Source: Octopus sinensis (taxonomy: Eukaryota). From it: DNA of 64,000 nt. Positions 1 to 64,000 of this stretch are shown piece by piece. Each line of letters starts with the position of its first letter. Within the stretch, counting starts at the first letter, position 1. The position numbers and the translations under genes were made by a program. The DNA lies in contig NC_043013.1 of assembly GCF_006345805.1 (NCBI RefSeq), positions 8,370,001-8,434,000 on the forward strand. The letters run 5' to 3'. Under the pieces are notes generated by a model. That model ran no database searches. It saw only the letters and a list, made by a program, of their open reading frames with translations, and was not told the DNA's origin.

Positions 1-238
1 AAAGAAAGTGTCTGTTTTAGAACCATTAGGGCATGAATTACCAACTTTAAAAACCATGAATGGAACATGACAAAATAAAAGTTGCCGTGCAGAATTCATG
101 CAAGCATAATGCTCTTTAACTAGCATGCAGAAACGGTAAAATCATGGAAAATGGTGTTTTGAGTGGATGGTATGTTATAGTACCATTCACCTCTACATCA
201 AGCCATTATCCAACAAAAGGTGTAAAATATATTTACAG

Positions 239-1190
239 TCGTAGGAGTGGCTGTGTGGTAAGTAGCTTGTTTACCAACCACATGGTTCAGGGTTCAGTCC
301 CACTGCAGGACACCTTGGGCAAGTGTCTTCTGCTATAGCCTCGGACCGACCAAAGCCTTGTGAGTGGATTTGGTAGACGGAAACTGAAAGAAGCCGTTCG
401 TATATATGTATATATATATATGTATGTGTGTTTGTGTATCTGTGTTTGTCCCCCTAGCATTGCTTTTCAACCGATGCTGGTGTGTTTACGTCCCCGTCAC
501 TTAGCGGTTCGGCAAAAAGAGACCGATAGAATAAGTACTGGGCTTACAAAGAATAAGTCCCGGGGTCGATTTGCTTGATTAAAGGCAGTGCTCCAGCATG
601 GCTGCAGTCAAATGACTGAAACAAGTAAAAGAGTAAAAGAGAGAGTAGGCGTAGGAGTGGCTGTGTGGTAAGTAGCTTGCTTACCAACTGCATGACTCCA
701 GGTTCAGTCCCACTGCGTGGCACCTTGGGCAAGTGTCTGCTGCTATAGCCTTGGGCCAACCAAAGCCTTGTGAGTAGAATTGGTGGATGGAAGCTGAAAG
801 AAGCCTGTCGTATGTATGTATTTATATATATGTATATGTATGTATGTATGTGTGTGTATATGTTTGTGTGTCGATTTGCTTGACTAAAGGCGGTGCTCCA
901 ACATGGCTGCAATCAAATGACTGAAAGAAGTAAAAGAGATAGTAAAAAAGAGAATATGTGTGTGTATGTATATGTTTGTGTGTCTGTGTTTGTCCCCCCA
1001 ACATCACTTGACAACCGATGCTGGTGTGTTTACGTCCTCGTTACTTAGCAGTTCAGCAAGAGAGACCGATAGAATAAGTACCTGGCTTACAAAGAATAAG
1101 TCCTGGGGTCGATTTGCTCGACTAAAAGGCGTTGCTCCAGCATGGCCACAGTCAAATGACTGAAACAAATAAAAGAATAAAAGAATAAAA
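239..1190 (+). mobile_element. Tandem cluster of tRNA-headed SINEs (family A, internal microsatellite, ...gactgaaacaagtaaaagag tail)
   Basis: A-box-like tggctgtgtggt and B-box-like ggttcagtcc. The same body recurs many times in the window. Confidence 0.85.
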
Positions 1191-1934
1191 ATTCAGCATT
1201 CAATAATCTGAATTCAGAAGAATTAATGTAAAAAAAAAAAAGAAAATAAGAAAAAAAGAAAAAAATGGTAAACACTCACACAAACTTACCGACACACATC
1301 ACATAATTATCATTAGAAATATAAAGCAGCTGAAAAAGTTATTCAAATGTTTGATGCTTTTGGTGGCTGGTTAGCAAAGTTCAGATATCAATATGTAGTC
1401 TGCATATCATTTAGATAACAATGGAAGCAGGAAGTGCTGACATCCTCCAGACTGCATCAGAAGTTCTAGCATAAGTGAAATGCTTCATAGACACAAGTAA
1501 ATATACACCAAATATAATTTTTAATCTAATCAGATGTAGATTATTTTGGAAAAGTCTAAAACTTTTTTGTTATATTATTAGCATGCTCATTAGAACATCA
1601 GACAAAATACTTTGTTGCAATTTTCCGGTTCTTTACATTCTGAGTTCCAATATCACTGAGGTCAACTTTGCCTTTCATCCTTGCAGGGTTGATAAAATGA
1701 AGTACAAGTCAAGCACTGTGTTGATGTCATCGAGTTACCCCCCTTTGTCCTATTGCTGGCCTTATGCCAATAGGACAAAATTTATCATGTTTACTCTCAA
1801 CTGAAGTAAGACTTTATAACCTCACTACCTCCTCCTGGTCCAATAAAAAACAAAAATTGAAACTGTTATTTGCGTAGTTATCACAGGATATACAATATCA
1901 ATGTGATTGGTTCCCCTTAACAGTTTGTTTAAAG

Positions 1935-2683
1935 CAGTGGTTCCCCCAAAGTGGGCAGTATTGCTCCCTCGTGGGACAGTGGGAAGTTCCAAGGAGACAT
2001 TGAAAAATAGTGGCATGATAATATAATTTTTTCCAGAAAATTTTTCTTTAACAGACTGGTGTTTAATATCGGTTGCTGTAATCAATTAACTTAACCCTTT
2101 CGTTACTGTATTTATTTTGAGATGCTCTGTGTTTCTTTTAATTACTTTAAATATAACAAAGAATTTAGTAAAATTACTTGGTTATCACTCAGCTAATGTT
2201 AGGAACATAAACTGTGACTAAGGTTTGGTGGAAGATTTTAATTCTAAACTTATGAAAACAAGACATTTGTACTCAGAGCCAGAACCGGTTTCATCCGGGC
2301 TGGTAACGAAAGGGTTAAATATCTCCTACAATCATCATCATCATCGTCGTCAATCATATCATCATCATCACCATCATCAACATCTTCATCAACATTGTCT
2401 TCATCAATGCCGTTGTCACCACCACCACTTAATGTCTGTTTTTCATGCTGGCATTGGTTGGGTGATTCATGTAAAAAGTGGGGGGGGGATAATGGAGTAG
2501 TGATTCATTTAAAAACAACAAAATAATGGATTTATTAGGTTAGGTTTTATTTGTGAAATGCAGTTGCTTTGAATTTGCTGCAGAAAGAGGTCTATGTTTG
2601 TGATGGTTAGTTGGGTTGGGGGTGCTAGGAATGTGGTCTGGGGGTCAAGGGGGCAGCAACCTGTAAAAGTTTGGGAACTGCTG
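1935..2683. mobile_element. hAT-type non-autonomous element with nested insertions
   Basis: Imperfect TIRs CAGTGGTTCCC.../...GGGAACTGCTG flanked by the 8-bp TSD GTTTAAAG (1927-1934 and 2684-2691). Confidence 0.75.
2095..2314. mobile_element. piggyBac-type MITE, 220 bp
   Basis: TTAA TSD on both sides, TIR CCCTTTCGTTAC. A second copy lies at 52520-52739. Confidence 0.88.
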
Positions 2684-2929
2684 GTTTAAAGGGTTGTAAA
2701 CTGATGACCAAAAGAAAGAGGTATTAGAAATAATTCCAGAAGGTCATCATTCTGGGGGAGAAAGGATTGGGAATAGTGTTTAAAGCAAAAACTGGTTGGC
2801 TGGATAGAGTGTAGATGATGAAAGGAGGAGGAGGAGAAGAAGGAGGAGAGATAAGTAAGCTGGGAGTTTCTGAATGGAGATAGCTTAAGACCAACCAATT
2901 CTCATGAGCAGAGGCCATAGTAGTAACAG

Positions 2930-3200
2930 TAGAAAAGGCTGAGAGAGGACACAGCCTGTCTGTCTTGCACAAGCTGAATAAAAGTGAGTCAAATGGCCAT
3001 CCACTGGATGCAGTTACTGATCTCTGTTAGTGCAGTAGCAGTACCATCCCAGATATAGAAGCAGTACTCCATTGTGTACCTAACCTAAGCTTTGTAGAGA
3101 ATGTGCAGTTGTTCAGGAAGTAATTTTCTTGTTCTAAAAGAAGTACTGGTTGGCCTTGGAGATGAAGTCAGCTATGTTAAGGAAATTTGTGCTTATGTTC
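2930..3200 (-). mobile_element. CR1-like LINE RT C-terminal relic
   Basis: The minus strand reads YKA*VRYTMEYCFYIWDG, resembling LYKAQVRPxMEYCSxVWxG. Confidence 0.55.
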
Positions 3201-3268
3201 ATGAACTCTACACCTCAACAGCAAATAACGACTACAGCTACGGTGTCATCCAAATCTAATCTACTCCT

Positions 3269-3306
<38 letters not shown>

Positions 3307-3309
<3 letters not shown>

Positions 3310-3602
3310 AACAATTGCAGCATGGAAGGTGTTTATAAGCCATTTAAGAAACACACAAAAACCGTTAGATTCACTTCAACATTTAAATTTAATTTGTCAA
3401 AGTATTTTCGCCGCTTTGAGACCGCGGCCTGTTCACTGATAAAATTCTGTGCTGCATCACAGAATTTTATCAGTGAACAGGTCATGGTCTCAAAGCGACG
3501 AAAATATTTTGACAAATTAAATTTAAATGTTGAAGTGAATCTAATGGTTTTTGTGTGTTTCTTAAATGGCTTATAAACACCTTCCACGCTGCAATTGTTT
3601 TC
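3307..3602. mobile_element. Near-perfect ~295-bp foldback of Penelope-pLTR-like arms
   Basis: Arms of ~145 bp differing only by transitions, with a short loop near 3452-3457. The left end abuts (TA)n. Confidence 0.85.
3463..3518 (+). ncRNA. Minimal type I hammerhead ribozyme motif, G3-C8 core variant
   Basis: UUUAUCA-GUGAACA-G-GUCAU...GCGAC-GAAA-AUAU-UU-UGACAAA. Mirror copy on the minus strand at 3391-3446. Confidence 0.65.
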
Positions 3603-5399
3603 GTTCCAGCACACAATCTCAGATCAGGTCACTTGCTATGCAAGTACATCTCTGTAATATATATAGAAATATAACAGAAAAACTTGGCTTTATTTACCGA
3701 AAGATTTGTTAAGCATTTCTGCATTACTGTCAAATGTTACAGGGAAAAGAATAATTTTGAACTCAAGGCAGTTTTGATTTCAGACAATAATTCTGGTCAT
3801 CCTTCATATTTCAGTTCATTCCAGGTATGCATTCTGCATTCTTTCTTCTTTGACTCATTTTCATTCCACCAAACACAATTTCATTTGTACAGCCTATAGC
3901 TGAATGAATTATTCCATCACTACCATCTTTACCATCTTCCCTGGTACTCCTACTCACACTTATGTAATGCAGGGTAGCCATGTATCTCCTTTATAACAAG
4001 ACAACCTTGCTTGTCCCTCTATCATACTGTGGTGGAGCATAAAGCCACCTCCACCACTCTCAAATACACTACCACCAACACAAGGTAGGGAGCTTCTCTT
4101 TTCTTGTATTGCAAGTTACTTTGGCAACCTCACAATTGATACTTACTGTATCACACAAAAAAAGTACCCAGCATACTCGGTAAAGAAGTTGGTATTATGA
4201 AGGGTACTCAACCATAGAAACCAAACCGAAGCTGACATTGGAACTCAACACAGCCCAGCCCCTTGCTTGATCCTTTCAAACCACCTAACGAATGCCAGCA
4301 TGGACAGCAGACATTAAATGGTGGTGGTGGTGGTGGTGCTGGTGGTGACAACGACATTGATGAAGATGTTGACGGTGGTGGTGGTGGTGGTGGTGGTGAT
4401 GATGATGATGATGATGATGATGAGGAGGAGGAGGAGGAGGAGGAGGATTGTACAAGACCTTTAAGTTAGTTGATTACAGCAACTGATGATAAACACCAGT
4501 GTTTTAAAAGAAAAATTTTGGAAAAAATTACATTATGCAAATAATGAAAGAAAAAAAAATGTTAAATGCCTGGGAAGAAGTTAATCGTGCCTCATTAGGT
4601 TTCAGAGCTAAAAAAAAAAAAAAAAAGAAAATGAAGGAGGAAAAAAAATTACATCTAAATATAATTAAAAAGAACTTTAGGATTGGACGAAACATTTTCA
4701 ATCTGCAATAATAGCCTTGAACAAGTGACACAAAAAAGGAGATTTGAAGACATTGATGCAGGAGATATCAATGATTTATTGTAAATTGATAACAAGACCC
4801 TCACCTTTTGGGACATTAAGGAGATAACAGAACTGCAGGCTTGTAGATCAGATAGCAAACAAGAGAAAGGCCTTAGTGAAGCAATGCATACTATGGAGTG
4901 AATTTCAAAGATCAGTTCAAATTTTGAACAAAGTATGAAGTTAAAAAGTTGTCAATGGTAGGGCTAAATCTGCTCAATAATAGCAGGAAAGAATCAGGGG
5001 CTTGTACTTTTTCGCCCCAACTTTCTCTCACTCTTTCTTCCTGTTTCTTGAGTAATGCTGCGATGGACTGGTGTCCTGTCCAGCTGGGGGAACACATATG
5101 CCATAGAAACTGAGAAACCAGGCCCATGAGCCTGCCTAGGCTTGAAAAGGGTGCAAAGAAAGAAAGATGCTGTAATGTAGGTGCTTCAGCATCCTTAGTC
5201 ATTCGTAACAATGATTGAATTTTTTCCTTTATGGTATCACATTGTATTTGGCTGTCTTTATTCTTTTATATGCATGTGTGTGTGTGTGTAAATAGATAGA
5301 TAAAGAGTTTGTGCTTTTATTCGTAGATTTGAGTGATATGAAGGAATTGCTATCATATTGTATTTAACTGATTTTTTTTTTAAAGAGTCTCTAATTTGA

Positions 5400-5670
5400 T
5401 GTCAAAAGCACCATCTGATCGTGGCCATTGCCATCCTTGCCTGGCCCCCGTGCCGGTGGCATGTAAAAAGCACCATCCGACCGTGGCCGTTTGCCAGCCC
5501 CGTCTGGCACGTAAAATGCATCCACTACACTCACGGAGTGGTTGGCGTTAGGAAGGGCATCCAGCCGTAGAAACATTGTCAGATCAGACTGGAGCCTGGT
5601 GCAGCCTTCTCGCCTCCCAGACCCCAGTTGAACCGTCCAACCCATGCTAGCATGGAAAACAGACGCTAAG

Positions 5671-5730
<60 letters not shown>
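5400..5730 (+). mobile_element. SINE or truncated element sharing the RTE 3' tail, ending in (GAT)n (family C)
   Basis: Same ...aacccatgctagcatggaaaac.gacg(c/t)taa-(gat)n end as the RTE at 24262. Other copies at 10770-11125, 15475-15587, 40465-40835 and 52885-53262 (minus). Confidence 0.8.
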
Positions 5731-5732
<2 letters not shown>

Positions 5733-5765
5733 CTTGACGTTTGGCACTTCGTTGCACATATATGC

Positions 5766-5798
<33 letters not shown>

Positions 5799-5881
5799 TG
5801 TTCGTGTATTTGCTTACCTGCCTATCTTTCTTGTTAACCTTTCTAAACTTTATTTTTTGTTGTTGTTTATTTTCATTTCAG

Positions 5882-5980
5882 TATCATGAAAAATGTGCTT
5901 CGAGCATAAAACAAGAGTGTGATTTAGGAGAGTTCAGAGAGCATATTTTACCACCGACATCCATTGTTCCAGCAGTTGTG
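5882..5980 (+). CDS. DGK: Type I diacylglycerol kinase exon, end of C1B domain (YHEKCASSIKQECDLGEFREHILPPTSIVPAVV)
   Basis: Acceptor tttcatttcag, donor gtaaga, 99 nt, phase 0/0. The peptide matches the HxxC...ECDxGxxxxHILPP pattern of DGKA/B/G. Confidence 0.92.
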
Positions 5981-6114
5981 GTAAGAAGAATCATTAACAT
6001 AGTCTCAATAGTTTTTTTTCAAACATCAGTTTTGTCTGATATAAACCCATCACAGTTTGCTACGTAGTCATGCATAATATATTATTATTATTGTTATTAT
6101 CATTATTATTATTA

Positions 6115-6200
<86 letters not shown>

Positions 6201-6201
<1 letters not shown>

Positions 6202-6371
6202 ACACCAAGTATATAGTGCGTTTGTTTTTATTGGCTAAACTGGCAATATGACCATTCCGAAATATAACAATATCTGTTTCAACACACGACTTCACATAAA
6301 AAAAAAAATCTTGCACAACAAATATTTAAATGTATTATTATTATTATTATTTATTATTATTATTATTATTA

Positions 6372-6417
<46 letters not shown>

Positions 6418-6663
6418 TATTATTATTATATTATTATTATTATTATTATTATTTATTATTATTATTATTAAAAACAGTGAGTGACAAAATCATCAGGACA
6501 CTTCACAAAATACTTAGTAGCATTTGGTCTATCTTTACGATCTGAGTTCAAATTCTGCCTTTTACCCCTCTTTGGAGTTGATAACAAGTATTTGTTGGGT
6601 AGTGGGGGACCAACATTACTGACTAGCCCCTTTCCCCTCAAAAACTGGACCAAAATTTGAAAC

Positions 6664-6716
<53 letters not shown>

Positions 6717-6730
6717 TATTATTGTTATTA

Positions 6731-6771
<41 letters not shown>

Positions 6772-6802
6772 TATTATTATTATTATTATTATATTATTAT
6801 TA

Positions 6803-6833
<31 letters not shown>

Positions 6834-6963
6834 ACACCAAGTATATAGTGCGTTTGTTTTTATTGGCTAAACTGGCAATATGACCATTCCGAAATATAAC
6901 AATATCTGTTTCAACACACGACTTCACATAAAAAAAAAAATCTTGCACAACAAATATTTAAAT

Positions 6964-7005
<42 letters not shown>

Positions 7006-7022
7006 TATTATTATTATTATTA

Positions 7023-7053
<31 letters not shown>

Positions 7054-7281
7054 AATTATTATTGTTATTATTATTATTATTATTATTAAAAACAGTGAGT
7101 GACAAAATCATCAGGACACTTCACAAAATACTTAGTAGCATTTGGTCTATCTTTACGATCTGAGTTCAAATTCTGCCTTTTACCCCTCTTTGGAGTTGAT
7201 AACAAGTATTTGTTGGGTAGTGGGGGACCAACATTACTGACTAGCCCCTTTCCCCTCAAAAACTGGACCAAAATTTGAAAC

Positions 7282-7283
<2 letters not shown>
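6201..7283. repeat. Tandem duplication with ~620-630 bp period embedded in (ATT)n
   Basis: The unique blocks of 6201-6665 and 6833-7283 appear identical; only the microsatellite lengths differ. Confidence 0.9.
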
Positions 7284-7339
<56 letters not shown>

Positions 7340-7689
7340 GTTATTATTATTATTATTAAAGACAATGAAATGCCAGAATTGCTAGCTCACTGAACAAAAA
7401 CGCTTAGCATTGTTTCTTCAGGCTTTACATCCTGAGTTCAAATTCCACCAAGGTTAAATGACTTTACCTCTCACTCTTTTGGTATTATAAAATAAATGCT
7501 AGTAAAATACTAGAATCAATATAACCAAATAGCCACCTTTCCACCAAATTTTCAGGCTTTGTACCTATAGTAGAAGGATTATTATTATTATTATTATTAT
7601 TATGATTATTATTATTATATTATTATTATTATTATTATTATCATTATATTATTATTATTACTATTATAAATATTATTATTGTTGTTGTT

Positions 7690-8130
7690 TAACTGCCTTC
7701 TTTCTATTGTGCGCTTTTACTGCACTACCAAGTATGGCTTTGTGTGCCTTATGTATGTACACTGTGTGCGATACCTAGCATTACTATTTTACGTATGTTA
7801 TGCATATCTGTAAGTCTTAGGGTTGTGGTTATGTGTTCGTCTACATGTGTTTTTATCATTCCCAAAGTTCCTATTATTATAGAGATTGTTTCTGTTCTGT
7901 TCTCAGACCCCACTTTCAGGTTATTTCTGTTTCCAGATCTTTATATTCCTCCGTTTTTTGTTGTTGTTTTTTTTATCTACATTATCATCTGTTGGGATTG
8001 ATATGTTGATTAAGTAATATTTCATTTCCTTTTGGTTCTCATCAACAATATCTTGTTGAATATCCTTTGATTTCTGTCTGTATATATTGGCATATCCCAG
8101 AGTATGGCTGGTTTGCCATTCTTAGAGACC
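7690..8130 (-). mobile_element. R4/Dong-like LINE 3' fragment (restriction-like endonuclease)
   Basis: ILWDMPIYTDR...ISIPTDDN...YKDLETEI...ETISIIIGTLG in broken frames, next to (TAA)n. Confidence 0.7.
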
Positions 8131-8262
8131 TATCATTATTATTATTCTTTTTAACTCAGGTTTTGTTGGAACTCCTGGACTCTTGTATGCATAGTGGCCT
8201 TGCTGCCTGCAGCCAGCAGTACCATGCTATCTGTTCTTTTCAACTATCTAATTATTTCCTGA

Positions 8263-8317
<55 letters not shown>

Positions 8318-8726
8318 TATTATCATTATTGAGTGAGAGAGCAGTGCATGCCATCAAAATGACACTGGGGTAAAATATACAAAGCCCAGTATACCCATCA
8401 CGACTACCCATCTGATAAGGGTACACCAGGCAAATGCATCACAACCATATGTGCATGACACGGTGATCTCATATCAAGACAAACAGCACATGACCTTGCA
8501 GGTAGAGCCCAGTTAAAATTTTCTTCAACTCAAGTAACCCAGCCCACTCAAAAAATCTCTGAATAAGAGTTGTTTAAGGGTATTGAATGAAACACCCATG
8601 TTTCCAAAGGTGAATTATCCAAACCCCAAAGAATTCCTCTCAACACGTGGCTATGATGCTTCCCCACTACTTCTACTCATGATCAGAGATGCACATATCA
8701 TCAGCCACTAAGGGATATGCTTATTA

Positions 8727-8810
<84 letters not shown>

Positions 8811-9071
8811 GTTATTATTATTATGCCAATCTACCATTTGAGATTGGTGAATTGATAGAGCATCAGGAAAAATGCCTTGAGATATTTTTGGAACATTTCA
8901 CACTCTGAGTCCAAATCTTGCCAAGGTGAACTTTGCCTCTTGCCCTTTTGTGATTGATACCGATCGATATTTCATGTCAATTCTTTTGTCTCACTGCATT
9001 CAGTATAATTGATCGATCACCTTCCTTTAAAATTGCTAGCCTTATGCATAAATCAGAAAACATTATTATCA

Positions 9072-9158
<87 letters not shown>

Positions 9159-11590
9159 ATGGTGGCAGCGAGCTGGCAGAATCATTAGCATGCCAGCTAA
9201 AATTCTTAACCGTATTTCGTCTGCCACTACATTCTGAGTTCAAATTCCACCGAGGTCAACTTTGTCTTTCATCCTTTTGGGATCAATAAATTAAGCACCA
9301 TTTGAGTCCAGGGGTCAATGTAATTGACTTACACCACACTTAAAATTTCAAGCCTTGTACCTATAATAGAAAAGATTATCATCATTATTTTTATTATTAT
9401 TATTATTATTCATATTTGTATTAGTAGAAGTAGTAGTATTGAAGGTTGTGAGGTGGCAGTATTGTTACTGCACCAAAATGCTTAGCAGCAGTTCTTCTGG
9501 TTTTATGTTCTGAATTCAAGGTCAAGGTCGACTTAGCTCTTCATCGTTTTGAGGCCAATAAAATCACTACCAGTTGAGTACTAGATTTATGTAATCAACA
9601 ATCTCCACCCTCAAGATTTCAGATCTCCTGTCTACATTACTATTGTTATGTATTTATATTGATGTTCGTAATTTGATCAATGATTTTTTTGTTGATTTTA
9701 GAGGCGTGGCGATGTACACTAACATCAAGCCACAGGTACTCCTCAGACGTCGCATTGCTTATTTAGATTAGGAACATACCTGCATCATACGTTTGTGTCT
9801 TGTTGCTTTTTAGAGTGTGCTGAAAATATTTCATGTCAATTCTTTTGTCTTACATAATTTGAACAAATCAAATGTTATTTTTAATGTTCTTAACATCAAA
9901 ATGCTCCTTTTAATGTTCCCTAATATCAAAAGACAAAACAATCTGTAATTCTGATAACAATGTCTGGTCTGTTAATAATAGTCAGTTTTGTTAATGATGT
10001 GGGGATATTTTCCCTCAAGGATGGTATATTGTTCATGGCTAGTTACTAGTTTCAAAATGTTCCAGTGCTGTTTGTCACTGACTTGTACCCCTAAATGCCT
10101 GTACATCTTTCTGATTGATATGTTTGCTAATTTTATATACATTGCTTATGTCTTGTTTCAGGTATCTGAGAATTTTACCTTGCATGGGCTGGTGTAATAG
10201 TGACCTTATTATTATTGTTGTTGTTGTTGTTATTGTTACTATCGTTATTGCTTAGTCACATTTCTTCCATGTTTAATATGTTCGAAGCTAAATCCCACTG
10301 AAATCCAAATCTTTTGGGATTGATACAGTAAAGTATCAGTCAAGTACTGGGGTGGATGTAATTGACTTTTCTCTCTCTCTCTCTTCAAGAAATTGCTGGC
10401 CAGAATTAGAAAGAATTATTATTATCATTACTGTTTGGTGGTAATTCTTCAAATCCCACCAGGTTTAAGTTTACCTTACATCCTTTCAGAATCAATAAAA
10501 CAATGTACCAGTCAAATACTGGGGTTGATATAAACAACCAACTCCATTCCTCTAAAACTCTTGACCTTGGGCCAAAGTTTGAGACAATTACAAAGATGTC
10601 AAGCTGCCAGAATTGCTAGTGTTAGATAAAATGCTAGGTGGCATTTCTACCAACACTTCACTTCCTGAGTTCAAATCTCAGCAAGGTCAACTTTACTTTT
10701 CATCCTTTCAGGGTTGATAAAATAACTATTTCTATACATCTCCACTGATTATGAAGTGATTTCTTATGTCATCATCATCATCATCATCATCGTTTAACGT
10801 CCGTTTTCCGCGCTAGCACGGGTTGGACGGTTCGACCGGGGTCTGGGAAGCCAGGGGCTGCACCAGGCTCCAGTCTGATCTGGCAGAGTTTCTACAGCTG
10901 GATGCCCTTCCTAACGCCAACCACTCCACGAGTGTAGTGGGTGCTTTTTACGTGCCACCTGCACAGGTGCCAGGGGGGTCTGGCATCGGCCACGATCGGT
11001 TGGAGCTTTTAACGTGCCACCGGCACGGAAGCCAGCTATGGCGGCGCTGGCATCGGCCACGTTTGGATGGTGCTTTTTATGTGCCACCGGCACAGAAGCC
11101 AGTCGGGGCGGCGCTGGCATCGGCCAATTTCTTAGATTTTTTTTTTGTGTGTTTGTTTTTGTTTTTCTGTTCCATGGTTACAAAATCTATTTTACAGGCC
11201 ATGAAGCCTTACAGATTTTTTTTTTTCTCTCATTTGGTTTAGTCTGTGTTCTCATTTCTTGATGTCTATCATCTCACACATTTTGTTTGAAAATAATGGC
11301 TACCTTAGAAAGCTATCATAACCTGTTAAAAAGTGTTCCTGTCATTTTGCACTGATAATTACACATTATTAAACTAATTAGTTGTAGAAACTGGTTCTCA
11401 GTGGTTTTACTTTTTTTTTTTCTCATTTCAATTTCTATAGGAAAAATTCTACAATGCAACCATCATTTTTCTATTTAATGCTATTGAATTTGCAGCACTG
11501 AAGTCTGGTATTTTATTGATTTTCAGAGTTCTTTCCAAAGGCCATATCCCAAAATTGCTTACTTCATTTATTTATTTATTTATCTATTTA

Positions 11591-11645
<55 letters not shown>

Positions 11646-12926
11646 CATTATTATTATTATTATTATCATTATTATTATTATTATTATTATTGTTATTATT
11701 ATAAGTACTGAATTTTCCATAATTAATAATCTAGCACAGCCCTTTAAAATTCAGAATATAGAAAAAAATCTCTCTAGGGATATACCATTTACTCAACCTA
11801 TATGAACTATGATATCAACAGAAAAAAATAAATTATATGAAATTAAGCTAATGATGTTAACAATCAGCCCTAGTAATTTGTTAAAAATCATTTCCATTAG
11901 CAAGTCATGATTATAATCATTTTTTTTTTTTTTTACTATTTCTATTTCCTATACATCATAGACATGCTTGCGTTTTGATCAGTTGAGAGAAATTATTTTA
12001 CAAATATATGCATTTATACAAACATAAATAAAGACTATGCAATAAGCACCAATCTAAAGCAAATAGCCAGCCAGCCTGCAATTAGGGCAATCAAATCTCT
12101 CTAAGAAACAATTTAGGCAGCTTCCACCTGCTTCATGTTATGTACTGTAATATGTGCACTGAAGTCTTGTCAGCATTCATTCAACACATTTATAATATTT
12201 GCTAGAAAACTTTAAACACTTTTCTCCAGTCTTGGCACAGAGTATTTTTCTAGATACTTTCAAAGTGTGGGATTTTGATATTTGATATTGCTGTATCGTC
12301 AGAGACAAAAGCCAAAGATTATCATGTAACACAGGCAATTGGTTAAAACATGCAGCCTACCACACCATGCTTTAATGAAGGCACACTTCATGTATTTTTT
12401 ACCAAAGAACAGATTGATTTAATATTATTAACTCTTTTGCAATTGTTTTCCTGGATATTTTCCCACCAGCTGCATGCATAATTTAAATTTAATTAAGATT
12501 TTGGAATTTTCTATCCATTTTGGTTATTTGATATTTTGGAGTTGTTGATCCATTTCAGTTTTTGACATTTTTGTTCATTCTTGCTGGCCTTGGTCAAACT
12601 TTTACATTGTTCTAATGATTTCTCCTGGTCAATTAATTCATAGAGAATTTCAATTAACCTAAACATTAAGTTATGTATTGCTGCAAACATAAATATATAT
12701 ATATATATTATATATATATATAACTAAGTGGCGCTTTGTCAGTTATGATTATGTGGTTTCTAGTTGATCCAGAAATTAACGTACAAGTGGCTGAGTATAT
12801 ATATATATATATATATAATATATATATATATATATGTGTTGGAAAAGCCAATATATATATATATATATATATGTATGTATATATATATATGGCTTTTTCA
12901 ATGTGCAATAACTAAGTTACACATAC

Positions 12927-12957
<31 letters not shown>

Positions 12958-13048
12958 ATATATATATATGATGATGATGATGATGATGATGATGACGATG
13001 ATATATGTATGTATATATATATATATATAATATATATTATATATATAA

Positions 13049-13095
<47 letters not shown>

Positions 13096-14235
13096 GTATG
13101 TATGTATGTATGTATGTATGTGTAACTTAGTTATTGCACACTGGAAAAGCCAGTCTTTATCTTTCTACTTAAATTGTACAAATTTCACTGACAAAATTCC
13201 GTGCTGTACAAATTTATAACTTTTGAAAAGTTCTGTCTGTGCACTCTAAGAAGCTTATTCCTAAGAAAAACACAGCATGTGTTTATTGAAGTAGCAGGCT
13301 GTTATTGACCACAGGGGTATAAGTTCAAACCTAACTTCTACATTCACCTAACCTTGCTTTTATTACTCTAAGTAAAGACACATTACTCTGTTTGGATTAG
13401 TCTGTCTGATAAGTACCTTTCAATTTTTTTTTATTTTTAGTTGTGTAGAGAAAGTAATTGCTCCAACAATATGCAAATATCAAAATCTTTTAAAAACTCT
13501 CTGACTCATATTAACATAGAAGCATGTAGGTGACAAACTAGAAAAATATAACAAAATATGTTTTGTATGAAAAAAGCAATACACATATTACAGATGTCGA
13601 TTTTATTTGATATCTTAATAAAATTTGTGGTAATTGAAATATAAGTATTAATATTCAGAATTCTTAGACTTTGTTTTTTTACTTAAGTTTTTACGAAATT
13701 TTTTTAAGGTGATTTTTTTAAGTGATTTTTTCTTCTTTTTTTCTTGTCTAATATTTTAGAATTTTTGAAGTAATGGTCTAGTAATTTTCACAAATTTTAA
13801 ACTAGTTATTTTTAAAAGTTTTAACACACATTGTTTTACACATACATGCATACGTACATACAAATATGTATGTATATGTGTGTGTATGAGTGTGTGTTTG
13901 TGTGTGTGTATGTCTGTCTGTCTGTGTGTGTGTGTGTGTGTGTGTGGTGTATGTGTGTGTGTGTGTGTGTGTATGTGTGTATTTATGAGATTTTTTTTCT
14001 ATTATTCTAATATTTTAATAAAATTTTCAGAGGTCAGATCAGATTTTAGCAATTCTTTAGATTAAGATTTAGACTGTAGATTTTGATTGTAATTTTAAAA
14101 AAATTTTTTATTTTCATTATTTTTTTAATATGTATTTCTTAACTGCACCAATTATTTTGCAAAAGCTTTTGTTAGTTTCACTCACCCTCACTTCGACGGA
14201 ATAGTTTTCCATTCATCTGTCTATCTGTCTTCTAG

Positions 14236-14298
14236 GAGTTAGCACGAAGACGTTCTCTTGTTGGAGAAGAGAGCATAAATTTTAAATCTGAAGGAAAC
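14236..14298 (+). CDS. DGK: DGK linker exon (ELARRRSLVGEESINFKSEGN)
   Basis: Acceptor ctgtcttctag, donor gtgagt, 63 nt, phase 0/0, open in frame between the C1B and catalytic exons. Confidence 0.75.
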
Positions 14299-14639
14299 GT
14301 GAGTAGTATTTGGTGTTTCCAGATGTTGTGTGCCTCTTCAAAGAGCTGATATATCATCAGTAGAGAATTTTGGCACATTTTGATTTGGTTTCGCCCTACC
14401 AATATAAACTAAATGAAGCAAAAATTCACACTATTTTTGATATGTCTTGCTTTATCTAAAACACTGCTATTTTCCTGTCTCCACCATCCCCTAATTTTTC
14501 ATCAGTATCACCTATCTATTTCTAGCTATCACTCATGACCTGTGCCTTCCACCAGTGTCAGACCAATACTGATTCCTGATTCCTTTTAACAGTAATTGAT
14601 ATTAGATGAATACCCAAAGAAATTAGTATTTTCCATATA

Positions 14640-14701
<62 letters not shown>

Positions 14702-14881
14702 AGTATACATATGTATACATGCAGTATATATATATATGTATGTGTGTGTATATGTGTGTGTGGATATACATGTACCTATATACTCATATATATATAATTA
14801 CCTAAGTGGATATATCAGTTACAAATAGTTTCTAAACTATTACCTCTCCAATAGTTCACATAACCCTATTTAGTGTATATG

Positions 14882-14929
<48 letters not shown>

Positions 14930-15613
14930 CATCATCATCATCATCATTATTATTATTATTATTATTATTAGATGTCATTATTATTAGATGTTATTAGATG
15001 GAAGTATAGATACAATTTAGAATAGCAATCCCAATCCCTTTTATTTATATATTTTGATGTGGTTCTTTTTTTTTTCTTTTTTCTTGATGTTATAAATGTT
15101 TACATTTTAATTCTTACTTAAAATTTTTATTTCTTTATTTCTTTAATAACAGCTCTTTGCTTTTCATTTCACACACACCTACACACAGACGCATGCATGT
15201 ACAAACACATGCACATTCTCCATGCTGATGCAAACACACATTCACATTCGGATAAGGCCTTGTTGATATTGAAGATATGTGTATACTCTCACACACACAC
15301 ACATACACACACATATGTACATTTGGGTGTGTGTATGTACATATATATATATAGATAGATAGATACATATATATATATATATATACATACACACACATAT
15401 ATATACATTCATATATATATATAAATACATATATATATATATATATATACATACATATATATTCATACATATCATCATCATCATCATCGTCGTTTAACGT
15501 CCGTTCTCCATGCTAGCATGGGTTGGACGGTTCGACCGGGGTTCTGGGAAGCCAGAAGGCTGCACCAGGCTCCAGTCTAATCTGGCATATATATACATAA
15601 ATACATATACATA

Positions 15614-15659
<46 letters not shown>

Positions 15660-15661
15660 AT

Positions 15662-15722
<61 letters not shown>

Positions 15723-15736
15723 CACACACAAATATA

Positions 15737-15781
<45 letters not shown>

Positions 15782-16631
15782 TATATATTCCTTTCTATAT
15801 GTTCATTCATAATTTGACTATGAATGTCATAACAGGCTCAAAAAAATAAATACTCCAAAACTAACCATGTAACGGAATAACTGTGATGTGTAAAATGATC
15901 ATATTTTTCAGCAAACCTCAATATATTCTTCTCCTCTCTGGACATTTTCTGCTAATTAAATGCTGCATATGAAAGGTCAAAATTTCTTCATTGGATTTTC
16001 GTTTTTTACTAATGGATTTATTAATTATTGATATAAACAGAATAATGTGTGTGTGTGTGTGTGTCATCAGCCTCATTTAGTATCTGTTTTCCATGCTGGC
16101 ATGGGTTGGACAGTTTGACAGGAGCTGGTAAGTCAGAGGGCTATACCAAGCTCTTCTGTCTGCTTTGGGATAGTTTCTATGGCTGGATGCCCTTCTTAAC
16201 ATCATTCACTTTATATATCTATGTATCTGTTTATCTACATACACATATGTATCATCATCATCTCCACCATCATCCTCAATGTCATTGTCGTTATTCAATG
16301 TCCATGTTCCAAGCTGGCACAGGTTGGATACTTTGACAGGATCACATCCAATGGCCTGACGAACTTTGGTATGGTTCCTACAGCTGGATGCTCTTGCTAA
16401 TGGCAACCACTTGACAGCATATCTTGGGTCCTTTTTTTCTCTGCCACTAGCTCTAGTGAGGTCATTAGCCTGTACCAGTGAGATCATTTGCCAGCACTAG
16501 TGACGTTTCCTTGAGTGGTTGGAGGAAACTTTATGCTAAGAGAATGAAGAGTCGAAACCGGTAGCCATTAGCCCACTTGCCTTCAATCATCACTGAATGG
16601 AACAGGTTATATAGATTATTAACATTATGCT

Positions 16632-17273
16632 CATTATTTACATTATGTACATTTGACGGATATTTGTCCTTGTCTTTTTTGTTGTTAACACAACGTTTCA
16701 GCTGATATATTCTCCAGCCTTTTTCAGGTGTCCTGGGGGAAATTTCGAACCTGGGTTCTCATTCCTAAGGTATTTTTCGATAAGGGTAGAGGAACATTGC
16801 AAAGCTGTGACACAAGGAGATATTGATGAATTGGGTATAGCTGATCATGTATGGAAAAATGGAGACCACCTCCCCCTGTGGGATGAAGTTAAAATAATAG
16901 ACAGAGAACACTACTGGAAAATGCGAAAACTAAAAGAAGCAGCACATATGCTAGGACATAATAACCTCCTAAGCAAACCTGGTGCAGATATGAGTAGTGC
17001 AGATGCTAAGGAAGGGTAGGAAAATATTATAAGCCCTACAATTCACTCCATAATTGTCCACGGGCATGTGGCTTAGTGGTTAAGAGCATGGGATACTAAC
17101 CCCCAGATTCCAAGTTCAATTTCAGGCAGTGACCTAAATAATTAGAATAATAATAATAATATCGAAAAATACCTTAGATTGAGAACCCAGGTTAGAAATA
17201 TCCCCAGGACACCTGGAGAGTATATCAGCCGAAATGTTGTGTTAACAAATATCCATCAAATGTAAATAATGTA
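16632..17273 (+). mobile_element. Truncated Penelope-like element: inverted pLTR, GIY-YIG fragment, tRNA-like segment, pLTR
   Basis: Inverted arms 16632-16781 and 17161-17273 enclose RVEEH...GIADHVW...WDEVKIIDREHYWKMRKLKEAAHM. Confidence 0.8.
16688..16731 (-). ncRNA. Degenerate minimal hammerhead motif
   Basis: ACAC-CUGAAAA-A-GGCUG...CAGCU-GAAA-CG-UU-GUGU. G8 has mutated to A. Confidence 0.65.
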
Positions 17274-17314
17274 CATTATTCAAATATTTGAGTGTAATGC
17301 TTAAATGAAAACAG

Positions 17315-17565
17315 CCTTGGGATTGCACCTAGAAAGTTACCCTCTGAGGAACAAATCCAGGCACGGTTGTCTATGGAATACCAGCCTTCTCTCTCCATAC
17401 CACCAATGTTATCCAATAATGTCGCAATAATGTGGCACCAGTAATGTCACAGCTCACTTCTACCGCTGAGTGAATACGAAATAAAGTGTCTTGCTCAAGA
17501 ACACAACACACAGCCCAGTCGTGATTGTGGGTCTGACGTTCTAACCAATGAGCCATTCACCTTCA
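17315..17565 (-). mobile_element. tRNA-headed SINE (family D)
   Basis: Homologous to 40920-41245 and 61075-61378. Minus-strand head ...tggctca(g/t)tggttagag. Confidence 0.75.
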
Positions 17566-17904
17566 CTCGGTAAATTATGTAAGAAAGTAGGATGCTGGAC
17601 TGTAGAGATATCAGTCTTAGATCATAGTTGCATGATTCGTGATCAGAAGGGTGCCCAGCTGTAAAAACAGATATCTAAATTTGCAACTTCCTACTTGTTT
17701 TGTTGATGAGATATCTTTTTACTGATATTGTGTTATTTTTGTTGAAGCTACAATAAACTGATTTGGGATCTCTAGCAAACAGTCTCCCCATTGTTTTCCA
17801 TTTATACTCTGCAGATTTATAGTTTAATTTCCCAGCTGTCGCCATTAGTTCTTATTTCGGCTGATGATGTCATAGAAAGGAAACTGAAAGAAAAAAAAAA
17901 ATAC

Positions 17905-18305
17905 AAGTGTGGATGTGTGGGAAGAAGCTTGCTTGTCAACCACGTGATTCTGGGTTCAGTCCCACCATGTGGAACATTGGGCGAGTGTCTTTTGCTATAG
18001 CCTCAGCCTGACCAAAACCTTGTGAGTGGATTTGGTAGACAGAAGCTGAAGGAAGCCTGCTGTGTGTGTGTGTGTGTGTGAGGGTCTACCTGTGTTGGTC
18101 CCCACATCTGCTTGACAACCAGTGTTGTTGTTTACATCTCCATAACTTAGCAGTTAGACAAAAGAAACCAATAGAATAAGTACCAAGCTTTAAAAAAAGA
18201 TAAATAAAAAGGTCTAAGGTTAATTCATTGAACTGAAAATTCTTCAAGGCAGTGTTCCAGTATGGCCACAGTCTAATAATTGAAACATGTAAAAGTTAAA
18301 AGATA
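17905..18305 (+). mobile_element. SINE family A copy (diverged)
   Basis: Same head, body and tail as 239-640. Confidence 0.75.
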
Positions 18306-18829
18306 AAAAAAAATGTAAAAGAAGTCCAAGAAAGGAATTTGATTTCTCATATGCCAATCATAAACCATTCGTTTATATCCAGTTACTCTGTTCTGATTAG
18401 ACTAATTTCATTTATATTTGTTTTAAGTCATTAGTTTACCATTCACATTGTCGTTATAGTTGTTGTGTCATCGGTGTTGTTTTCATTGTTGTTGTTATTA
18501 TTATTGTTGTCTCAATTCATAGTTAGTTATTGTTGTATTTTCATTTATACACCTATGTTTAATCAAAAATTGATGTCTGTATGTATTTAAAAAGAACAAA
18601 AACAAAAACCCTTTATCATTTGTATTCTTTCTTTATTAATTTTTTGCTCTTCCCACCCCTATTATACATGCTTTACTGTAAGAATTCCATTACATATTTG
18701 TGACTAATTCTTCAAATGTAATTTAATGAAATTATTATCATTACATTTTACTTCTCAGAGCTCTCAATCTTTATTTCTTAAATGTCTTTTTCCATAAATC
18801 ATAAGACTTGTTAGTTAGGAATTAAGTTC

Positions 18830-19075
18830 CATGGAAGATACTCAACACCCAAGGACCAATCGGAAAATCCTAGCTGTCTTCAATAGAGCAGTTATTTTGG
18901 GCATGCTCTACTCTCATGACAATTCCAACTTCTCCAACATATTTCTCAAATTTGGTTATTAGTGCTCCAAGTATCCCTACAACCGTTGGGATAACAGTTA
19001 CTCTCTTCTTTGCAATTTTGTTTTTTAGTAATTTGTATTTTTCCACCTTTTCCAGTTCTTTGTCACCTATGCATG
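18830..19075 (-). mobile_element. R4/Dong-like LINE 3' fragment
   Basis: KELEKVEKYKLL...VTVIPTVVGILG in ORF 18870-19100. Confidence 0.7.
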
Positions 19076-19225
19076 CATACTCTGCTGCATCAAATTCCAC
19101 TGAGGTCGACTTCGCCTTTCATCCTTCCGGGGTTGATAAATTAAGTACCAGCTGAGTACTGGGGTCGATGTGATCAACTATCCCCCTCCCCACAAGATCC
19201 AGGCTTTGTATCTATAGCAGAAAGG

Positions 19226-19256
<31 letters not shown>

Positions 19257-20002
19257 TATTATTATTATTATTATTATTATCATCATCATCGTCATCATTA
19301 TCATTATTATCATCACCACCATCACCATCATCATCATCATCATCCTCATCATCATTATTATTCCATCAGCCAAAGGAAGTTGTTAAAACATCAATCAATA
19401 CAATCTTTGTCTTTGAGTAAGGTTTCAAAACTTTAGTTAGAGACCAAAGGAAACCCTACTCCTACCTCCAGCCCACTTTTCTAAGCTAACAGCTACAGCT
19501 GACCTCACAGGCCTGAGGCATATAAATAAGGTGCAATGGCTCCGTTTTAGAAACAGTGGCCTTGATCGGTTCAAGATCTTGCTGCAATATCATATTACTA
19601 TAAATTACCTCATTTTTATATCAAGTAAATGAGATTATGACTAATGACTGGTTGAAAGGACATGAAGATTAATGTAATGTTTATTTTGATAAATGAGCTG
19701 TGAGAAAAGGAGCAGTGTGTGTGACCTTTGGATGCCCTCCCAGATTGCTTTAATTGATGTGGCCAATTTCTAACCTGAGCGGCTGTCAATCAACATCTGT
19801 AAGAAAACATTGGCCAGATGTGGACTAGGAAATTGATGTGAATTCTTGGAATGAAATGAATTCGGTTAAAGCCAGTCCAGGACCAAATGTTGCTTATGTC
19901 GTTGTTGTTGGTATTACTGTTGTTGTTAGGCCTCAAGTCCATCCTAATTGTGGAAATGTTGGAACAAAGGTGTATCAGCCTTATTAAGGGTAGCTAAGAC
20001 TA

Positions 20003-20400
20003 TACTCTTTTTACTCTTTTACTTGTTTCAGTCATTTGACTGTGGCCATGCTGGAGCACCACCTTTAGTCGAGCAAATCGACTCCGGGACTTATTCTTTG
20101 TAAGCCCAGTACTTATTCTATCGATCTCTTTTGCTGAACCGCTAAGTGACGGGGTCATAAACACACCAGCATCGGTTGTCAAGCAATGCTAGGGAGACAA
20201 ACACAAACACACACACACATACATATATATATATACATATATACGACAGGCTTCTTTCAGTTTCCGTCTACCAAATCCACTCACAAGGCATTGGTCGGCC
20301 CGAGGCTATAGCAGAAGACACTTGCCCAAGATGCCACGCAGTGGGACTGAACCCGGAACCATGTGGTTGGTTAGCAAGCTACTTACCACACAGCCACTCC
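20003..20400 (-). mobile_element. SINE family A, full-length copy
   Basis: Reverse complement of the 239-640 element. Confidence 0.85.
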
Positions 20401-21145
20401 TATATTTTCTAATGTAACTTTTTTATTATCATTAGGTGGGATGTAATTTGAGGGAAATTTGGTTGTTATTTCTAATAGGTTGTTATTTCTAATAGGTTAT
20501 CTAGAAGTTTCATGTGTTTTTGAGCTTTTCATACGAGGGTTCTTAGCCATTTTTCATCTATGGACCCCTTTCATTACTATTTTATTCTGGTAGGCCCCTG
20601 TAGCCATTTGATGTTTAAAAACTAGTTTTATAGAAACTTCTTTCAAGATTCCTGTTTTGTTTTCAATACATTAATTTGTGTAGGTTGAACTATATAAAAC
20701 ATTACAAAAAGAAACTTTGCTGTTTCTTGCAATACATAAATGCTTAAATGAAATGCTTATGTATATATACATCATCATCATCTAACATCTGTTGTCCATG
20801 CTGACATAGGTTGGACGGTTTGACTGGGCTGGCATACTGGAAGGCTGCACCAGACTTCAGTCTGATCTGGCAGTCTTTCTACAGCTGGATGCCCTTCCTA
20901 ATGCCAACAACTTCATGAGTGTAATGGGTGCTTTTACATGCCACCAGCACAGGTGCCATTCGCATGACATTGGTATCTGCCACAACTGTGATTTTGCTCA
21001 GCTTGATGTGTCTTCTTCTCAAGCACGACATAATGCCAAAGGTCTTGGTCATCGCCTCCATGAGGCCCAAAACTCAAAAGGAGCTCAGCCGCTTTGCCTG
21101 CATGAGGCCCAATGCTTGAAAGGAACTCATATATGTATGTATGTA

Positions 21146-21179
<34 letters not shown>

Positions 21180-21182
<3 letters not shown>

Positions 21183-21537
21183 CCCATTTGATTCCAGCCT
21201 GTCTGAGACCTACTCTCCATTCTTTGATACAAATTCTCCGTTTTAAAGTGAACTAGATAAAAACCTTCTATCCAAATTTCTCATTAATTTATTAATTTAT
21301 GCTCCAAGTACCACCTTTATCATTTTGTTACAACATTTTTGCTGTATTTCAGGTAATTTAAAAAATATTTAGTAAATTTAGAATTTAGTAAATTAACTTT
21401 GTCGTTACTAAGCTGGCATTTAGAACATTCATTAACATGAAACTGTGATTGAAGGTTTTAATTTTGATCACTTAAAAACCTTAAGTTTGTATTTTAGAAC
21501 CAGAGATGGTGCCAGATGGTTGGCATCAAACAGTTAA
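21180..21537. mobile_element. Diverged piggyBac-type MITE relative
   Basis: taacccatttgattcca.../...tggcatcaaacagttaa ends, with internal similarity to 52520-52739. A related partial copy starts at ~22003. Confidence 0.5.
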
Positions 21538-22890
21538 TAACGACAAAGTTTTTGATTAGCATCAATTATTTTCAAACTTAATTGAAAAACAAGACAGTAT
21601 GTTTCAACATGTCGAGGCACGTGGTTTAGTGGTTGGGGTGTCAGCATCATGATCGTAAGATTGTGGTTTCGATTCCTGGACTGGCGATGCATTGTGTTCT
21701 TGAGCAAGCACTTCATTTCATGTTGCTCCAGTTCGCTCAGCTGGCAAAAATGAGTAACGCAGCGATGGACTGGTTTCCCATCCAGCTGCAGAACACATAT
21801 GCCATAGAAACCGGGAAACCGGGCCCATGAGCCTGGTTAGGCTTTAAAACGGTGCATTTATTTATTTATTATGTTTCAACAGAAATATGGTACTGAAAGG
21901 ATTAATATTATTAAGTATGGAAAAAGATGATGGTGGTGGGAGTGGGGGTGGGGTAAGGATAGAAACTGAACTTAGATATCTTGTGCTATTTAACTCAATC
22001 TCTTAACCCTATTGATTCCAACCTGCCCAAGACAATCTGCCCAAGACAGCAGCAAGTCGGGGACCCAGGAAAGATAGTTATACTCTTCCATAGAAAAGTC
22101 CTGCTTCTTTGATAACAACTCCCTGTTTTAAAGTGATTTAAATAAAAAAAAACTCCAATCAAAATTCCATGTTAATTATGTTCCAAACACCAGCTTAAAA
22201 GTGACATGGTTATTTTTAATAAATTCTTCATTATTTTCCAAAATTGATTATGGTAAAAAATGGGTGAAAGTTCCAAACTGGAAAAAAAAAATAAATAAAT
22301 AAATATTGCCTTGGGTTTAACTTTGATTTCCATCACTCAAATGTCATCAAAATAAACAGCAATGATGTAATAATTGTAGTAGCAGCAGTAGTGGTGGTAG
22401 TAGTAGTAATAGTAGTAGTAGTAGCAGCAGTAGTGGTGGTGGTGGTGGTAGTGGTGGTGTGGAGGTTGGGGCTTCAACAGCAAGGATGGCTCTTTCATTC
22501 CAATCAACTATATACCTTCTTTACACACTTCCCTGGCCTTGTGCCATTCCAGGAAATCAATACGTCTAAGAATATTGGTTTGGAATTAGGTTTAGAGCAA
22601 CTAATGTAAATAAATAAATAAAAAAAATGTTTTATTTTTCACTTATTAACCAATTCAAAATATATACAAATACTTACATATACACACACTTATGAAAATA
22701 CATACTTATACACACAGCTGATATATTATAAAGAATTATATAATTACATATACGTACATATATATATATGTGTGTATATGTTTATAAGTGTGCATATATA
22801 TATATTTGTGTGTGTATACATACATATATATCTAGGTATATACACACACACATGTACATGCATTTTATATATACATACATATATATATAC

Positions 22891-22989
<99 letters not shown>

Positions 22990-23418
22990 TCATCATCATC
23001 TAACATCTGTTGTCCATGCTGACATAGGTTGGACAGTTTGACTGAGCTGGCATACTAGAAGGCTGCACCAGGATCCAGTCCTATATGGCATGGTTTTCTA
23101 CAGCTGGATGCCCTTCATAACACCAACCACTTCATGAGAGTAATGGGTGCTTTCACCTGCCATTTTCACTACACTGGTATCTGCCATGACTGTAATTTTG
23201 CTCGGCTTGAAGGGTCTTCTTCTCAAGCACGACATAATGCCAAAAGTCTTGGTCATTGCCTCTGTAAAGCCCATCACTCTAAAAGAACTCGGCCACTTTG
23301 CCTCCATGAGATCCAACACTCAAAAGGAACTCAGCCACTTTGCCTCTGTGAGGCCCAATGCTCAAAATTAACTCATATATATATGTATGTATTTATGCAT
23401 GTATGTATATGTATATAT

Positions 23419-23554
<136 letters not shown>

Positions 23555-24972
23555 TACACATATAGCGCAGGCATAGCTTTGTGGTAAGAAGCTTGCTTCC
23601 CAACCACATGGTTCCGGGTTCAGTCCCACTGCTTGACACCTCAGGCTGACCAAAGCTTTCTGAGTGGACTTGGTACACAGAAAATGTCCTGGGGTCGATT
23701 TTTTTGACTAAAACCTTTCAAGGTGATGCTCCAGCATGGTCACTGTCAAATGACTGAAACAATAGAAGAGCAGAAAGATAACCAGTGAGTGTGTTAAGTA
23801 ATAAGGCACTAAAAGAGAATGACCTTCCCTTGACACAATAATATATATATAAGCATAAATATATATTCGTGTATATATACATGTATATATATGTACATAG
23901 GTACATATTTGTGTGCATGTGTGTGTGTGTGTGTGTGTATATATCACCATGATCACCATGACCGACCAGGCTATCAGATGTTGCTACACATCACTGGTCA
24001 CAATGTGCTTCGCATTGTTTAAGCCTTCAAATGACGCCACTCCGCTGGCTAAGGGAGCAGGCCAACAGAAGAAAGAGTGAGAGAAAGTTGTGGCGAAAGA
24101 GTACAACAGGGACCACCACCACCCCACTGTCGGAGCCTCGTGGAGCTTTAGGTGTTTTCGCTCAATAAACACTCATAACACCTGGTCTGGGAATCGGTGT
24201 ATATATACATATAAATATATGTGTGTGTATGTGCAAATTTATATATACACATACAGATATACATCATCATCATCATCATCATCGTTTAGCGTCCGTTTTC
24301 CATGCTAGCATGGGTTGGACGGTTCTACTGGGGTCTGTGAAGCCAGAAGGCTTCATCAGGCCCAGTCAAATCTGGCAGTGTTTCTACGGCTGGATGCCCT
24401 TCCTAACGCCAACCACTCCGTGAGTGTAGTGGGTGCTTTTTACGTGCCACCCACACTGGTGCCAGACAGAGCTGGCAAACGGCCACGAACGGATGGTGCT
24501 TTTTATGTGCCACCGGCACGAGGGCCAGGCGAGGCTGGCAACGGACACAAAACGGGGCGGTGCTGGCAACGGTCGCGAAACGGAAAGTTCTCTTACATGC
24601 CACCGGCACTGGTAACACATCTGCAATTTCCATTGATCGATTTCCATTGATCGATTTCGATTCTGATCGTCACTTGCCTCAACGGGTCTTCACAAGCAGA
24701 GTTTTGACATGCCACCGGCACTGGTAGCACATCCGCAATTTCCATTGATCGATTTCGATTCTGATCCTCACTTGCCTCATCACGTCTTCACAAGTAGAGT
24801 TTTGTGTCCCAAGAAGGGAAGGTATGCATACGTAGGCTGGCTCCATCCCATGTAGAAGGCCACGGGTTATGGACTCACTTGTCCTGCCGGGTCTTCTCGC
24901 GCACAGCACACTTCCAGAGGTTTCGGTCTCTAGTCATTTCCTCAGTGAGACCTAAAGTTCGAAGGTCGTGCT

Positions 24973-27915
24973 TCACCACCTCGTCCCAGGTTTTCCTGGG
25001 TCTGCCTCCTCTCCACAGTTTCCCTCAACCGCTAGGGTGTGGCACTTTTTCACACAACTATCTTCATCCATTCTCGCCACATGACCATACCAGCGCAAAC
25101 GTCTCTCTTGCACACCACAACTGATGCTTCTTAGGTCCAGCTTTTCTCTCAAGGTACTTACACTCTGCCGATGTGAGAGTACCGGCATTACACATCCATC
25201 GGAGCATACTGGCTTCATTTCTAGCGAGCTTACGCATATCCTCACAGCAGTCACGGCCCATGTTTCACTGCCATGTAGCATGGCTGTTCGTACACACGCA
25301 TCATACAGTCTGCCTTTCACACTCTGTGCGAGAGGCCTTTTGTCACCAGCAGAGGTAAGAGCTCTCTGAACTTTGCCCAAGCTATTCTTACTCTAGCAGT
25401 TACACTTTCAGCACACCCCCGCCCCGCGCTGCTGACTTGGTCACCTAGGTAACGGAAACTATCAACTATTTCTAGTTTTTCTCCCTGGAAAGTGACGGAA
25501 GTTGGTCTCAGAGCATTTTCAGTGTTTATTGTTCCTGAGCATCTGCCACATACAAAAACCATCTTCCTAGTTAGCCTTCCTTTGACATTGCTGCATCTCT
25601 TATGTGTCCATAGCTTACACTTGGTGCATCTTATAGAGTTTCTACCTACACCTTTTCTACAGATCGAGCAGGGCCATCTACCTGAAGGTGTTTGTGATTT
25701 GTCTACCTTCCTACTGATTACGACTTTGGTTTTAGCTAGATTGACTCTGAGGCCCTTCGATTCTAATCCTTGTTTCCACACCTGAAACTTCTCCTCCAGT
25801 TCTGATAGCGACTCAGCAATTAGAGCAAGGTCATCAGCATAGAGGAGCTCCCAAGGGCATCCTGTCTTGAATTCCTCCGTTATTGCCTGGAGGACTATGA
25901 TAAATAGGAGGGGGCTGAGTACTGAGCCTTGGTGGACTCCTACCTCTACCCGGAATTCTTCACTGTACACATTTCCAACCCTCACCCTACTAGCGGCGTC
26001 CCTGTACATGGCCCGCACAGCTCTCACTAACCATTCATCTATCCTAGTTTCCTCATTGCCCACCAGATAAGGGATCGGGGGACCCTGTCGAAGGCTTTCT
26101 CCATGTCAACAAAAGCCAGGTACAGGGGCTTATCTTTGGCTAGGTATTTCTCCTGCAGCTGCCTTACCAGGAATATAGCATCAGTAGTACTTTTCCCTGG
26201 CACAAACCCAAACTGCATCTCATCTAAACTAACTCTCTCTCTAATTAGTTGGGCTATGACCCTCTCCGTAACCTTCATCACCTGGTCCAACAGCTTGATA
26301 CCTCTGTAGTTATTTGTATCTAGGGCATCACCTTTACCTTTGTAGCAGTTGACTATTATACTGCTACACCAGTCATTGGTATGACCCCTTTGTGTATCAC
26401 CTGATTAACTATACGGGTGACTAGGCTATAGCCGACACTACCAGACATTTTGAGCATCTCTGCAGTGATTCCTGATGGGCCTGGGGCTTTTCCTGTCTTC
26501 ATGCTTCTAATTGCCTTAGCTACCACGGAACTATCAACTCGGATAGCTGGTCCCTCTGTTGGGTCAACATTCGGCAGACTCTCTTTATCCCATTCATTTT
26601 CTTCATTCAGCAACCTTTCATAGTGGCATCTCCAAACCTCTCTCTTTGCATCCTCATTTAGCGCAAGTGAACCATCTTCCATGCGAACACACTTCTCTCC
26701 TACCACATCACGATTCTCTCTCACACACTGTCTTGCAACACGAAACACCTCCAGTCTTTGGTCCTCACGGCGCAGAACATTGGCAAATTTTTTCTTATCT
26801 GCTTCCCCTCTGGCTAAATAAACCTGTCTCCTAGCTTCTCTTTTGGCAGTCTGATACAATCCCCTGCTACCCCCATTTTTCCAGACCTTCCAAGCCTGTC
26901 TCTTTTCTCTAATAGCCCTGTCTACATATTTTCTACCACCACGTTATTCTAGGTCGAGAGGGGACTTTGCACCAGCCACAGATCTAGTCAGTGGCTCTCA
27001 GCAGGTTGTCCCTTAGAAACGTCCAGCTGTCTTCTACCCCCTGTGATGCTCTATCCCCTTCTACTTCGTCAGAGGCTTCAAGTAATATGTCCCTAAATCT
27101 CTGTCCATTTGCAGGATCTTTAAGCTTCCAGATCCTTCTTCTCCATATTTGTCGTCTTCTGGTTGTCCTCCTAGTCCTGATCCTAAAGTCACTAACTACC
27201 AGTCTATGTTGTGGGGTACATTCTTCACCTGGGAAGGTTTTGGCATTTATAAGCAGCCATCTCTCCCTTTGCCTTGTAAGGATGTAGTCAATTTGGCTGG
27301 TATGTTGGCCCGATTGGTAAGTGACTAGGTGGCTGGTAGGTTTCCTGAAGTTAGTGTTGCAAATCATAAGATTATTTGCATCGCAGAACTCCAGCAGCCT
27401 GGTTCCCTCCTCGTTGCGGGAGCCATAGCCATAGCCTCCATGTACGCCATGGAAGCCCCCAGCATGTCGTCCAACGTGACCATTGAAGTCACCAGCCACA
27501 AAGATAAGGTCTCTGTCGTTCGTCAACGAGGTAGTCTGCAGTAGAGTGTCATAGAATCGGTCTTTCTGTCCATCGGGTAGCCCCGACTGAGGAGCATAGG
27601 CTGATATAATGGTTGCTAAACTGTGATGAAGCACTAATCTAATCTTAAGTATTCTGTCACATACTCTGATTACCTCAATTACTTTATCTACCGATTTCTC
27701 AGCGATAAGTATACCTACGCCACCAACCCCGTCAGTGTTCCCTGCCCAGAAAATCTTGTACCTGCGTTCCTTGCCTGTGAGGAACCTAGCTGATCCTCCT
27801 CTCCACCTTATTTCTTGCATGCAACATATATCCACACATCTCCGTTCAAGCATCTCGACTATCTCACCAGACCTACCTTTCAGAGTGCCAACGTTGAGGG
27901 TGCCAACCCTGAGGG
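24973..27915 (-). pseudogene. RTE ORF (APE endonuclease, RT, PHD-like finger) broken by frameshifts
   Basis: VGTLNVGTL, DICCMQEIRW, AGDFNGHVG, QIDYIL, FVDMEKAFDRV, GVHQGSVLSPLLF, YADD, RRLRWYGHVARM. Confidence 0.92.
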
Positions 27916-28246
27916 TGTGGAGGCATGGGCTCTAGAGACCCTGGGACGGTGGACAGTAGCTTCGTGTACCTGAAAAGAAAGCTCGCATTTGGCAGAATTC
28001 ATGTGCAAGAAATGAAGTAGTAAGTAGCCTTCAGTACAACCTGCATAACGCTAGCCTTTCATATTTTGCACTGTATGAACATTACCTTACATAGGTCGAG
28101 ACTAGGGGTAGGGAGGGGTAGGGATGGTGAGAATATTTGCAGTCTTCATGGGAAGCAACCCCGGAATGGCAGAGAATAGGAACTTCCGGCATGCGTGGTG
28201 GAGGTGGGAGGGCGGGTGCACCGTGTTGGGGGTGGGAGGGCGGGTG

Positions 28247-29093
28247 CACCGTGTCTGAGTAAAGAGGTTCTGTTAATCGTATGATCTAGCAAATGGGTTT
28301 GTATGAATCGGGAGACAACACTAAACGAAAAATTGAAAAATCAGAGTGGCTATGAACCTGTAGACAAGTCTAAACGAAAAAAAATGTTTGAGCTAGACAG
28401 GGTAATGAGGGAATACTGAAAGAATGAGGGACAATACAATGAGATGGAAATTGAAGAATAGAGAAAGAATAAGAATAAGTGCAAGAAAGAAGGTAGTCGT
28501 AGCGAGGTTGGACGATTCACTTAACTTTTAGCCATTCATGATCTGTGCGTATTCTTTAGATATTTTGAAGCGAGTGGGGTTAACGATAAATGCGATCGCT
28601 CTTTTATATATGGCGATGATGGTTTTGGGAAGGGGGGGGCGGGCATAGAGAACCATGGCGATGATGGTTATGGGAAGGGGGGACATAGAGAGAGAGAGAT
28701 AGGGTTAGTTAGAGAGAGAGGTCAAGGGACACGTGACAATAAGCGGTGTGAGGGAATTTGACTGGGGACAGCATTGTCGATAAATAAACATTAGATAAAT
28801 AGGTTTGAAAATCAGAAAAATCAGAGGGAATATCATTATTGATAGCTAATATAACACCGTGTCTGAGTAAAGAGGTTCTGTTAATCGTATGAGCTAGCAA
28901 ATGGGTTTGTATGAATCGGGAGACAACAAAACGAAAAATTGAAAAATCAGAGTGGCTATGAACCTGTAGACAAGTCTAAACGAAAAAAATGTTTGAGCTA
29001 GACGGGTAATGAGGGAATACTGAAAGAATGAGGGACAATACAATGAGATGGAAATTGAAGAATAGAGAAAGAATAAGAATAAGTGCAAGAAAG

Positions 29094-29095
<2 letters not shown>
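28247..29095. repeat. ~245-bp direct repeat pair upstream of the RTE ORF
   Basis: 28247-28491 and 28855-29095 are near-identical, differing by small indels. Confidence 0.9.
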
Positions 29096-29137
<42 letters not shown>

Positions 29138-29743
29138 ATAATTATTATGAGGGAATAAAATCCAAACTTACAAGGAAAAAAATTCAATTTAGAAATATAT
29201 ATATTTATATAATATATAAACACACACATATATATCACTACACTTAGAACGGAAAGTTTAATATTAATAAGCACCAACATTCAACACATGCTAGCATAGA
29301 AAAACATTGTAATCTGAAGAGACTGATGAGCAAAGAAAGAAAGGTGAGGGGGGGGGGGGCAAAGAACAAAAAAAGAAGAAAAATGTAGAAGTTAATAAAC
29401 AAAATATAATATTAAAAATGTAAGAACCGGGTTCTCCAAGATGGCACTTAAGTTTATTCTCTCCAATTTACCTTTTACTCCAAAATTCTAAACTTATAGA
29501 TTAGAACACACACACACACACATGTGTATGTTCTAATCTATATATATATATATGGATTAGAACCTATACGTAACATATACATGTATGTATGTATGTATGT
29601 ATGTATGTATGTATGTATGTATATTCGTATGAATATATGTATGTGTGTGTGTTTGTGTATATTTTTATTTTTTAATTTTTTTATTTTATCCAGTTTCAGC
29701 TCACGAGCTGTGGCCATGCTGGGGCACCATATATTAACATATA

Positions 29744-29783
<40 letters not shown>

Positions 29784-30099
29784 ATACTTATATATATATA
29801 TATAAATATATGTATGTGTGTGTGTATGCATGTGTGCTTGTCGTGTGTGTGTGTGTGTGTGTGTGTGAAGACAAAACTGAGAGCATCAGACAAAACTTTC
29901 ATAGTGAGAAAGATCTTATATTTTGATTCCTACTTAAAAAACAAGTTTGTTTATCTTAGTTGTATTTATAAGGTTATTTTCCTTTTACACACTCACACAT
30001 ACGCACCTACACTCCCCACTGCCACACACACACTCATACACCCACACATATATACATATATACATATAATCACATACATATCTTTACATGTGTGCAAAC

Positions 30100-30131
<32 letters not shown>

Positions 30132-30524
30132 CACATACAGACTTATGCACTCATACACTTATAGATGCACACACCACACACATACACACACATTGACATA
30201 TGTCTGTATACACACATGTACTCACATAGCCAAACAAACGCACACACACACACTTGCGTATGCCCACATATACATACACATTCACATGCTCTTTCTCTCT
30301 CTCTCTCTCTGATTTTCTTCCCCCCCCACATACACTGTTACACTCACTCACACGCAAACACCCACACTTCCAAACTCATCTCTGTCTGTCTGTCTCTTAT
30401 ATACACACGCACACACACAAATATACATACGCGCACACACACACCACACACACACACACACACAAAGATAATTTCCAAGCTAATGAGCAATAAAAAGCAA
30501 TCTACTTCCTTATGGCTTGTTGCC

Positions 30525-31125
30525 ACTGCCATCACCCCCATCACCCCATCACCCCCATCCCCCCCCCCCCATCACCCCATCACCCCATCTCCCCATCAAC
30601 CCTCCCACCCTCCAACCCCCCCATCACCCCATCACCCACCACCATCATCAACACCACCACCAACAATAACAACAAGAACATCATCACCACCAACATCATC
30701 ACCACCAACATCACCACCACACACCTCTGACATCACCACCACCACCACCACCACCAACACCACCATCACCAAAAACATCATCACTACCACTATCACCACC
30801 ATCACCACCACCACCACCACCAACACCACCATCACCAAAAACATCATCACTACCACTATCACCACCATCACCACCACCACCATCACCACCACCACCACCA
30901 CCACCACCACCACCACCATCACCAAAAACGTCATCACTACCACTATCACCACCATCACCACCACCACCACCACCACCAACACCACCATCACCAAAAACGT
31001 CATCACTACCACTATCACCACCACCACCACCACCCATATATACCCACTGCACACCACCAACACCCCCATCAGCATCATCACTACCACCATCACCAAAAAC
31101 ATCATCACTACCATCACCCCCCCCC
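30525..31125. repeat. (CAC/CAT)n compound microsatellite with a higher-order ~60-bp unit
   Basis: Recurrent atcaccaaaaac(a/g)tcatcactaccactatcacc. Confidence 0.85.
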
Positions 31126-31284
31126 CTTACCAATGCCACTACCGTATTTCCTCTCTAGATTCTAACCTGGCCTACACTGTTTATAGTTTTGAATATCAAA
31201 TATACCAAGTGTAGGATTGCCTGCTGTTGATTCAAGCTGTACAGCATCTATTCTTCTGCTTATTACCGGCTGTCAAGTGTAAAA

Positions 31285-31600
31285 CTCTTGCAAGAAATCG
31301 TGGTGATTCACCAGACATTTTATTTTTGCATCAAAGAGGAACCAGGTTCAATTCTTGCAATGTATGGTAATAAATCACCAGGTTTTTTTTTTAGGTTTTT
31401 TTTTTACATCAAAGAGAAATCAGGTTTCAATTCTTGCAAGTTCTTGTAAGGAATGATGGTGAATCACCAGTCATTTTATTTTTACCAAAGAGGAACCAGG
31501 TTCAATTCTTGCCAGTTCTTGCAAGAAATGATGGTGAATCACCATTGTTTTTTTGTGGGGTGGGGGTGGGGGGGCATCAAAAAGCAACCAAGTTCAATTT
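31285..31600. repeat. Diverged ~70-80 bp tandem repeat, about 4 copies
   Basis: Recurrent caagaaatgatggtgaatcacca...aaagaggaaccaggttcaattctt. Confidence 0.7.
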
Positions 31601-31737
31601 TTGGTTCATTAAACAAGATGTTTAATTTTAATTTATATTAAATTTTACTCATTCCAGTTGGGATAGTTCACATACAAAAACAAACAAACAAATGGAAAAC
31701 ATGTAAATATATTTCATTTTGTACTTGGTTTGCAAGC

Positions 31738-31968
31738 TTCTTCATGTGAATTTGTGTATTGAAACAAATTTCATTGTATCTTGGGAGAGTTAAAGATTCT
31801 CGATGTGAATTTGTGTATTGAAACAAATCTTGCTGTGTCTTGGGAGAGTCAAAGATTCTTGATGTGAATTTGTGTATTGAAACAAATTTTGCTATGTCTT
31901 AGGAGAGTCAGAGATTCTTGATGTGAATTTGTGTGTTGAAACAAATTTTGCTGTGTCTTGGGAGAGTC
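31738..31968. repeat. 59-bp minisatellite, about 4 copies
   Basis: Unit gattcttgatgtgaatttgtgtattgaaacaaattttgctgtgtcttgggagagtcaaa. Confidence 0.9.
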
Positions 31969-33069
31969 ACTTTCACCCTTACCACCTCTTCCAAAGGAAT
32001 CTATAAACACACATGCAGACATCCATACATACAAACATAAGGCCAATATGCAGACAGACGAAAACAGATCCTGGAGCAAGTTAGGGAGTCACAGGTCATT
32101 GAAAAGGTTGCGAACAGCAATGAAAGAACTTTGAGGGATAAACAAACAACCAAGTGATTGTTTAATCAACATGTTAAACAACTGATCAATTAGTTAGTTG
32201 GCTAGATATTTAAGCAATTAACTAACAATAAAGAAGTGGAATTGATCCTGTGTGAGTGTTATTATTGGTATAATGACCTTCCCAAGACACAACAAAAAAA
32301 AAATGTAAATATAAGAGTACCAAAATGAATGATTAAAGAAAGAAAGAAAGAAAGGAAGAAAGAAAGGAAGGAAGGAAGAGTGAATGAAGAAGCAAGCTTT
32401 TGGTGTTATGAAAGCATCTGACTGAATCAATAATTTATAAAGTGGAAGTTACTAGACAGTTGAGCTATGGAATTGGTGTAATATGGAATGGATTGGAATG
32501 GAATATATTCCAACCAAACAATGGAATAATGTTTTCTCTTTCCCAGCATTAAAGATGCTGGTTTGAAAGTACATTTTTCTCTCTCTCTCTCTCTCTCCCT
32601 CCATCCCTCTCTCTATCTGTCTATCTATCTATCTATCTATCTATCTATTGATCAATCCGTCTATCTTTCTATCTATCTCCCTTTTAGGATACAACAACCT
32701 CCACTTTCTCTCCCTGAAAGCACCTCTGACAGCATGCATCTTTTTCTCTCCCTCCCCCTCTCCCCTCTCCCTCCCTTCCCTCCCTCCCCTCTCTCCCCCT
32801 CCTATCTATCTCTCTGTTCTCCAGTATACATTATTGTGTCACTTCTACAATGCATTTCTCTCTCTCTCTCTCTCCCTCTCTCTCTCTCTCCCTCTCTCTC
32901 TCTCTCTCTCCTAGTGTGCATCTTTTTCTCCTAAATATGCATTGCTCTATCTCTCACTTTCTCTCTTTCTCCAAGTAAGTCCCTCACCCTTTCTACCTCC
33001 CAGTATGCATATAGCTCTCTCTCTATCTCTCTTTCACTCACACACCCACACACACACGCACACGCACAT

Positions 33070-33108
<39 letters not shown>

Positions 33109-34235
33109 ACACACACACACACCTTTTTGTTTGCAGAATCACAAACAGATATTAAACTACACTTAACGAACAAATACACACACACCAAGGCATGCATATA
33201 CACACACACACACATTTATATACAGTCATATGAATAATCATACATACACACATATGACCCCTAAGTCAGAAAACATGGCCTATATTAGTATATTTAGAAA
33301 GAGAACATAATGAATAAATATTTTTGCTGAAGGGTCCCATTCAGAATTTGCTGAGCAAACCTGTAATCAAATGCATTCCTGCCATGACCATCTTGTTTGT
33401 TCCTTTGAGCATTACATATCTAGGAATACATCATTCAGTGTAAGCTACCTTTCCAAGATTCTATGGTGTCTAATCTGAGGGAAGTGTTGCTGTTATTTCC
33501 AGCAGATTGTTTGACAATGTTGAAATTGCCTCATTTGTTCAGGCCAAGACCATCTCATTCCGTTTGAGCATTGCTTATCTTGGAATACATCATCCAATGT
33601 ATGCTTCCTTTTTCATGATGCTACAGTATGTAATTTGGGGTAGGTGTTGCTGCTATTTCTAGCAGATTGATTGACCATGTAGAAACCCACTCGTGTTCTG
33701 GCCAAAACTGTTCTGTTCTTTTGAGTCAATGTATGCTTCCTTTTTCATGATGTTACAGATAGAAATAAGGTGTTGCTGCTATTTCTGGTGGATTGGTTGA
33801 CCATGTAGAAGCTCCCTTATTTTCTTGCTAGTAATAAATATGTATATATTCCATGAATTGGCACCATAAGCCTAATTGGTCGTCTGACATTACATGATCA
33901 ATGCTATCTTTCGTGGCTGCCTTAATTGGATACACACATAATCAGTAACTTCCACAAGCTGTCGTCAGTCATGTCTGGCCACCAGAATGGCTACATGGTG
34001 AAGAGGTTTGCTTCACGACCATGACCACGTGAGAGTCCAGATTTGGCTGCACGTCATGGCATTTTTTTCTGTGAGAGTTTTCTTTCGTAGCCTCGGATTG
34101 GCTAATATCTAACAAGAGCAATGTGGTAGACAGAAAAAAAGAAATCTTTTGGCAATTGACTATCATCATTATCACCATCATCATCATCATAATCATCATC
34201 ATAATCATCATCACCATCATCATCATCATCATCAT

Positions 34236-34284
<49 letters not shown>

Positions 34285-34652
34285 GTCATTGTCCTTATCA
34301 TTTAACATCAGTTCCATGTATGGTTCAACAAGATCCCATGAGCCAAAGGACTGTATCAAGCCCTGATGTCTGCTTGGTCTGCTCTAGTATCTCTTTCGAC
34401 ATAGTTGTTTGGGTGGTAGTTCTTCCTAATACCAACCACTTAACAAAGTGCACTGGCTGCTTTGTGTTCTTTTATTTATTTATTTTTTTTTTTTTGGCAC
34501 CAGCTTCAGTAAGGTCACCAGATAATCCACTAGATAATCCTTGATCGAGGCGGGGTGCCGTACTGAGGGAGGTGGTTTTGTGCCGAGTGTGGCGAGAGGT
34601 TAAAGAAAATGAGATGACAAAAAAACAAACAAGTATGTTACGAAGTTCCATT

Positions 34653-34733
34653 GGCTTATAGCTGTTTCTGCTATAAGATGCAGTGGGCTCATAGTTGAGT
34701 ACCTGTGTAACACTTCGTAGCTTCATCAGAGCC
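34653..34733 (-). ncRNA. Type I hammerhead motif with canonical core
   Basis: GGCU-CUGAUGA-A-GCUA...UAGC-A-GAAA-CAGCUA-UA-AGCC, inside short inverted arms 34595-34623 and 34778-34808. Confidence 0.65.
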
Positions 34734-35330
34734 TATTTTGGCACTCAACTATAATATCATGAGATAATCATTTATTCCTTTGTCATCTCATTCTCTTATT
34801 AACCCTCTTTGCTCTACTAACACTTCATTCTGAAACATGTATATTGAGTTCTACACTAAGTTATCGTTAGTCTTGCAATACCTAAGCAAAATATTCTTTG
34901 TAAGCCTAGTACTTACTCTATTGGTCATTCATGACCAAATGGTGTCTTTTTTCTTTTTTCTTTTTGCTGTTGTTATGGTGATAAGCTGGCAGAATCTTTA
35001 GCCAGTTGGATCAAAAAGCTTTGCAGTATTTCTTCTAGCTTTATGTTCTGAGTTCAAATTCAGCTGAGGTCAATTTATCTTTCATCCTTTTTTTTTTTTG
35101 TGGTCAATAAAATAAGTACTGATTGAATACTGGAGTCAGTATAATTGACTTGCCCCCTCCCTCAAATTTCAGGGCTTGTGCCTATATTAAGAAAAAATTA
35201 TTATTATTGTTATTGCTATTGTTGTTGTTGTTGTTATGGTCATCTTATGGTCAACTAAACCCCAGCCACCCCTAAAAGCACTGGAAAGTTCTGGCCTTGT
35301 TCTAAGAATTAGAAAGAATTATTATTATTG

Positions 35331-35386
<56 letters not shown>

Positions 35387-35387
35387 T

Positions 35388-35610
35388 AAGGTGATGAGCT
35401 GGCAGAATCGTTAGCATGCCGGGCGAAATGCTTAGCGGTATTTCGTCTGCCATCACGTTCTGAGTTCAAATTCTGCTGAGGTCGACTTAGCCTTTCATTC
35501 GGGGTCGATTTAATAAGTACCAGTTATGCACTGGGGTCAATGTAATCGACTTAATCCCTTTGTCTGTCCTTGATTGTCCCATCTATGTTTAGCCCCCTAT
35601 GGGCAACAAA
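35388..35610 (+). mobile_element. SINE family B (gagctggcagaatcgttagc...ctgagttcaaatt), associated with (ATT)n
   Basis: A/B-box-like motifs. Copies also at ~9160, 51785, 52017 and 63803. Confidence 0.8.
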
Positions 35611-35766
35611 GAATATATATATATATATTATTATTATTATTATTTTTATCATTATTATCATTATTATCATTATTATTATTATTATTGTCATCATTATAAT
35701 TATCATTATTTCATATATGCGCAACAGATTAGCCTGTTGAAAAATAATAGCAAATTATTATTATTA

Positions 35767-35819
<53 letters not shown>

Positions 35820-36277
35820 TTGTTCATTACATTTCAGTTATAATGATTATTCATTTTGGTGAAGTTATTAAAATTTCAAAGTCCTATGAAAAATGTCTAT
35901 TGGTTTGTAGTGGCAGCAGTGGTGGCGCTACTGGTGCTGGTGGCCAGGCACTAAGTGAAAGTAAACTGTATATCATGATGCAGCCATGATAGTTAAAGAT
36001 GTGTACTTTAACGTTTCTGTTTTTGAAAGTTCATCATGTGCTTTTCCACAGTAGTTCTTTGAATTTCAATGAGGAAAGCTTATTTATTTGATTCAAATTG
36101 GTTACAGACTTTGTGTGTGTGTGTGATGGTTGAAGATAGAGATTAAGAGGTAAAGAATAGAAAAAAAGAGAAAGATTATATAGACATGCGTTCACAGGTG
36201 TGTTTAGACATAAATGTACATTCGTATATGCATTCGCACATATTAAAACTCACATAAACATGTATGTGTATGTAAAT

Positions 36278-36356
<79 letters not shown>

Positions 36357-36551
36357 TATATACACACACACACACATGTGTGCACACAATTACATCGAAC
36401 TATACATTGTATCATTGCATGGAAAAATATACGTGTATCCACAACACATGCAAACATAACATATAATTAAATGCATTTGCATACTGGAGCCTATTTACGA
36501 ATACTAAAATCCATTTATGCAAATATAAACATATACCTATACATACATATA

Positions 36552-36617
<66 letters not shown>

Positions 36618-36653
36618 TATATATATATAATATTATATATATTATATATATAC

Positions 36654-36709
<56 letters not shown>

Positions 36710-36977
36710 TATATATATATTATATATTATATATATATATATATATATGTATGTTATATGTATGTATATTGTATGTATATATTATATATATATTCACATT
36801 AGCACAAATATACATATATACATGCATGAACATTCATAAGCTCAGACACTCAAATACACATGACCAACATAAGTTTACTGAAACACACATGTATCCATAC
36901 ACATGCAATCTCGTACATACATACAATACATGCATATGTAAAATAATATATATATATATACAGATATATATATATAT

Positions 36978-37017
<40 letters not shown>

Positions 37018-37140
37018 GGGTAGAAATTGATATAAGTCAATTAAAACCAGTGGTCTAGCACATTAAAAAAAAAAAAATAAAAAAAAAAAAATATCTAGCA
37101 TGTTGACTGTCCACCTTTTCGTGTTCAGTCCTTAATTGGT

Positions 37141-37172
<32 letters not shown>

Positions 37173-37586
37173 CAGATATATGTATTTATACATACATATA
37201 TGTATTTATATGTATACATGTATATGTATATCTTTACACATATATTTGCACATATAATTGTGTATATATATTCACATACACACACACAAACACACACACA
37301 CATGCACACTCACATGCTTGTATATAAATACATATAAATACATATGCAGACTTATTGGAGAAGCAATAAGATTATTCCTGTTCATGCAGCAAAATTGAAA
37401 AGTAGATTTACCCCCAAAAAATTTTTTTTAAATAAATAAATAAAATAAAAAGAACGATAAAAAACTATAATAATAATAATAATGTTATTTGCTATAAATG
37501 TATATATTATTTTATTGGATTTAGTTTTACATTATTTATTTATCTTTCATTATAAACATGTATGTGTATGCACATATATACATATC

Positions 37587-37634
<48 letters not shown>

Positions 37635-37639
37635 TATAC

Positions 37640-37689
<50 letters not shown>

Positions 37690-37799
37690 TCTTATATATA
37701 CATATGTTATATATATGTGTGTGTGTATACATAACTTTTAGCATTTTACATTATAATAAAAGCATGATATAACATTGCTGTGAATTCCTATTTTGGAAG

Positions 37800-37862
37800 G
37801 CTGTTCATTATTATGAGGTCATTCAGGATATGTACAACGAACAGCGATGTAGATGCCCCATG
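37800..37862 (+). CDS. DGK: Candidate alternative DGK cassette exon (AVHYYEVIQDMYNEQRCRCPM)
   Basis: Weak acceptor ttttggaag, donor ATG|gtaaag, 63 nt, open in phase 0. Unique sequence among repeats. An alternative acceptor at cattcag (37826) also keeps the frame. Confidence 0.4.
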
Positions 37863-38179
37863 GTAAAGCCAAACACTTTTCTTCTTTTCTACGCTCTTCT
37901 TCTTCTTCATCTTCTCCTTCTTCTTACCACTATTCCATAGAACCACTACTCAAAACTTACCTCTATTTTATCTGCATTCCCTAACAGTGCTTAATTTTTT
38001 TTATAATTTTGTTTTTTTATTTTTATAAAATTCTAATACTTTTGTTTCCTTGGGTTTCCCTTTCTTCTTTTCACTTTTCTTCACTAATTAAACTTAATCG
38101 CTCTTCATTTTCTAGAAATGTTTTGTAAAACTTTCTCAGTGGTGGTTTGACTGTTGCTAGGCAATATTTGTTAGTCAGT

Positions 38180-39240
38180 AAAGCCGTGAGCTGGCAGAAT
38201 CGTTAGCATGCTGAACAAAATGCTTAGCGGTATTTCATCTGCCGCTACGTTCTGAGTTCAAATTCCGCTGAGATCAACCTTACCATTCATCCTTTCAGAG
38301 TCAATAAATTGAGTACCGGTTGAGTACTGTGGTCAATGAAATTGACTAGCCCCCACCCCCAAATTTCAGACCTTGTGTCTATAAAGCAGTGAGCAGGTAG
38401 AATTGTTAGCATGCTGGGCGAAATGCTTAGCGGTATTTCGTCTGCCGCTACGTTCTGAGTTCAAATTCTGCCAAGGTCGACTTTGCCTTTCATCCTTTCA
38501 GGGTTGATAAATTAAGTACCAGTTACACACTGGGGTCGATGTAATTGACTTAATCCGTTTGTCTGTCCTTGTTTGTCCCCACTATGTTTAGCCCCTTGTG
38601 GGCAGTAGAGAAATAGGTATTTCATCTGCTGCTACATTCTGAGTTCAAATTCCGCTGAGGTCGACTTTGCCTTTCATCCTTTCGGGGTCAATAAATTGAG
38701 TACCTGTTGAGTACTGTGGTCAATGAAATTGACTAGCCCCCACCCCCAAATTTCAGGCCCTGTGTCTATAAAGCAGTGAGCTGGCAGAATCGTTTGCATG
38801 CTGGACAAAATGCTTAGCAGCATTTCATGTGCCTTAACGTCCTGAGTTCAAGTATTGTCATGGTTGACTTTGCCTTTCACCCTTTCAGGGTTCGATAAAA
38901 TAAGTAACAACTGAGCATTAGAGTTGATATAACCAACTCATGACCACCCGACCCCTAATTGCTGGCCATGTGCCAAAATATGAAACCAATATCATTGAAG
39001 GTGGCAAACTGGCAGAATCTTTAGCACACCAGGCAAACTGCATAATGGCATGTCATCCATCTTTACGTTCTGAGTTCAAATCCCGCCAAGGTCGACTTTG
39101 CATTTCATCCTTTCAGGATCGACAAAATATGTACCAATTGAGCACGGTGGGGTCGGTGGTGGTGGTGGTGATGGTGGGTCGATGTAATCGACTTACCCCT
39201 CCCCTTCAATTGCTGGCCTTGTGCTAAAATTTGAAACCAA
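38180..39240 (+). mobile_element. Head-to-tail array of about 5 SINE family B units
   Basis: Repeated ctgagttcaaat...gactttgcctttcatcctttc blocks at ~38250, 38455, 38640, 38840 and 39070. Confidence 0.85.
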
Positions 39241-39706
39241 CAGTTGTTAGTCAATATTTTGTTAGAAGACGTAGGAGTCAGGACTTTTAGTAGATCTTAA
39301 ATCAATGTTAGTTAATGTCATTGAAAGTGTTATTGTCATATTTACCCCACGGCTAATCTGTTGGACAGTTTTCTATGGAGAGAAACACTATTTCTTTTTC
39401 TCTCCTTACCGATAAATTTTGAGCAAGACTTGTCATGCTACAAATTTAAAGCTTTATTTCAATTTTGTTTAATTTTTGTTGGTGCAGGCATGGCTGTGTG
39501 GTTAAGAAGCTTGCTTTGCAACCACATGGTTCCAGGTTCTGTCCCACAGTGTGGCACCTTAAGCAAGTGTCTTCTATTATAGCCCTTGACTGGCCAATGC
39601 TTTGTGAGTGAATTTGGTTAACAGAAACTGTGTGGATATGGATGTGAGTGTGTGTGTCTGTGTGTATGTCTATGTCTGTATGTATATATTTGTATGTATA
39701 TATATA

Positions 39707-39737
<31 letters not shown>

Positions 39738-41287
39738 GTATGTATGTATGCGTATCTATTTATCCCCACCATCACCTCTTAATAAGCAGTATTGGTTTGT
39801 TTATGGCCTCGTAACTTAACAGTTTAGCAAAATAGACTGATAGAGTAAGTACCAAAAGATTTATTTCAATTTTATTTCAATTCTAAAAGAAAAAAACTTA
39901 GTATTTTTTTTTTTTTACTTGAACAATAGAAATATTTTATTCTCATACTGATTTCTAAACAAGTTCACCAATTATTGTTGAAATATCTCTAAAAATCTCA
40001 ACAGATCACAATATTCTTTAAATATAATTACAATGTACTTGTTTATTGTTGAAAAGAAATATATATTTTCTGAGGTGTCTTTGAGAAAATTACCATGATA
40101 TTTATTCCATTGTAAATAGTTTAGGTCAACATGACTTTGCTTTGGAGTGTCTGATACAGAATCTTTGTGGCAATTTATGGACTTAGCTGACCAACCTTCT
40201 TCACCCCAATCCCCTACAACAGCTAAGACTCTCAGCTTAATTTAAATTTTGATTACATGTTCAAACCTGTTATTAGTTTGTATCAGTTTTAATGTATGCA
40301 AAAATACCTGGCAATAAATTATAGGGCATGTCACCAAACCCCTTTAGTATGAGTTGGAAAATACAAAATAGTTGATTCATACATTAAAATGTAACAGAAC
40401 CTGAAATTTACTATGTTATGTATGAACAAGTCTGTCATTGAGTGATGTTTTTTGAGCAGAATAATATCATCATCATCATCATTGTTTAACGTCCGCTTTC
40501 CATGCTAGCATGGGTTGGACAATTTGACTGAGGACTGGTGAACCAGATGGCTGCACCAGGCTCCAATCTTGATCTGGCAGAGTTTCTACAGCCGGATGCC
40601 CTTCTTAATGCCAACCACTCTGAGAGTGTAGTTAGTGCTTTTTACGTGCCACCAGCACAGGGGCCAGTCAGGCAGTATTGGCAATGTCCTTGCTCGAATG
40701 TGTTTTCACGTGCCACCGGCACAAGTGCCAATAAGGTGACGCTAGTAACGATCATGCTCGAATGGTGCCTTTTACGTACCACAGGCACAGAAGCCAGTTA
40801 GCTGCTCTGGCAACAATCACACTCGGATGGTGCTCTGAGTTGTTATATAACACCAGAAGGACTATTTCCTAAATAAATTTTCAAATTTATTGTACAAGAT
40901 AGATCACTCCATTATAAAGAGTAAAAACCCCCATTGGTCATGAATGATCATGGGATTGCACCTAGAAAGTTCTCCTCCCAGACACAAGTCCAGGCATGAT
41001 TGTTTATGGAAGACCAGCAGTCGTCCATGCATACCGGCCTCTCCTCTCCATGCCACTGATGTTGTCCAAGGGAAAGGCAAAGGCTGATACAGCTTCGCAC
41101 CAGTAACATCGCAACTCATTTCTACAACTGAGTGAACTGGAGCTACGTGAAATAGAGTGCCTTGCTCAAGAACACAACACAGAGCCCAGTCCGGAAACTG
41201 AAGTCATTACATCATGATCGTGAGCCCAACGCTCTAACCACTTAAGCCTTAAACTTACCTTCTCGAGTCATGCTGACTCATAATAAT

Positions 41288-41655
41288 AACAAGAGCATTC
41301 AGAGAGCACAAACCTCCACCAAGGCAACACTAACGTCCTCTCAACGATTAACCAGAGATAATTTTTAAAATGAGAATATCTGAAATAAACTCAACTGCTC
41401 TCACAAATGAGAATACTAAAAATGAAGCCGACAGCTCTCAACAATTAAGTAAAAAAATAGGGCAAATAATTCAGAATCCTTGTCTGGTACTGGATCAATA
41501 CCGAAATCTAATAAGCTTATGCCAGTCATGAGGCCAAACATCCCTGAAAGTTTCATCAGAATCCATCCAGCAGTTCTTGAGATATCTTGTCCATGGACAA
41601 ACAAACAAACAAAACTGAAAACAATACCTCCGCCTTTGCTAAGGCAGAGATAATA
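41288..41655. mobile_element. Helentron-associated (DINE-1/HINE-like) non-autonomous element
   Basis: AACAAG start, subterminal cctcc(a/g)cc motif at both ends, (ACAA)n, and a terminal hairpin cctccgcctt...aaggcagag before an AT tract. Confidence 0.6.
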
Positions 41656-41664
41656 ATAATGAAA

Positions 41665-41948
41665 TTATTGTGTATTGTGCTCAGGTGCACTACAACTCAC
41701 CAAAGGTGCATGTACAGTATATAGAATTATGTACAAAAGTCAGGAAAGTGAACAGTGTATGAGTCATGATATACATGTGAGCATGCATATGGAGTGGAGG
41801 GGGGCGGATATCAGGTGTAGTGTTGGCAGGTTTCAGGAAGCATATGTCTCAGCAGCTAACAGCTGATGCAGGTAGTTTGTTCCACGCTTCAGCAACTCTG
41901 AGTTTGAGAAAAAGTTTCCGAAAGTCATGGGAGCTGTGCTGTTTTCTA
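41665..41948 (-). mobile_element. CR1/L2-like LINE 3' end
   Basis: RKQHSSHDFRKLFLKLRVAEAWNKLPAS, matching the FxxRVxxxWNxLP motif. Confidence 0.7.
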
Positions 41949-42933
41949 GGCTGGTTTCTAGGTTTTCATGGCGTATAAACTCCTCACCTGGATGGGATGC
42001 CAGTCCATCACAGGATTACTCACTTTTGCCAGCTGAGTGAACTGGAGCAACGTGAAATGTAGTGTTTTGCTCAAGAACACAATACGTCACCCGATCCAGG
42101 AATCGAAACCACTATCTTATGATCATGAGTCCAACACCCTAACCACCAAGCCACTCATCAACACAACAATATTAGCACTCCATGTCTCCCCTTCACAGTA
42201 AACTAACATATTTCATTCATGTACTTTTACTGAATGGATTCTTGCCAAATCTGACCATCACCAGTCTCCTTGGTTATTAGAGAATATGTGTTACATTATA
42301 ACAATTTAGTTGTGAAGAGAAAACACAATACTGTCCTATAACGGATATGATAAACTGGATAGTATAACAATCATTAAGTAGAAAGCCTATCTAACCACAT
42401 AGCACTACATAGCAACTAAAACGGTATTAAATAAAGACCAAGTAATCATGAATTGGCAAGGTGTGATTACACAAGTTTTATTTTCTTTTTTTCAAAGATT
42501 TTTTTATTTTATTTTTGAGAATGACTCAGTATATTTGTTATTAAGCACAGTCATCAGATATTTATGAACGACAAGATATCTCTGCTGTAAAGCTGAGCTA
42601 TCAGCAACACTACAATATAAAATGAAGTGTTTTTATAGGTTGATATAGAAGAGGCGAGTTGTCTGGCTGTTTCAAGCTGTTCTGAAATTTCTTTAGTAAA
42701 AAAAGATTAGATTCGTCATCAACATTTAATGCCAACCATTACCTGTTTCCAAGCAAAGTAATATTTTCATACAGCCAGACATGCATTTTTCTTTTCTTTC
42801 TTGTAAGACTGGAAACAAACATTTCTTGTGTATGATGGTGATACTTGTTCACAATCATCACATGATGTCAGGACAATGCAGCATACAAAGACACACATGA
42901 ATTCATTTATATATATATATATATATAATATAT

Positions 42934-42992
<59 letters not shown>

Positions 42993-42995
42993 TAT

Positions 42996-43045
<50 letters not shown>

Positions 43046-43058
43046 GTATATACATATA

Positions 43059-43107
<49 letters not shown>

Positions 43108-43362
43108 TATATATATATTATTATATATATATTTTATTTGTTTCAGTCATTTGACTGCAAGGGTTTTAGTGAAACAAATCGACCCCCAGGGCTTATTTAT
43201 TAAGCCTAGCACTTATTCTATCAGTCTTTTTGCTGTACCGCTAAGTTGCAGGGTTGTAGGCACACCAGTGTTGGTTGTCAAGCAGTGATTGGGGTACAAA
43301 TACAAACACACAGATATGCGCAGATAGATACACACACACACACACACACAAACATATATATA

Positions 43363-43402
<40 letters not shown>

Positions 43403-43954
43403 GCTTCTTACAGTTTCTGTCTACCAAATCCACTCACAAGGCCATTCAAGACCTCTAATTATAATTTATTCACTGTTTTTAAGAGATCCATTAGACTGTC
43501 CCCTGTTGCCCATACTTTTACAAAGAGAGGTTTCACTGATTAAATTCATGTGCTGAGGTTATGGGTTCAAATTTCATCACAGACATACAATTGTTAAAGT
43601 GGGAAGAGGTACTTATTCTATTGGTCTCTTTTGCCGAACTGCTAAGTTATGGGAACGTAAACACACTAGCATTGGTTGTCAAACGATGTTGGGGGGACAA
43701 ACACAGACACACAAACATATACACACACACATACATACATACATATATACATATATACAACGAGGCCATAGTAGAAGACACTTATCCAAGGTGCCACGCA
43801 GTGGAACTGAACCTGGAACCATGTGGTTCATAAACAAGCAACTTACCACACAGAAATTCTGCTGTATGTTCAATTTGTAAATCCAAAGTTCATCCACCAA
43901 AAGATTTAGTTTAATTTAATATCACAGACTCTAGTAGAAACCACAAAAAAATTA

Positions 43955-44233
43955 CAGAAATTCCTCGCCATATCGCGGTTCATCTATTGCGGTTTATTAT
44001 TTAAGCTTATACCGATTCCTCTGTGGTGTCGTTTTGCATTTATAATAAAATAAATATATACAAATTATAAAAATAATTTTTAAGATCTACAGTACTAAAG
44101 GCAGTGCTCTAGCATGGCCACAGTCAAATGGCTGAAACAAATAAAAGAATACAATACTGTTTCTACTTTGCGGATTTTCACCTATTACGTGGGGTTTGGA
44201 AAAATAACACCCACGATAGTCAAGGGATTACTG
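43955..44233. mobile_element. Tigger/pogo-type MITE
   Basis: TA TSD, imperfect TIR CAG(A/T)AAT(T/C)CCT...TATCG, containing a SINE tail fragment. Confidence 0.6.
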
Positions 44234-44272
44234 TATACATTTTTAATTTTAATCAGCTTACACACATTTCAG

Positions 44273-44492
44273 ATATAAAGGTATTACATAATTCCATGAT
44301 ATATTAATCCTGCATGCTAATCAATCCACATTTGATCAAACTAGGGTTTTACACTGAAGAGGCTTTGAGAAGGATATGGTTGTGTTATTTTTTTTTAATC
44401 TCTATGAAACTCTATAAAACTCTACATGATCAAACGCGGATTGATTTAAATGCAGGATTAATATATCACAAAATTACGTAATATCTTTATAT
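44273..44492. repeat. Imperfect inverted repeat with ~78-bp arms
   Basis: 44273-44351 pairs with 44415-44492. Confidence 0.8.
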
Positions 44493-44864
44493 TTAAAACA
44501 CACATAAGATGAATCAAAATGTATGATTCTCCATTCATCTGTGTTTTCTTTGTATACATACATACATGTGTGTGTGTGTGTGTGTTTGTCCCTTCCACTC
44601 CTTGACAACAGGTGGTTGTTTGCTTATGGCCTCAATACTTAGAGACTCAGCAAAAGAGACCAATAGAATAAGTAATGAGACTTCAAAACTAAGTACAAGG
44701 GCCAATTTGTTTGGCTAAATCTGTTAAGGAAATGCTCCATCATGGCCACAGTCCACTGACTGGAATATGTAAATGGTAAAAGAAATATAGTTACATAGAT
44801 TATTTTGTGTGAGTCTGTGTATTTATATGGTGTATCTTGAATAGTCATTATTTTTTATAAAGTA

Positions 44865-45000
44865 TTTTCGGTGAGACTGTATCATTATATAGTGTTTTGA
44901 GTGAGTCTGTATTGTTATATATTTCAAGTGAGTCTGTAGAGTTATATATTTCAAGTGAGTCTGTATGGTTATATATTTCAAGTTAGTTTGTATATTTATA
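44865..45000. repeat. 27-bp minisatellite
   Basis: About 5 units of gtgagtctgtattgttatatatttcaa. Confidence 0.8.
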
Positions 45001-45520
45001 TAGAGTATTTTCAATGAATATAGTTACATAGTGTATGTTGAGCAAGTCAGTACATTTACATAGTTTGCTTTTGGGCTGTACATCTCAATCGAAGCCATGA
45101 CAATGAAAAGGGCCTTAGCAGTAGAATCAAACAGAACGTTATAGTTTCTTGGTGCTTTACATAGTGGACTGAATTTTGAGATTGTACATAAATGAATAAA
45201 CTCCACTATATGTATTGAATGGGTTTCCTTTTGTTTGTAAATCCGAAGGCATGTTTGTGTGTATGCACACCCACACACATACCAGAATGCACACACAAAT
45301 TCAGATTTATAAACAAAAACGAAAAAAGCACTAAATCTATGTAGTAGAATTTATTCACTTATGCAAAACTATCACTACTGAAATACAACAGACCCAGACA
45401 TGTGACAAGGATATATATATATATATATATATTTTGTGTTTAACAAGTGGCATCGCAAAACACAAGTCCTTCAGTGGGAACATTCTGTTGCATTTTTCAG
45501 TTGCATAACTAATACATGTG

Positions 45521-45552
<32 letters not shown>

Positions 45553-46746
45553 TGTATGTATGTATGTATGTATGTATGTATGTATCTGTTATGCTTATAT
45601 ATATGTAAAATGTACATGTATATGTTATTTCCAAGATACATTTCAAGAATGCTCTAGGAAGCATCATCAGTGAAGTCCCTAAGGTCTTAGGGTGTCTTGG
45701 GCCTGTCAGCTGCCAACTACCTTACTCCAATCATATGTATATTTATATATATATATTATATATATATATATAATATATATATATATATATACACACACAT
45801 ATACACACATACATATGTGTATATGCATATACATACATGCATGTGTATGTGTGTATGTACATATACATCCATTTGAATTAAATTAAAATGTTATTTTCAA
45901 ACTTTTTCATTTCAACTAATAATCGGTGAATATTCATTTCACTTTACTCAAAATAACAATTCAGCTTCTCAGTTTTTTTATACATTTATAAAGGAACATC
46001 GTACATACTTATATACTTATATATATTATTGATATTATTATTATTATTATTACTGGAACATTTCTATAAACTTTTGCTTCAACTAATTCATTTACAATTA
46101 ATTTTTTTTCCTCCCGTTTTCGCTTAAAATATTTAACAATCTTAACAATATTCTAGCCTAAAAGCTCAGACATTATCTGTTTAAAGCTTCTGCTCTCATC
46201 AACTTCAAACATAAAATTTTTACAGAGGCTTTTGTGTGTCTGTATAAATAAAATAACGTTGGTGCAGTTTTTATGGTTGGGGTATTCAGCTTCACTGACA
46301 GCTAAATTTATTAACATTTTAAAGCGTTAAATAAGTTTTTGTTTTCCTCTGTGTTTATGTATGTATTTTTTTTGTTGTTATTTTTATGTATTTGTATTTG
46401 TTTATAAGCACAGGTGCAAAAATGTCCGAGTGGTAAAAAGGCTTATTTTACAACAATGAAGTTTTCAGTTCAGTCTGACAGCGTGGCTGCTTGGGGCAAA
46501 CTTATAACCCTGGGCTGACCATTGCCTTGTGAGTGAATTTCATGAATAGAGATTGTTTGGAAGCCTGTCATGTATATAAATATATATATAGTACACACAT
46601 ACACAGACACACACACACACACACACACACACACATCATATACATCAATGATGTTCTTCTTTTGTGTTTTTTCATGGTTTCTTTTGATTCTCTGTTTGTG
46701 TTTAGTGATTATCCAGTATTTGGGGATGTCAGAAGCATTGATATGT

Positions 46747-47076
46747 AAATGTTGAACAATGAGAATGAGTGCTCAATACCGCATTGGTGGATAAAGTTTC
46801 TTTATTTGTGTATTAAGGCAACCATAGGTTTCTTGTTAAGAAAATATCTTAACAATTTTTCAAGCCATTTATATGGAGATGCACACCATTCCTCCATGTG
46901 ATTAACTTGAAAAATAATGGAGAAAAACACCATTCCTCTCTGTGATTGGCTTGAAAAATTATTAAGATAGTAACATAGTTTTCTTAACATGAAACCAATG
47001 GTAGCCTTAATACACAAGTAAAGAAATTTTATCCACCAATGCAGTGTTGAGCACTCATTCCCAGTGCTCAACATTT
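46747..47076. mobile_element. Foldback element with paired hammerhead motifs, U3-A8 core variant
   Basis: Arms of ~125 bp. Ribozyme motifs at 46817-46866 (-) and 46948-47006 (+). Confidence 0.8.
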
Positions 47077-47984
47077 AGTTGGTTTGTTTACATCTCTGAG
47101 AACAAACCGTTCTACCAAAGAGGCTTATGGAATAAGTACCAGACTTAGAAGTATGTACTGGGGTTGGACTTTTGGATTAAACCCTTCGATGCAGTGCCAC
47201 AGCTTGGCCATAGTCTAATGAGTAAAACAAGTAAAGATAAAAGAACAGGTGTGTTTGTGAGTGAAAGAGAGTGAGAGGTGTGATGTATTATTTATAGTCA
47301 CACTACACCTCAGATGTATGTGTGTGTGCATATCAGGCCAGTTCTAGAGAGGCAAACTCATTCGAATTTATTACACTCGAAATTTGGGACTTTACAAAAC
47401 AAGCCCCCACTTGCAACACACGAATATGAATGCTGTATCTGCCATAAAAAATAAAAATGAAATGCAAGTCTTTGAAAGCCATCGTAGGGCTCGTAATCAC
47501 TGATAAATATGAATGAATGAACAACCCAGAAATGAGATGTTTTGTCAGCATTGGATTCTTGAACTGGTCAATGTGAAATACCTTGTTTCACATTGCTCCA
47601 GTCCACCTAGCTAGCGAAAATGAATAATCCTGCAATGGACCAGTGTCCTGTCCAGGTGAGGAATTTATGCACTATGGAAACCAGCCCTTATGAGTTGATA
47701 TGACTTGAGAAGGTAACTTTTGTGGAGGTGTGTGGCTTAGTGGTTAGGGTATTGGACTCATGATCATAAGATTGTGGTTTCGATTCCTGGACCGGGTGAC
47801 TTGTTGCTTTCTTGAGCAAAACACATTTCACATTGCTCCAGTCCACTCAGCTGGCAAAAATGAGTAATCCTGTGGCAGACCGATGTCTTGTCCAGGTGGG
47901 AAATTTATACAACATGTAAACCAGGAAACTGACCCTTGTGAGTTGGCATAACTTGAGAAGGTAACTAAAATTTTCATGGTCCAT

Positions 47985-48147
47985 GTTGTGGCCACCTGGG
48001 CCATCTTAAAGCATGGACACACTGAGCAGCTGCCCAGGGATCTCACGGGTTTAGGGTCCTAACTCCGTTGTGGCCACCAGGGCCATCTTAAAGCATGGAC
48101 ACACACAGCAGCTGCCCAGGGATCTCACTGGTTTAGGGTCCTAACTC
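47985..48147. repeat. ~82-bp tandem duplication
   Basis: Two copies of gttgtggccacc...gggtcctaactc. Confidence 0.85.
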
Positions 48148-48958
48148 TGATCTATGTATTTTGTGGTTTACTGTTTATAAATAAATACTATCAAGCCCAA
48201 TGCATTAGTTTGCCCAGGTGTTTATAATGCTATTGACACAACTCTGATGGTCACTTTGAAGTGTTCTCAAAACGTAGCCATGAATTACCTTTACCTGAAA
48301 GCAGAAAGCCTTTCATTTTATGATTTGTTACAGTAAAGCTGTATGGCTTCTCTGGGTGTTTATTCCTGGTTATCAGACTTGGAATACTTTGGAAAGAATC
48401 TCCATTTTTAAAACACATGGTAACAAATAACATCTACAAGTATTAGGAATGTGTGTATGCATATGTGTGTGCATGACTGTAAAACTTAATGTTGAGTAAG
48501 AGATAAAATATACACCCGAAGAAGCTTATAACACGCAGTAAATATTTTAATGTTTCTGTGAATATATGTAAAAGCAATTTTATATATATAAAAATCTTAT
48601 TGTATATAGTGCTCAGGTGCACTACAGTTTTATAGGTAATGTAAAGTAAATAGAATGAGTATTAAATGTAAAAAGCTACGAAAAAAAATTACAAAGGAAT
48701 ATATTTTTTAGTGTTTGCATTTATATGTATCTAACAATTTCTCAATAAAATAAACATGGCTTGTATGTTATCAAGGGAGGTAATTATAGAATAGAGTTAT
48801 CACCCTTAGTGGACTGTTCTAAACTGAATCACAGTTGCTTTTTGTCTCTCTTTTCGAAGCCCTTCATTTTTAATGTTAACTTTCTTGCGAAGACAGAAGC
48901 TTCGCAAATTCCACTTTACTGTTCCTTATAAATCTAGCATATGCCTATATGCTTTCAG

Positions 48959-48995
<37 letters not shown>

Positions 48996-49009
48996 TGAGA
49001 TAAATACAG

Positions 49010-49057
<48 letters not shown>

Positions 49058-49119
49058 TATATATATACATATATATATATACATATTATATACATATATA
49101 TATATATACATATATATAC

Positions 49120-49203
<84 letters not shown>

Positions 49204-49206
49204 TAT

Positions 49207-49250
<44 letters not shown>

Positions 49251-50689
49251 CATATATATATGTGTGTGTGTATGTATATATCTTTGTATGTATGTATATA
49301 CTATATCTACATACAGATAGGTAGATGGATAGATAAATAGATAAACTTGAATTATAAATATTTCCACTTTTTTGCAGCTGAGGTAATAACTTGTATATTC
49401 TTCCAACTTTAAACAGAGATAAATGTCAAAGAGTATAGATTTTTCATTCCTCATGTTATATAAGTGCACTGTAATTTATTATTCTTTACATTCTGAGTTC
49501 AAATTCCTCCAAGGTCAACTTAGCTTTTCGTTCTTTCAGTTCTGATAAAATAAGCATCAGTTCTATGCTGGGGACGGGGCTTGGGAGTCAGTGATGTAAT
49601 CAACCTCCCCTCGCCTAAAAAGTGCTTGTCATGTACCAAAACTTAGGAATAAAATTGTTATTTTTCTCTCCCTGCCCCCACCCTCCAACAAAAAAAAAAA
49701 CAACTTTTAAGGACTTCATTATATCACATTCTGTACTTTATAATTCTGATTAGAAATTGTATCTTGATTGAATTTGTTACCCTTCAGCCTTCTAATGTCA
49801 ATCAAAAAAAAATTTTTTTTTCTTTTTGAAATAAAATTTAAAAAATAAACAAATATCTATAAAAAAAAATACAAAGAGAAATAGATAAATTTCTGGCAAT
49901 CCCAAAATCCATACCTTTTTTTTTTGCTTCTGAATTAAAGCTGATTCACTTCACTTATTTTGCTAAATGCGGGGGGTGGGGAAGCCATGAATGTCACACA
50001 TGAATGTTGCATCTGCTATGTTTGTGTAAAGTTTTTTTTTTGCTTTGGTAAACATTGTTATTTGTTATAAATCATGTTACAAAAACAGAAACACAATTCA
50101 GTTTATGAAACATATCAACATCTTATTATTAATTAACTACTAGTACTAAAACAAACTATTATTAATTAACTACTATTAAAAACAAACTACTTTGAAGTCT
50201 GAAAAATATTTTTTAAAAAAATAAATAAATAAAAAAATAAACACTGATATTAATTTTTTTTTAAATGTTTTATTCTTAAACAATCCTTTGTTTATTTGTA
50301 TTTCTTTGTCCAATTTTATTTCCTCCCTGTATTTCAATTAAACGACCTTATATTTCCTCCAAATGTCTTTGCGTTTCCCACAGATGACCTTGTATTATAT
50401 TCAAATGACTTTGCATTTTATTTGAATAATTAATATGCTGATTAAATAATTTCTGCTTTTTTTTTTGCTTCTCTACCTGCTTTAAGTTTGTTTTTTTTTC
50501 TAATTGTTTCCAAGTTGATAAACCTTTTGTTCTCAACTATCAAATTATGAAGCTAGAATTGTTCAAAGAATACATGTCTGTATATTGAATGCAACAAGAA
50601 ACATTGGTACCATAACTTCATAAACTGGAATTAATTAAAGCTAAAATCAAATACTGAGAAGGATGACGGACACTAATGCTTCATGTATC

Positions 50690-51330
50690 TCTATCTTCTT
50701 CTTTTTCTTTTTCTTCTTCTTCTTCTTCTTCTTCTTCTTCTTTTTCTTCTTCTTTTTCTTCTTCTTCTTCTTCTTCTTCTCCTTCTTCTTCTTCTTCTTC
50801 TCCTCCTCCTCCTCTTCCTCCACCTCCTATTCTTCCTCTTCCACCTCCTCTCCTTCCTCTTCCACCTCCTCTCCTTCCTCTTCCACCTCCTCTTCTTCAT
50901 CCTCCTCTTCCTCTTCCTCTTCCTCCACCTCTTCCTCCACCTCTTCCTCTTCCTCCACCTCTTCCTCTTCCTCCTTCTCTTCCTCCTCCTCTTCCTCCTC
51001 CTCTTCCCCCTCCTCTTCCTTCCCCTCTTCCCCCTCCTCTTCGTTCCCCTCTTCCTCCCCCTCTTCCTTCCCCTCTTCCTCCACCTCCTCTTCTTCATCC
51101 TCCTCTTCCTCTTCCTTCTCTTCCTCCTCCTCTTCCTTCCCTTCTTCCTCCCCCTCTTCCTCCACCTCCTCTTCCTCCACCTCCTCTTCTTCATCCTCCT
51201 CTTCCTCTTCCTCCTCTTCCTCTTCCTCCTCCTCCTCATATTCTTCTTCCGCTTCCTCTTCATCCCCTCCTCTTCCTCTTCATCCCCCTCCTCTTCCTCT
51301 TCATCCCCCTCCTCTTCCTCCTCCTCCTTC
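50690..51330. repeat. ~640-bp polypyrimidine (CTT/CCT)n tract
   Basis: Almost purely C/T on the + strand. A similar tract lies at 61915-62230. Confidence 0.95.
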
Positions 51331-51339
51331 TTGTCCATT

Positions 51340-51750
51340 ATTTTGAATCCGAGTTTGTCCCCGTTAACGGGGGTGGCCGGATCTACCTCACTCTTATCGC
51401 AACCGCTCTCACACCCTCTCACCATCTCACCCAGTTTGAGGCATCCTCCCATCTCAAGTCAACTTCCCCCTAATCTAATCCTCTACTTGTCCCCTCCACA
51501 TTTTCTTTGTTCGACCTCGCTTTCGCAGTTCATTCGCTCTGAACTCAAGCACTCTCCTCAGAACATGATCCTCATCTCTCCTCAACACATGTCCATACCA
51601 CTGCACTCCATTCACCCTTGCCAGCCATTCCACCGATTCCTCCAACCCCAGCATCCCCATCAAGTCCTCAGTCCTTCTTTTAGCCACTGGTTTCACACCA
51701 CACATTGCTCTCACCATTGCTCTCTCGGTCCTTCTCAAATCATCATTTCT
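51340..51750 (-). mobile_element. 5'-truncated RTE LINE of a second subfamily
   Basis: RRTERAMVRAMCGVK...WYGHVLRRDEDHVLRRVL. The (GAA/GGA)n tract follows as a possible expanded tail. Confidence 0.8.
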
Positions 51751-52519
51751 ACCTACATTTGCAATTAATATCCATATATTCTTTAAGGTGGGGAGCTGGC
51801 AGAATTGTTAGCACACCAGGTAAAATACTTAGTGAACGTCATTCATCTATATGTTCTGAGTTCAAATTCCACTGAGGTTGACTTTTCCTTTCATCCTCCC
51901 AGGGTTGATAAAATAAGTACCAGTTGTGCACTAGGGTTGATATAATCGATTTAACTCCTCCCCCGAAATTGCTGGCCTTGTGCCAAAATTTGAAATCACT
52001 ATCTTTATATTCTTTAAGGCGGCAAGCTGACAGAATCATCAGCATGCCAATCAAAATACTTAGTGCCATTTCATTCATCCTTATGTCCTGAGTTCAAATT
52101 CCACCGAGGTCTACTTTACCTTCCAGTGTTGATAAGATATGTACCAGCTGATTACCAGATGTAATCAACTTTCCCCCTCACCTAAAATTGCTGGCCTTGT
52201 GCCAAAATTTGAAACATATATCTATATATTCTTTCAACAAAACTAACTTGGTAATAAATTAATTTGACATAATCAATTTCTGTATAAATTCCTACTAATA
52301 TTGCTTTGTCATTTAAAAAAAAATTTGTTTTAATAGCAAAATTTCTGTAAATTGTATTTTTCTTACAGATTATGCACCCCCTTTTTATGTTTGCTCTATT
52401 TTAATTTAATTGTTATATTTTTAATTGATAAAACAGAGCAAACACATTGTTTTTTTTTTGTTATTGCTGAATGTTCTAATTATGATATAGAACAACATTT
52501 GAAATTATGAGGCTGTTAA

Positions 52520-52739
52520 CCCTTTCGTTACCAACCCGGCTGAAACCGGTGTGGCTTTGTAGTACAAATGTCTTGTTTTCATAAGTTTTGAATTAAAACA
52601 TTCCACCGAACCTTAGTCACAATTCATGTTCCTAACACTAGCTGAATGATGGCTAAGTTATTTTACTCAACTCTTTGTTATATTTAAAATAATTGAAAGA
52701 AACACAGAGCATCTCAAAATAAATACGGTAACGAAAGGG
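52520..52739. mobile_element. piggyBac-type MITE, 220 bp, inverted relative to 2095-2314
   Basis: TTAA TSDs and TIR CCCTTTCGTTACC. Confidence 0.88.
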
Positions 52740-53774
52740 TTAAATTGGTGCTTGAAGGTGGATTGCAATGCAAATATTGTAAATTTACAAGTTTTTGATC
52801 TTCAAGAATGAGGCTAATAGTAAAAATAAAATCACAATTTTATTTAACAATTCCTCCTTAAAATAACGACATGTAAGTATTGCTTCATCATCATCTTCAT
52901 CATCATCGTTTAACGTCCGTTTTCCGCGCTAGCACGGGTTGGACGGTTTGACCGGGGTCTGGGAAGCCAGGGGCTGCACCAGGCTCCAGTCTGATCTGGC
53001 AGAGTTTCTACAGCTGGATGCCCTTCCTAACGCCAACCACTCCGCGAGTGTAGTAGGTCCTTTTTACGTGCCAGGGGGGTCCGGCATCGGCCACAGTCGG
53101 TTGGTGCTTTTAACGTGCCACCGGCATGGAAGCCAGCCAAGGCGGCGCTGGCATTGGCCATGTTCGGATGGTGCTTTTTATGTGCCACCGGCACTGGAGC
53201 CAGTCGAGGCGGCGCTGGCTACGGCCACGTTCGGATGGTGCTTTTTATGTGCCACCGGCACATAAGGTAAAAATCTTGCTAAAACCAATCTGGCACCTTC
53301 ATCTTCCTTAGGTTCCACTAAATAAGAATAATATACAGACACATTGTGTATGCCAAAGATATTCTTGCGAAAGAGGAGCTAAGTTCTTCAAAACTAAATC
53401 TGTATTTAGAAATATTCTTTTATTCTTTTATTAATTTCTATCATCAGATTACGGCCATACTGCAGCACTGTCTGAGAGTGTTCAGTCAACCAAACTGGCA
53501 TCAGTACTTATTTTAAGTGTAGTGCTTATTCTGTCAGTCACTTTTTGCCAGACTGCTATGTTATGAGGACATAAACGAACCAACACTGGTTGTCAAGAGG
53601 TGAGTAACAAGGACAAAGACAAACACATAATTACCATGTGTGGAGGTGCAATGGTTAGGACAGCGGACTCGCGGTTTCGATTCCCAGACTGGGCATTGTG
53701 TGTGTTTACTGAGCGAAAACACCTAAAGCTCCACGACGCTCCGGCAGTGGGTGGTGGCAACCCCAACTTTCTCT

Positions 53775-54110
53775 CACCTTGGGCGAGTGTCTTCTACTAT
53801 AGCCTTGGGCCAACCAAAGCCTTATGAGTGGATTTGGTAGACGGAAACTGAAAGAAGCCCGTCGTATATATGTATATATGTGTGTGCGTGTGCGTCTTTG
53901 TGTCTGTGTTTGTACATCCACCATTGCTTAAGAACTGATGTTGGTGTGTTTATGTCCCTGTAACATAAAGGTTCGCCAAAAGACACCGATAGAATAAGTA
54001 CCAGGCTTACAACAAATAAGTCCTGGGGTCGATTTGTTCGACTAAAACCTCCTTCAAGGTGGTGCTCCAGCATGGCCGCAGTCAAATGACTGAAACAAGT
54101 AAAAGAATAA
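53775..54110 (+). mobile_element. SINE family A body fused behind another tRNA-SINE head (53640-53765)
   Basis: Body and tail match 239-640. The head is homologous to the minus-strand SINE at 23945-24196. Confidence 0.7.
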
Positions 54111-54863
54111 AACAATAAAATTAAGAAGCAATCACTTGTCAGTTTTATACGTCTTAGTTTTAGATACTCTATACCATAAATTTCCTGTTGCACTCCATAA
54201 TTCTCGTTCACACAACCCTCCAGTTTTTCTTTTAACATTTTAATAGATACTACTTATAGTGCATGAATTTCATTTTGTTTCCTCTTTTAAATAAGTTTAC
54301 ACTGCACAAACTAGTCTTTTACTATAACTGACATCATTCTCTTTTTAACGAGATAAACCAGACACTGAAGAATTTAATATGTGCATGTTTTCGTTGTTGT
54401 GGCAGCAATTAGTTCCAAGATTGGTCAAATTCTTCTAGTGTAGTTTAGTGCAATACCATGCCATAAGAGGTTTCATAAGAATTGTAAATTGTAAGCAGAT
54501 TGTATCTCAAAATTTGCTGATATAGATTTGCATTGCCATAGAGTCAACCCTGAAAGCCATTAGGTGTAGGCATGGCTGTGTGGTTAAGAAGTTCACTTTC
54601 TAACCAAGTGGTCTTGGGTTCAACACCATTGTGTGGTACCTTGGGCAAATGTCTTCTACTGTAGCCTGGACTGACCAAGGCCTTATGAGTGGATAATAGG
54701 AGGCGTAGCCCATCACATATAAATATCTATAAATATGTGTGTATATATTTGTGTGTGTGTGTGTGTGTAAGCCGTCTAAGAGTCCATAAGTCAGGAAAAA
54801 ATGCTCTCATATATCTGTCTGTAGAGTGGGTATATTAATCAAAGTGTACAGCATTACATATCC

Positions 54864-55132
54864 ATTACAGCCGATCTTACCAATCAGTTTCATACAGGGG
54901 TTCAACGGAGTGTTAGGTAACAGTCTGATTATGTAACCCTGTGCTCATCAGAGGTAGCCATTTTGAAATGAAATATAGAGACTGCTCTCTATTGTTGGAG
55001 ATGAATCTCCAACAATAGAGTGCAGTCACTATATTTCATTCCATAACAGCTTCCTCTGATGAGCGCAGGATTTGTTACCTAACACTCCATCAGACCCCCA
55101 ATGTGAAACTAATCGGTAAGATCAGCTGTAAT
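54864..55132. mobile_element. Foldback element with paired canonical-core hammerhead motifs
   Basis: Palindrome centred at ~55003. CUGAUGA...GAAAC...GUA at 55047-55128 (+) and 54868-54959 (-). Confidence 0.8.
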
Positions 55133-55995
55133 TTACACCCCAATTAATATAACTATCTCACTGAACACTGTTTCAACCAATACTATCAGAGGTTGTTATA
55201 CACCGCTAGTCACAATACACTTCCTCATATTGTTGCAGCTTTCAAATATTGCAACCCCACTCGCGAGGTGGACAGGCCTATGGCATAAAAGTGACTGAGT
55301 TCACAACAATCCCCCTAAATGGGACACCAGCCATTTGCAGGATAACTCATATACAGCTGAGTGGAGTAGAGCAACATGAAAGGAAGTGTTTCGCTCAAGA
55401 GCTCAACACAGTCTAGAGACTGAAACCATGATCTTTTCAATTGTGATAGTCGTAAATGAGTGTCACTGTCATACAAGCAGTGTCGTTCATTTCCAAATAT
55501 TCTACGTAAACATTTTTGCTCATAGGAAAATATGGAAATATTACTTTGCTTGGAAAGAAGTAAGTGTTAGAGTTAAGTGTTAGAGGTAAGTGTTAGGGTT
55601 AGAGGTAAGTGTTAGGGTTAGAGGTATGTTAGGGAAAGAGGTAAGTGTTAGGAATACTTAGAAGTTAGTGGCTAGAAGGGCGTCCATCTGGACATAGTAA
55701 TCATCATCATTATCATCGTCATTCCTTAACGTCCATTTACCATGCTGGCATGGAAGTAGGATTGCTTGACCAAAGCTGGCTGAATCGTTAGCACACCAGG
55801 CGAAATACTTACAAGTATTTCATCCATCGCTGTGTTCTGAGTTCAGATCCCGCCAAGGTTGACTCTGCTTTTCATCCTTTTGAGGTTGATAAATTAAGTA
55901 CCAATGAAACACTAAAGTCAATGTGATTGACTACTCATCTCCCCTAAAGTTTCAGGCCTTGTGCCTATAGTAGAAGGGATTATTTATTATTATTA

Positions 55996-56056
<61 letters not shown>

Positions 56057-56057
<1 letters not shown>

Positions 56058-56369
56058 CTTTATGAATGAGAAAAAGGAAGTAAATAGAAAAATTTGATGT
56101 ACAGACGTCATTTATTCAAAGACATTTGATTTCATGTAGAGAAATTCTTGCCGACAGCTGTTTCCACACCCAATCAATTCAATTACAGAAATAAAATACT
56201 TGAATTCAAATTCCCATATTTGAAACCAGTCTGTTGGGTATTTCTTCAAGGAGAATTTCCAAAAAGGAGTTACATTTCGGCGTGTAGGCTATCCTACGAC
56301 AAACTCAGATGTGTGTGTTTTCTTGAATACAAGCAAGCATTCCTCAGAGAACCATTATTACCATATATG

Positions 56370-56403
<34 letters not shown>

Positions 56404-56589
56404 ATAATAATAATAATATTAGGGAGTATATCCAAACTTACAGGGAAAATTAGATTTAAGATTAAATCAAATTTCACAGTATAAATATTATATATTACAT
56501 TATTAATATATTTATTTTTTGTTTTTTATGTTTTGGTTTATATCTATCACTGTTTGAGTTGCCTAATAGTGGTTTTATCTCTAATTTAA

Positions 56590-56632
<43 letters not shown>

Positions 56633-56943
56633 ACATTCAATATATTTATGCTTGTGCAAATATGATACATAATAGTTCATTGATGGTGGTATGGTAGTTA
56701 AGAAGATACAGGTTAGCTGTGGAAATGTAACTTCCTTTTGGAAATTCTTTCCGAAGAAATATCCAATTGACTGGTTTCAAATTTGGGAATTTGAATTAAA
56801 GTATTTTATTTCTGTAATTGAATTGATTGGGTGTGGAAACAGCTGTAGAGAGGAATTTCTCTACATGGATTTGAAAGTCTTTGAATAAATAACGTCAATA
56901 CATCAATTTTTTTCTATTTTCTTCTTTTCCTCATTCATAAAGT
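56057..56943. mobile_element. Inverted pLTR-like arms (~220 bp) with hammerhead motifs around a ~440-bp spacer
   Basis: 56057-56278 pairs with 56722-56943. Motifs at 56141-56259 (-) and 56741-56859 (+). Confidence 0.78.
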
Positions 56944-57417
56944 TAATTAAATACCTATACATTTCAATGACAAACTAACTTACTTGGTTTTCACTAAACA
57001 CTGGTATAAACTGGGGAACTAGGAAGCTTGCATCCCTTAAGGGACTTTAGTTCTTTGACTAAATAAATTATATATATATGTACGTATATGTATATTTTGC
57101 ATTAAAGTTTATTGTGTCTGTGCCAGAAATACTTTCAACACTTTTGGAACATTTGGTAAAGTGATAGATATATATATAGATTGATATCCCGAATACAACG
57201 TACAAACCATTCTGTGTAGAATTATCTTCTGTTTATTACAAGACATTTTCTAACTCAAATCTAAACTGAGGTTTCTTTCTTCTTTACAGAATTTCTTCTT
57301 TACTTATTCCTTGTCAGTATTCTTCTTCTTTTTTTTTTTTAATCTTTTATTTTATTTTATTTATTTTGTTTATTGTTTTATGTACTTGCTGTCTGTTACA
57401 ATCTTCGTTTCTGCTAG

Positions 57418-57429
57418 CAACGATGCCAT
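57418..57429 (+). CDS. DGK: Candidate 12-nt DGK microexon (QRCH)
   Basis: tcttcgtttctgctag|CAACGATGCCAT|gtaagt, frame preserving, 128 nt upstream of the catalytic exon. Confidence 0.6.
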
Positions 57430-57557
57430 GTAAGTTGATGTAGTAGTTGTTGATGATGATGATGATGATGTTAAATGCTTCACTGCTGATTATGATAAAT
57501 CTTCAATTTTATATTCTTTAATGTTACCATCTTAAATATTTTTTTGTTACTTACCAG

Positions 57558-57649
57558 AATCAAAGCTCATTCCAAATTGATCCTGTGCCTAACACACATC
57601 CACTGTTAGTATTTATCAACCCAAAGAGTGGAGGAAAACAAGGCGAAAA
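57558..57649 (+). CDS. DGK: DGK catalytic domain first exon ([30 protein letters not shown])
   Basis: Acceptor ttacttaccag, donor gtatgt, phase 0/2. [15 protein letters not shown] is the DAGKc signature. Confidence 0.96.
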
Positions 57650-58120
57650 GTATGTTAAAATATGAGATTTACATTAGTGCAAATTGTGAGGGAGGGTTTT
57701 GCTATATTTGGTGTGATATTTTAGTTTTGTTTTTGTGATATTTTGAATTTTTTTTTTGTTTTTTTTTCGTGGTGGTGGGGTTAGCAGAAAAAAAAAGATT
57801 TATCTAAATTGATTTGCAATAGATTTTTTTTTCCTGTTTCAGTGCTCTCGTTTATAACATCCCTACAAACCACATATAAATCTTACATGTGAAAGATTAA
57901 TTTATTTGCTGGTGAAATATTAATCTTAGATCCTCTACAAACCTATTAGTTTAATTTTTTGAAAATATGGAAGCAGAGAGACAACAATAATAAATGAGAT
58001 ATCTTGATCACTGCACATCTCTCACTCTCGCCGTGCACTATGTTTGTCTCTCACCGCACACTCTCGTTAACCTACCCAACCACATGTTATCTTCCTTGCT
58101 TTCATCCTTCTCCTGTCTAC

Positions 58121-58209
<89 letters not shown>

Positions 58210-58985
58210 CCTGCCTTTTCACTCCTTTCTGTACTGTTAGTCAGCCAGTCATCTCCTACTCTCCTCTACCTTCTCTGCAACTTCATTGATCATCCCTCCC
58301 TCTCGGCCACTATTCACTACATCCACCTCATCTCCCTCAACACTAATCTCTACAGTCATCACCTACTCTCCTCTACCTTCCCTGCAACTTATGTATCATC
58401 AGTCACCCTTCACCACTTGTCCAGCATTCAATACATCAACACCTCATCCCTTTCTATTCTCTACAGTCATCACCTACTCTTCCCTACCTACTCCCAAACT
58501 CATTAGTCATTGACCCCGCCCCCATCCCTTGTTCTTCATTCATTATATTCACCTTTAATCCATGCCCCATCTCTAACCATCCCTCGCTTCATATATTTTT
58601 GCAACCTTTATCCACCCACACTTCTTGTTCTTCTGTTTCCACTAACTTCTTTTAACTGTATTTTACCCTGAGGGTTCACTTTAACACCTCAGCACCATTA
58701 TCTTATCTCTCGTCCTCACTGCTCCACATCAGTTAACCCTACTTGCTCTCCTATAATGCAACTAGCCATGTAGCTTTTCTACAGCAAGAAACCTGTTGTG
58801 GTTCATTTCCTTCATGCTTTAATGTCCCACCACCTCATTTGTTTCATGCTTTAATCTCTCTCCAACTCGTTTGAGCAGGTGACATTTTGAGTGTCTGGTG
58901 CTGACAAGCCTCAAGAAATGCAAAAGCGTTTTTGGTCTTCTTGTGAGTCATTACAGTGACAATATTCATTCACTCCAATATACAT

Positions 58986-59044
<59 letters not shown>

Positions 59045-59297
59045 CTTCAAAACGTAGAGTAGATGAAACCATGGCGACTGAAGAAGGGGTTTTTTCCTTG
59101 TGTTATTTGTCCTGTACTCTATTTTTTTGTTGTTTAAGAAAAATGTCCAGTTCCTTGGGTTTGTGTCTATGTTTTCGTTTCTCATTGTGTTCGACGTTTT
59201 TTTGGTGTCCTGTACTCATATATGCGTGTATATATACATGTAGAGGTAGGTATGTACATATATCTATATATATATATGCATATGTTTTATTTATTAA

Positions 59298-59341
<44 letters not shown>

Positions 59342-59431
59342 GGAAAGTTTATGAAAAAAAACAAAAGACGAAGACAGGTGGTGTACAAAACAAACAGATG
59401 TATTAGTATAGCACGCAGGAATAGAAAAAGT

Positions 59432-59467
59432 CTTTTACGTTTTGAGCCTACGCTCTTCTACAGAAAG
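59432..59467 (-). ncRNA. Degenerate ultra-minimal hammerhead-like motif
   Basis: CUUU-CUGUAGA-A-GAGC-GUAG-GCUC-(A)AAA-CG-UA-AAAG. A6 and G12 are non-canonical. Confidence 0.45.
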
Positions 59468-59469
59468 GT

Positions 59470-59523
<54 letters not shown>

Positions 59524-59590
59524 TGTGTGTGTGTTGTGTGTATGTATATATATATATATATGTATGTATATATATATATATGTGTATGTA

Positions 59591-59644
<54 letters not shown>

Positions 59645-61040
59645 ATGCATGTATATATATATCTTAGGTCCTGGTAGGGTATAAAGGTAGAGTATTTCCA
59701 GAGAACCACTCAGTTTGTGTTCTAGACAATCAACATTGTCAGATTCCAGACTAATACCGAAAGTCTTCAAGTCTAGAAAATTGTTGTATGGATGTGGATA
59801 AGAAAGAAGACAAGGAAATCCTTTAACACATCTTTTATGAGTTGTTACAATTATTTTCATACCAACTCTGCTTGTAATGCCAGTTAACGCAAAAATTTTA
59901 AATGAAAATTTATGTAATATATATATTGTAGTGTGTGTGTGTGTGTGTGTGTGTGTTGTATTTTTAACACATCAAGTCTATGAAGAGATTATGCTTCAGA
60001 CAGTTTCACAGCATGAAACTTTCTTAAAGGTGTGTATTCATTTAGTATGATACGCAGATGGCAATTTTGATTTAATGCTGCTTCACTAACATTTTCTGAT
60101 GTTTTTCTACAGTCTGGCAAAGCTTCTGTAATACTAACGGCTGTATTATTCATTAGTACTTTGATACCGAGACATGAATTTCATTTAAGCATCATAGTTG
60201 GGTGCATGATGTTCACAGGCCTCAAAAAAAGGGGCAAAATCATTTTGTCATTCTTGTGGGTCACTGCAGTGGTAGTGTTGGTCTCACATTATACATTATG
60301 TGTTTAACATAAGTCTATGAAGAGGTTTTTTTTTATGTCAGATAATTCCACAGCATCAGGCCTTCTTATGCTGTGTATACATTTAGTATGATACAAAGAT
60401 AGCAGTTTTAATTCAGTGCTGTTTCAATTGTGTTCACCGAGTTAATCTTTCTAGTTTCATGTTCTAGTTTTGTGGTGCTTAATAGTATTAAAACTTATAA
60501 TCAATGTGTTTCAATGTTATTGCAAATATCTTTACCTAGAGCAAGAGAGAGGTGGGGTGGTGGATGGGGGGGAGGTTTTAATTTATAAACTCTGTAAAAA
60601 TGAACATGACAGTATATCAAGATGATATAGTGTGTACACTAATCATAAGATACCAACATTACATTCTACATCGTACACACATTAAAAATCTTCATGCTTT
60701 AGAAAAATTATTTCTCCATAAATCTATTTTTTAAAATTTTATTTATTTACAAACATAGGAATTCAGCTTGTGGCTATTTATGAGAACAACATGTGGATAT
60801 ATATACTCAGTTGGAAATTGTGGTCTATATAAATAAATGTAGAACAACTAACCAACATATATATATATATATATGATGATGATGATGATGATATATATAT
60901 ATATATATATATATATAATAATAATATTAGGAAGTAAATCCAAACTTACAGGGAAAAATTAGATTTAGGATTAAATCTAATTTTGTAGTATAAATATATA
61001 TATATTGAATTAGAGATAAAACCACTATTAGGCAAATCAA

Positions 61041-61072
<32 letters not shown>

Positions 61073-61377
61073 AAGGGTAAGACCCCCTTCAGTGATGAAT
61101 GACCATGGGATTGCACCTAGAAAGTTATCCTGCGAGGCACAAGTCTGGGCAAGGTTGTTTATGGAAGACCAGCAGTCACCCATGCATACCATCCTTCCCT
61201 CTCCATGACACCGATGTTATCCAAGAGAAAGGCAACGTCAGTGATGTTGCAACTCATTTCTGTAGATGAGTGAACAGGAGCAACGTGAAATAAAGTGTCT
61301 TGCTCAAGAACACAACACATAGAACTCATTACCTCATGATTGTGAGCCCAATGCTCTAACCACTGGGCCATGTGCCT

Positions 61378-61425
<48 letters not shown>

Positions 61426-61442
61426 ATATATATATATTATAA

Positions 61443-61522
<80 letters not shown>

Positions 61523-61536
61523 ATATACACATATAT

Positions 61537-61589
<53 letters not shown>

Positions 61590-61976
61590 TATTATTTTAC
61601 CATCTTACATTCCAAGATGAACATGGCTATCTTTTGAACATAGGAGATTATTTCCTTGAAATCATGTTCTAGTTATTGACATAGGTATGTGTTTGTGTGT
61701 CTGTATGTTTGTGTACACATTTATACATACATGCACACATGTTATTTATATATATATTACTGAATTCCTTCTTTGCTCTTAAATATCCATTAAATATCCA
61801 TGTTAAATGATATACAGTTTCGTTTGCTTTTCAAAGAGTTCTAATTTCAAACACTCTATATTTAGAAGAAATATCCTTCGCATTTTCAAGAAAGCTTTTT
61901 AAGATTTTTTAAGCTCTCTCTCTCTCTCTCTCTCTTTCTCCCCTCCTCATCCCCTCCTCCACCTCTTCCTCCTCCA

Positions 61977-62007
<31 letters not shown>

Positions 62008-62755
62008 CTCTTCCTCCCCTCCTCATCCCCTCCTCCACCTCTTCCTCCTCCTCCTCTTCCTTCTCCTCATCCACTTCTTCCCTTCCTCCTCCTCTTCCTC
62101 CTCCTCTTCCTCCTCCTCCTCCTCCTCCTACCCTCCTCCTCTTCCTTCTCCTCCTCCACTTCCTCCCCTCCTCCTCTTCCTCCCCCTCCTCATCCTCCCG
62201 CTCCTCCCCTCCTCCTCTTCCCCCTCCTCTCGTCTATTCCCAACGAAACCGCATCAGAAACTGAACACCATGTTTTCCAGCATTTACTGTAAACATGTAG
62301 TATACACATTCAAACACCGTCACAATCTTTCCAAATCCCACTGCATTTCACATGGAATTTTTTGGTCCTACAAAATCATTTTGGTGTTTAAGTCAACATA
62401 TCCACCTCAAAAAATAGAACCAATATTTTCTGATTCTGCAATATTTTTTTCTTTTTCAGTATCTCTCATTTTTGTATCCATTGCTAAAAGTATTTGATTC
62501 TTGCTCTGTGAAGAGATATTTGATGAAATATGCAAAAAAAATTTTTTAATCTGTAAAACTGTCTTTAGTAAAAAGTGTCATTGGGTATTATCTCCACTTC
62601 TCAGATTAAAGGGAGGGTTTTTTTTTGTTTTCAAAGCTGTTGGGTAAAACTGCATTCTACAGTTAACAGTAATAAAATTTGAAGCCGTTAAGTCTCAGCC
62701 ACAAGATAGGTAAAATGATATCAACTTGTCAGAATAGTTAACATATTCAACATAG

Positions 62756-62912
62756 TGGCACAGGAGTGGCTGTGTGGTAAGTAGCTTGCTTACCAGCCAC
62801 ATGGTCCTGGGTTCAGTCCCACTGCGTGGTACCTTGGGCAGGTGTTTTATACTATAGCTTTGTGAGCGGATTTGGTAGATGGAAACTGAAAGAAGCCTGT
62901 CGTATATACGTG

Positions 62913-62953
<41 letters not shown>

Positions 62954-63185
62954 GGTATGTGTGTGTATATGTTTGTGTGTCTGTTTGTCCCCCCAGCATC
63001 ATTTGACAACCGAAGCTGGTGTGTTTATGTCCTTGTAACTTAGTGATTCAGCAAAAGAGAACCAATAAAATAAGTACTAGGCTTACAAAGAATAAGCTCT
63101 GGAGTCGATTTGCTGGACTATAAAGGCAGTGCTCCAGCATGGCCGCAGTCAAATGACTGAAACAAGTAAAAGAGTAAAAGAGTAT
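62756..63185 (+). mobile_element. SINE family A copy
   Basis: Same head, body and tail as 239-640. Confidence 0.85.
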
Positions 63186-64000
63186 AGTTAAGTGACCAAG
63201 GTATTGAATAACTGCTATTCTCTTATAAGCCATTACCTGTGATAATTATTATACTGTGACAGGGGAGAAGAATCAACAAGGAGGGGTGTGGTTTGAGGGA
63301 TATTTGGCAGTTATTTCTAGCTGGTTAGTTCAGCAATGGCACACTCTATATACAGTTTATGAGCATAGCCACAGGTGTGGTTATGTGGCAAGGAGCTTGT
63401 TCCCAACCACAATCTACTTACCACACAGCCACATGCACACCCCACCATATATATGTATATACATATATACATATGTATACACACACACATATATAGGTGC
63501 GGACATGGTTTTGCAGTCAAGATTTTGGTCAAGCATCTTCTACTATAACCCTGGGCCAATCAGTGCCTTGTGAGTGGATTCAGTTGGTGGAAACTAAAAG
63601 ACCTTCATATATATAACTGCACACATATATAGGTGTGTGTGTGTACACCTACACATGTATATATGTGTAACTGCATGCATATGTGTGTTTATGTGAAGTG
63701 AGTTTGCATGTCATTCATCTCCTTGGATCATTCTAAAATCTGAAAAGATCCAAGATCCACAACACTTTTAATCCTAAGTATTTTGAATATGGGATTATTG
63801 AAGGCTGCAAGCTGGCAGAAACGTTAGCATGCCGGGTGAAATGCTTAGCAGTATTCCATCTGTCTTTACATTCTGAGTTCAAATCCCGCTGAGGTTGACT
63901 TTGTCTTTCATCCTTTCAGGATCGATAGATTAAGTACCAGTTGCATACTGGGGTCGATCTAGTCAACTGGCCTCTCCCTAAAAATTTTTGGCCTTGTTCT

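Follow-up and report, generated by a model that had tools for sequence, protein, structure and literature searches.

An abundant octopus fold-back family with U3-A8 hammerhead arms, a probable truncated Penelope-like insertion

Results

A fold-back insertion within a host repeat

The window analyzed here, 64,000 nucleotides of Octopus sinensis contig NC_043013.1, contains a fold-back insertion of 332 nt (46746-47077), in which self-BLAST delimits two divergent arms around a short centre. The arms are identical at 112 of 124 aligned bases and differ further by one 9-nt gap, and the whole fold-back is predicted to form a hairpin of -173 kcal/mol on the plus strand and -177 kcal/mol on the minus strand. 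Each arm carries a hammerhead motif; the gap falls in loop II, which is shorter in the minus copy. Because the two motif copies are the arms of one fold-back, they count as one event and cannot alone show covariation. The centre is a 44-nt tandem repeat in two copies (46873-46961, plus strand, by local alignment), and the motif list places a third, partial core at the end of the first copy (46907-46915, plus strand, with U3 at 46907 and A8 at 46912). The right arm ends in a stem-loop of 13 bp (47043-47075, plus strand, -17.8 kcal/mol), the left-arm counterpart of which is degenerate (-4.5). On the left, a one-sided extension of about 110 nt (46636-46745, minus strand), held by few family copies, adjoins the arm. 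The element is thus larger than the 46817-47006 of the original prediction, comprising the fold-back and this extension to approximately 46636. A weak match at 57521-57543 showed no core.

The fold-back interrupts a SINE-like repeat ('family A'), a label based on tRNA-like boxes judged by eye. Against a reference consisting of one 421-nt copy, the 5' half (46423-46590, plus strand) matches reference positions 15-187 at 119 of 165 aligned bases and the 3' half (47080-47242, plus strand) matches positions 243-402 at 109 of 155. Both halves lie on the same strand and are collinear, as expected from the proposal that the element interrupts this repeat, and the fold-back is younger than the repeat that it splits. 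The 55 nt at reference positions 188-242 have no counterpart in either half, and the flanks of the fold-back at the split repeat show no clear target duplication. The host repeat is split at its own microsatellite, the pattern of a microsatellite-biased insertion. A (CA)n tract occupies the left junction (46593-46635) in the orientation opposite to the host's own (TG)n core. Intact host copies carry (TG)n on the plus strand, and the (CA)n at the junction may reflect either an inversion at insertion or a tract that was carried in.

Hammerhead motifs in the two arms

The minus arm contains a minimal type I hammerhead motif at 46817-46866, with U3 at 46863 and A8 at 46858. Helix I is formed by the pairing of 46866-46864 with 46819-46817 (3 bp). 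After A8 come a single unpaired A and helix II, which has 9 bp and a 5-nt loop; these are followed by GAAA, by helix III (3 bp) and by the GUU site. The hammerhead is the predicted minimum-energy fold of this copy (-12.7 kcal/mol, z -2.88, with 2 of 200 shuffled sequences doing as well), and both the letters and this fold agree with the core, helix I and 3-bp helix III that had been claimed for it. Changes private to this copy are located at N17 (46820), in loop III (46826) and at 11.1 (46833).

The motif in the plus arm (46948-47006; U3 at 46951, A8 at 46956) has the same core, a longer loop II (14 nt) and a GUA site ending at 47003, all as originally described, and the predicted plus-strand cut, after A47003, falls where it had been placed. 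Its helix II, however, is broken by an A-C mismatch (46961/46988, the damage being at 46961) and by a U-U at the helix base, and a hammerhead fold is not predicted for this copy alone (z +0.71, with 153 of 200 shuffled sequences doing as well). Helix III and loop 3 are palindromic, with 46994-47002 self-complementary around one central base, and two copies of the motif are predicted to co-fold with their helix III strands exchanged.

The core N3-UGA-N7-N8-A is present in both arms, and at family level in the core-covering contigs, together with GAAA, an NUH site and Watson-Crick pairing of positions 3 and 8. Also present are traits of Penelope-type hammerheads, namely an unpaired base between positions 9 and 10.1, a long helix II (8-9 bp) and a 3-bp helix I. 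The G10.1-C11.1 pair, which hammerheads of this type conserve strongly though not universally, is absent, as had been noticed, and is replaced by U-A in the minus copy and by U-U in the family majority. Because published members also lack this pair (PMC3088659, PMC4209133; here and below, statements from the literature refer to parts of each source), its absence does not bar membership of the hammerhead class.

A motif descriptor, written after the motif had been seen, was applied to 60 block-wise Markov-resampled windows. U3-A8 matches scoring at least 14 occurred in none of the 60, the minus copy scoring 15, and weak matches occurred at 0.37 per resampled window; the descriptor is a rough control only and missed the plus copy and the motifs of the other families in the window. 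Another U3-A8 match, at 32099, scores 10, no better than chance by this measure. Rfam gave no match over the whole window at gathering score, and the 15 matches obtained at E up to 10 for 46700-47120 (421 bases) included no hammerhead model; the highest were long-hairpin microRNA models, far below their thresholds, which reflect only the fold-back. An exact 21-nt pattern was not found in viral contigs, and its two matches in metagenome contigs, both in a bacterial gene without further likeness, are attributed to chance.

The family in public contigs

Four of 24 listed public runs, with four organism labels, gave contigs that match 46640-47140 at 80% likeness: 48 in run X1, 3497 in X2, 2375 in X7 and 1615 in X12. 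Given the thousands of contigs in X2, X7 and X12, the fold-back is a high-copy family common to related species. The summed depth of the arms reaches several thousand times that of the flank in X2, a measure of depth and not of copy number. One X1 contig spans the whole matched stretch with 10 differing letters in 501, and the insertion is therefore present in another sample; the contig says nothing on transcription or cutting, and the RNA nature of X1 is itself a guess.

A C3-G8 family consensus would require three A>G changes (46863, 46912, 46956) and three T>C changes (46858, 46907, 46951). None of these six changes is among the 40 listed of 84 differences. The totals per run leave room for one unlisted A>G in each of X7 and X12 and two in X2, and for unlisted T>C numbering one in X12, two in X2 and four in X7; C3 or G8 could not reach 10% at more than one of the three core copies in X7 and X12. 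Since the totals leave too few unlisted changes, the consensus is not C3-G8 among the core-covering contigs, in which U3-A8 is best read as a family trait and not as decay. The CUGAAGA consensus that had been set beforehand as the outcome contrary to the prediction did not occur among them. Loose ends of 24 contigs in X12 gave a consensus (agreement 0.57) that represents a subfamily which keeps U3-A8, has U at N7, differs in the innermost letter of helix II and apparently lacks the extra unpaired A.

Differences listed within the motif lie in loops, at N17 or at 11.1, or they keep or restore pairs. Across X2, X7 and X12, the minus cleavage site is GUA in 90-95% of depth, position 11.1 is U in 91-93%, and 46961 is G, which restores a G-C pair (46961/46988), in 68-82%. 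On these contig sequences, the family helix II reads as 8 bp over a U-U mismatch, or as A-U with a bulged U, and the window copy has decayed, its 9-bp helix II and GUU site being private mutations. The perfect 9-bp helix II originally described is thus a property of the minus copy but not of the family.

Contigs with the longer loop II match only from approximately 46979, and the first half of the core has about 4% of the summed depth found over helix III. For the commonest subfamily, positions 3 and 8 are therefore visible only indirectly, through contigs joined to the partial core. The joins at 46979 suggest that the longer loop II of this subfamily holds an extra small hairpin. Loose contig ends in X2, X7 and X12 show the family ends passing into (TA)n or (CA)n, and the centres vary among copies.

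The left-arm extension has a depth above that of the single-copy flank and far below that of the arms. Eight of the 12 differences listed for it are synonymous in one minus-strand frame (11 of 3000 random placements were as good), and the frame contains one in-frame stop. It is possibly the decayed start of a parent ORF, as this substitution pattern would suggest. A protein search with one frame (46 aa) returned one candidate and none at E up to 10; for the other (56 aa, with X at the stop) there was no real homologue among 1.84 billion sequences, a word search gave no candidate, and two matches were rejected as tandem-repeat artefacts. These three protein searches of the extension found no reverse transcriptase or endonuclease for the U3-A8 family.

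Other fold-backs and repeats in the window

The fold-back at 16633-17279 has outward-facing, decayed hammerhead arms, one of them C3-A8 (16727, minus strand), and provides a local control with the same arm layout as the U3-A8 fold-back, but from a different family. It includes a 120-aa C-terminal endonuclease-like fragment (16657-17016), for which 83 candidates yielded five homologues at or below E 0.001. These homologues reach E 3e-27, two carry a reverse-transcriptase domain, and the best named one is an Octopus protein. Pfam found nothing on this fragment, the identity of which is given by its homologues; from motifs read by eye, it is presumably of the GIY-YIG/Penelope type.

A near-perfect palindrome at 3307-3602 (94.6% self-match) contains two G3-C8 minimal hammerheads (3436 minus, 3473 plus) with G10.1-C11.1 and the palindromic helix III intact. 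The one published mention of a G3-C8 hammerhead that was found is an engineered one. The engineered swap partly rescues a Penelope hammerhead (PMC11167929). Compared with U3-A8, natural families with G3-C8 may be less fully documented. In the fold-back at 54864-55132, both strands carry C3-G8 cores and the helix II region is unusually long, and an old fold-back at 44267-44498 (68% self-match) has one C3-G8 core (44354, plus strand) with a poor helix III. Three of the four possible Watson-Crick 3-8 pairs therefore do occur in the window, but not in one locus as had been stated, the C3-G8 and G3-C8 insertions being 8 and 43 kb away. Self-BLAST listed no match of the U3-A8 fold-back to either of these insertions.

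Long inverted repeats without a convincing hammerhead core are found at 56058-56942 (222 nt at 87%) and 21380-22227 (104 nt at 75%), and could be DNA-transposon ends. On the minus strand at 24973-27931 is a broken LINE-like element with endonuclease-like and reverse-transcriptase-like ORF pieces, as judged by eye from their translations.

Comparison with published hammerheads

The U3-A8 core is not new: it was already published in 2011 and 2014, and the fold-back is an ordinary new example of it. Natural U3-A8 covariation and a tolerated U10.1-U11.1 mismatch were reported by Perreault 2011 (PMC3088659), in examples that are not tied to Penelope-like elements in the available part of that paper, where co-occurrence of the two in one motif is not stated. 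Cervera and De la Pena 2014 (PMC4209133) described U3-A8 in the Cercyon Penelope-like elements of Schistosoma mansoni, with approximately 1,300 hits, as well as opposite-strand hammerhead pairs 100-700 bp apart in Penelope-like elements.

The closest likeness is to Cercyon. Fig. S3 of that study (PMC4209133) includes an element-linked example with the identical core-plus-bulge UUGAAAAA, its helix I also having 3 bp. In another of its U3-A8 examples, helix II opens with U-A and not G-C. Cercyon hammerheads and the fold-back have in common a long helix II, an unpaired base before helix II, a palindromic helix III and opposite-strand pairs. The fold-back differs in its animal lineage, in its 3-bp helix III with a 3-nt loop, in the U-U that the family has at 10.1-11.1 and in its GUA site, and its membership is proposed from motif and geometry, not from an ORF. 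A Poseidon element of Hydra magnipapillata in the same figure (as read from a machine-extracted row with the GAAA column detached) has U before and after helix II, a 3-nt helix III loop and a site ending in UA, but, unlike the fold-back, it keeps C3-G8 and a 4-bp helix II.

In the PAc Poseidon of Anolis (PMC11167929), the hammerhead lies upstream of a stem-loop that ends genomic copies, and targets are AT-rich, both as in the fold-back; its core is C3-G8, and its ORF starts within helix II, which is not evident in the fold-back. Reverse transcription of the Anolis element started in the downstream stem-loop where genomic copies end, and its hammerhead cut only with its own protein and was dispensable for insertion in vitro (PMC11167929). 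Non-LTR retrozymes (PMC7229834; bioRxiv 10.64898/2026.07.22.740005) are, like the fold-back, short non-coding animal repeats with type I hammerheads, but consist of head-to-tail tandem units, whereas the fold-back pairs minimal motifs in divergent, inverted orientation. No description of a U3-A8 fold-back family was found in the octopus Penelope and hammerhead literature within our scope, outside which most subscription papers fall, and the family may be unrecorded.

Discussion

We consider it highly probable that the fold-back represents an abundant family with U3-A8 arms and is a likely dead, 5'-truncated and inverted Penelope-like insertion. This reading follows from its geometry, from its microsatellite flanks and from the sister fold-back with a Penelope endonuclease fragment. 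According to Craig et al. (PMC8557442), Penelope-like insertions are truncated at the 5' end, favour microsatellites, carry a tail on one side and often have an inverted copy next to them, and here an inverted truncated copy is found beside a putative pseudo-LTR with a one-sided extension. The published tail is 30-40 nt (PMC8557442), and the extension of the fold-back is longer, approximately 110 nt.

We regard as tentative, and less likely than not, the stronger proposal that a doubly non-standard hammerhead (U3-A8 with U10.1-U11.1) is under selection and cuts in a family of thousands of copies across related species. Somewhat unlikely in turn is that the family is a non-cutting relic derived from Penelope, with U3-A8 and U10.1-U11.1 fixed in one master copy and amplified regardless of ribozyme activity. 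Such a relic would be consistent with in vitro results in which hammerhead mutants left insertion by a Penelope-like protein unimpaired (PMC11167929), with the presence of two non-standard features in a motif whose helix I has only 3 bp, and with the poor cutting of minimal motifs, those of metazoans being inactive as monomers and weak as dimers (PMC4209133). However, the differences listed for the family leave the core untouched and helix II intact, one subfamily alters N7 and an inner helix letter yet retains U3-A8, and U3-A8 and U10.1-U11.1 have each been reported as compatible with activity (PMC3088659).

A MITE whose terminal inverted repeats resemble a hammerhead by chance is improbable. 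Inverted arms of approximately 130 nt, TA at both outer ends and a short non-coding centre would suit such an element, but the left arm continues about 110 nt beyond the mirror point into sequence of other copies, the centres differ among copies, 55 nt of the host repeat were lost and not duplicated, and the motif matches the published Penelope consensus except at two positions (PMC4209133). Of what cut-and-paste transposition predicts (symmetric terminal inverted repeats, a target duplication and a uniform interior), none was found, TA at the mirror ends being the only fit.

Less probable still is a double decay of an ordinary C3-G8 family to U3-A8, copied into both arms at insertion: although both arms derive from one template, a single G8-to-A decay exists in the window (16727, minus strand) and the commonest long-loop subfamily is covered only indirectly, C3 or G8 stays below 10% in at least two of the three core copies in X7 and X12 and an independent subfamily consensus carries U3-A8. 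A non-LTR retrozyme was rejected, as head-to-tail units with full hammerheads were not found, the full motifs facing outward on opposite strands and the tandem part being only 44 nt with a partial core.

For the Penelope-like insertion, we propose the following origin. The RNA of the parent element would carry the motif in its pseudo-LTR, where U3-A8 would replace C3-G8 and keep the tertiary 3-8 pair. The predicted cleavage after GUA would be slow and would probably take place in a dimer joined by the self-complementary helix III, or with the protein of the element assisting. The arms may correspond to the end of the pseudo-LTR plus the tail. Reverse transcription may have begun near the terminal stem-loop, which by its likeness to that of the Anolis element may serve as the start, and would have been primed at the microsatellite of the host repeat, a second, inverted and truncated copy then being placed beside the first. 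The copy in the window is itself likely inactive as a ribozyme, because any read-through RNA would contain both the motif and its antisense and is predicted to form a single long hairpin in which the ribozyme is buried.

The published U3-A8 hammerheads of Penelope-like elements are extended by one further lineage of animals and by an abundant family, and no rule of hammerhead chemistry is changed. Because standard covariance models missed the motif, such families are under-counted. Families with C3-G8, U3-A8 and G3-C8 in a single genome are matched natural variants with which to ask why these elements keep a ribozyme. If the doubly non-standard hammerhead truly cuts, these families would form a natural series for testing both the freedom of the 3-8 pair and the role of the ribozyme in Penelope-like elements.
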